A stretch of DNA of 64,000 bases. Source: Callorhinchus milii (lineage: Eukaryota). Under the pieces are notes generated by a model. The model made no database searches. It was not told where the DNA came from and saw only the letters and a list, made by a program, of their open reading frames with translations. Of this stretch, positions 1-64,000 are shown piece by piece. The first letter of the stretch is position 1, and every line of letters starts with the position of its first letter. The position numbers and the translations under genes are program-made. The DNA is taken from the NCBI RefSeq assembly GCF_018977255.1, contig NW_024704745.1, forward strand, positions 15,996,001 to 16,060,000, read 5' to 3'.

Positions 1-918
1 CTTTGGACATTTAAAAGTTTGGTTGGCAAAGTATTAAACATCAGAGCAAATAGGGACTATCCGGTGAAAACAAAATCAAGACCAGCAGAAAACAAACAAT
101 GTCTGGTAAAGGTACACAAGTATCAAAACTACTGTCAACAAGCTAAAATGTGTTTAAAAAAGTGCTAAAATTGTTGTACTATATTTGTAAATTAATTTTA
201 TTCGCATTTATAATAATACTTGCATTTGGTATAGAACTTTATCACATCATCGAGACATCTCAAAGTGCTTCATAAGATAAAAAAGTAAAGTGGATTGACT
301 ATATATTTTGTGGTCGAACGTGGCAGCCAGTTTGTGCATAGCAAAGCTTATAATCTACAGCAGTTACATTCACATTTAAATTTAGTGAGCATTACTAATT
401 CAGGAAATTATATACAATTTAATAAGTGTTTTGACAATTACAACTTTTGGGCACATTTGTCAATTAAATTGAGACACAAGCATTTGGAATAATATACATA
501 CTGCTTTTTCCTATTGAAATAAAAAGAATCACAATTTGCTTAAATATTACCAATATTTTTCTTTTTTCAACCTAATTTTATCTGTCATATTTTGGAGTTC
601 TTCTGATGATGTTTGAAATTGATGTTTAATAATTGAGATTTGCATGTGTTCTACATTATTCAGATTCTTTTTTATATGTACTGGTGTATAACTCTCAAGT
701 ATACAGTCAAGAGTCAGAAACCACTATTTAGAAACTTCTCCAATATATCCAATATCCATATATTGGAATGGTTCTCACAAATCAGGCTTTCTTTCACACA
801 AGAAAGAAGGCTTTCAAAGAAGCCTTTCATACTGATAAAGGAAGTTAGTAGAGAATAATTGGTTAACTTCTACTCTCCATACAGCAAGTTAGTTATAATT
901 TCTGCAGAATTTTCTCAC

Positions 919-1399
919 CTGTTCTACTCAAATTAGATGTTACTATTTTAAAATCTGCTGTATCTAGCTCCCAGGCAAGCAGCTGTTTTCCATGGAGGTC
1001 AGACAAAGTGCCTATTTCTGCATTACCTCTGTGGGTCACATCTGGAGGGTCAACCTGAATGTCTGCATAAGTAGCTGCATCCATCTGAGCATCTGCTGAA
1101 GTATCATCTTGCAAAGGAATTGCATCATTAGAAGAAAGAGGCGCATTCGCAATAATAGTGGCCTGGTTTAATAAACCATAATCTGAACAGACATTATAAA
1201 ACACTTCTTGAGCTTGGAGCACAGGAAACTTCCATGTCCTATGTCCGGTTTCAAGAGGACAAAGGCAAGTGCCACGATAGGAGAGCAAATCTGCATTAGA
1301 AGCTTTTGGTCCGTCACCAGCAGCAAACTCTTCAATGACATTGAAACTATTTGTATTCTCAGTAGGCTTTGCTGGTTGATTTTCTGTAGAGTTGGGCAT
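919..1399 (-). CDS. BIVM: BIVM first coding exon (gene continues beyond the left edge of the window)
   Basis: ORF MPNSTEN...GHRTWKFPV...CSDYGLLNQAT...GKQLLAWELD resembles the human BIVM N-terminus (GHYPWSCPV...CSDYAFLNQAT...GKLPLAWEID). Donor G|GTGAG at 919/918; likely acceptor TTTTCAG just above 1550, giving exon 919-1550. Confidence 0.88.
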
Positions 1400-2479
1400 T
1401 GAATGGAGATATTTAGTATGGATTGAAGTGCCTTGAAAGAAGTGTAGTCATCAAGTTGTTTGTCTTTTGATACATTCAAGTTATTGGTCTTTCAATTTTT
1501 AATTGATAAATTTCATCTTAGGATAATCATGTTTTACTGCCACCCAAAATCTGAAAAATGATAAACAAAAATGAATATGAATGTTAATATTTCGACCAAA
1601 CCAATTTGTAAATAATCATGTTACAACAAGCTTATTTACACTTAGTGTCCTGTACACTAGAATTTAAACTAAAGCTCAAATCAGGATTTTAAATTGTTGA
1701 GTGCATTTTAATACAAATTTCAAAATGGCTCAAATGTTGACAGGTTACAGCACCAGAAAAATCTTGAAATTAAACCAACCAATAAGAATTATTCTGCTGA
1801 AATGACTAAATACTCTCATCTTTTGTACTTCACAGTGCATAACAACAACAACAAGAACTTGCACTTGTATCGCGCCCTCAATGTAGGATAGCGCCGCCGA
1901 GCGCTTAACAGTAATAATTACTATTATTAATTACACAATCTACAAAATTTACATAATCTACTGGGGCAGGGGGCACCACACACCAGTTATAAGGGGTTAA
2001 AGCAGATTGTCTGGCAAACTATTGGCAACTGACAGTAGTTAATATTTTTAACTTGCAAATGCCACAATGGGAAACGAGATTCGCCTTCTTTTTTTAAACA
2101 AAGAAAGGCTCGTGTCGCTCTTTACCGGGAACAGCCTGGACCATTCCACCTCCAAAACATACAGTCAACTCACTGTACAGGACTATTGGGGGGTGAAGCG
2201 CTTTGAGAACATCTCAACAATGTGATGAGGCGCTGTATCAAATGCAAGGATTATTATTGGTATTATTATTATTATCATGATATAGCCTCGAAGTGTGGGG
2301 GTGTGGGGAGTGTGTGTGGAGAGGTCTCTGGTCACTCTGCATCATTCCCCCCTTACAAGTCCCTCAACCAACAAGCAACCGCCGTCTTACAGCTCATCGC
2401 CACCACCGCCCCACCCAACCCGCTCGCAAAGGGAAACAAAACTATACGTAGCAAATACTCAATAGTTACCCAATGTGAA

Positions 2480-2838
2480 GGCCACACGGGCGAGAGGACG
2501 CGTCCCGGTTAAGCCTCGTTGCTCAGGCGACACCGCGCGCGCCCGCGCCCGCGCCCACGTCCGTCCCTTCCCGCGGGCTGTGCCATTGCCACACACAAGG
2601 GACGCAGCACACCCACGCCGTCGTCCATTGACCACGATCAGAGCCCGAAGCCGAAGCTTTTGACGCGACTCTCTCCTGATCACCGGGAAAGGCAAGAACA
2701 AAGCGCGCGTTAAAAAATATCCGGGTTTATTTTTCTAAAATCCCTAAATATTACATTTCGCCTCCCGCCTCCCCCCCCCCGCCTCTTGTATTTTGGTTAC
2801 ATCCATACGTCACCACTGTGACAGCGTCGTGTGGGCTC

Positions 2839-2871
<33 letters not shown>

Positions 2872-3420
2872 CCGCCTTTTTTTCTCAGACCCACCCCCGT
2901 AGTTTTTAATTTGGAACATTAACGAAGCCGGACATGTTACTGCCGTCGACAAATTGTGCATCTTTCACTTATTACCGAATCGGTTGATCGATCTGGAGAG
3001 AGGGACGGGCGCGTTCCTCGAGGCCAAACCGCTCGCGCCGACTCATTCCTCCGACCACCCCCCACCCACCACCTCCAAGACTACATTTCCCGTCGAGCAC
3101 CGCGGCGGGGCCGGCCGGTCGAAGTCGTCCTATCGGCCTGACTGTTGCTCGTCAGGCGCTCGCCGGCGAACCAATGAGCGGCGTCCATGTCGCACGACGG
3201 GTCTCGGGTCTGTTGTCTGGACGCGAGAGATGCGGTTAAAGGGACGGAGGATGGCACCTGCGGCTGCCGGGCGGGAGGATGCGGCTCCGTGTATTTTTTT
3301 TTCTCTCTCCCCCTTTCTCAACGGTCTAATTTTCCCAAACCAGGCGGCGGCGGCGGCGGCGATGAGGAGATAAAGTACAGTTGGGGGCCCCGTGTAACTT
3401 AAGCTCGTGTACAGCTCAGA
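2480..3420. promoter_or_regulatory. CpG island / bidirectional promoter shared by BIVM (-) and POGLUT2 (+)
   Basis: GC- and CpG-rich stretch in AT-rich surroundings, between divergent genes. CCAAT at 3171 and a GC-box-like motif near 3103-3112. The same head-to-head pair exists in human. Confidence 0.85.
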
Positions 3421-3593
3421 GAAACTTCAGTCACAGAGAAGCACCAGAGGTTCCCTTTGTTTCGGTCACACAGACTCGACTCGGACATTGTTAACCCGGA
3501 GTTGGGTTTGGGATCTGACGCGGATTTTTGTTTTTGCGCCACCTCACCTCTTGCTTAGACTATCACTGTTTTTTTTAAAAATTTATATATGCA

Positions 3594-3617
3594 CATATAT
3601 ATATATATATATATATA
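3594..3617. repeat. (AT)n microsatellite just upstream of the POGLUT2 start codon
   Basis: Directly visible atatat... run ending ~16 nt before ATG 3634. Confidence 0.9.
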
Positions 3618-3633
3618 CACGGGATACCTAAAA

Positions 3634-3809
3634 ATGACAGAACATTTGTCATTTTTCACTTTCATCGCAATAATTACACTCGCAGTTGTTCAAAGTGCAG
3701 GCACAGTGAGTCCCCAAAAAAGTTTAGTTTGGGGCCCTGGTCTGGAGGCAGATATAGTTCTTCCAGCTCGATATTTCTATATTCAAGCTGTGGAAGAGGA
3801 CGGTGGCAA
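3634..3809 (+). CDS. POGLUT2: POGLUT2 (KDELC1, protein O-glucosyltransferase 2) exon 1: signal peptide and start of filamin-like repeat
   Basis: [23 protein letters not shown]...[21 protein letters not shown]; donor AA|GTAAGT. Confidence 0.93.
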
Positions 3810-5326
3810 GTAAGTAATCCACACTTTGCACGTTCACTTGCAACACCCGTTTGTATACACATTTAATAATATCAACCCAGTTGGCAGCCAACAGAGAGCT
3901 TCCATTTCAATTATTAGGAAAGATTTATTAAAGCACTTGCCCTCACCACTTTATAACTTCAGAGCAGTGGTTCTCAAACATTGTTTAGCCTCAGTGTGCA
4001 ATCACTATCACTTGCTGGTTGGTGGCTGCAATGCTGGTTTTTCCTAAACCAAACTTACAAATTCTGTGAAAAATAAAGGATGCACAATGTAGATATTATA
4101 CACATCTCAAATGGTTTTCATTTATTTCTGTATGTTTAACAAGCCATGTTTGAGGAAACGCTTTTTCTCACAACATCTTGCACAGACGATAAGAACAGCA
4201 CAATAAATGAAATATATTTGAGATGTGCAATGAAAATTATAATCATTAGGGACTAGGCTTGACAGTGCTAAGATTGATAGGATTTGTTATCAAAAATGTA
4301 TATCATAGAATCATACAGGACAGAAAGAGGCCATTCGGCCCGTCGTGTCTGCCGGCTCCGAAAAGAGCAATCCAACTCAATCCCACTGGCCCACCTTCTC
4401 TCCATAGCCCTGCAATCTTGTCCTCCCCAAATACCCATCTACTTCGCTCTTAAAAGTTGTTATTGAATCGGCTTCCACAATCCTTTCAGGATAATGCATT
4501 CCATGCATTGCTAAACTGTAGCAATTTTTTTTACCTCTGCACCTATTGGTGAGTGAGAATTCAGCCGTTCTACTCTGCTCTCTAGAGCTCCATTCCCAGA
4601 CTCTGTCTCACCTCCTCCCCTCCCATCTTTAAAATCTGTCTTAAAAATAAAGATCTATCTCTTAAACTGTGCTTTTGGTCACCTACTTTACCCCCCCAAC
4701 CCCACCCCTCCATTCGCCCAATTTTGGGCTCCCAGTCAGCTGTGAAATGTTTTGAGACATCCTGTTATGGGTGTTTTGCCCACAAAATATATTGTCAATC
4801 CATTTTACAGTATATTCCATGAAGCACTTTTGAGACATAACTATGAACATGATAAGGAGCTATATTAAATGCAAGAATTATTAATATTATGAAAAGCACT
4901 TATATAAATAAATTGCTATTGATTTTGTATGTTACATAACATCCTGACCCATTCACTCTTGTAATCAACTTTACTGTCAGGATGTCATCCCGATGTCGGG
5001 AGGACGCCTTTCACGTCCTCCCGGCATGAAAATTACAAATGTAATTTTGTTGTTGTTGTACTGATATAATATTGGCAAATTTGTGAAAAGGAAAGTTTTT
5101 TTTAAACAGAGAAAGAAATCTATCTATTTTTGCATATACTAGAATTGGGAAATTAATTATAAATTTAATGGATCATTGTGATTTTGAGTCTGAATTTGTG
5201 TTTTTCTAATTTCCCATCATTCGGGTGACACTCACTTCTCTAATGTTTCTCTTAGAAACTTAGAGAAACATTAGAGAAGTGAGTGTCTTATTGTTGCCCC
5301 TGTTAATTATCTTTTTTTTCCTACAG

Positions 5327-5532
5327 CTTCACTTCTTCACCAGGTGAAAATATATTTACAGTGAATATTTATTCTCCTGGAGAGCTGTACACTAGGATTT
5401 GGGTGCAAGTACTAGATAGAAATGATGGATCCTTCCTTGTCAGGTATAAAATGTATGCAAGCTACACAGAGCTGGTGATACAAATTCAAGCCCAGGAGGA
5501 ACACGTGGATCATTCACCGTATTTTATGAAAG
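5327..5532 (+). CDS. POGLUT2: POGLUT2 exon 2
   Basis: Polypyrimidine tract + CAG; FTSSPGE...QVLDRNDGSFLVRYKMYASY...SPYFMKG; donor G|GTACT. Confidence 0.95.
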
Positions 5533-6268
5533 GTACTATCTTATACAATACTAATGAACCGTTCAGGTGTATCTTTTTTGTGTTCAGGCACACGCTGCCA
5601 ATTAATAGGATGGGGGGGTGTACGTTTTTGGGTCCAATCCTGAGTTCTGGATCATAGCCAGGCTATCCATAGATAAAGAGGTAGATGTGGTGGTTAATTC
5701 AGCACAGACTTTTCTGCCTGGCAAATAGGCAAGGTTGTGAATGGATGGATTGAAATGTGCATCTGATATACTAACTATGCCCACGTTCTCAATGTTACAA
5801 CAACAACAAAAAAATTACATTTATATAGCACACATTGCTTAAAATTGTTACAAATAATGTTTTGTTACAAAATAAATTTAATGCTATATTTGATATAGCA
5901 CCTTTCATGTCAGCAGAACATCTCAAAACGCTTCAAAGTGAAGTGACTGTATTTGTAGGCAAACATGGCAGCCAGTTTGTGCACAGCACTGACCCACAAA
6001 CGGTCATCAAGTGAATGATCAATTTTATTTGGAGTATTATTGGCCAAGACACTGGGAGAAACCGCCTTCTCTCTTTGAATTGTGACATGGGATCTTTAAT
6101 GTTCACCAACCACTCACCAATCATTACGTAATTAGAAGAAAATTAGAAGAATTGCCTAATAGAACCCTAAAAGAAAACAATTCCACCAAGGGCATACAGT
6201 ATTTGGATAAAGGCTACGATAAAACAATTGCTTGTTGTGTTAATGAATTTATGTTTTCATTTGGTCTT

Positions 6269-6508
6269 ATAATAATAATAATAATCCTTGCATTTGATAT
6301 AGCGCTTTTCACGTCGGGAGGACGTCCCAAAGCGCTTCACAGAACACACTGTAAAGTGAATTGACTGCATATTTGTGGGCAAACGCGGCAGCCAATTGCG
6401 CACAGCAATGTCCCACAAACAGTCGTAGATTGAAAATGACCAATTTTTATTATTATTTTTGGTTTTGGAGGGATTATTATTAGGCGTGTGGAGTAAGGAA
6501 ACTTGCCC
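6269..6508 (-). mobile_element. 5'-truncated tRNA/Deu-like SINE
   Basis: Near-identical to the 3' part of the copies at 28787 and 45583; (TTA)n tail. Confidence 0.85.
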
Positions 6509-6553
6509 CTTATGCCTTTATTAATAACAGCAAATGTGTTTATGTCCCAATAG

Positions 6554-6759
6554 GTCCTTTGTACCACGAGTCCTGTGATTGTCCCCAAGAAGATGCAGCC
6601 AAATGGTACAAGGACATGCACTGCCCTCAGTCTTTTGCACAGATACAGCAAGATCTGTCTTATTTTCCTTTTGTGGATCCTGACAGAATTGCTACAGAAA
6701 TTCCAAAGAGATTTGGCCAACGACAAAGTCTGTGCCACTACACAATAAAAGATAATAAG
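6554..6759 (+). CDS. POGLUT2: POGLUT2 exon 3
   Basis: [10 protein letters not shown]...[12 protein letters not shown]; AG/GT boundaries, phases consistent. Confidence 0.95.
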
Positions 6760-7042
6760 GTACTTATTTCTAAAGTTATCTGCTAGTTTAACGATGGTGC
6801 TATAATGGTATGATTACAGGGAAATAGAATTTCCCTTGTTCAATGTACAAAAGTAGAAAACAAAAAATAATGAACATATATTTATAGTGCGTTATCGAAA
6901 CACCTAGAAGTTCTTTACAGTCATTGTTAAGGATAGTGATTGTTTCACAGTTAAATCGGCACTGCTGCTTGTATTCTGTGGTAAATGATCCAAAATTCAC
7001 TCTCCTGTTGACAATGTACATGCATTGTGATTCCTGTTTTAG

Positions 7043-7120
7043 GTGTACGTGAAAACATTTGGGGAACATGTTGGCTTTCGGATATTCATGGATTCCATTT
7101 TGCTCTCACTGACTCGAAAA
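7043..7120 (+). CDS. POGLUT2: POGLUT2 exon 4
   Basis: [26 protein letters not shown]; donor GTAAGT. Confidence 0.95.
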
Positions 7121-7365
7121 GTAAGTAGTCTTACTGTACACATTTCACCTAGCAATGAGACATTTGAAACTCATGGATTCCTACTGAATTTAATAGTTGG
7201 CTTTGTGAATGTTTCCTTTGTGTGTGCAAACTAACTCACGTCATGCTGTCCCATTGTGAAGTTCAGCAATCTCTTGCTATTTTCTATGTAAATTAACAGC
7301 TATTAGAGCTGCTTTGATTCTGTTCCCTTTTAACAAAAGATGCTGTCATTGGATCCTAATCAGAC

Positions 7366-7590
7366 TTTAGCCACTCTGCCCCCAACCTCTGGAATTCCAT
7401 CCCCCAATTCCACCTCGCCCCCTCCTTAGCCTTAAAAACCCTCCTGTTCGACCATGCCGTTGGTCACCCCCACTTCCCCTCCTGTCCCTTCTCCCTCCCT
7501 GACCCCAGCTTGGGTCTGAAATGCCAGGGCCTTGGGACTTCCTCCCGACGTGAAAGGCACTATACAAATGTAATCTTGTTGTTGTTGTTT
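7366..7590 (+). mobile_element. L2 LINE 3' end fragment
   Basis: Same 3' UTR and TACAAATGTAATC(TTG)n tail as the RT-bearing copies. Confidence 0.75.
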
Positions 7591-8177
7591 CCAAAGAGAT
7601 TGAAGCATTTTGAGTTTTTTTAAAAATATTGGATCTTCTGCCCAGTAGTAACATCAGTAACTGCAGCCCGAACCTCTGCATCTCCCTTCCTCTATCCCTC
7701 TGTCTTTAAATCCTACTGAAATACCTACTCTTCACCTGTGCTTATGAATACTTCCCTTTTCCCCAGCTTCGGGGTCTCTAATTAATGATCACTTACCTCT
7801 GCCCTTCATCCTTTTTCTCTTTTTCGTAACCTTTCTTGAAAGCGCTCTGAGAGGTTATCCTATGTGTGGGGCTCTGTATAAATTCAAATTATTGTTCTTA
7901 GAAAAGAATGAAATGTAATAATCCTTATGTTTGACATAGTGCCTTATCACATTGGCGAGACGTCTCAAAGTGCTTCACATGATATACTGAACACAGGAGA
8001 TGTGCCTTTTCATGTGTTTCAAAGACTAAACGTTCAGTTTGGCTGTGTTGAAGTCTTGCGGAACACACCACAACTAGCGTTGCAAAGATGAGAGTTGACA
8101 TGGGCGTGGGTTTCGGGGGATGATTCTCTAATTAAATGCTGGTGGTTTGTGTTCATGCTAATGTGTTTTGCTTTTAG

Positions 8178-8350
8178 GTAAAAATGCAAGATTTAGAGTT
8201 CTTTGTAAATCTCGGCGACTGGCCTTTAGAAAAGAGAAAACCTACAGAGAAGCTTCACCCTATTTTCTCCTGGTGTGGGTCAAATAACACAAGAGACATT
8301 GTAATGCCAACTTACGACATAACAGATTCAGTTCTAGAAACTATGGGACG
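8178..8350 (+). CDS. POGLUT2: POGLUT2 exon 5
   Basis: [19 protein letters not shown]...PIFSWCGS...DIVMPTYD...LETMGR (CAP10/GT90 domain). Not in the ORF track; read directly. Confidence 0.95.
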
Positions 8351-8611
8351 GTAAGACGCTATTTACAATCGAGGCACATAAAATTGATTTAGAATCCAGA
8401 TTTACTTTTCATTAACCGTGTGCCAGGAGTCCAAAATATACCATTAACTAATAATAATAATTACATTTGGTATAGCACTTTTCACATCCGGAGGTATCAA
8501 AGCACTTCACAGGATATACTGTAAAGTGGAGTGACTGTTTAGTAGATGAATACAGGAGCCAATTTGTACACAGCAAGGCCCCCCAAATAGTCATGAAGTG
8601 GCTGATCAGTT

Positions 8612-9829
8612 TTATCTGTCCATCTGTGACCAGGGCTCCCTCTGCCTCCTTGTCCCCCTTGACCTCTCTGCTGCCTTCAACACTGTCGACCACTCTATCC
8701 TCATCCTCTGCCTCTCCTCTCACCTCAACCTTCATGGCTCTGTCCTTGACTGGTTCAGATCGTACCTCTCACACCGCCTCCACTTCCTCTCCACAATGGT
8801 TTCTCCTCTAGCCACCGCACCGTCTTTTGTGGTGTACCTTAGGGCTCTCTGCTTGGTTCCCTCCTCTTCAATATCTATATGCTCCCTCTTGGTGACATCA
8901 TCCGCAGACATGGGGTCAACTTCCACATGTTTGTGGTTGACAAGCAACTGTACATCTCTGCCTCCACCCTTGACCCCAGTACCACTGCTGTCCTGACAGA
9001 ATGTCTGTCAGACATCAAGTCCTGGATGAGAGGACTTCTTCAGTTGAACATCAACAAGACCGAGGCTCTCCTGATTGGCTCCCGTCAGCGCCTCCTCACC
9101 TTAGGTGCTGATAGCATTACCATCCATAGTTGCACACTCCACCTTGGGGTCTTGTTTGACCCTCAATTATCCTTTCTATCTCGCATCTGTGCCATGACCC
9201 GCTCTGCCTTCTCCCACCTCCTCAACTTTGCCTGGCTCCGCCACTGTCTCACACCGCAGGCCACCAAAACCCTCATACATGCCTTCATTACATCGAGGCT
9301 CGACTATGCAAACCCACTGCTTGTCGGCCTTCCCAACTCCTCCCTCCATAGACTGCAGATCATCCAGAACTCTGCAGCCCCTGACCTCTCCCACACCAGG
9401 CTCTGTGACCCTATCCCCCCCCATCCTCACCTGACTCCACTGGCTTCCCATCACACAGAGGATACAGTTCAAGATCCTGGTCCTCACCTTTAAAACCCTC
9501 CATAGTCTTGCTCTCCCCTATCTCTGCGACCTCCTAATCTCCTACCATCCTTCTCGCTCCCTCCGCTCAGCGGGCTCCGGCCTGCTTCACAGACACTTTT
9601 GGCGGGCGGGCCTTCAGCACTTTGCCCCCACCCTCTGGTACTCCATCCTGCAGTCCCTCCACCTTGCCCCCTCCCTTGCCTCCTTCAAGACCCTCCTCTT
9701 CGACCATGCCGTGCTTCCCCACCTGCCCTCCACCCTCCCCCAGCTCGGGTCCGAAATTCTGACTGTCCAGCACCTTGGGACGTCCTCCCAAAGTGAAAGG
9801 CACTATACAAATGTAATTTTGTTGTTGTT
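8612..9829 (+). mobile_element. 5'-truncated, degraded L2-clade LINE (RT fragment and 3' UTR) in POGLUT2 intron 5
   Basis: [33 protein letters not shown] motifs across frameshifts; (TTG)n tail. Confidence 0.9.
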
Positions 9830-9839
9830 CTATTTGGGG

Positions 9840-10110
9840 CTTGTTGGCTAGGTCAATGGGAGAAACTTTTTCTTTTCGAAGAGTTTCACAGGATCTTCAA
9901 CATCCACCTAAAACAGGCAGGTGGGACCTTGATTTAATGTCTCATTTGAAGGAAGGTACCTTTGACAATGCAACCCCCGCCACCCCATAGCCACCACCAC
10001 CTAGCACTGCATTGGAATCTAGACTAGATGAGTTTCAAGTCCCAACGTGGGGCTTGAACCCACAACCTTTTGGCTTGGGTGAGAGTGCTATCAACTGAGC
10101 CAGGCTAACA
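9840..10110 (-). mobile_element. Old Deu-like SINE, 5' part
   Basis: Reverse complement has a tRNA-like head (GGCTCAGTTGATAGCACTCTC...GGTTCAAGCCC) and the body shared with copies at ~42900, 50040 and 51080. Confidence 0.65.
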
Positions 10111-11992
10111 TATGTTAAGACACATTCAGTTTGCTATTTGTGATCCTTTTATGCTTGTTGGTCTATCTAGCTTAATGCTAGTAAAATGTCGACCTAAATT
10201 CTAGGAATGCACAAATGGCAGTAGAATCATGAATGCTGACTTGATCTAAATTCACTTTCCACGAAACAAAGCAGTATCATTTACTGTTATCTCCTTTTAT
10301 GCAACTGATGTTGCCATGGGGAACCAGAGGTACTGACTGATTAACCTGGATTAAAAGTTTCTAATATCTTCAGAGCTACTGATCAATAATTAATAGTGTA
10401 TTCAGGTTTCAGCCATTCAGAGTTAATTAGCTAAATGTTACACAATCCTAAGTATTGAAATATTTGATTAATTTACAAGGCAGCACTCTTTCAAAGGATT
10501 GATCTACAAAAAAGCGATCTGCACATGCTGGTCTCTGTTACCCATTGTCCTTGGATTTTTATAGGTTATAAATAATTACAGTACTCCTAATTGTTCAGAA
10601 GTATTATTAGAATTAGAAGTAAAGTAAAAAATAAAACAAAAAAAGGGGACACAATACTTCTGACTAAAATCTATTTATCAAAATTGCAAGGCAAAACGAT
10701 GCCCGAAAATTACAATGTTACCTTAAGGAGCTTTTTATTCCATGACATCTCTGATGAGTGATGTTAATTTTCTGTAATTGAGGATCATGTTTTTAAAATG
10801 TAAAACCATTAAATTTGGTCGTTTGCCTAAGATCAAGTTTAGTTCTAACGGTACGTGGTAACAGATGTTGATCTGACAAATCGATCATATTGAAATGGCT
10901 GCAGTATTTTTATGACTTAGGGCTAATGCCCACGCTGCCTTTTGGTAGTTTAAGGAGTTTGATTTTGTGCTTCGTGAGTTTTTTAATTCATCTTGCAGAG
11001 CTGGATTAAATGTTTGAGGATAATTTTAGAATGAAATCAATTCGGAATGGGAGCAATTTAAAAAAAAATTACTGAATGCATAATTTGTTTTTGCATTTAC
11101 GTTTTTCCTCGCAAGAGAGAATTTATTCAGATTGATTTTTATAAATAAAATGACTGTAAATGAAGATGGTATTTCACATTAAAATGGGAGTGATTCTGCT
11201 GTTGTTGCTAAAATGATCATTCTTTTCCCTACAGCATTATAATGGGAAGTAACACTCTAATGTCTTAGCTAAAGGACTATTATTTTTAGAATATGCTCTT
11301 CCGTTGCCTTGGTAATAGTTCTGCTTCATTTACATTTTGAGGGTAGTCTATTGTCCGTTGTCAACAGTGATATCACAGTGGTTGAACAACATTGTGTTAT
11401 TGATTGTGAATAAGATTCTGAACAAATGTACAAATTCTGTATTCCTATGCTGTCTTGAATGAAAGTTTTACGATTTACGGGAAAAATACACATAGCCCCC
11501 AGGCACATAGCCCCCCCCCACCACACACAGGCTCCATCCCCTCTGCCTCACCATTGGCATGTGCACGTTTAGCCACTAGGAATCCGCTGTTTGGAACTCT
11601 CTCCCGAGATCCTTTTCCTTGTTCTTTTCCATTCTCTGTTTCGCTCCCTCTCTCTATGTCTCGCTCCTTTATTCTGCTTTCCAAAAAAAATCTACAAAAC
11701 AATCTCTTTGACTTTGCCTTTGTTCATCTCCCATCCATTCTTCCAACCCCATCTCCGACCCAGGTTCTCACTCCTAATCTGTAAAACGATTTGAGAATTC
11801 TCCTAAATGAAAGGCATAAATTTAAGTGTAAATTGTTAAAATGAACAGATTGGTGTAGTACCATCTTTCCCCATTAGATGACCACCTTTGTAATAATTCA
11901 AAGTGGCACAAAGACAGTTACACCATTGAACGGAAATAACCATCTCAAACATGAGTATGTTGATTATTTGGAATACTACATCTGAGTGTGCG

Positions 11993-12348
11993 AATAATAA
12001 TAATCTTTGCATTTGATATAGTGCTTTTCACGTCTTCTAGACGTCTCAAAGTGCTTCACAGAATATACTGTAAAGTGAATTGACCGTATATTTGTGGGAG
12101 CCAATTGCACACAGCAGTGTCCCACAAACAGTCGTAGATTGAGTGACCAAATCACTATTTTTTTTGATGGATTATTATCCCCGGAAAAGTGACCCGCCAT
12201 CGACTAACAACCAGATTCCTACTTACTGCTGGATAAACAGAATTGTGTGGGGTAAGGAAACTTGCGCACTATTTTGGCCTTGCCGGGAATAGAACCTGGG
12301 TATCTCGCTTGTGGGGCGAGTGCTCTAACCACTGAGCTACAGGACTCC
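11993..12348 (-). mobile_element. Full-length tRNA-derived SINE (longer subfamily)
   Basis: Head GGAGTCCTGTAGCTCAGTGGTTAGAGCA with A box and B-box-like motif; L2-like tail. Confidence 0.88.
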
Positions 12349-15091
12349 ACGCATATCACTATTGAATGTGTGTGGTCTAGAGGTTCTAGTTTATTTGCTA
12401 ATTTCCACTTTGTCTTCTGCAGGCCATCATCATCAGTATGCACTGTTAATCACATGGTTTCTTTATCATGTGGTCATAGGATCTGATTATTTTTAGCTAA
12501 TAATTATTCCCCTCTGGCTATTTCACGAGTTCCTTGTTACATTATGTCTTGTGTTTTGATAACCCAATGACTGAATCCAATAGATTCCCTATTGCTGTAG
12601 TTCCAAACTGTCATTAATTTTCAGGATTTTCAAGAACTACGCTTTAAGCAAACCATGGTGTGTTCGAAAGGGGCACAATCCCATCACCCAATAAACTGCC
12701 GAGTTGGGGCTAGGAATGCTGATTTATCCCCAATATTCTGTACTTTGCATAAATATCTCCATAAATGTAGCTCAATTATATAGACTAGAACTAGGGCTAG
12801 GCACTGTGAGACAATCACAGAAAGTAAATGAGCTGTAGGTAATGTTTATACTATACAGTATTTACTACAGACTAATGTAACCACTTGTACCGATGGCTTC
12901 AACGTTTTTCAACAGATCATTGGAACTAGGCAGGGTTGGAAACTTTATAGGATATCTTATTCCAATTTGTAACTGTCTATTTGACAGTTGGAAAAATGTA
13001 TAGGTAGTTTTAACACTGATTAACATTGTACATGATAAATGTCAGGGTAACCTAATCAGTTTACAGCATGTTATTGAGTTTTTAAAACTACTGTAATATA
13101 AAATATTTAGGAGGTTGAACTTATGGTTTTCATATCAATTTTGGTTTTTTCCTTTAGTGACTGATTTATTTGTCAGTTTAATTAATAAAATGTGGTGCTG
13201 CTGTTTTAATCAAATGGTTTAGTTTTAAATTTAAATATTGTATTGAGCAAACATTTCTTTTTCTCACATGAACATTTGCCACTTTCTTGTGTGCTTGTGT
13301 GCTTATAGCAACTAGTATCTGTTTAGAAATATTCCCTCTCAAGTAACTGTTTGAACAAGGTTTGAGTTTTTGTTGGGGCAAATTTGGATAAGTCATCTGC
13401 TGAAAACTTATTTTTCAACACATTACCAGATTGCTAAAGTTAAGAAGTCATCAGTTTTCATTGAGGATTCTAAAAAATATATTTGTTAAAAACAAATGTG
13501 TAATGTTTGATACTCTGGGGAAAATAGATTAGTTCTTACAATACTAGATTACAGACCAGAAAATTGAATATATTAACACTGTTTATTGTGGTAGCTTCAC
13601 AACATCTTTAAGATGATACTAGCTGTTGGCCTGGCTCAGTTGGTAGAACTTTCAGATGAGACATTGAACAAAATTCCTGTTTACATGTTCATGTGGACGT
13701 GATAGATCCTGTGGCACTTTTCAAAAACAGAAGGATATGCTGGATAACAATCCCCCAAATTTTAAAAAAAAGTCATTCATCTCATGGCCGTTTGGGGGCA
13801 ATACTCATTCATCTCATGGCCGTTTGGGGGCAATGCTCTGCGCAAATTGGCCACCATGTTTACTTAAAAATGCACAGTTGCTACACTTTGTAGAAAACTC
13901 TTTGAAGTGCTACGAGACATTTCAACACAATAAGTTACTATTGTATATCAAATTCAAAGATTGTTTTCTTATTATTAGTAAGCATTCTGTGGCAAGTTAT
14001 AAAGAATAAAATATTTCACCTGATTATGGCACTTTGGACAAGTTTTATAACCTTAAATGGAGCTCTGCGTGTGTTGGAGATCAGAGTAAACAGTTTCAAA
14101 TGTACTAGGGATACTTTGCACCACATTACAGCTGAATCATCCAGGCCTTCATAAATGTAATGAAGATTTTATGTGGCATAACCTCAGAGTAATTTTTAGA
14201 TTTCGACATTAACCTTTTTATTCCCTAGTTATACAACAATTCAAATGCATGCATCACCTGTGATCATATACTTTGTTGATCTTGCTGATTAATATACGTG
14301 TGGTCTAACTTTAATGTAAGACAGTCCTGTTGCATTCAGATCTCAGCCCTACTACAGAAACAAATGGTCACAGATTTCATGCTAGCACTAGCAAGCTTTT
14401 AAATACATCATGGTCTTCAGTAAAGTGCTTTTAAGTAATTAAGCTAAATATTCTCACATCTTTCCATGGTGAAAGAAACAATACTAAAGGGCAAGAAGGT
14501 TCTGTGAAATCCAAGTTCTCATTCAGAGGTTTTTCAAGATGGTCACTTAGTGAGGGATATTTTAGTAGAATGTATTAAATCCAGTTTGATTTAGGAATGG
14601 ACCATCCAATTTCCGTCAAGACTCCTTTGAGATATCTGGCACCCAATTAAATAGCCCTGAATCTTTGTAGGTGACAGGAATTTGCTCAGTTTCTTTCTGA
14701 AACCCTTTGAACTGATATCCAGTTTTCTTCTGTTGCCCTTATTTTGGAAGTCCTGATTAAAAAGATTTTCATATTTGTGATCATTCACATTTAAAAACTA
14801 ATTAGAATTGTTGTTAAAAATTATATTTGCTTCCTATGTTTTGTGAAAACACCGGGGGAAAATGAAATATTCAGTGTCTGCCGTTACATAATTAATTTGT
14901 AATTATCATTCATACCTTGTCTTGTCTCACTCATGTAACAAACTGGAATAAATTCCACTCATTTCAAAATGTTGAAACAATCTCAATTTCCAGTTTAATT
15001 CCTTTAAATTGTGAGGACCTGGGAATAACTTAAAATGCTTTCTGTATCCTCAATATAAGTTATTCAACTGTTTGTATCCTCGTTTCCACAG

Positions 15092-15329
15092 AGTAAGTTT
15101 GGATATGATGTCTGTCCAGGCCAACACAGGTCCTCCTTGGGAAAGGAAAAACAGCACAGCTTTTTGGAGAGGGCGTGACAGCCGAAGAGAGCGACTTGAG
15201 CTTGTGAAACTCAGCATCAAGCACCCCGACTTGATAGATGCTGCATTTACAAACTTTTTTTTCTTCCAACATAATGAAAGTGTTTATGGTCCAATAGTAA
15301 AGCATGTGTCGTTTTTTGACTTTTTTCAG
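15092..15329 (+). CDS. POGLUT2: POGLUT2 exon 6
   Basis: [16 protein letters not shown]...[16 protein letters not shown]...HVSFFDFFQ; AG/GT boundaries. Confidence 0.95.
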
Positions 15330-16472
15330 GTATGTGGTCATGGTTTTGATGTTACTCGATTCATGATTTAAAAGGTGTAGAAATGTATGACAGTGCTTTT
15401 TTAATACAATTTTATTATGTGTATGATTTTAATATGTGTACTTGTAAAATTACTTATACCCAGATCTATTCCTTAATTCTCCTCATTCTCACATTTAAAT
15501 CCCTCCATGATCTCGCCCGACCCCTACCTTTGCGATCTCCTTCAATCACATCAATTTGGCTGTTTCTTTTGCTCACCAAACACTGGTCTGCTTCATGTCC
15601 CCTGACCTATCTCCTCCACCACAGGCAGGTGCACTTAAAGCCATTTTGTCCTGATGTGAAAGGTGCTATTAGAAATGTAAATTGTATTGTATATATTAAG
15701 ACATTTCATAGGATTTTACAGACCAAAGAAAAAAAGATTAAAGCACCTTGGTATAGTAAGATGGGTATATTGAACAATCCTAACATTGTTCGTATTGATC
15801 ATACAACATTCTCTGGCAATTGTCCCATAACTAACAGGTATATCTCTATTCACATTTTATAAAATTCATTTAATTTGCAGCAGTATAATGAATTGCTCTC
15901 CCACTACATTTGAATCTCTGATAAGACATTTCTGATCGTAAAGAGGTATACACATTTGCAAAGAAGTATCGATGATGAAAACAGTGTCATGTGTGTTGTG
16001 CCTCATTAAGGCTGAAAAGCACATTACAAGAATGGGACCAAGTAAATACTCATCAATTTTGTACACTTCATTTTTGTTTCTGAATTCATAATTGGCATAC
16101 TTATATGGGTTCTGTTAGAAAAGTTGTGGCTTTCTATAGATGTGACATGAGACATGATGTTGGATAGAATGCACAATATGTTCTGGAAACGAGTGAAGCA
16201 AATATTAGTTCAGCCAAATTTTTTCGCATCATTGTTGGGTTATTGTGTGCATTAAACAAAGTTGATGATTTTTCATTGCAACAAAGTGGTACCAAATTGA
16301 TTCCGGTCAGTTTACCTGGCTCTACGGTGTTGAGTTGGCTGATCTCAGCCAGATCAGTAATTGAGGTTTACAATTACCCTCAGAACCCATAATTGCTGTC
16401 CAGAGACCACCACTGGAGGGACTCTGACAGGCCCCTTGGCCACTTTGGGTTATTTACCCAAAGTAAATATGA

Positions 16473-16785
16473 AGACCTGTAGCTCAGTGGTTAGAGCACT
16501 CGCCTTGCAAGCAAGACACCTGGGTTCAATTCCAGGCAGGGTAAAACCTTGGGCAAGTTTCCTTACTCCACACACCTAATAATAATCCCTCCAAAACAAA
16601 AAATAATAATAAATTGGTCATTTCAATCCACAACTATTTGTGGGACACTGCTGTGCGCAATTGGCTGCTGCGTTTCTCCCACAAATATACAGTCAATTCA
16701 CTTTACAGTCTATTCTGTGAAGCCCTTTGAGACATCGAGAAGACATAAAAAGCACTATATCAAATGCAAGGATTATTATATTATT
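16473..16785 (+). mobile_element. tRNA-derived SINE
   Basis: TAGCTCAGTGG A box, GTTCAATTC B box, Deu-like core, ATCAAATGCAAGGATTATTA tail. Confidence 0.88.
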
Positions 16786-17241
16786 ACCAGAATGAACCTG
16801 GTGCTTGCGAAACTATACCCGGAAAGAAGGAGCCAAAACATCTTTTGATGAGCATGACTAAAATTGATGTGAGGTGGGTGTGGGTGTGTGGAGGATATTC
16901 ATTTGATCTATAGTCAAGCTTTAATTGTATAGGTTGATAGCTTTGGGGTCATAATCTTATTGTCCTTGAGTCGAACAATGTAGACAACATTGACCTTGTA
17001 AAATTAAACTTTTATTCCTGGATTTTACAATGTAATAAAATATGCAGGTACGTTTTATAGACTTGGAAATGATGTACCCAAAAACCTTGAAGTATAATAT
17101 AAGTTTAAGTATAATAAAATTCTAAGGTGGAATTGTAAGGCTTCTGCTGACTAAAGGTTTATAAACAGAGTATTCCTAATTAGACATTGGAGGATGAAGA
17201 ACTTTGCTCCTCTTATCTATGTGCTACTTGAGATGTTTAAT

Positions 17242-17548
17242 GGAGTCCTCCTGTAGCTCAGTGGTTAGAGCACTCGCCTTGCAAGCGAGACACCTGGGTT
17301 CAATTCCAGGCGGGGCGAAACCTTGGGCAAGTTTCCTTACTCCACACGGCTAATAATAATCCCTCCAAAACAAATCAATAATAAATTGGTCATTTTCAAT
17401 CCACGACTGTTTGTGGGACACTGCTGTGTGCAATTGGCTGCCGCACATATATATTCAATTCACTTTACAGTCTATTCTGTGAAGCGCTTTGAGAGGTCGA
17501 GAAGATGTGAAAAGCGCTATATCAAATGCAAGGATTATTACTATTATT
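17242..17548 (+). mobile_element. tRNA-derived SINE
   Basis: Same family as 16473. Confidence 0.88.
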
Positions 17549-18303
17549 TAATAGCAACCTTCCAAGCACAAATAGAGATTTTTGAAAAATATATTATTCC
17601 ATGGTGGAGCAGAAATTAATATGAACGTTTCTATAGTCACCTTCTTATAGGTTGCTCTTTAGGGATAGAGGGCCTGATGTGAAATATGTTACTAATTCTA
17701 TAAAAGCATTCACATTAGCAGAAACTAGCAAACACTAGAATCAAGCTGACAACAAATTATAATGGCAGAAAAAGGAAATTTTATCTTACTGGAATTTCTT
17801 GGATTGATGAAATACTTGTTCACACTTTTGTACATTAAACATCTGTTGAATATTATCCTCATCTGTTAACATATAATGGAAACTGGAGATGTTCTGTAGC
17901 AATGGCCTAATTCACATTGCATTCCCATTGCTTCTACCACTAATTATTTAACCTTTATGTGAAAATCGTAGACATTTCACCATAGTTAGAAGCCATCGAG
18001 CCTCTGCTGATGCTAGATACTCCACTGAAGCTTACTTATTCTAATCCCAATTCTCTGCTCTTTCTCTGTAAAAAGAATGCATTGTATATAATTATTGGCA
18101 GTTTCTTTTTTTAAGTTGAATGTGAAGTGCAAGACAATGAATGCAAAATATTCAACTGGACTACCATTATACGTCTTCTCTGAATCACTCGACATTGGTG
18201 GCTTGGATGAAGAACTTTGCTCACCTGTGTGCTTCTATGATAAAAAATAAGTGCATTGGACCAGGTCTGAAAATGATCTAATATTTTCAAATTTTTTTTG
18301 TAG

Positions 18304-18513
18304 TCTAAGTATCAAATCAATATTGATGGTACGGTGGCAGCGTACAGAATGCCCTATTTGCTGGCGGGCAATAGTGTGATCCTGAAGCAAGAATCAATTT
18401 ATTATGAGCACTTCTACAATGAACTACAACCATGGCAACATTACATTCCTTTTAAGAGTGATTTAATTGACCTCTTGGACAAACTTCAATGGGCAAAATC
18501 TCATGATAAAGAG
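18304..18513 (+). CDS. POGLUT2: POGLUT2 exon 7
   Basis: [20 protein letters not shown]...YYEHFY...WAKSHDKE. Confidence 0.95.
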
Positions 18514-19770
18514 GTAATTTTCAATATGTGTAATTGTAGCGATCTCAGATTTCTGATGCCAGCTTTGATTTTACATTTTGATAACATGTTAAGCTCTTCA
18601 GAGTCATTGATCATCGTCCATGTTAGTTGACAGTTCTTCAGCACAGATCTTAAAGTACGTGACCACACCTAGGCTTTCTTAAATTGTCACGAACATGCAG
18701 AATTAATTTTTCAAAGATCAGAGTCCTACGTTGTAAAGATAAAATATATATTGGATCCATATTGCCTTCAGGGTTGTGGTATAGTGGCCGCTTAATTGCC
18801 TGTAGCTAGTTATTTTTGATCCATTTGAAGTAACTACATAATAACTATGGAAGTTGTGATTGGAGCAGAAAGCTTTCATGCATTTTGAGGGAACTTACTG
18901 TATATGTGAGATTAAACCCCAGAGTGGATGAGTTGAGCTGAATAGCCTGTTCCCATGTTATACATCATAGCTAATATTTAATTAACGGCTGGAACAAGTG
19001 GCTAGGAAGGCGAGTTGATGCCAGGATACTGGACTTGTTTCAAAAATCAGTTTGATGCAATGATGGGAGGATAGCAGGGTGGGTATTCTGGAAGGACAAG
19101 ATCAAATGTGTCTTATTTTGCAATAATTAACATTAAAAATTCATAGAAATGCATAAATTTTAAGATCAAAACATTGTGTGTATGCGAAGAGAAAATAAGT
19201 ATATTGCTTGTTTCATCCAGTCCCACTTTCCTGTCCATTTCCTTCACTCCACAAACAAAGGTCTGCTGTTTATCACTCACGTCCTTTGCCCCACCATTGG
19301 CAGCTGAGCTTTCAACTACGATGCTCCTACTTGCTGGAACTCTCTCCCGAAATCCCATTGCCTTGCACCTTCCCTTTCTGCTTACAAAACACTTCTAAAA
19401 GCCTACCTCTTTAACTGCACGTTCAGTCAACTCTCTCCCAGCCCCTATGCCATTTTCCCACCTTGCTTCAGTTTCCAATACTTTTCTATAAAGTGCTCTG
19501 AGATATCCTACATGAAGGGCACTGTATAACTACATATTGTTGTCTATCTGGGTTCTGAAAAATATTTTATGAATGGCCTCATTACAAAGGCCAAGGAAAA
19601 ATTGTTTGTGAGTATATGTATTGTACATTTGCTTTGTTCTTTCCATTTATACTGGTCCAGTGAAAAATCTCAATACTTTTTATGGTAGTCTGTTCCACAT
19701 TTGCTGTGATTAATTGTAACTATGCACAGGTTACTGAGACTTTTGTTCATTTTCCTGATATAATGTTTAG

Positions 19771-19860
19771 GCCAAAATTATCGCAGAAGCTGGACAAGAT
19801 TATGCTAGGAAGAATCTTATGGGAGATCACATCTTCTGTTACTATTTTAAACTTTTCCAG
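19771..19860 (+). CDS. POGLUT2: POGLUT2 exon 8
   Basis: [30 protein letters not shown]; TAG acceptor and GTATGT donor. Confidence 0.93.
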
Positions 19861-20966
19861 GTATGTAGAACTTTGTATTTNTACTCTGACAAACCCATCT
19901 AATACCTAAAAGCTCTAGACAGCTCTGAATAACTTTTAAATAAATAGCATTTATTTAGGTACAACTCTAAAATCCAATGCCCAATACCAATATTAAAAGG
20001 CAAATTGGTAGATCCATTCAAAATTGGCCAATTAAATAAATGACATTTTGTTACAAAATTTTATTTTTTAAAGAGTCGCTGACTTGATATTGCCATGTTT
20101 CATTCTGCTTTGAATGCTGCTGACTTCTGGTTCCCTAAACTCTCATTTTTATGCACTTATTTTATGCTTCCTCTGACATGACTAAACAGTAAGTGCAAAG
20201 TGTTTTATTACATTGATGAGAAACTCTTAATGCTTCAACTGTGCATTTCTTATACATTTTATCTTGTAAAGATGATTACAGATTCCTTTTTATTACTAGA
20301 TCTTTATCTTATGCAATAAACTTGTTAAACTTTGGAACTTGATAAAGGGCTGATTGAGAATAATTAAGACAAACTAAGGACTACTTGGAGCAGTAGCTGT
20401 ATGATTACTTTATGTCAAGGTCAAATACTTGTGATCAGAATAGTTACCTTAACTTTTGACAAGCAAGCTCTATGAAGAATGTTCCTTTAACTTATCCATT
20501 CAGACATGCATTGTATGACCTTTGGTCGAATGCTATCTCTAATCGGACAACAGTCCCCATCGTTGTACCATATTTATCTCAAATGATAAGATGTTTCTGT
20601 TACTCTAATTTTGAGTAATTACCAGTGAATACAGTTATTTCTGTAGACCAGTGTAAATATGTGTTGTCATGTTTGAAACTGGGGCATTCAATTAAGCTGA
20701 TGTAATGTTATCAGAGTAAATAAAAAGTAATTTCAATGATCAGATAATTGAAGCAAAGCATCACGGTGCGTCTCTAGATTTTATTGTCAGAGAACCTCTC
20801 CTCAGTTTGTTGCTGCTCCTCATCCTTTTTTCCTCTTGCTAAATTGTTGCATTGAGCCAAAGTAAGTTCTGAGTGTTATGATAGAAATTGAAACAATCCA
20901 ACAGAATATAGAAGAGAAATTGATAGTGAGTAAACATTAAAATATTATGTAACTTGCGTTCAACAG

Positions 20967-21071
20967 GAGTATGCTAATCTTCAGATTAGTGAACCAAAAA
21001 TACGGGATGGTATGGAACTAGTGGAGCAAACCAAAGATGACCTTTTCCCTTGCACATGTGATAGAACAAAG
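20967..21071 (+). CDS. POGLUT2: POGLUT2 exon 9
   Basis: [35 protein letters not shown]. Confidence 0.92.
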
Positions 21072-21641
21072 GTAGAGTATGGATTGAAAAGAAAGATTAC
21101 CTCAAGTGTGTCTTCTGGCACAACCCGCTTGTAATTTCACCCACAGAAATTTCAATACGAAAATTTCAATCTATTTCCCACTCCTCTGCCCCTCTATTCC
21201 CCTCTCCCATGCTTCTCTATTTCCCTCTCCCATTCTTCACTATTCCCTTCTCCCGTATCTCTCTATTCCTTGAACAATTGAAGGCACAAAGGGAATCAGA
21301 GTAAGCAGAAATATTTTGAACTTTAGAAATGAACCCTGAATAATTGCATTAGAATTTCAAGACCTGGACAAAGTAAAATATACTTAAAAAATAGATGTAA
21401 AGGTTAAAAGAATGTACAGTATGGAATCAGACCACTCAGCCCAAACATTCTGTGCCAGTGTTAACCCATTTGTTTTTATGTTGTATTGACAAAAACAGAA
21501 AGGGAAGATCATAACACAAAAGTAGCATTTTATAGGCATTGAAATCCTGCAAACATTTTACTGCTGTTCCCAAAGAATGTAATATGAATCGGTCTTTAAT
21601 TCTAGTGGGAATCTAAATACTTTATGTAATCTTAATTTCAG

Positions 21642-21659
21642 ATCAAAGATGAACTTTGA
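21642..21659 (+). CDS. POGLUT2: POGLUT2 exon 10 coding part: IKDEL-stop (ER retention signal)
   Basis: TTTCAG|ATC AAA GAT GAA CTT TGA; total CDS 1500 nt = 499 aa. Confidence 0.93.
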   Translation: MKDEL

Positions 21660-23054
21660 CCATGAAGATGAGGACTGACAGAAAAATAAAGAACAGACAC
21701 AAATTGATCAACTTCTAGTTTAACTTGATACATATTGATACAATACTAAGCATTATTGAAGACTTGTTCATGCTGCTATAAAGACATGGGAGAAAAGGGA
21801 TCAGCAATGTCAAAAGAAGCCATTTCATACCTGCAACAAAAATGTATTGCTCAGTAAAGTAAAAACCAAAGTTATTTAAATTTAGGTTTTATTAACAACA
21901 AACCATTCCAAATTTGAGTGTTTGGTTTTTGAGTGTCATTTAAACTATTTCAATGTTAAATACAGGAATATTCCTTTATTTCTTTAATTGCAAGGAAGTG
22001 GAACCTTTCTTCCAGTTTATGCTGTTGGCTGGGCCATCTCAGGTGCTGGAAAGAGATGTGGCACGACCGAGATGAAATTTCAATTTCCCTTTACCTAACC
22101 TAAAAATTGTTCTCAACTCGATTCTCAGAAAAGCACTAGCATGTTTTCATCTTTTTATATTTACTCTCTGCAAAACTGCTATATTGCCAAATTTGCAATG
22201 GTGTCAGTCCTGCAAACACAAGATAGCTCAATTGCTGTCCATCACATTGTTTACAGCGTTACTATAATTGCAAAATGTACTATTAATGTTTCCTAAAAAA
22301 TCAAAAACATAATTAGAATAAAAACTCCTGCACCTGCATCCCAATTCTATCAACATGGACATGAACTGTAAATGCTGGTTTGGATTTGAAGCTGTATTGC
22401 ATACCAGATCCAAGATTGTGACACCATCCCTGGTATATATAACATATCCATGAACGAATGCTTCCTCTTCTTGAATTGGCCATGCTTAGTAAATGCACTC
22501 TACAGAAATCAGCAGTGTTAAGATTGCGTGGAGTTTTCATTTGAGAATTGATGGTGGGGGGGGGGGGGGGGGGAGGGGAGGAAGAGAAAACTGACTACAC
22601 TGAAGTTGGAGATCAAATTGATGTTTAGGACTAAGTAACACATTTCAGTGCAGTTTTCTCCTGTAATGATGTTTACTTTGGAAGTTAAAATAAGACTACC
22701 AAAAGGCTCTATTGTAACATACTACAATGAACCTACATATTTGAACTGCATGTTCAGAGAAAATATCTTGTATGCTGGATTAGCTACTGGTTTGGTGAAA
22801 CCAGTTACAAATAAATAATTGTCTTAAATTAATCATGTAATCTCATGAGCATTCAGAATATGCAAGTTATACTTTCCTGTGCCACTGTTTAAAGTATTCA
22901 ATCAGAAAGAGTAGATCTTAAGATTTGAACTGGAAACAATTATTGCTATGTGTAATCATGAATAACCAAATGTTCACTTTATTATTCACAAGGTATTATT
23001 CTTATTGGAATGTTTTATATCATGCAGTTATTTTTGTTTTATAGTAAATTGTAA

Positions 23055-23060
23055 AATAAA
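23055..23060 (+). terminator. Candidate POGLUT2 polyadenylation signal
   Basis: AATAAA followed by U/GU-rich sequence, ~1.4 kb after the stop. Other AATAAA copies exist, so the choice is inferred. Confidence 0.45.
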
Positions 23061-23867
23061 TGCATATTCAAGATTATTTTTCTCTGCCTGTGGGTTAATA
23101 TTATAATATGGGGGATTCCGAATTTTTTTCTTAATGTGATGTATGCAATAACTTGCATTTATATAGCACCCCTTGCACAGGTAGCATCTTGAAGTGCTTA
23201 ACGAAGCTTACATAAGAATATTCATTAGTGATAGGAACCCAAAATTGAGGCTGATAACAAAACTCAAATTTCTGGTATTGTTTTTTTAAGCAAAAGTTAT
23301 GTTCAGGCAATACTATTGGAAACTGAGGCTAAACACTGTTCCCAACCCTCTGAAAGCTGCCTACACTCACTATTATTTCACCCTAAATGGAAAATTGTAC
23401 ACAGCACCAATGAATCTGTGCTTTTACAATCAATAACTCTAAATTAATAAACAGTACTATCTCAAAAAATACAAAAATGAAATTTGGAGGCACACTATTG
23501 TATTGATAATAAGAAAATGTAAAGTAACTAAATTGCAAAAACTAGAAAAATTAAGGACAAGAGTGCTGCCCTGACCTACTATTGCAGGGACAGTGAGAGC
23601 AGAAACAGTGGGACTCAACTCAGTCAAAGCTGTAATAAATGGCTATAAAGAAATCTCGGATCTTCTTGTAATTCACAGAATTGCAAGTAAAACATGTTTG
23701 CATATCATAGTGTGACCAAAGTGTCAGAGACAGTAATTGGTTCATTCACATGAAACCAGTGAAACGAGAGCTTGTACTGACTGCCTTGTACTTGCTGTGT
23801 GAGGAGGGGACTGACATCTGCGTTTGCAAATGACCAGAAGTGGGCGGTGCGAGCACAGGAGCTCAAC

Positions 23868-23885
23868 ATGAGCACCAGTGAGGAG
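23868..23885 (+). CDS. TEX30: TEX30 coding exon 1 (MSTSEE)
   Basis: AACATGA start context; GAG|GTGAG donor; joins in frame to VKLKIPFG as in human [15 protein letters not shown] box at ~23842. Confidence 0.75.
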
Positions 23886-24424
23886 GTGAGACATTTCCTG
23901 CCTCTGCAAATGGTGCATTTATTTTACTGCTGTTGAATTTTTGGAGTCGGTGCCTAACGCTTCACGTTATGAAGAGCGCTTTGCTCCCGTATATCTTTTT
24001 AGTAAATGCATTATGTATTGATTTACATCCTCTCCCAAACTGCAGGAACTGCAGTTAACGCTGACCAGATACGAGCAAATATAAGCATGTTCACTTGAAA
24101 TTTGCCTGGAGGAAATGAATGTATTAATCTTAATTACCTGAAGTAAATGCTTGACCTATTGATGGAATTTGTAAAGGAAACGGCTGAAACTGCCTAGAAC
24201 TTAAGTATTCCAGGAAACCAAGGGTGCATTTCCCCATATTATGTTCATATCAATTTTAGTTTAAAAGTAGGGAAACAAAATGAATTTGTGATCCTATTTA
24301 CCCACCCCACCAAAAAAAAATGATACAGTACTGCATGTGCTTTTCTGTTGAATTATAGCCATTGCAAGTTATTTTTGCAGCTTTGAGTTCACTGCATCTG
24401 AATCTGAAATGTGATAATAAATAA

Positions 24425-24688
<264 letters not shown>

Positions 24689-24772
24689 TAATCTTTCATT
24701 ATGAACACTGTATTTGCACTAAGCGCTTTGAGACCTCCTCCCGACTTGAAAGGTGCGATATAAGTGTAATGT

Positions 24773-25125
24773 GGGAGGCCAGCAGCATAGTGGTTAGCCC
24801 GTTCGCTTCGCAAGCAAGAAGACCCGGGTTCCATTCCTGGGCAGGGCGAAAGCGTACGCAAGTTTCCTTACTCCACACGCCTCCGTTTACCCAGCAATAA
24901 GTAGGAATTTGGTTTTTAGTTGATTGGCGGATCGCTTTCCCGGGGTAATAATCCCTCCAAAAAAACATTAGATTCACTCAATCCACGATTGTTTGTGGGA
25001 CACTGTTGTGCACAATTTGCTGCTGCGTTGCTCTCACAAAATACACAGTCAATCCACTTTACAGTATATTCTTTGAGACATCTCAACAAAGTGATAAAGC
25101 ATGATATCAAATACAAAGATTAGTA
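24773..25125 (+). mobile_element. tRNA-derived SINE with variant head, directly after an L2 tail fragment
   Basis: GCATAGTGGTTAGC...GGTTCCATTCC head; shared body CAAGTTTCCTTACTCCACAC. Confidence 0.8.
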
Positions 25126-25234
25126 TTAATAAATTGTACTGTGTAAATGATATTTATTTTCCAAATGTTATACAATTTTCTTGGCTTGAATTGTTTTGAA
25201 TTGTAACTTGTTATTTCAACAATAATTATTGCAG

Positions 25235-25286
25235 GAGCATGTAAAATCGTCAAAGGAATATGAAGTAAAAAGCTGGTTTCTTGGAG
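25235..25286 (+). CDS. TEX30: TEX30 exon 3 (GC donor)
   Basis: EHVKSSKEYEVKSWFLG-G aligns to human NYLKTSGEYKLAGVFLG-G; donor is G|GCAAGT. Confidence 0.85.
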
Positions 25287-25404
25287 GCAAGTGAACACAT
25301 TCCCCGTTTAAAAGAAGTTGCTGAAAAATATTTTAAAAATAAATGTGTGCGAAAAAGTGCTTTCTTCTAAAAAAAGTTCTGAAATTTTGATTATTAATAC
25401 ATGA

Positions 25405-25641
<237 letters not shown>

Positions 25642-25709
25642 TAGATTGAAATTTTCCTTACAATGAGAAAAGTGGGGAGGGGAAAAAGATCTATGGTAAC
25701 CTAATAATT

Positions 25710-26302
25710 CACCCACAAATATACGGTCAATTCACTTTACAGCATATTCTGTGAAGCGCTTTGAGACGTCTAGAAGACGTGAAAAGCGCTATATCAAATG
25801 CAAGGATTATTATTATGATTTGAGGTATCAGCTCAAACACAAATTGTGTGCCTCTTTAGTTGATAGCATTCTCTTCTCTGGGCTGAAGATTCTGGTTTCA
25901 AGCTCTACATTGGAATTCATTAGTTTACAGTCTACCTTCTGCCACTCTGCTCCTATCCTCTGGAACTCCATCCCACAGGCCCTCCGCCTCGCTCCCTCCC
26001 TTGCCTCTTTCAAGACCCATCTCAAGACCCTCCTCTTCGACCGTGCTTTCAATCTCCCTGCCTCCCTCTCTGCCCTCCACCCTCCCCAATCCCGACCCCT
26101 AGCCCGCGTCCGAAACACTGCACCTTGAGACGTCTTCCCGACGTGAAGGGCACTTTACAAATAATAATTATAATAATCCTTGCATTTGATATAGCGCTTT
26201 TCACGTCTTCTAGACGTCTCAAAGCACTTCACAGATTATGTGAATTGACTATATTTGTGGGCGAAACGCGGCAGCCAATTGCGCACAGCAGCGTCCCACA
26301 AT
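25710..26302. mobile_element. Cluster in TEX30 intron 4: SINE 3' end (+), L2 3' end (+), SINE 3' end (-)
   Basis: Family tails recognisable at ~25800, ~26150 and ~26170. Confidence 0.75.
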
Positions 26303-26447
26303 GTAATTTTGTTAACAATTCAGTTATGATTTTTAAATGTAATATACATTCATATATTTTATTTGGCTTCCTATCATACCTTGGTAGAGTGCTATGTTTA
26401 TACTGATAAAGAAGTTTAATTGTGTCTAAAATTATTTGTACATATAG

Positions 26448-26615
26448 AGCGTGTTGGAAAGAGTACTGAACCAAATGCCAGTGGCCGCTGAAGTACACTG
26501 GGTAGAAGGAGCTAGCCATGGAATGGAAGTTAAACAACGAGCAAGGGAAGACATTATGACTGAGATTAATACTAAGGTCCTTTCATGGATCCAGAAGATC
26601 CTACAAAAAAGATAA
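26448..26615 (+). CDS. TEX30: TEX30 exon 5 (last coding exon)
   Basis: SVLERVLNQMP...VHWVEGASHGM...EINTKVLSWIQKILQKR*; total 224 aa. Confidence 0.9.
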   Translation, partial: SVLERVLNQMPVAAEVHWVEGASHGMEVKQRAREDIMTEINTKVLSWIQKILQKR

Positions 26616-27794
26616 ATTTCAAATAATGTTTGTGCTAATCATGGTTACAGAGTTTAAAACGCTTGCGTTAATGGATGAAAATAAAGGATTACCCAATTGT
26701 TATAACGCCTTCAACAAATTCATTTACTGAGTTTTTAATTTACTCAGTAAAAGACATGTATTGATTTAGCTCAAAGTACTGTTAAATAATCACACTTGCT
26801 GTTTCATTCAGCCTCAGAACCTTTTATTGTTCCTCGGTTTGGCGTCAGGCTTTGCCACTGTTAAGCACTCCAAGATGCTGCCTGCAAGAAGGGTGCTATA
26901 TAAGTGAAAGTTGTTCATTTTGTTGTTTATTGGATCTTTTGGAGGGGCAGTCAGAGAATTAGATACCAATAAAAGAAACTGTTATTGAATATCAAGTGTT
27001 ACTCACTGGTCAATTCAATAATTAGTGATAAACACACAAGCTCATTCATTGTTATCCTTTCATGTACTAATGTAGAACCATATTTTACTTTTTCGCTTTA
27101 CACAGGGTGATCAAAAAGATGTGATATCTACCCTATTATGTAAACAAAAATCATCATTTCATTAAAACTTATTAGAGATTGTAATGGTATCATGATTTTT
27201 TCGTTATTTTCCTGGATTTTACAAATATACCAGATACCAGGTGATGCTTTTGAAATGACGGTGTGTATATACAACCAATATATTGTCATATCAACATATT
27301 CATATCAACAATAAATTATTCTGTACAACATAATACTCATATTTTGGTTTATAGGGTGGGGAAACCCATAGTTTTTTTTTATTTCTTAACCAGTTTGTCA
27401 GATACTGCTGACCGCAATTGGCTTCCGTGTTTTCATCCACAAAATAGACAATCCACTACAATATATTCTGTGAAGAGCTGTGAGACGACTCAACAATGTG
27501 ATAAGGTGCTATATTAAATTAAAGGATTATTATTATTGTGGTTGGTATCTGTCTCATCATTTCAATTCAGGTTATTGTGTTCAGAGCATGACCACCTTGT
27601 GTCCTACAATATAAAGGTGGAAACTCACAGGTCAAAAATGGACAGTGGGGTCCTCCCGACGTGAAAGACGCAATACAAATGTAATCTTGTTGTTGTTGTA
27701 ATCTTACATTACCATTAATAAGCATAGTGATGGGATTCCGCATGTGTCAGGAACCTGGCTGACCAAAAAATGGCTCTCAAGTGTGAGGATATGG

Positions 27795-28192
27795 GTTTGA
27801 GATTATGTGTGTGTTGGGGAGGGGGGGGGAGATTATGTGTGTGTTGGGGAAGGGGGGAGATTATGTGTGTGTGTGTGTTGGGGGGGGATTGTGTGTGTGT
27901 GTTCGAGGGGGAGATTGTGTGTGTGTTTGGGTGGGGGTGGGGGGAGACTGGGGGGGGGGGTGGGGGGGAGACTGTGTGTGGGGGTGGGGGGGAGACTGGG
28001 GGTGTGGGGGAGATTGTGTGTGTATGTGGGGGGGTGGGGGGGGAGATTGTGTGTGTGTGGGGTTGGGGGGGAGACTGTGTGTGTGTGGGGGAGACTGTGT
28101 GTGTGTGGGGGGGAGACTGTGTGTGTGGGGGGGGGGTGTGTGTGGGGGAGACTGTGTGTGTGGGGGTGTGGGGGACATTGTGTGTGTGTGCG
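27795..28192. repeat. G-rich imperfect tandem repeat, unit roughly GGGGAGA(T/C)TGTGTGTGTG
   Basis: About 13 visible GA(T/C)TGTGT-type units separated by G-runs. Accounts for the stack of low-complexity ORFs here. Confidence 0.9.
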
Positions 28193-28199
28193 CCTTCCA

Positions 28200-28650
28200 G
28201 GAAATAACACGGTGCGACACAGTGCACAGTTCGGGACATGACCTGTGCACGTGACTGACTGCCAGGCCCGAGCCCGGTCCCCCCTGGCCCCGCCCCCCCA
28301 AACCCCCAGCGGGGTCACGTGCGGCGCGGGGGCGGGGTCCGAGGCACCGGGAGCCACGTGAAGCAGCTGACCCGGGGGAAGGGGGGCGGGGCCTGTGTGT
28401 GTGTGTGTGTGCGCGTGGTGGGGTTCTGCTTCCGGGTGAGGAACATGGCGGGTCCGGCCTGGAACGCGGTGACCGTGCCGTTGCCGGGGAGTCAGTGCAC
28501 TGTGCCCGTGAGCAGCGACTCCCACACAGGTACCGCGGGCCGTGTGGAGCAGCTCCGGCGCTCCCGTCCGTCTCCCTCTCGCTTTCTCTCTCTCATTGCC
28601 CCCCCCCTCCCCCCCCTCCCCCCCCCCGCTCCCCTGTGACCCGGGGATGC
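28200..28650 (+). promoter_or_regulatory. NEPRO CpG-island promoter
   Basis: CACGTG at 28248, 28316 and 28355; GGGGCGGGG boxes near 28328 and 28383; ETS-type CTTCCGG at 28429. Confidence 0.8.
28445..28529 (+). CDS. NEPRO: NEPRO (C3orf17) exon 1
   Basis: MAGPAWNAVTVPLPG... resembles human EPWNRVRIPKAG; good Kozak context AACATGG; donor G|GTACC. Confidence 0.82.
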
Positions 28651-28786
28651 AGCTGCAATCACTGTTTTCTTCCTTAAAGTGGACCGACCTCCCTATGGGT
28701 TGCAAGGAGCTGTTTTATTTTACTGCTGGGAGTTTCTTTGCGCTGCTCCGCAGCACTACCGTAAGGTTTGCACGGTGTGTTTCGAG

Positions 28787-29108
28787 ATAATAGTAATAAT
28801 AATAATAATCCTTGCATTTGATATAGCGCTTTTCACGTCGGGAGGACGTCCCAAAGCGCTTCACAGAACACACTGTAAAGTGAATTGACTGTATATTTGT
28901 GGGCGAACGCGGCAGCCAATTGCGCACAGCAATGTCCCACAAACAGTCGTAGATTGAAAATGACCAATTTATTATTGATTTGGAGGGATTATTATTAGGC
29001 TCTGTGTGGAGTAAGGAAACTTGCCCAAGGTTTCGCCCTCTGCCTGGAATTGAACTCAGGTGTCTCACTTGCAAAGCGAGTGCTCTAACCACTGAGCTAC
29101 AGGACTCC
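28787..29108 (-). mobile_element. Full-length, apparently young tRNA-derived SINE
   Basis: Almost identical to 45583-45914; intact A and B boxes; tRNA head with TGC at the anticodon position. Confidence 0.92.
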
Positions 29109-30570
29109 ACATGCAACTTGTGTGGCTTGATTCAAAACTGGATATTTGCCTTCGTAAATTCTTTATACTTCTTTGTAACTCACATTCAACGGTAAACAAA
29201 TGAAGTGTTGTAACCAGCAAGATTAATTCAGGAATGTGCACTTTACAGTATCACATTTCTACACACATCATACTTTCAAATAAAGAGCATCAACTGTAAC
29301 GATTTTACTGATTTTCTTTGTTAGTGAAAGTAAAGGTGTTTCCCCAAAAAAGAGGAAATTAAAAGGAATGGGTATCTGGCCTCACAGGTGGGGATGGCAT
29401 GGTTTGTAGGCAAACTCGTATGTGAAATCAGGATAAGACTCCAATTATCCAATATGACCTGTGCACAAGGTTACCAGGAGCAATTTATTATATTTGTTAG
29501 AGATGTATATCGCGCCCTTCCTTCTGCGCAGGGTAGCATCTTCGAGCATTGAACAATGGTGTACTTTGAAGACGAGGAGAGAAGAGTAAAGTATTTTTCT
29601 TTGGCTGTGATCTGAAGCTGGGGAATGGGAGCAAGGCAGAGGGATTGAGACAGGAAACCATTTACATGCAGAAAATCATAGAAACAAACTAAGGGAAATG
29701 ACATAGAGTATTAATAAATTCAAAATTGCAGGTGCATTTAATTTTTTTAAAAAAAACAAATGACGCTGGTTATCTGAAAATAAATAAATTACAGGATTAT
29801 GGGAAAAAGACAGGTAAATAGGATTGAAAGGATTGCTCTTTAAAAATCCATCACAGATACAATGGGCCAAAATAACTTTTTTGTGCTGTAAGTTTTGATG
29901 GTTAACAAACCCCAAAAGTGCATTGCTGTTTTGAAACAGTCTCAGCGATATTGGGGTTGAATAAACGGTTTCTGATGAAATAGTAAATGGTGCGTGCGTG
30001 CCAGCAAAAGCTTCATAGGATTCAAAGTGCACATTCTGCATGAAACTGCATATACTATTATATTACATTTCCCCAAGATCTTTTTTTGGAGCTAAGCTTT
30101 GATGTCAGTGTATATCGGATCAGCCTGGCTCAGATGGTAACCAGTCAAAAGGTGGTGATTCTCAAAGCGTCGGGCTTTTTTTGGGAACTTTGAGCTTATG
30201 GTAGGCTGACACTTCAATGCAGAGGTATGATGCATTATCAGAGGTGGAATCCTGGTTTAACCTTGGATGATTTCAGCATAGATCAGTGTTCAATTCCATC
30301 ACTTCCTTGACCTATATCCTCAGTACAATGTCATATGTTGGCAGTCATGGAAACCCTGACAACACATTTCAGAATTGAATGGATCACGTGAACCATCAGT
30401 TGGATGAATTTTACAAGTGGGAACTGTTATTTAAACCATTTTTTGGCTGATTCTTGTGAATGGGGGAGGTTGGAGTTTTTAAAAAATATATACAAACATA
30501 CATAAAGATATCAGTACAGGATAGCATGTTAAATAAATTCAAGTAACAAAATTATCCTGTTTTATTTTAG

Positions 30571-30725
30571 ATGGATGTATACGGGTTCTCATACCGGCCT
30601 GTCAAAACGTTGTAAAGCTATTAAGAAGTAGAGTTCTTACAGCAGAGTTGGATGTTCTGTCTTCTTTGCTGTACGTTTTTCACTACAAGCTGCGCCAACA
30701 CAAGCCGTATCTAGCACTGAAACAG
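30571..30725 (+). CDS. NEPRO: NEPRO exon 2
   Basis: ...LRSRVLTAELDVLSSLLYVFHYKLRQHKPYLALKQ, cf. human HKPHLALKQ. Confidence 0.92.
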
Positions 30726-30964
30726 GTTAGTGTGTTAGCGGAGAGTCTCGTTTCTCTTGAGCAGATCCATGATTTACTGCAATGTAAAACTACATACAAA
30801 GGCAGTTCAGCTAAAATTGTGTTTTAATGTAGAATAAAAAATTTGGGATATTTTCATTCAAATTATTGCAAACAATACACATAAATTCATTCACAAAATA
30901 TAATTTGTGCAATAGTTAAGATACTCGATTTACATTTCATATGGTACAGATTCTCTGTTTTAAC

Positions 30965-31380
30965 AATAAGATTACTCGTGTATAGTGCCTTTCACTTTGG
31001 AAGGATGTCCCGAGGCGCTGGACAGTGTACAGAATTTCAGACCCGAGCTGGGGTGGGGGGGGATGGGGGGTGGCTGATGGCATGGTCGAATTGGAGGGTC
31101 TTGAGGCAGGACTTGAAGGAGGCTAAGGAGCGGGTGAGGCGGAGTGACTGGGATGGAATTCCAGAGGTTGGGGGCAGAGTGGCTGAAGGCTCTCCTGCCA
31201 ATGGTAGGGCGGGTGGGTCGGGGGATATGGAGCAGGCCAGAGCCGGCTGAGCGGTGGGAGCGGGTGGGTTGGTAGGGGGTTAGGAGGTCGCAGAGGTAGG
31301 GTGGGCCGAGGCCATGGAGGCTTTGTATGTGAGGACCAGGATCTTGAACTGGATCCTCTGAAGGATAGGGAGCCAATATG
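30965..31380 (-). mobile_element. L2 LINE 3' fragment in NEPRO intron 2
   Basis: LHGLGPPYLCDLL...GRRAFSHSAPNLWNS (L2 ORF2 C-terminus) plus 3' UTR. Confidence 0.85.
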
Positions 31381-31519
31381 CTATGTGACAATTATTTCTT
31401 ATGTAGCACTGACCAACCATCCCTGCAAGCCAAAGCCCTAACGGGTAGGGTGGTCCTAGCTGGACAAGCAGCGGGAAAACTTCTCAGAAATGAACACTAA
31501 TGTTTATTTATCTTATTAG

Positions 31520-31596
31520 GTTGAACAGTGTGTAAAGCGTCTGAGTAATATGCGACTCGAGGCTTCAATTCGGGATCTGATCGAGTTGTGTCCAAG
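31520..31596 (+). CDS. NEPRO: NEPRO exon 3
   Basis: VEQCVKRLSNMRLEASIRDLIELCP, cf. human [23 protein letters not shown]. Confidence 0.92.
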
Positions 31597-31686
31597 GTAA
31601 TCGATGCAACAGAAATCCCAAAATAAATAGTACTTTTCAAAGCAAGTCCTTTTACATGTCGTGTAACTGTCCTTTTTTAAATTTAG

Positions 31687-31818
31687 GACATCCGAGATCA
31701 ACAAAGCCGGTACAAAACGTGTTCCCAGCCAACCAATGCTGGAGTGGACAGCACTGAGAGTATTGGGTGGCTGCAAGTTGATGTTGCGTCTTATGGATGT
31801 GTGCTCCAAAGCATTTCA
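31687..31818 (+). CDS. NEPRO: NEPRO exon 4 (followed by a U12-type intron)
   Basis: VPSQPMLEWTALRVLGGCKLMLRLMDVCSKAF; no GT donor at the homologous point, where the sequence reads CA|TTATCCTTGC. Confidence 0.88.
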
Positions 31819-32328
31819 TTATCCTTGCATTTATAGTGGTAATAAGTATACGTACGGTTTATGCTTGTCTGTAATGTGTATCATCAAACCCAGGTCTCTC
31901 GTTTGCGAGGCGAGTGCTCTGCCCACTGAGCTACAGGACTCTACATATGCAGTGAAACTGCTAATGGGCCTCGCTATAGAGAATTTATTGATCCCTCGCC
32001 TGTGACCTTCATGCCTTTTGTGCTTTATCTGCCTCTGCACTGGAATCTACAGCCTATTAGCTTAGGAATTTAGCTGGAGCCAGAAAACAGGGTCTCATCA
32101 GGTTCACCGAGTGTTGCACCCTGGAGACTGTTGAACAATTCTTTAAAAAAAACTGTTTTGAGTTGAGTTTAATTTGAAATAACTCGTCACAAATTCAGAT
32201 ATTGAATGAATTTTGAAAAAAAGCATTGCTTATTTTTTGATTGAGTTGGTATAGACATATGTGTTGTATGAAATTGTTGATGTTTGTCACACAAACAAAT
32301 ACTCTGAATACCTTAATTCTGATATTAG

Positions 32329-32406
32329 ACTGGCTATCAAGCATCTTCACTGGCAAGAATTCATAGTTCTAAATTTTATTGTTACAGGATTGCTCAGCAG
32401 ACTTTG
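32329..32406 (+). CDS. NEPRO: NEPRO exon 5
   Basis: LAIKHLHWQEFIVLNFIVTGLLSRLW, cf. human [26 protein letters not shown]. U12 branch-like TACCTTAAT upstream. Confidence 0.9.
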
Positions 32407-32627
32407 GTAAGTGAAGAAATAATATCATTTTTAAATAAATTTAATTTGGAAACTGCTAATTAAATGTCAAATGGTGATTTCAAGTTCATTTTTAACACAG
32501 ATTGTTAGGTACATTTATACATAGAGGAATTTGACACAAGAAACAGGCCCCACCTCTCCTATTCCCCTATCCTATACACCTCTTGTACAAAGCATTTGAT
32601 AAAACCTTTTTTGTTTTCTCGTCCTAG

Positions 32628-33004
32628 GGTGCTATCTAGAGGGATTTTACAAAGCCTAGTTGTTTTATATGAGAAACTATATCCCCTCCTGAAGAAAGTG
32701 GAAAAAATTCAACAGTTGCCTTATGTGAAGGATTTTACTTTACCTGCCAATGTTCAGGAATGGCTTGGTTCTCCCTACACCAAAGTTATGCAAGAGAAAT
32801 TAAAGAACATTTCATCTCAACTGAGTAAGATCCCCACAAGAATACCAGATCTTCTTGACAAATTGTTCTCAGTACAAGAACCTGTGTTACTGGAGGCCCG
32901 TGAGGCTGGTGCACGGGTACGAAAACCGATTCTTGGCAACCCTTTCAAAGTGAAGCAGATGGTTGACATTGGATGCCCTGTACAGAACCGGACAGTTGCT
33001 GTTG
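32628..33004 (+). CDS. NEPRO: NEPRO exon 6
   Basis: VLSRGILQSLVVLYEKL...IQQLPYVKDFTLP...LLDKLF...VDIGCPVQNR; donor G|GTAAGT. Confidence 0.92.
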
Positions 33005-33700
33005 GTAAGTGTTCACACACTGCTAAGTAAACCATATTGTAAGTAATGGGACCACCATGAATTGCCTTTTCCAGTACTAAAAGTTTGACGAGCTATGTGG
33101 TTTTATCTGGTTAGACTCTTGTCAGCCTGCAGCTAATACTCCAGAATTAGATAAGCAGGATGAGTCCCTCTAGGGAGAGTTTGCTTTCCACAGGGAATTT
33201 CCAGGTGTAGGTAGAATGCATGGAATTCTCAGTTTGGTTTGGATACTCTTAAGTATGGTAATGGGGACTCTGTACGTCAGTCACCCGGCTGACCAAAAAA
33301 ACAAGTGCTAGGCACCTAAATTTAGATTTTGTAACGTTTATATAGTTTGCCCTGCTTTAGTTTCAGATTTTAAAACAACAACTTGCATTTATACAAAGGT
33401 CTTCACGTGGGGTAGTGCCCCAAAGCCTTCACAGTGGCGGAGTCTGACAACGAGCCGGGGGAAGAGGGAGGGGGAAGGTGACCATAACCATGATCAAAAA
33501 GGAAGATCTTTAGGCGGGATTTGAAGGTAGGGAGGGAGGGAGCAAGGCGGAGAGATTGAGGGAGAGAGTTCCAGAGTTTCGGAGCATAGTGACTCATGAA
33601 ATGTAGCTTTTGGTTCAAACTGAATCCACACAGAGAGCTCACAATATTATATTTGTATTTTGAGAGTGGAATTGAACTAAACCTTTTATTTCCATTTAAG

Positions 33701-33765
33701 TAACAGGGATACGGTCAGTACCTGAAAAGACCTCTCTACAGACAAGCAGTCACACCTTTTCTCAG
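33701..33765 (+). CDS. NEPRO: NEPRO exon 7 (poorly conserved; an alternative in-frame acceptor at 33707 is possible)
   Basis: Phase 1 in, phase 0 out, which is needed to join exons 6 and 8; AG and CAG|GTTGGT boundaries; open frame. Confidence 0.65.
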
Positions 33766-33809
33766 GTTGGTATGCCACTGTATTTTGGAGATCATTTATT
33801 TACAGTTTA

Positions 33810-34445
33810 CAGTATTACAAAGAATGTACAGCACAGAAACAGGCCACTCATCCCAACCAGTCCATGCCCCTGTTTATACTCCACATGAGTCTTCACCCAT
33901 TGCTTACTCCCTCCCACACCCTTCTATTCCTTTCTCCCTCATGTGCAGGTCTAACTTGCTCTCAAATCTATACCAACTGATTCAACCAATGCTTCAGCCA
34001 GGGAGTTCTACTACCCTCTGAGTGATGTAGTTCCTCGTAAATTCTCTTTTAGATATAAAAATAGTCGCTATCTTATATTTGTGTCCCCTGGTTATGACTC
34101 CCCTACTAGTCGAAACAGTTTATTTATGTTAACCTTTTTGTTAATCCTTTTATAATTTAAAACATTTCTATTAGATCCTCCCCTTAAATGTCTCTCCCCA
34201 AGCAAAAAAAGGCCCAACCTATCCAGTCTATGCTGATACCAGTAACCCTCCAACCCTGGTATCATCCATCGCTATTATATCCTTCCTATTGTGTGGAGGC
34301 CAGAATTGGACAAAGTACTCCAAATGTGGTCTAGCCAAGGTTTTGTATAAATTCAACATCATCTCGCTTTTATATTTTATTCCTCTGGCTGTAAAGTCCA
34401 AGACCCCACTGGCCTTTTTTTATATAGCCTTATCTACCTGAATAG
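33810..34445 (-). mobile_element. CR1-type LINE 3' fragment
   Basis: Typical CR1 antisense text (CAGAATTGGACAAAGTACTCCAAATGTGGTCTAGCCAAGG) and CR1-like 3' end near 33825-33880. Confidence 0.7.
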
Positions 34446-34500
34446 CCACGAATAACATACTATCATTCATGATGAACATCTAGAATTTTTGTTTTGCTAG

Positions 34501-34745
34501 AACACCAAGAAATCTCGGAGTACACGTGCCTCAACAAAATCAAAGAATAAAGAACTAGAACAACCTTCAACAGAAGCTTTCGTGAGGAAGATTAAAGCAA
34601 CACAGACTTTTAAAATGCTTTCTCAAGAGCTAAAGGCAATATTTCTTTGGTTTCGGAACAGGAATTTGAGACGGGAAAGCCGCTATTTAGGAAACCAATA
34701 TCTCCGGTCTAACAGACGTGGAATGCTGGAAGCTCAGGGCTACAG
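34501..34745 (+). CDS. NEPRO: NEPRO exon 8
   Basis: AFVRKIKATQTFKMLSQEL...YLGNQYLRSNR...LEAQGY, cf. human FLGNKLLKSNRLKHLEAQG. Confidence 0.9.
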
Positions 34746-35146
34746 GTACATGTGGTTATATAACTGGCATTCGGGACAGTGGAAAAAAACATATTTATTT
34801 GCTGACCAGTCCATTCAGCATAATTCAGTGGCGTAATTCAGTCACAAATTGGCTCGTGTTCTTGCAGCAGGAATGAAAAATAGGCACAGAATTGTGATTG
34901 GACCTCGAGCTAAATATAATGCCATCTCTGCTAGTGCTTGAAATTGCTGCCCCCCCACCCCAGTATGGAACTAAACCATAGGAACCAGAAGGGAAGTGAT
35001 CTCAGCCAGGGAAGTTCAGGGGTTGCAACAATTTGCTTCATTGTTTTTTGAATAGGGAGGGGGGAAATCAACCATAATTCTATCTGGATGGTTTTCAGTG
35101 ACTTGTGTTTGAACACAGCTATGAAAGTTGCTACATAAATGTAGCG

Positions 35147-35354
35147 AATGCGGCCTCCAATTGCGCACAGCAATGTTCCACAAACAGTCGTGGATTGAAA
35201 ATGACCAATTTATTGTTGTTTTGTTTTTGGAGGGATTATTATTAGGCTCTGTGTGGAGTAAGGAAACTTGCCCAAGGTTTCGCCCTCTGCCTGGAATTGA
35301 ACTCAGGTCTCTCGCTTGCAAAGCGAGTGCTCTAACCACTGAGCTACAGGACTC
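35147..35354 (-). mobile_element. tRNA-derived SINE lacking its 3' tail
   Basis: Head and body match the 28787 copy. Confidence 0.85.
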
Positions 35355-35453
35355 TATTGTATTGTAACCTAATTCACTGTGTTCTATAGTATTCACAGTT
35401 TTGTTTGTTTTAAAAAATGAATGTTTTCAAGCAGCTTTCTACATTTATTTCAG

Positions 35454-35886
35454 TTTTGAAAAGAAGCTACAGGACACAAAAATAGTGGTTTGCAGATACC
35501 TAGTGAAGTGGTCGCAAGGCACACGTCACCAGAACAAAGTGCTTAAAAAACGTAGGAGTAAAGCAACTGTTCTCCAGGAACTCAAAATGAGACACAGTAA
35601 TGCCAGCGGCGATGAAGCATTCGCTCAAGAAGAAATCAATAATGCTCGCAGGAAGAAAAGGAAAAGAAGTCAAAGGGCAGTGCCACCTACTCTACAAACT
35701 GTACAAACTGAAGCAAAGAGAGAGTCCGTTGTTCAACACCTATCTGCTGAATCTGTTGCAAATGTTCAGAATCCCAAGTTCTCGACTTTAATACCAGGTT
35801 CTTCAAAAGCAGTGGATGCTATTGTAGAGACGGTGCCAAAGCTCGACAGTGATATTGATGATATTTTTTCATTGATTGGGGTGTAA
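35454..35886 (+). CDS. NEPRO: NEPRO exon 9 (last coding exon)
   Basis: Basic NLS-like RRKKRKR; C-terminus DIDDIFSLIGV*, cf. human DIDDIFALMGV. Confidence 0.93.
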
Positions 35887-36548
35887 CTGATTTTTGCACA
35901 ATGTGAATTATTGTGCATAATTAAAATGTTTGATGAGCATAGCCAAAAGTAAGATATTATTCTGTACTTATAATGCTGGAAATGTAATTTTGTTGTCACA
36001 AAAATGCGTACTTTGGGCATCATTTGTACGTGCAGTGTGTCATCCTGTCGCAATTGGTAGCACTCTCGCCTCTGAGACAAAAGGTTTGGGGTTTAAGCCC
36101 GGCTTCAGGACATTGCACTCACATTATGTGAGATGACCGCCAATGTAGTTCTGGTAGTGTGCTGCCATCTTTCGGATGAGCTGTTAAACCGCGGCCCTTT
36201 CTGCCTGTTCAAATATTGAAGATCCTATGGCACTATTTAAAAAGACAAGGGAGTTTCTCCTGGTGTCCTGGCCACCAATCCCCCATTAAAATGGCCATTT
36301 GCTTCATGGCAGTCTGGGAAGCAGACTGCTTCATGGCAGTCTGCGTACAAATTGGCTGCCATGTTGGTTGACAAACAAAACACAGTCACTAAACTTTACA
36401 GTACAGTGCCTTGAGACATCCTCCCTGCGTGAAATGCGCTATACAAATTAGTATATAATTTGTTATATCCTCGCCAACCCCTAGTTTGCCATCTGACAGG
36501 TTATAATTGAGAATAGAATGAAGAGAGAAATGATCAAAAAATGACAAG

Positions 36549-36580
36549 AATAAAACATTTGCATTTTATGAGTGTTTATT
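36549..36580. terminator. Opposed poly(A) signals: AATAAA (+, 36549-36554, NEPRO) and AATAAA (-, 36575-36580, SLC10A2)
   Basis: Both hexamers are visible between the convergent stops, each followed by U-rich sequence on its own strand. Use is not demonstrated. Confidence 0.45.
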
Positions 36581-37650
36581 TCATATATTGAAATGGATGA
36601 AACATTTCAAAGCTTCTGGTTTGGTAATTTTGTATTGGTTACACTTTTATTGTCACGGTTTTAATTAACTTGCTTATATTATTTGGCTCTTAACATTTTC
36701 AGTTCATGGATCATATTTCCTCTCATTTTTTCCAACGATGACTTAAGATCTGAGCTTTTCTCTAATGCATAAGTAATACATCCCAGAATTATCATTGTCA
36801 TCTTCTTCACAAATCTAAATTAATTAATCGATATTGACTAATTATACTGCTATTTACTTCATTTTTTTTGGCAGCACCAACAAGTGGAAAGTATTGGAAA
36901 GTAAACTTATGCATAATTACCACTTTTGATTTTAAGTTGATTTTATCAGTTACAGCATTGCACATACAATATTTGCAATAATATCATACGAGGATGAGTC
37001 GTAAAAATAGAATAGATAATGCCTCTTGCTATACAGTGATGGCATACTCCAAAGCCTGAAAGTTCACCTTGGTACTATGCAAAACTATTTTAGCTTTGAA
37101 GTAAGCGGAAGAATTGTCACCAGTTGTCCAGCAGTAGTGGTACAGAAGAGTGAGTAGCTTTGTCTTTCTAATACCCTGGTTTTTAACCCCATATCAACTT
37201 GAACCCTGGAAATCAGAACACTAAGTTTGTATTGTGTCTCTCACACACGTACAAAACCACTGATGCTGTGTATATATACCCTGCCTCGTATTGCCAAAGC
37301 AGTAACTGAAGCAATGTAATTTAAGACAGAGATTGTCACATCAAATAAAAATGATACACAGGGGAACAAGGATTTCAATCATTACATTTCTGAAAGCATT
37401 ACTAATTATCTTTAAAATACTCAAAACAAATTGCATGTGTAACAATAGAAAGGATGGTATTATATAAAGGACACAGTATATACATCATGTAAAGATAAAG
37501 GGTTTTGTTCAAAGTCTTTAGAAATAATCTCTTAACACAGTGCAAATTCAAGTGACCTAAGCAACAAGAATATTACAAATAATGCTTTTACAATCCAAGC
37601 ATTATTAGATATTTAACAAACTTGCGCACATTTAAGCTTAAGTGGAATCT

Positions 37651-37904
37651 TTATAGGTTGGTATTTGCATCCAAGGCATCAAATGGCAATTTTCCATCTA
37701 GATAGAGCCCCGTGTTAGTAATTTTAACTGGTAGTTTTTGGTCTATACTGAGCTCATTTTTTGTGACATCACTCTTTACCTTTTCATCTGCATCGAAACC
37801 TCCATTTGTTGAAATATAGGGTGAGACGGGTTTTTCTTCATTGTTTTCTTGGGCTGTAGAATCTTTTTCGGTTTTCTTCCAGAGTCTCTTGTAAACCTGA
37901 TACG
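37651..37904 (-). CDS. SLC10A2: SLC10A2 exon 6 (last coding exon)
   Basis: YQVYKRLWKK...NGGFDADEK (human NGGFQPDEK) plus a C-terminal extension to ...DANTNL*. Confidence 0.85.
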
Positions 37905-38930
37905 CTGAATGAGTCAAAAAATTAGACTTTCATTATGCTGAAAAATACACTACAGCTAATATAGCTCTATAGCATCAGCTTCTCTGCAAGAAGATGCAGT
38001 ACCTAGTTTGGCGTGCTGCTCTACCTGGTACAGTTGAAACAAATTTTATCTACTCTTAGCAATTTGGATAAGAGATGTGCTTTGCACTGGCAGAATTTTC
38101 CAAATCTAGCTCTGTAATAATCATGCAGCAGTTAATGTGCTCCATTTACTACATGCATTCTGTATCTGTCGCCACAGGGTGACTCAGTGCACTTCTTGCT
38201 TTTTGTTACACACTTTAAATCTATTCAATAATAATAATTCAATGTGGTTGCCGCATACACTAAAAGGACAGTATCAATCCAGTTTTTTNATTATTAATAA
38301 ATTACTGATAGATCCTTTGAGTCTTTCCTAATTATAAATTAAAGTTATCATTCATGCATTAATGATAATAATCCTTTCATCTGATATAGCACCTTTAACC
38401 TCGGGATAGCACCTTTCACTTCGTGAGGACGTCTCAAAGTGCTTCACAGGATTCACTGTAAAGTGTATGACTATTTTGAGGGGGAACGTATACTTCATGC
38501 AAAAGATATTGCTTGGACAATGTGGAACATCACTTCATGAAGGATGATAGAGCTGAAAAATCCTAAATTATAACTGTTTTGCTGCCAGGAAATGGTTCTT
38601 TAATACCTCCTGGATCCAGATGATGAACATCAAGAGGGCACACCATTCCCAGCCAAATATCACAGGGTCCTAAACCTATCCCAGCACGCAAAACTTTAAC
38701 CATTTTTTGTCCAGGAACCATAATCTTATAATTGAAGTGTAAGGAAACTTGCCTAAGATTTCACCCCCTCCCGGGAATTGAACCTGGGTCCTCTTGCTTG
38801 CGAGGTGAGCGTGCTAACCATTATGCCGCAGGACTCCACAATCTAAACGATTTGAACAACTAAGTCATCCCATCTTTTTAGGATTTTCATATATCTAAAG
38901 ATGCATTTGAAGAAAAAAAAGTAAACTTAC

Positions 38931-39088
38931 TTCCAATCAGTATTGCAGCAAACGCTATTTGAAAGACACTGTAAATAAGTGGAAAGGTGAACATGAGAAC
39001 AAGCTGCTCAGGTGAGAAAGAGAGCTGGACAATGGTCGTGCAGAGCTGAGTGTTCTGTGCACCGGTCTCCAAAGCTACAGTACGGCAT
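38931..39088 (-). CDS. SLC10A2: SLC10A2 exon 5
   Basis: [24 protein letters not shown]...[11 protein letters not shown]; 158 nt; AG/GT boundaries. Confidence 0.95.
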
Positions 39089-39135
39089 CTGTGAGAATAC
39101 GAGAATAGTGTTTATATTACTGTTGAACTTGATTT

Positions 39136-39482
39136 ATAATAATAATCTTGCATTTCATACAATGCCTTATCATGTCTTTGAGACGTCTCAAAGCGCTTCG
39201 CAGAATATACTGTATGGTGAATTAACTGTATACCGTATTTTGTGGGCGAAACGTGGCAGTCAATTGCGCACAGCAGTGTCCCACAAACCACCGTGAATTA
39301 TTTACTTATTTTGAAGGGATTATTATCCCTGGAAAACCTATCCGCTAATTGACTAACAACCAGGTTCCTACTTACTGCTCGGTGTTTGGGGTAAGGAAAC
39401 TTGCCCAACGTTTTGCCCCGCCTGGGAATCAAGCCCAAGTCTTCTAGCATGTGAGGCGAGTGCTCTAACCACTAAGTTACAG
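39136..39482 (-). mobile_element. tRNA-derived SINE (longer subfamily)
   Basis: Head, body and tail as in the 11993 copy. Confidence 0.82.
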
Positions 39483-40359
39483 AACAATTTCATTGTATCA
39501 TGGTAAATAACATTGTTTCCAAGGTCTAATAAAACATTTGATCAAATGACTCACACCAGTTCGGGATCACAAACATGTAGCAATATATTATTGAAAGTCA
39601 AATGTTACAGTTCAAAATACAACCAGTTTTAGGAATTGCAAGAACATAGCAAGGTTTACAATTTAAGATTGTATCAGAGCATTTTTATAGCAACAACGTA
39701 AGGGTTAGAGTTTGATGTTGTTATCTTTTTAGTAGATGAGATATCCTCAGTGGTATTTCACTAGCAAGTAAGTGTTTTTGTTTTTGTAACATCAAATGTT
39801 CTCACCCCTTTTAAGTGGAATTATTTCAATGACAAGGGAGCATTTTCGATAACATTCTTTATACCTTTGCTAGCAATTACTTTAGATTTGAAATAGATAT
39901 GATAATGTGTAGCAACACTCGGTAAATCATTCAAAACAATTCACAGCTTAGTGTTTTTTCAGTAGTTGCGATATTACCGTTACAATAATAATAATCCTTG
40001 CATTTGCTATAGTACCTAATCAAGTCGTTGAGACCCTAAAATAATCAAAGATGTTGCATATTTACTAAAATATCAGAGAGGATCATATGCCCACAGTTCA
40101 AAATACAACCAGTTAGTGTACTTTTAGGAATTGCAAGAACATAGCAAGGTTTACAATTTAAGATTGTATCAGAGAATTTTTATAGCAACAACTTAAGGGT
40201 TAGAGTTTTTTGTTGTTATCTTTTTAGTAGATGAGATATCCTCAGTGGTATTTCACTAGCAAGTAAGTGCATTATGTTTTTGTCTGGAAAATTGAAAGCA
40301 TTACAATTAATAATATATTTTCACTGTATTTGAGTACAAAGGCATTAAAAAGGCTGTAC

Positions 40360-40535
40360 CTAAACCAAGGCTGGCCAGCAATACGAGCTAGAATAAATCC
40401 CATTGCGTAACCAATGGCTGGATAGATTGTTCCTATAATCCAGAGGGAAGGGTCTGTCGCCCAGGATCCTCTATAGAGCAAGGCTCCAGCCACAGCTATA
40501 CCAATGATGAGAAATATTCCTGCGATAGACCCAAT
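40360..40535 (-). CDS. SLC10A2: SLC10A2 exon 4
   Basis: [11 protein letters not shown]...LWIIGTIYP...[14 protein letters not shown]; 176 nt. Confidence 0.95.
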
Positions 40536-41449
40536 CTGTAAGAAAAATATTGCCAGAAATGTAAAGCAGTGGAACAGATTAATGCACTACAAAGTGAATC
40601 ATACCTGTATCAAAGGCATAGGAATATATGAATGTATAGGAACACTAAGGGCTATGGAGGTCCTTCTGGCTAAATTCAAATTAAAAAAACTTGAATTTAG
40701 TCAGATTTTTGTCATTGAAATTTGCTATTCACAAACATTGTGATCCACAGTTTTGCATTCATTTGTTGAGGATTTAAATCTATTTGGATTTTTATGACAG
40801 AAACTTCCCAGTAGCTCATTACTACTTGGTCATGTGTAATTTTGTTTGCCAATTTCCTTTTCTTTTTGCCCCACCCCCTCTCCTCAAATCAGTGACTCTT
40901 ATTGGAGTCATTTAATAATTTACAAAATTTGCAATAAACAATGACAATTTGCATTTATGTAGTGCTCCTCACGCAGGGTAGCGTCCCAGAGGGTTTTACC
41001 AATCTGGGAGGGAATGCAATAATATGACGCAACCTGATAATACATTGCACCAATGCATTGTGCCAAGCGGGTGGTTCAGATTCAGGTTTTCTTCCCCATC
41101 TTTGTTTTGCCATTATAGAAGAGCCAAATAGAACTTCCTCAATGGGAAGGAAGTTAATCAAATATCAAGGTCTATTTAGAAATTGCCGTGAAATAGACCC
41201 GACAGCCTGTACCCATGAATAAGTCTGTGCTACACTCCTGTACGTCTTTTTACCAGGTTACAGAATAGCTTTGTGAGAGGCCTGAGTCCTGCCAGCCTGC
41301 ACTCCCATTTGGGAGGTGGCTACATGACAAAAGTCTAAAGAGGTGAAGAAAAAAAAACGTGACAGGAAAATAGAGCAATGAAATTATGATGTTGCAAAGG
41401 AAAACTTGTAGAAATGTTTTTCTCGTTAAAAACTGCGTATTTAAGTTAC

Positions 41450-41538
41450 CTTCAGTATCAACTTTGCCTGTTTTGGCCATCTGTAGTTCACATAAACTCC
41501 GAAAGCAACAGGAATAACTAGAGTTGCTAGGGTTATAC
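41450..41538 (-). CDS. SLC10A2: SLC10A2 exon 3
   Basis: ITLATLVIPVAFGVYVNYRWPKQAKLILK; 89 nt; read directly. Confidence 0.93.
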
Positions 41539-41639
41539 CTGCAAAACACAAGTTACAGGTTTCTTTAGCTTCCATACACAAATACACAAAAAATAGAGGA
41601 CTGTTCACTTATTGTAATTTTTTTTTACAGATAAATTAC

Positions 41640-41758
41640 CTATGCTGTCATAAGGGATCTCGATGGAATTTGCACCAACCCATGTTTTAGTGTAAATGAA
41701 GAGGCAAAGAGGCATCATTCCCATTCCCAGAATTGTGGAACATGTTGTCATACTTATA
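41640..41758 (-). CDS. SLC10A2: SLC10A2 exon 2
   Basis: [27 protein letters not shown]...IPYDSIG; 119 nt. Confidence 0.95.
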
Positions 41759-44625
41759 CTGAAAAAGAAAATACAGATTTGTTTCAGACAAACAGCGAAT
41801 AATACTCAGCACGCAAAACAAATATTTTCACATCTCAAACATTTGACATGGGTATGAATATAGGAAACACTTTCAGATTATTTCACTGTGATAAGAATCA
41901 TATGAATAAATTGTTAAATTTTTCTATATTGATTCAATGAATTGTATTGATGTTGAAGTTAAGGTTCTAATCCTTAAATTTCTTATATTTAGTGCACTTT
42001 AATAATGTACATGGAGAATGTTGAAATGTTGATAAATGTATCAATACATGGAGCATTACCATCATAATGTTGATTTAATAATAACCTATTTCATGCTTCA
42101 ATTGTATCAAAACCACATCAGTGCTTAATAATATTGATGTTCAGTGAACTTGCACTGTTTGCTTAAAATAACTGAATAATAATCATTATCCTTGACTTGA
42201 TATGACACCTAATCACATTGTTGAGATGTCTCAAAGAGCTTCACAGAATACACTGTAAAATGGTTTGACTGTATTTTATAAGCAAAACTTGCAATACAAG
42301 TTTAAATTATAAATAAAGAACATTGCATTAAAATATAAAATTAATTTATACTTTTAAAGTTGTATTACTTTTATTTCTAAGGACCTAGGACACAATTGTT
42401 AAATTTATCGAATAGAGCAGAATAACACTTAACCCACACCAAAGAATTCATTACATGGTGCCCACTGAATCTTTCATTGAACTGGTTGTAACGTTTACCT
42501 CTATGCCTTGTTTGCAGTCTATTAAATAAGGTTGAAGAGCTTCAGATTGTAACCTTACATGTAACACTTGCTAATCTAGTTCTATGCAGTCTAGGCACTC
42601 ACACCTTTTACTGTCTTTAGGATGTTAGTTGTTGAGTAAAGTTATGATCCTGTAATGTTCAAATTCAGTTCAGAATCATAACTATTGGTTTTATGGTTTA
42701 ATGCTGGAAATTTAAATGCAACTGTGACTTCTTTTTAGAAATGAAACATGCAAGCTATAAATCTGAAACACAAATATTAAATTTCGGACTATATTTCCTC
42801 TTATGTTTCGTAGGTTTTGTGAATAGTTTGGTTTATTGAATAATTTTCGCTGTCAAATTGAGTGTTCAATTAACAGAATCTTACTGTAGTCTGTTTAGTT
42901 CAGTTGGTGGCACACTTGTCTCTGGGGCAGAAGTTTGCAACTTCAAGCTCCATGTTGGGCTCATAACCAAGACTGATACCTCAATGCAAGACTGGGGGGA
43001 TGTACTGTTGGAGGTGCTGGTTTTTAGATGAGACATTAAAGGATCTGTTTGCCTGTTCAGTTAGGTGTTTAAAAATCCCATAACACCTTTTAACAATAGA
43101 AGGGATTTTCTCCTGGTGTTCGGGCCAAGAATCCCTCAGATGAATTGATCATTTGCTTCATGGCTGTTTGTGGGAGCTGATTGTGCCCAAAAGACATTCA
43201 CATTTGTCTAAGAAACAGTTGACAGTAATGGCCGTAAAACATTTTGATGTGATAAGGCATTAAAAAATATAATTTATTTCTTCCTTCACATCTGACTGGG
43301 TGTTGGGTGAAGGCAGGATCAACTGGCTTTAATTAGGGTTAGGGCAGGGTAAAATATCTTGCTGGCACTCGGTATTTTGGCTCACATGCAAAGAATGGGT
43401 GAGGTACTGGAGAGATGCCAATGCCTTCGGAATGATGCCCTTGATTGACTCAATGTCTTCTGACACCCAAACATCCACCTTGCCTTGGCCGAGTGATTAC
43501 TTTGTCTTAAAATATAAGATTACAAGATATGTAGAAGATTCTTCAATTCAATCTTAATCGTGATGTCAGCTTGGTTTAGGAAATGTAAAGAAAATGGCTC
43601 CCAAATGAAGACCGAATTTGAGAATTTTCTACAATTCTGGCAATCTTAAATTTTAATACATGATTGATCTTATAGGCTAATACTAGGGTTTCAGGAGGAG
43701 AAAATAGGAGAAAACAAAAGTGGAGAGAAAAAGAAATTAAAAAGAAATTCTCAAATATTTCACGTAATGAAGACAGATAAGTAATAATTTCATATAATAA
43801 TCATAGCTTATCTCCTCTTCACTTAATTATCAAATTCCCAGGATGCTAAATTATTAGTATAGTATTTTAGATTTTACCTTTTCATTGGGAATAATTTCAT
43901 TAGGAATCTCCACCCGACAGAAAGTAAATTTTAATGAATGTACACAGATAATGGAACTGTCCATCATAGGTGCACATAATTAAAGTGTAGTGCTATTTTT
44001 GTTCACTCTCCGTGCACTACACTCCTAACTTAAGTGAATGCAATAGACTTTACCCTTTTGGAACAACAGCAATTAAGCTCCAACAAATGTTAAAGCATAG
44101 GTGTTCAAAATATTGTACTATGCTTTTGTACCATAACAAACTGTTTCAGTTGATAACAGTAAGTTAATACAGAAATACCCAATTAGTGAATTCACTGATC
44201 CTTGTAACACTGAACCACACAAACCAAGAAAGGATAGTTGATCTCCAGTCTTTGCTGCTATAACTATTGTCAGTCAGGGTGGCAATAGATCTGCCAAATA
44301 CACCTTGGTCAGACAAGGAAAAAAATTAACCAGGGATATACTGCTGCTACTTATTCAGTAAATACCCGGTGGCTGTGCATGTGTGTGGATGCCACTAGTC
44401 AGAAAGTCCAGCTGGTTTTAGACAAAGACTATTTTCCTAGCATTTCAGACCATGCAAATGTTGGCAAATTCTTAAATTCAGTCTTAATTTGGGAGACAGT
44501 TTAGTTATTTGATATAATGTCACATCAACATGGGGAATGTTGATTAATCTGCTTAATTTAAACTCCAAATTCAATGTTACAAAAACATCCAATGCTGTAA
44601 CTCTTGATAACACTTGTTTCCGTAC

Positions 44626-45029
44626 CTGAGATCCATGTCCCCATCCATCCAATATGACATAATGTTTGATCCTGTTCCTCCAGGGCAGCATCCCATTATT
44701 AGCACTGCAACTGCTTGAACTGGATGAATGTCAAAAGCCAAGGACAGCAGAAAGGCTGTGAGGGGCATTATACCAAACTGACAAAGAAAGCCCACACATA
44801 TACCCCACGGTTTCTTGAGGTGGGCCAATAGTCTATTGACTTCGACATTGCAACCCATGGAAAACATAATTAAAGCCAACATGATTGTCAACACAGTACT
44901 TAAAATAATATTCAAAAGCTGGTTGAAATTGTCTAGAGGTATCAGACATGATGTGTCATTGCAGTTGGTGGAATGTTCAGGACAGTACAAATAAGGCATT
45001 GCCAGATTTTTCATCATCATGGCATCCAT
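44626..45029 (-). CDS. SLC10A2: SLC10A2 (ASBT, apical sodium-dependent bile salt transporter) exon 1; exact start Met uncertain (several clustered ATGs)
   Basis: [30 protein letters not shown]...[16 protein letters not shown]...GCCPGG...DGDMDLS; donor AG|GTACG. Confidence 0.93.
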
Positions 45030-45582
45030 TGTCAGAAGTTTTTCAGTCTTCTCTGCATTCAAATTGTAAGTATCTCCTGCAAGAAACAAACGTTCAGGAG
45101 AGAAACAGAATGATGTGAAGAAGTGAAGGGCTGTTCACAACCTCAACATAAAGGGCTAAAGGTGCTTGCCTTAATAAGACTGTGGGACAACAATAAAAAG
45201 GATGATAAACGCCTACCTAATAAAAATGTACAGGCATTGACATTAACATTATATGAGGCAGCTAGATAATATCTTTAACCCTTTTGAATACTGATTAGCT
45301 TCAAAACTACTCGTTTTCTGTCAAACAACCCCAAGAATCATTTTAACCATGTTTCAAATCATGAATATTACATGACTTAATATGGATTTTATATCATAAC
45401 ATGGATGAATGAGAAAACATAATCTTGTGATATGTTCTGATTTAATGCAGATATAGTACTGCTTTGAAGAGTTAAAGTGGGGTTAAATACTCTGTGATAA
45501 ATATTTCCAAAATAATTAGATTTCTTTTTAAAATAAATGATTTAGAAATAGTTTTGTTGTGTTTAAAGGATTAAAAATTCTT

Positions 45583-45914
45583 ATAATAATAATAATATAT
45601 AATAATAATCCTTGCATTTGATATAGCGCTTTTCACGTCGGGAGGACGTCCCAAAGCGCTTCACAGAACATACTGCAAAGTGAATTGACTGTATATTTGT
45701 GGGCGAACGCGGCAGCCAATTGCGCACAGCAATGTCCCACAAACAGTCGTAGATTGAAAATGACCAATTAATTATTGTTTTTGGTTTTTGAAGGGATTAT
45801 TATTAGGCTCTGTGTGGAGTAAGGAAACTTGCCCAAGATTTCGCCCTGCCTGGAATTGAACTCAGGTCTCTCACTTGCAAAGCGAGTGCTCTAACCACTG
45901 AGCTACAGGACTCC
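45583..45914 (-). mobile_element. Full-length, apparently young tRNA-derived SINE upstream of SLC10A2
   Basis: Near-identical to the 28787 copy. Confidence 0.92.
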
Positions 45915-46645
45915 ACTTATATTTGCAAAGCATACTTGACTCTGCACCTTCTCTTTATAGCTTAGTTATGGATTTGGAAGGTGGCGTAATTCAATGAATT
46001 TGGATCACCGGGTGATATGACTGATAAGACATACATTACATTAATGATTATACAAACCACTGCTACCTGAGATGAAGAAATATGCTTCAGTATGGTTACT
46101 TTTCAGAAACCACAATATATGGGGGACCTTGATTGATATAGTAACAGTATTTCAATGCGTATGTGTTTGCTTTGCTCTTTGGACCTTAGTCATAGGCATG
46201 CTTGAAATTCACGTAGTCAATGGGTGAGCCTCATCGCAGCATCAGATATCAACTATAAACATTTCATTTTATTTGCAGGAAGATCAGGTTCCATTTCTTT
46301 GGTTTCATGGTTATCTGGTATCTATATCTAGCGCATGAGTATCCAAACATGAGTATTAAGAGTATCGAAACCAAGCTGAGATTTCCATGCATCCAACCTA
46401 TATATAGAAACTCCTGAGATATTTATGCTAACTCTCTCCCTGGAGGGATGCATCCTGCTTACCTAATTCCAGAGAGCATCAGGCGCAGATTGGCAAAAGC
46501 CAAGCCTTGGGGACTCCAGAGTGTGCTTTGTGGTACAACTGGATTCTAACAAGCTAAAATCAAATAGTTTGATATTAAAAATACTTTCTGTCAAATTTTT
46601 CTGATGCTAATCCAGCTGCTAATCCTAGCTAATCCAGCTAGGACC

Positions 46646-48655
46646 AACAACAACAACAAGATTACATTTTGAGTCCTGTAGCTCAGTGATTGGAGCACTC
46701 GCTTTGCAAGCGAGAGACCTGAGTTCAATTCCAGACAGGGCGAAACCTTGGGCAAGTTTCCTTACTCCACACAGAGCCTAATAATAATCCCTCCAAAAAC
46801 CAAAAACAATAATAAATTGGTCATTTTCAATCTACGACTGTTTGTGGGACATTGCTATGCGCAATTGGCTGCCGTGTTCGCCCACAAATATACAGTCAAT
46901 TCACTTTACAGTGTGTTCTGTGAAGTGCTTTGGGATGTCCTCCCGACGTGAAAATCGCTACATCAAATGCAAGGATATAAATATATATTTGTATAGCGCC
47001 TTTCACGTCGGAAGGACGTCTCAAAGTGCTGGACAGTGTACAGCATTTCAGATCCGAGCTGGGGTCAGGGGGAAAGAAGGGAGGGGAGGGAAAGGGGGGT
47101 GAGCGATGGCATGGTAGAAGGGAAGGGTTTTGAGGTGGGACTTGAAGGAGGCTAAGGAGGGGACGAGGCGGAGTGATTGGGGGATGGAATTCCAGAGGTT
47201 GGGGGCAGAGTGGCTAAAGGCTCACCCGCCAATGGTGGGGCGTATGGGTTGGGGGACGTGGAGCAGGCCAGAACCAGCTGAGCGGAAGGAGTGGGTGGGT
47301 TGGTAGGGGGCTAGGAGGTCGCAGAGGTAGGTTGGGGCAAGGCCATGGAGGGCTTTGTAGGTGAGGACCAGGATCTTGAACTGGATTCTCTGAAGGTTAG
47401 GGAGCCAATGGAGTTGGGCGAGAATGGGGGAGATGGGGTCGTGGAGTTTGGTGCGGGAGAGGACACGGGCTGCAGAGTTCTGGAGGGAGGAGTTGGGAAG
47501 GCCAACAAACAGGGCGTTTGCATACTCGAGCCTGGAGGTGATGAAGGTGTGAACAAGAGTTTCAGCGGCCTGATGGGTGAGGTAGTGGCGGAGTTGGGCG
47601 ACGATACGGAGGTGAGGGAAGGCAGAACGGGTCATGGCTTGGACGTGGGGAAGAAAAGACAGTTGAATTTCGAACAAGACACTTAGGTTCCTGACTGGCT
47701 TGGTGAGTTGAAGTGTGCAACCATGGAGGTTGATGCTGCCAGAGCCTGAGGTGCAGAGGCGCTGGTGCGAGCCAATCAGGAGGGCCTCAGTCTTGTTCAC
47801 ATTCAACTTAAGAAATTTGCCCTCATCCAGGACTTGATGTCCGACAGGCAGTCTGTCAGGACAGCAGTGGTCCTAGAGTTGAGGGTTGAGGCAGAAAGAT
47901 AGAGTTGGGTGTCATCCGCATACATATGGAAGTTGACCCCATGTCTGCGGATGGTGTCCCCAAAGGGGAGCATGTAGATATTAAAGAGGAGAGGGCTAAG
48001 GACAGAGCCCTGGGGGACGCCAGATGTGACAGTGCGGGGGCTGGAGGAGAAACCGTTAGAGGCAACAAAGTGGAGACGGTGAGAGAGATAGGAATCGAAC
48101 CAGACAAGGGTAGGTCTGCAAAGATTAAGTAAAGAAGAGAGGTGGTGTATGAAGATGGAGTGGTCGACAGTGTCGAAGGCAACAGAGAGGTCGAGGAGGA
48201 CAAGGAGGCAGAGGGAGCCCTGATCACAGATGTTCAGAACGTCATTAATGACTTTGACCAGGGCTGTTTCCGTGCTGTTGGCAGCACGGAAGTCGGATTG
48301 GAGGGGTTCAAAGAGGGAATGGCAAGAGAGAAAGGAGCGGAGCTTGGACGCAACGACTCGTTCCAGGACCTTGGAGAGGAATGGGAGGTTAGAGATGGGG
48401 CAGTAGCTGGAGAGGAGGGATGGGTCCAGGGAAGATTTTTTCAGGATAGGGGTGATGACGGCTGTTTTTAGGGGGCTGGGAACTGAACCGGTGGACAAGG
48501 AGAGGTTGATGACACCGGACAGGAGAGGGGCCAGAAGGTGGAGCTGGGAGATGAGGAGAGAGATAGGGATGGGATCGAGGGAGAGGTGGTGGGTTTACGT
48601 TTGTGAACGATGGCGGTGAGGGAGGATGGAGAGATAGGGTTGAAGGAGTGTAGGG
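46646..48655 (-). mobile_element. 5'-truncated L2-clade LINE with reverse transcriptase domain (frameshifted)
   Basis: ORFs 47803-48498 and 47222-47806: ISNLPFLSKVLE, LDLSVAFDTVDH, GVPQGSVLSPLLF, YADDTQLY. Confidence 0.93.
46670..46980 (+). mobile_element. tRNA-derived SINE nested in the 3' tail of an L2
   Basis: The L2 tail (CAA)nGATTACATTT on the left resumes as ATTTGTATAGCGCC on the right. Confidence 0.88.
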
Positions 48656-49051
48656 GCGTGATGGATTATGATTTTAGCTTGTAGGGTTAACAAGAGCTGA
48701 GTGGGATGGTTTCCTGCCCCCAGTGCTGCCGATGAGCCATGCTGGCTGGGCTGTCATCAGCAATGCCTTGGAGTACTGCAGACCCGCCTAACTCAGAAGC
48801 TGAGCTACCAAGACCACCGAAGATTTCGACATTCCGTTCCCCGCTTACCTTTCCCCCAAGGAAGATAGTCATGTAAAAGCTATAAAGGAATGTTTTTGAG
48901 ACTTTTTGTAATAGGATGTTAGCCTATTTGTTTTTATGTTATATTGACAAAATACAAAGGGGAAGATCATAACAAAAAGGTAGCATTTTATAGGCATTGA
49001 AATAGTGCAAAAAGGTTACGTAGGACACACCGCTTTTCCTATAGAATGTAA

Positions 49052-49411
49052 CAATAATAATGCTAATGCTATCATTTGATATAGTGCCTTTTGATGTCTT
49101 CGAGATGTCTCAAAGCGCCTCCCAGACTATACTGTATAGTGAATTTACTGTATATTTGTGGGCAAAACGCGGCAGCCAATTGCGCACAGCAGTATCCCAC
49201 AAACAGTTGTGGAGTGAGTAACCATTTTTGTTTAAGGATTTATTACCCCCAGAAAATGATCCGCCAATCGACTACACCCGGATTCCTACTTACTGCTAGG
49301 TGAACAGAGGCATGTGGAGTAAGGAAATTTGCTTAACATTTTGCCCTGCCTGGGAATCAAACCCAGGTCCTCTCACGAGGCAAGTGCTCTAACCACTGAG
49401 ATACAGGACCC
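49052..49411 (-). mobile_element. tRNA-derived SINE (longer subfamily)
   Basis: Family head and tail; interrupts the POGLUT2-intron-like copy. Confidence 0.82.
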
Positions 49412-50039
49412 CATAAATAATAGAAAATTCAACATATGTGATATGAATCTGGTGTTTAACTCCAGTGCAATGCTAAATATTTTATGCAATCTTTAATTTC
49501 AAATCAAAGAGATCATCAATACATATATTCTGTCAGAACACTAAGGCCATTATATGCACACAGTCTGGTTACTTAAGGAGATGTAATCAAAACCAGGTCA
49601 CTCGCTTGGGAGGCGAGCACTCTAACTACTGAGCTACAGGACTCCAGATGTCTGAGAGGGGACCTTCTAGAAATGATGGTATTGAGAAAGTGAATCCCGA
49701 ATAATTATTTCAGATACTCCAAGGCCGTAAGATCTGAAGGCCCAAGTCAGGATTGTGAAGGCTGTTTTAGACACAATAATAAGAGGCACTTCTTTACATT
49801 GGGAGGAAACTAACAACTGGATGTGGTCACCAGGAAGGAGGGGAGAGGCCAGAACCCTGGACTTCAAGGAACAGTTTGATGGGAGATGGTGAGGAGAATA
49901 TTCTGGACTGAGGAGATCAGATGAGATCAAATGGAACAGGGGTAGGTCATTTGGCATGTTGAGCCTATGCTGTGGTTATTTAATTACATCATTTGACAGA
50001 TCATGTAATCCCATTTCCCTATCTTTTCTATGTATCAAG

Positions 50040-50465
50040 TGACATATGGCTCAGTTGCTTGCATTCATGCCTCTGAGTCACGAGGTTGTGTGTTCAAGAA
50101 CTCTCCGTTTAGTCTGACACTCCAATACAATTCTGAGGGTTTGCTGCATTTTTGGAGATGTCGTCCTTTCGATGAGACGTTAAACTGAAATCCTGTCTAG
50201 TCTATTCAGCATGGACATTAAGATCTCATGGCAGAATTCTAAAGGATAAAGGCATTTCTCCTGGTGTTCTGACCAACAATCCCCCAGATAAAATAAGTTA
50301 CTCATTTCATGGCTGTAATCTTGTTGTTGTTGTTTGTGGGACATTGCTGTCTACAAATTGGCTCTCCTGTTTGCCTACAAATACACCGTAAGTTCTGTGA
50401 AACTCTTTGGGACATCCTCCTGATGTGAAAGATGCTGTATCGAATGCATGGATTATTATTATTAA
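50040..50465 (+). mobile_element. Old Deu-like SINE
   Basis: GGCTCAGTTG head, GATGAGACGTTAAAC body, TTTGTGGGACATTGCTG core, GGATTATTATT tail. Confidence 0.7.
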
Positions 50466-51077
50466 ACCCCTTAATACTCTTACTTTCTATGTATCCATTC
50501 AATTACATTTTTGCAGCTTGCAATTGATGATGAACCTACAGTCCTCATGGGGCAGTGATTTCCACATGCTTGCAACCCCTTTGTGTGAAGAAATTTTTTC
50601 TGATCACACTTTCAACTGGACTGTCTGGAGTTTGACCTCACACATCAACATTGGCAGATGTTAATCTTTTTAGATGAAGTAAAGCTGCAAAATAAGAACT
50701 ATGGCACTGATAGCCTATGTTGAAAAATATGTAATGCAAGTCAAAAGTCACTCAGATTCTGAGTTGAGTCAGATAATATCTGTTTAAAACAATTTTGAAA
50801 AACAAAAAAAAATTCTGTAGTCAGAGTGTTATAGTTTCTGTTAAAAAGCAAACTGCCGCTTGCTTATAAATAGCAGTTGTTACAGTTGGTGAAAGTGAAT
50901 AAGTGTGACCTCTGCTGTTTTGTATGAATACTGCAATGTCAAAGCAATTTTCATTATATTTTGTTTAGAAACTGATCAGTATTTCAATCGCCTATTGTCT
51001 TGTCCACCACCAGACTTCTTTTGTCACACAAAAATGCCAAATATATCTCAATATTAGTCATAATCCTCTTCAGATGT

Positions 51078-51430
51078 TACCTTGGCTCAGTTGACAGCAC
51101 TCTCGCCTCAAAGTCAAAAGGATGTGGGTTCACAATCTGCAAATTAACTTTGGATTACATGTTAAAATGAGCCCACTGTCTGCCTTTTCAAGTGGACATT
51201 AAAGATTCCGTGGTACTACTTGAAAAAAGGAGTTTTTTCTGGTATCCTGGCTAATGATCCCCCAGATAAAATTGGTCATTCATTTCACGGCTGTTTGTGG
51301 GATATTGCTGTGTGCAAATTGGCTGTGATGTTTGCCTATAAATACACAGTCACTACACTTTACAGTAAAATCTTGTGGAGCATTTTGACAATTTGATGAA
51401 GTGCTATTTCAAATGTAAGGATTATTATTG
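51078..51430 (+). mobile_element. Old Deu-like SINE
   Basis: Same structure as 50040. Confidence 0.7.
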
Positions 51431-53959
51431 AAAAGTATTGACATGCGTTTAACAAAAACATAACAACAACTTGTATTTATATAGTGCCCTTCATGTATGA
51501 TAACTCTGGGATGCTTGACAGTGGGGTTGGACACTGAGCTAGAAGGGCAGAGAGTAGAAAGGTGATCATAAGTGAGATCCCAGAGGTAGGTTTTAAAGTG
51601 GGATCTGAAGATTACCTACTAAACCTTGTAATGTAGAAACACTGTGAGGCCAGTTAAAGAGACATCTAATGCCTTTCACGTCAGGAGCACGTCCCAAAGT
51701 GTTACACATCCACTTTATAATATTTCTTGTGAACAGTTGGAGAGACACAACAACAACAACTTGCACTTATACAGCGCCCTCCATGCATGGTAGCGTCTCA
51801 AAGTGCTTAAATGGAACCAGAGATGGAATCAGACTGCAATCTAAACACTTTAACAATTACAAAATACTGTAATAGGGGTCTCCATGAGTGTCAAAAAAGG
51901 AATATGTTCCAAAATTTCGGGGATAGGAATGTACACTAATTTGATAACCCAGGAGCAACACAGTGGGGTTCATGGTTAATGCTATGACTGAATAGTGTAT
52001 AACTTATTTCTGTTCACACCATATATTCCAATGAATGGGATGCGAGCAGAATACAGTCGCAGGATACAATAGCAAAATAAAATGTTCATATTCTCCCTCA
52101 CCTCTCTGACTGCTCCCATTCATCACCCGAATGGGTAGTATGTAAATTAATTTGAATGAATGGTTTATGCTCACTGTTCCGGCTCACACACAAAGGATGA
52201 ATACTTAGTCAACTTACTAGAAAAAGGTCTATGCTTACCATAGAAAAAATCTGTATTATCAGCTGCACCATGCAATGTAATCTCAATGGAGATGACAGTC
52301 TTGGCCTATTAAGGTGTCTACTTATCAGTAGTATTTTCATAATGTTAGAATAATAAGTCTTGAGCCTGGATGAGTAAACCCAGTCCAGAGCAACTAGATG
52401 GATCAAAATACCATTATCTTGATAACTGACAGTTGATTTCCCATTGTTTTACTGAATTACATTGAGTGGTTGAGAACTGAACAGAGGAATGCAAAGGTTA
52501 TGCGGAAAGTTAAATGCAAATGCAAACCTAAATGCAAACTACGCATTTAAATGCAAACTACGGATATATATTTTGATTAAATTGAATGTGTGTCTTTCAC
52601 GTCAGTAAGACATCCTGAAGTGCTTTCAGGATATACTGTAAATTGTAGTAAGTATCTATTTTACAGGTGAACGCGGCAATATAGGAGAGTAGTGACAGAA
52701 ATGCAGTGCGTTAAATACAGTATAGGAGCATAGTGAAAGAAAAGCTTGCAAAAGGTTTCGCAACAAGCTGGATCTTGAGAAATGTGGGAGAAGTAGAGAG
52801 TTCAATTGCAAAAGTGGCAGTTGCGGCCTGTGGTTTGATCGTTTTTATTTGAATTTAATAACATAAATTCAATTACTATTCAGAACATCTGAAAGAGTAA
52901 AATAGGTTGACGTTTTGGGTAAGATCTTTTTTCCAGTGTTCAAATGATAACAACAACAACAACAAGATTACATTTGTATAGCACCTTTCACGTCAGGAGG
53001 ACGTCCCAAGGCACAGGATAGTGTACAGCATTTCAGACCCGAGCTGGGGTCAGGGAGGGAGAAGCGAGGGGAGGGGAAGGGGGGTGACCGATGGCATGGT
53101 CGAAGAGGAGGGTTTTGAGGCGGGACTTGAAGGATAAGCTAATGAGTTATGGAGCCCCTAGTAAGTGTCCTATATCTTTACACTGGGTAACTGGGCATTC
53201 CCTCAAGTGCAACTGTATCACAAAATATACAATATAATGTAATACAAAATTACGTTCATATAGCGCCTTCGCCTTTCATGTCGGGAGGATGTCCCACGAT
53301 CCTGGACCCTAGACGTCTGGACCCTAGTGGGGGTGGGGGGGGGGGGGGTCGGGATTGGTAATATCCTCAAACAATGGCTGCAACCTAAGGTCACGATTTT
53401 ATATCTTTGTCTGGCTTCAGCATTATCGAATGTCCTTTATAATCCACTTATATGTGGTTACCAAATTTCAGCTGCGCACAGTTTTTCCTCTCTCAAGCGT
53501 AGTTGCGGGTGTACTGCTTTCTTGCAGGTACAATCGACAAGCTCAAACCTGCCCAAATCTACTGCAATCAATTATAAGAAGCAAAATTATTTATTTGGAA
53601 GAATTATCTTTTTGGAAAACTTAAATAACAGTTTCAGCAAGAGCTGACTCACCAACCTTAGAATTTCTTTTGAAAACCTGATAAAAGCTCCCAATTAAAC
53701 ATAGGAAGGAAGCCACATTAAATAAATTGTGAATTACTGGAGACAACAATTGTTCCCACTCAGCTCCTGTTAACTCTGCAAGCCATAGCTTTAACAGTTA
53801 GAACCTGTACAAGCAGTGAGAAGCTTACCAGGCAATACTCTCAATAGCAAGCAATGTAGTTTTACTCTGGGAGTAACTGAACACATAGTTTGGGGTCCCC
53901 AACCTGAACCTAATACTTTCTGGAATTAGATAAACAGGGAAAGAGTGCATTCTCCTAAG

Positions 53960-54305
53960 TGTGACTTCCTAACCCTCTACCATCCTGCCCGCTCCCTCCA
54001 CTCAGTGGGCCACAGCCTATTTCATGCCCCCTGTCTCGCCCGACCCACCACTGGTGGGCAGGACTTTCTGCCACTCTGCCCCCACTCTCTGGAACTCCAT
54101 CCCAGAGTCCCTCCCCCTCGCCCCCTTCCTTGCCTCTTTCAAGACCTATCTCAATACCCTCCTCTTCGACCGTGCTTTCGATCACCCTGCTTCCCCTCCT
54201 GCACTCCACCCTCCCCAATCCTAGGTCCAAAACACTGACTGTCCAGTGCCTTGGGACGTCCTCCTGACATGAAAGGCGCTATACAAATGTGATGTTGTTG
54301 TTGTT
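53960..54305 (+). mobile_element. L2 LINE 3' fragment
   Basis: FCHSAPTLWNS coding remnant, 3' UTR and (TTG)n tail. Confidence 0.8.
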
Positions 54306-55687
54306 GCACTGATTCCAAACCCAGAAAAATCTGCTTATTATACATGCATACACGCAACTCTCAATCTGGTTTGGATAGTTTTAAAATAAAAATAACATGT
54401 CAATCTGGAACTATTAATTAACAGAGCATCTCTGAGAACTGGAGTTACAACCACAGAAACTTATGATGCAGTTGGAGGTCATTTGACTCACTGTATTAGT
54501 ACTGGTGCTAGGAAATAATACTAAAAATGGTTAATTTTCAGATGTATCCTGAGTCATCATATCATGTGGTGTGTTTGTACTATTAATTGACAGCATCATC
54601 TGGTTAAAATCAACCAAGAGAGAGAATTTATTTGTTACTGTCCAAATGAATTCTATTTTGTAACGAAAGCCTGATGGATTTGTTCTGGATGTAAGGACAG
54701 CTGTGATTAAGTGATACTGGTTTCTTTGATCAAGTATTATGATGAACTGATTGTTTTGGATGGATTTTCTTTTATAGCAAAGCACTTTTCTTTTTATAGT
54801 AAATCACTGCAAAAACAGAGTTCAACTTGGGTTTCAGGGGCAGTGACCAATGCTGCTATCCCGAGCAGTAAAAATACAGTAAGAATTAATTCTTTCCTCT
54901 GTTTAGAATAGTCCCTTCAAATTGGGGATTCGTTAGATCAAAATAACAAGTCACATTTTTGGCACTTTAAAGACATGCATAGTAAAAGCTGCATAGTAAC
55001 TGGTATTCAGCCCCGATTAGAACTTAGAAATTTATGGCACAGAAGAAGGCCATTTAGCCCATCTTGTCCTTTAAGAACAATCCTTTCGATCATCTGCCCT
55101 TTCCTCATAAGAAAAGTTCTTCACATGAGGAAGAGGGGAATAGAAGGGTATAGGAGGGAGTAAAGAATGGGTGCAGTATAAACACCAGCACAGACTGGTA
55201 AGACCGAGTGGTCTGTTTCTCAGCTGTATATTCCTTTTAAATCTATTATCAGAAGCTATGATGCATTGCTCCCAGTAACATAAACTAGACATTAAAGTCT
55301 CATAAGTATTTTCAAATGCCAACCATCAAAATCTGCACTTATGTAGCATCTTTTACATACAAAAGCTTCTCAAAATGCTTCATTGAGACAGAATGGAAAC
55401 ATAAACAGTGTGGAAGGGAGTCGCAAGGATATGACCGAAGATGCAGCCAAATAGATAGTGTTTTAGAAGAGTTTTGAAAACAGAGAGTGTAAGGATGTGG
55501 GGTGGAGGGAACTTGGTAGACATTTCTAGAGAGTGGGGCAAAGTAGCAGAACATTTGTTTGCCTATGGTGAGACACAGTGGGCACAGAATGCAGTTATGC
55601 TATTTATTTACTTTCTGAATCTTTGGATCTTCAGGTCATCTGTTCTCGGTCAGAACATCTGTCGTCAGTCAGAATATCTGTGACCAT

Positions 55688-55835
55688 NNNNNNNNNNNNN
55701 NNNNNNNNNNNNNNNNNNNNNNNNNNNNNNNNNNNNNNNNNNNNNNNNNNNNNNNNNNNNNNNNNNNNNNNNNNNNNNNNNNNNNNNNNNNNNNNNNNNN
55801 NNNNNNNNNNNNNNNNNNNNNNNNNNNNNNNNNNN
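55688..55835. other. Assembly gap
   Basis: Run of N. Confidence 1.
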
Positions 55836-57510
55836 ATGTAATCTGAAGTGATCATCTTTGGTAGTGGAAGCTGAACTGCCAGTAACTTTACTGGAAATTG
55901 CACAGCAATTTGCCAATGAGGATATCATTTGCTACAATAAAACGAAAAGCTGTGCAGTTTATGGTATCTGTTCCAACAATTGCATATTGAGGTGTCAGCC
56001 TGGCATCGTTGGTAGCATTCTCGCCTCTGAGCCAGAAGGCTATGGTTTCAAGCCAAAATTGTGACGTTGGTCACAATGTCTCGACTGACATTCCATTGCA
56101 CTGATAGGCAGAACTGCATTGTCATAAATGCCATCATTTCAAATAGGACGTTAATTTGGTAGACGTCTCATTTGAAATAGAAGAGTATGGAAGGGAGTAA
56201 GGAATGGGTGCAGTATAAACACCAGCACTGACTAGTTGAGCCGAGTGGCCTGTTCCGTGCTGATATTCTGTTGCCAAGCATGCCACCTTTGAGCCAATTC
56301 TGCTTCAAGGAGACCCCACTTACCTCCTCCGTAAAGAGAATAGTCATTAGTTGGTCATTTGATACATTCTACTTAATAACTTGATATTAAATATTCATCC
56401 TACATACTTCAGCTTCTGTTTTGATTAGCTGTAAATTTATTTCATCCACATACTGAGTACTGTGCAGAGGTAGTACTAGTGCAAATTTGGGCTACTTGAA
56501 ATACTTGTATAATTGTGTTTGGATAACTAGGTGTTTGATCCACGAGGAAGCCCGTCACCACGCTTAAGGACACCCAAAGCAAATTACTATAAAATAGTTA
56601 TACTATCATATTAATACTAATTGGACTCCACAGATTATTTGGTTAATATAATCCTAGGAGATAGATGAAAAATGAACAGACTTACCTAACAATAACAGAA
56701 GGTTGAACAATGAACAGATTGACATTTACACTAATGTCAACTGGGTACTGGAATATATACTATGAACTATATTCACCTTCAAAAAGTGCACAGGGGAGGA
56801 TTTAATGTTTTCAAAGAAATACTTATGAAGTAAGTTGCCAGTTATATATATATATATATATAATTGTGGTTTTAAGATAGCACAGCATTATATCTTTCTG
56901 GTCATTACACAACCGTTTGCCAGAGGATGTACTTTGCAAGATCAGAACCAAAGACTGTGGTTTAGAAGATTTGTTAATCAAATTGCATAGGAATTATGCA
57001 ACAATCACCACATGGAGATGATAGTTAGATAATAGTCTCTTCATTGCAAAATGTTACAGATGGGCTGTAACATATATTTATTAAGAGTTCCTGATTATTA
57101 CGTTAGTTATCTTACAATACTAAAAACAAACTGTAAACATTAAATGTAGAAAATTTTCATTTAGTAAATTCAATGCCAATACTTTGTTTTTCCTGATTAG
57201 ACATATAGTTTGCAATTTATTTTTGGCAGCCGGATGTCTGACACATGCAGAAATCTACCACCATGCCCAATAGTAACCAAACCAATCTGAGAATTCCATG
57301 CATCCCACATACACATGGAAATCCCAGTGATAGATTGTTGCAATGGAGTGCGCACTCTCTCCCTGGAGGGATGCAACTGCTGACCTAATTCCGGAAAGTA
57401 TTAGTCGCAGGTTGGCAAAAGCGGATCCCAGAGTATGCTTGGCATCTAACCAGCTAAAACTGGATAGCTTGCATAGATATCACTGTCTAGCAAGCTTTCC
57501 TGCTGCTTAT

Positions 57511-57836
57511 GGAGTCGTGTAACTCAATGGTTAGAGCACTCGCCTCGCAAGCAAGAGACCTGGGTTCGATTCCCAGCAGGGTGAAACCTTGGGCAAGTTT
57601 CCTTACTCCACTCATCTGACAATAATCCCTCAAGAAAAAAAACCACAATAATAATTTGGTCACTCAATGCATGACTGTTTGTGGGACACTGCTGCGCGCA
57701 ATTGGCTGCCGCATTTCGCCCACAAATATACAGTCAATTCACTTTACAATATTTTGTGAAGGGCTTTGAGATGCCTTGAAGACGTGAAAAGCGCTTTATA
57801 TCAAACGCAAGGATTATTATTATTATTATTTATTAT
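57511..57836 (+). mobile_element. Full-length tRNA-derived SINE
   Basis: Head with GGTTCGATTCC B box; (TTA)n tail. Confidence 0.88.
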
Positions 57837-59370
57837 TGTCCAGTTGGGTCCACCCTACCCATTAAGGCTTTGGATTGCAGGATAAACAGGAGCTGAAGGG
57901 GATGATTCCCTGCACCCAATGACTAGTCTGCCCTTCCAAATCCTGCCGATGAGCCAGGCTGGATGTGCTGTCATAAGCAGTGCCCTAGAATACTAGAGTA
58001 ATGCGGACCCTGCTGGCTCAGGAATTGGACTAGTGAGACCATTCCCTTACCAAGCATGTCACCTTGGAGCCAGTTCAACTCCACGGAGATCGTGCTTACT
58101 GCTTGCAATGATTGTTGGATCTATACTGCCTCATCCACATCAACCAACCAATGTTGTGTTTATTGATTTCTGTTAGGCTTTTGACCTAGTGTCTTATGAA
58201 ACCTCCATGATAAAACTGGCAACTATGGGAATACATAGAAACATGTTGACTTTCAGTCAGAATGTATTTTCTAACTGCAATATCCTCGGAGGGTTGAGGG
58301 TGGTGGTGATGGTTGGGGGAGTGGGTCGTAGGGCAAAGCCATCCACTGTCACCAACCTTATTTGATTTATCAATTATTGATATATTGGTTAGCATTGAGT
58401 GGGATGGACTTGAATGTATCAGTTTGGATTCCCTGAAGCACACATGAGTCAGATGCCTGATAGATCAAAAAAAAATTATTGTTTGTAATATTAGTGCTCT
58501 AGTTGGACCTGTACTGTCTCATCAATCAGTCCGATACTGCCTCAGATCTGATTATTTTAATAGATGCTGATCAGAAATGTTTCTTTTCTGTGAAATGCTA
58601 GTGTGACTCGTAGATTATTGTAGTGCTTTTGCATAAATAGCTTATGGTAAAATAATTATTTTTGCATCTCATATAGTGCCTTATTATACTGAAGTGTTTC
58701 AAAGGGCTGCATTTTATAGTAAAGCATTGTGACTGTATTTGTAGGCAAACCGACAGCCAATAGTGGGTAGAAATGTCCCACAAACAGCCATTAAGTGAAT
58801 AACCAATATTATTTGAGGATTTGTCAGCCAAGACTCAAGGAGAAACTCCCTTCTCTTTTCGAATACTGCCAAGGGATTTTTAAAATCCACGCTGAACAGA
58901 CAAACAGGACCTCAATTAAATGTCTCGTCCTAAGGATGGCACCTCTGACAACGAGGCACTAATCTTTTAGACTAAAGTTTGGCTTATGATGGAGAAGAAC
59001 AAAAATTCAATTTCTTTAACACATCATTAAAAAGGAGGGATATAAAGGAAAAGTTGAATGCTGTACTTTAATATATCACAGATAATACACACATAAGTGA
59101 ATATGAACTACTGGAGAACAAGCTCAAGGAAACCATTGTGGCAACAAAGGAAATAATGTGGGAGATAAGGGTGAAACTCAGAAATCTAGAGGAATGAAGG
59201 ACAGAGATGTATATCAGAATAAGATTAAGGTGGTTATGAAACTGGTTGGGAAGCTAAAATATTAAATTAAGATTTCAATTAATATGAAATATGTTTTTTT
59301 TATAAATATACTTGTAGCAAACAGATAGTAATGCAAACAGTATAACACCAAAATGACCAAAGGGTAATGA

Positions 59371-59843
59371 TAAATAATAATCATCCTTTCATTTGATATA
59401 GCGCCTTATCACGTTGTTGAGACGTCTCAAAGCACTTCACAGAATATACTGTAAAGTGGATTGACTTTGTATTTTGTAGGTGAAAGGCTGCAGCCAATTG
59501 TGTACTGCAGTCTCCCAAAAGCATTGAATAACCAAATCATTATTATTTTGTGACCAAAATTGGATTGACAACAACAACAACAACAACAAAATTACATTTA
59601 TAGAGCGGCTTTCATGGCGGGAGGACATCCCAAGGCGCTGAGTGACCAAATTACAAAAAAAAATGTAAGTGATTATTACCACCGGAAAGTGATCTGCTAA
59701 TCGAGTAACAACCAGGTTCCTATTTATTGCTAGGTAAATGGAAGCATGTGGAAAAAGGAAACTTGCCTCATTCTGGAATCGAACCTTAGTCCTCTCACTT
59801 GCAAGGCGAGTGCTCCAAATAAACCAATATGCTACGGGATTCC
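59371..59843 (-). mobile_element. tRNA-derived SINE interrupted by a short L2 tail (~59568-59640)
   Basis: SINE tail at left, head at right, (CAA)n L2 tail in the middle. Confidence 0.72.
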
Positions 59844-60737
59844 ACATGTTAACCAATATCAAGCAACCAAAGGACAGTTGATAGATTAGACAATTCATTT
59901 GCACCCATGTTTATAAAACTTCTTTCCAATGATGAAGGTAGAAATTAAAATGGTAGAATGATAGAAATACCAAGAGGTGACAGATACATTGAAGGTATTA
60001 AAAGAATACAAGACACCTAGTCTTGTGCACAAAGTGTCCATTGAAATAGGTCATATTTTGGCGGTTATCGTGAGAGAATCAATAGATCAAGTGTGCCTGA
60101 CATCATCAATGGATAAAAGATTAAAAGCATTCATAAAGAACCATGAGAACTATGAAGCAATAAGGGGGTATTTGTATTCACTATGGCAGAGAACTCATGC
60201 CTGACAAATCTATGTGACATCTTCAAGGAAATAATTAACCTGGTAGTCAAAGGAAACTCAATACATGTTGTATGATTTGATTATACTAAAACTTCTAATA
60301 ATCAATAGTCTGTGTTAGAGTGATAGAAAAATCAGGATAGGAGGCTCTAGAGCTAAGTCTAGGGTGACCCTGTTATAAAACGACAGCACGTGTCCTCTTA
60401 TAACTCGGGTGTTCTACGGACCTACAGTTACCGGATGTGCAGTAAATTTCTAGCTTACTGCCCAGCTTCCTGCGCATATGCCTTGTCAATGTTACTCGTT
60501 TCACTGTCAAACTCAAGAAGCCAGTTAGGCTGCATCAGAAACTGGAAATGATAACTGTGGAGACCTGACAACTGTGAAATGGGCCTGGGAGCCATTTGTT
60601 GTTGGCAGACCTGTTTTAACACGGTGTCTCACCTTTTGTCATCACAATATGATTTGGTCGCCTTGTACTCAGTTTCCACTTCCTGTTTCTGTGCCTTTTT
60701 TACATTCGTCCCGTTTATCCAACTCTTTTTAAATGCT

Positions 60738-60975
60738 GACACAAAAACAGAAGTCGCTGGAAACACTCAGTAGGTCAGGCAGCATCCATGGAGAAAGGAA
60801 AGTGAGTCAACGTTTCGGGTCCATGAACCTTCGCCAGAACTGGGGCATGTTGGGAGGGAGAGGCTTTTAAGGACTAACAGAGAGAGCGGGGAGGCAGGGC
60901 AAGGAAGACAAAGGAGAAAATGGTCTTCTGTTTTTGTTCCAGATTTCCAGCATCTGCAGTATTTTGCGTTTTGTT
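60738..60975. mobile_element. Penelope-like terminal-repeat remnant
   Basis: GCTGGAAACACTCAGTAGGTCAGGCAGCATC..., with imperfect inverted end TTTCCAGCATCTGCAGT; contains a hammerhead-like motif. Family assignment is from recall. Confidence 0.55.
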
Positions 60976-62525
60976 TTCTTTTTAAATGCTGTTGTGGTTA
61001 CAGCCTTAATGCTTCCCTGTGGCAAAGCATTCCATGTTCTAATAATCATTTGACCAAAAAGTTCATCCCATGACAATCCTGAGTTTATGGTATTTGTCAA
61101 CTATTTATGAGCAGGCGGAATAAGTTTTCACTGCTGTATCTGTCCTCTAGTATTATCCATGTGCACCTATGTCATAACCTTTCCTTGGCTCTGATGTTCT
61201 TCCTACAATATAATAGAGTGCCCAACCTGGACACAATACTCCACCTTCAGTCTAACCAATGTGTTCTATACAATTAGCATTTTTTTTTATATTCAGTGCC
61301 TGTGTATTTAAAACCTAGACTTCAATTTGCTTTGTTGATAACAACAATTTTATATTTTCATAGCACCTTTCTACACGTTCTCCAATGTGTAAGGGTCTAG
61401 ATTTTCCACATCTAGATCCTGAACTCCCTGTTTCTCAACATCATTGTGAAGTATGCCATTTATGGCCCAATATTTCAATGAGTTTTAGCCTGCATTTTGT
61501 CTTAACGTTTAAGATGTTCCAGAGTTGTTGTAAATTTTTAATTCAGCCCCAAATTGAAATCTGCTTTGTTTTAAGAACTATGAAAAACCCACTTCCAAGT
61601 AAAGACTGAATAATAGAATAATCATTCCATGATTCTGCAGTCTTTAATTTCAAGACAAAATGGTCTCGCAGGCTAAGACTGGAATTTTGTTGCCTGTTGT
61701 GTTTACTTTCTTCCTTTGTTCTTTTTCTAAAATGTATGCTTTCACATTTCGCAACATTAAACTACATCTGCAACCTATTATCTAAGCGGCCTTAGACATC
61801 TGCAGTTTCCTGTAATCTTCCTCATAGTTTGCCGTACCCCCTAATTTGGTATCAGCAAATTTAGAAATGGATCCCTCTATATTAATTATCAGAGATGGTA
61901 AACCATAGAAGCCTGAGCACAGATACCTAGACACACCATTAACTGCATTGAGGTACGCCAAGCAACATTCCTTTGTTACTATTCTCTTTGAGACATTCTT
62001 CTATCTATGCCACCAACTTCTCGTCAGTGCTCGTGTGCCTGAATTTTCTCAATGGTCTTGTTTGAAATACTGTACAGTGTCCAGCTGTCCAGCGCCTTGG
62101 GACGTCCTCCCGACATGAAAGGCGCTATACAAATGTAATCTTGTTGTTGTTTGACATCTTCTGAAAAGCCTCCTGAAAATCCATGTATACATATTAAAGC
62201 ACTTAAAGCAACTTGGCAGTCGGGCATTCAGCATTTCTGCCCCCACACTCTGGAACTCTATCCCGCAAATCCTCCACTTCTGCAGCTTCCTTCAAGTCCT
62301 TCATCTTTGACTGTGCCTTCGGCCACCCTCCCACCGATCCTCAAATCCTAGTTCAGGCCCAAAACAGGCGGCCAGTGAAAAGGCTATAATTTTAGACATT
62401 AAAAAGTGTGGTGCTATCATTTGCTTCCTCCTCTCAATTTGTCTTTACCTATGGTACCATATTCCCTCGCTTTTCACTGTGACAACCAAAGCATTTAGTA
62501 GTTCTGACAAGTTCTTATTATCTAT

Positions 62526-63245
62526 CAACAACAACAGCAGCAACATGGATTTATATAGCGCCCTCCATGCTGGACGGCGTCTCAAAGCGCTTTACAGTAA
62601 CGGATCCCGGGACCGAGCCAGGGGGAGAGGGAGGAAGGTGACCAAAGGCACGGTCGAAAAGAAAGGTCTTCAGCAGAGACCTGAAAATGGGAAGGGAGGG
62701 AGCGAGATGAAGGAAGTGAGGAAGGCAGTTCCAGAGCCTCAGGGCATAGTGGTTGAAGGCACGGCTGCCGAGGGTGGAGCGGAGGATTGGGGGACGAGGA
62801 TGAGGCCAAACCTGGAGGAATGAAGGCAACGGGTACTGTTTTGAGGAGAGAGGAGGTCAGAGAGATAGGGGGGTACAGAAGAGTGCAGGGAGTTGAATAC
62901 AAGGGTGAGGATCTTGAAGTCGATCCTCTCTGGGACAGGCAGCCAGTGCAGTCTGGCAAGGACTGGGGTGATCGGGGAGCGGAGTTTCGTATGGGTGAGA
63001 ATGCAGGAGGCAGAGTTTTGAATGATTTGGATTTTATGGATGGTAGTGGATGGGAGACAGGTGAGGAGGGCATTAGAGTAGTCCAGCCGAGAGGTGACAA
63101 AGGCATGGACCAGGTTTTCAGTGGCTTTTGGGGAGAGGTATTGGTGGAGATGGGTGATGCGTCGGAGGTAGAAGAAGGTGGTGCTGGTGAGGGACCGGAT
63201 GTGGGGGAGGAAGGATAATTGGGGGTCGAACCTGACACCTAGGCT
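62526..63245 (-). mobile_element. L2 LINE 3' fragment (second, more diverged family)
   Basis: LGSRAFNHYALRLWN and LKTFLF C-terminal motifs; (CAA/CAG)n tail at left. Confidence 0.8.
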
Positions 63246-63744
63246 GAGTGGTCATGATCTAACCCATTACAGTATTTAATAGGTTCACTCCTTTTACCAT
63301 TCTCTTTTTCTTGAAGTACTTATTGAAGAAGCCTGCTTGTTTATTTGAGTATCATTGAGCATATAAGATCAGCAAGTCTTCACAGTTTAATATGAACAAA
63401 CAAGCAGTAAATAATATATACAAGCGAGCAGTATATAATATATACTACATTGAGCATATATATATGATCACCGTAGTACAGTGGAAATAGTACATAATAT
63501 ATTTTTCCATTAATTCACATCAAATCAAAAATTCTCTTCTGGAAGTGGTTAAACCACCACAACCACAGTTCATATGTCTCAATGAACAGGATTTACCAAT
63601 ATGTAGAAATTCATTGTCGCAATTTCAATCTAAAATATCAGTTAAAATATATTAATTTGCTGACGATATTGTTGCGGTTTCCTTTGTAGTTTTTTGTGGT
63701 AAAGTGACTGCTCTGCTCACTGTTACTTCAAAGAATCATCCTCC

Positions 63745-64000
63745 GGACAAGGGACGTTAAGCCGAGGTCCTGTCTGCCTGTTCAGGTAGACCTTAAAGAT
63801 CCCATGGTACAATTCAAAAGGAGAAGGGAGTTTTCTCTCTGAGTGCTGGCCAACAATCCGACAAATAAAATTGGTCATTCACTACATAGCTGTTTGTTGG
63901 ACATTGCTGTGTGCAAATTTGCTGCTGTTGGCTCACCTACAAAATGAACAGTCATTACAGTTTGCAGTAAATCATGTGAAACACTCTGAAACATTCTCCT
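63745..64000 (+). mobile_element. Old Deu-like SINE body, cut by the window edge
   Basis: GACGTTAAGCCGAGGTCCTGTCTGCC...TGTGCAAATTTGCTGC core. Confidence 0.65.

Follow-up and report, generated by a model that had tools for sequence, protein, structure and literature searches.

Human NEPRO, also named C3orf17, is a known minor-intron gene (PMC3564746, PMC6865273, PMC6800510). Its U12 intron, 460 nt long (C3orf17, hg19 chr3:112731659-112732118), is listed with GT_AG ends at chr3:113012812-113013271 in the supplement of PMC8280824. In that listing, the donor is printed as CT|GTATCCTTG, the branch sequence as TACCTTAAA and the acceptor as CAG|TTTGAC, and the flanks encode K-T-F-L-L-T with a phase 2 split. 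Retention of the intron was reported to rise from a PSI of 0.05 to 0.16 in U4atac-mutant fibroblasts (PMC6800510) and from 0.15 to 0.37 in ZRSR2-mutant samples (PMC8280824). In addition, PMC3564746 includes the human gene among the twintrons, with U2 variants. Minor introns with TT-AG ends have been catalogued as well. Among the conserved animal minor introns counted by Larue and Roy (2023, PMC10639083), 54,669 (74.2%) were GT-AG and 10 (0.014%) were TT-AG, and 12 TT-AG minor introns were given for plants in the same source. Both a NEPRO minor intron and a TT-AG class of minor introns are already known.

The locus described here lies in the window, i.e. the whole stretch of 64,000 nucleotides of the elephant shark (Callorhinchus milii) genome that was analyzed. 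A nine-exon NEPRO model on the forward strand (28445..35886) was translated into 548 aa with 0 differences from the RefSeq record XP_042190445.1 of the same species, which bears out the gene assignment made in the earlier note; two further C. milii records were 1–2 residues apart from this translation. Coding exon 1 (28445..28529, ATG at 28445), exon 2 (30571..30725), exon 7 (33701..33765), exon 8 (34501..34745) and exon 9 with the stop codon (35454..35886) were placed by the protein model. The 3' end of exon 2 also coincides with a loose contig end before exon 3, and the start of exon 7 with another, in each of the public runs X5, X6 and X7. Exons 3 (31520..31596), 4 (31687..31818), 5 (32329..32406) and 6 (32628..33004) were defined by RNA contig joints and by the protein model, and all nine exons are on the forward strand. 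Seven of the eight introns have GT-AG ends in the window, and intron 4 (31819..32328) reads TT-AG. Exon 4 together with the donor of intron 4 gave 1 match in the genome assembly, and a second copy or haplotig of the exon was not found there. Since the exon is single-copy in the assembly, no paralogue confusion was found.

The neighboring genes were also noted. Upstream of NEPRO, exons resembling an alpha/beta-hydrolase are located at 24450-27110 on the forward strand, and we take this neighbor to be TEX30-like. Two fish proteins combine a NEPRO domain with an extra PF20408 and may be merged models of the NEPRO and hydrolase-like neighbors. Downstream, a gene on the opposite strand (~37650-45130) has bile-acid-transporter-like exons and is presumably SLC10A2-like.

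On comparing intron 4 of the window with the human NEPRO U12 intron, both were found to interrupt the same codon (Q in the elephant shark) in the same phase 2. Exon 4 ends ...GCA TTT CA at 31818, and the intron starts with TTATCCTTGC at 31819, the U12 5' splice site occupying 31819..31827. The donor is identical between the two species at +2..+9, and the branch sequence, TACCTTAAT at 32309..32317, has 8 of 9 letters in common with the human one. From the end of this sequence, 11 nt lead to the last intron base, and the AG acceptor (32327..32328) follows the second branch A by 12 nt in the window and by 13 nt in human, as counted from the printed sequence. The introns differ in length (510 nt in the elephant shark, 460 nt in human), in base -1 (A in the elephant shark, T in human) and in base +1, which is T in the window and G both in human and in the public run X1. 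The branch A would be 32315 or 32316, and the resulting branch-to-acceptor distance of 12-13 nt falls in the best range of 11-13 nt given for U12 introns in PMC3584512, where either branch A is described as usable. The suggestion in the earlier note that human C3orf17/NEPRO stands on minor-intron lists was correct, as the intron is a catalogued U12 intron (PMC8280824, PMC6800510, PMC6865273). The U12 class proposed for intron 4 is likewise upheld by the donor, by the branch sequence and by the human intron, which splits this codon in the same phase. The proposed donor from 31819, branch sequence and AG acceptor were all located at the positions claimed for them.

Minor introns are recognizable by consensus motifs at the donor (+2..+9) and the branch (CCTTRAY), and these motifs were used in scoring. 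Intron 4 matched the donor consensus at 7 of 8 positions, and the other seven NEPRO introns matched it at 2–4 of 8. In the window, a 7/8 donor match was found at 117 of ~128,000 positions (9e-4), and a CCTTRAY box lying 8-21 nt before an AG was found for 13 of 7756 AGs (0.17%), so that the joint chance of donor and branch box is ~1.5e-6 if the two are independent; these figures apply with both intron ends fixed by the RNA contigs. Because a motif pair of such rarity sits on an RNA-defined junction, its occurrence there is not chance. In the case of the pyrimidine tract, the pyrimidine share at -17..-4 was 64% in intron 4, the lowest of the eight introns, and 71-86% in the other seven. The claim that a real polypyrimidine tract is lacking holds only in this relative sense, since intron 4 is not pyrimidine-poor.

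U11 and U12 genes are present in the genome above the Rfam cut-offs. According to the computed duplexes, the 5' end of U11 snRNA can pair with the donor at +3..+8 (-5.7 kcal/mol), and U12 snRNA can form 8 bp with the branch sequence, with A32315 bulged (-6.4 kcal/mol). The steps proposed for intron 4 are modeled on the known pathway, with dependence on the minor spliceosome known for the human intron only. Following that pathway, U11 would base-pair with the donor beginning at about +4, +1..+3 would be read by the U11-48K protein, U12 would pair with the branch sequence with the branch A bulged, and the AG located 12-13 nt downstream of the branch A would be picked by distance, without a pyrimidine tract. 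As described in PMC3584512, intron bases +1..+3 are left unpaired by U11 and are read by U11-48K, and this contact of 48K is called sequence-specific in PMC7367187.

For U6atac, two matches were obtained in the genome assembly, and both looked damaged. The first (L004:1501-1625, G000:C2) has a changed conserved 5' part and adjoins a tRNA-like repeat, and the second (L005:1501-1695, G000:C14) has the consensus 5' end and a long insertion. An exact search of the assembly for the first 28 bases of the U6atac consensus gave 0 matches. A working U6atac gene may be absent from the assembly or may lie outside the scored candidates.

Four of the 24 listed public runs were compared with the window: X1 (study P1), X5 and X6 (study P2), and X7 (study P3). 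No run was recorded as RNA, and X5, X6 and X7 were treated as RNA because each showed three spliced joints. In each of these three, a single contig linked exons 3-4-5-6, with depths of 90, 63 and 26, respectively. All three RNA-like runs, from two studies, joined 31818 to 32329 with a skip of 510 nt and no ambiguous letters, and the junction CA^ACTG favored in the earlier note was thereby found. The corresponding peptide, KAFQLAIKHL, is present in all four C. milii NEPRO protein records. Moreover, the ten residues across the junction stretch were kept in 113 of 120 homologues; among the remaining seven, three were without the region, three were partly gapped and one had nine residues.

These data also bear on splicing as AT(31818)-AC(32330), alone or in competition with the 510-nt register, which would produce KAFLAIKHL. 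On paper this register keeps the reading frame, as had been pointed out, and its AT-AC ends are canonical; however, its 513-nt joint was seen in none of the three RNA-like runs, in contigs that can hide a rare product. It is further opposed by the four C. milii protein records, each of which reads KAFQLAIKHL, and by the homologues, only one of which has nine residues where 113 have ten, and the donor motif would sit one base out. Accordingly, this explanation is considered scarcely credible. The idea of competing registers found no counterpart either, as the contigs of X5-X7, which drop rare forms, contained neither a 513-nt nor a 507-nt joint. The registers TT-AT (507 nt) and TT-CT (513 nt) are in frame, like AT-AC (513 nt), and gave no joint in these runs. 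In-frame cryptic GT sites near the donor (e.g. 31846 and 31852) were unused by any contig joint. Unlike the human C3orf17 gene with its U2/U12 twintron, the three elephant-shark RNA-like runs showed no alternative joint, again in contigs that drop rare forms.

The middle of intron 4 (31896-32269) was covered in all three RNA-like runs by separate contigs of low depth (4.6, 8.4 and 9.2). These contigs are compatible with minor-intron RNA, either unspliced or excised, but could also be library DNA. In contrast, RNA-contig cover was lacking for introns 3 and 5 and for the beginning of intron 6. This pattern was not counted as retention, since the absence of the other introns from contigs is no evidence. 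Also within intron 4, 31883-31945 is a short piece of a very abundant repeat, with a contig depth in the thousands, and similar copies are located near 29020-29110 and 35260-35355.

The RNA-like runs define where the intron starts and ends, and the first intron base has to be taken from other data. The label TT..AG on the RNA joints consists of the letters of the window, the RNA contigs being without cover on the intron side at 31819, and gene-model proteins cannot show the first intron base. The base was read in run X1, in which the one contig covering it (1/1) gives G at 31819 (forward strand) where the window has T. This contig is 460 nt long with a depth of 7, and base 31819 lies 94 nt from its end. 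X1 is unspliced and has a flat depth of ~7 across exons and introns, and it was therefore taken as genomic by behavior, its kind not being recorded. Over 1601 nt, a substitution was listed for X1 at 31819 only, and the next contig showed 0 differences from the window over the 1168 nt compared. Thus, T at +1 was not seen in independent genomic data, the single genomic-type run compared (1/1) giving G. The word shares of X2-X4 (0.86-0.89) are uninformative on this base.

The same X1 contig is also one A longer than the window in a short A stretch after 31678 that closes the pyrimidine tract of intron 3, and this difference is either another questionable base or a linked variant.

A naturally occurring TT-AG intron, as proposed in the earlier note, finds no support in the G of X1, the only genomic-type run compared, or in the GT-AG ends of the human intron. 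The check suggested there, namely whether genomic reads have G or A at 31819, yielded G, in one contig of X1 that possibly comes from another animal. If the window and X1 have the same source, the T is either erroneous or allelic to the G; if X1 comes from another animal, T is not fixed. Since X1 and human agree on G at the first base of an intron whose position they share, GT-AG is likely the ancestral state of the NEPRO U12 intron, as judged from the sequences of two species. A search for orthologous introns in host DNA from metagenomes returned 56 pattern matches, of which 0 were confirmed.

We estimate a probability of about 85% that intron 4 of the elephant shark is an ordinary GT-AG U12 intron at the human position and that the T is either an error of the assembly or an allele private to the sequenced animal; the odds on the T are a matter of judgement and were not computed. 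If the T is an assembly error or a rare damaging allele, the species has an ordinary GT-AG intron in both cases. An assembly error is the most likely explanation. A real, rare or private and probably damaging allele carried into the haploid consensus is possible, although rather unlikely. Reference-genome variants can give rise to false non-canonical sites (PMC4176328). X5 and X6 had 4 listed differences from the window, three in intron 4 and one exonic and synonymous. Animals of the species thus differ from the window elsewhere in the stretch, and a real T allele is therefore possible. Retention of intron 4 would introduce a stop at 32003, so that 211 of the 548 codons would be translated. 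Because NEPRO is listed as essential and its knockout in mouse impairs blastocysts (PMC6865273), we consider it unlikely that a weak donor would have become fixed.

Should the T be a real private allele, it would amount to a single-base change in the donor of a minor intron, comparable to the U12 splice-site disease variants of STK11/LKB1 (+1 A>G), SEDL and AP4M1 (PMC8329584). In those cases cryptic sites are activated. The AP4M1 disease change is reportedly +1 G>T.

The T could also be one allele of a G/T polymorphism at +1, the T version being removed as a TT-AG intron and tolerated well enough. The pairing of U11 and U12 would be untouched by a change at +1 (PMC3584512; duplex at +3..+8), and the TT-AG minor introns on the list, ten in animals and 12 in plants (PMC10639083), are in line with this, as is a constitutive TT-AG junction in human ETV1, whose spliceosome class is unstated in the account given (PMC4176328). 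Natural variation was seen inside intron 4 (X5 and X6), and the G comes from one contig only; as contigs drop variants, X1 could carry both letters. However, U11-48K reads +1..+3 sequence-specifically (PMC3584512, PMC7367187), non-canonical termini are often spliced with reduced efficiency (PMC3584512), and the T is known from one sequence, the assembly. Considering both sides, we regard such a polymorphism as improbable. U at +1 is also said to have been found strongly harmful by Dietrich et al. in 2005. The letters of the window do fit the TT-AG class, being one change from GT-AG and accompanied by a U12 donor and branch; however, that class was counted from genome annotations (PMC10639083), and the T of the window is contradicted by the only genomic-type run compared.

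Even less probable, in our view very much so, is a T that is fixed in the species, with a TT-AG intron and with the G of X1 as a contig error or a letter from another population or species. The window does have T, the segment skipped by each of the three RNA-like runs is exactly TT..AG in the letters of the window, and the depth of X1 is only 7. However, the TT..AG label was taken from the letters of the window and not from the RNA samples, X1 and the RNA runs are filed under the same organism label, and it is unlikely that a random error would hit 31819 and yield the human letter.

The reading as an ordinary GT-AG U12 intron is preferred, and the surprising TT start probably does not characterize the species. 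No paper on the elephant-shark NEPRO intron was found in the literature searched, and further supplementary files may list vertebrate orthologues; PMC11347168 and bioRxiv 10.1101/2023.12.22.573053 contributed nothing further. The comparison extends the NEPRO minor intron known from human to a chimaera and points to a single questionable base in a reference genome. Moreover, it calls for caution, as non-canonical splice sites seen in a single genome need raw-read checks, and such cases may include some of the ten animal TT-AG introns. If the T is real and the intron carrying it is spliced, the locus would provide a natural same-locus test of the tolerance of the minor spliceosome for U at +1 and of recognition by U11-48K.
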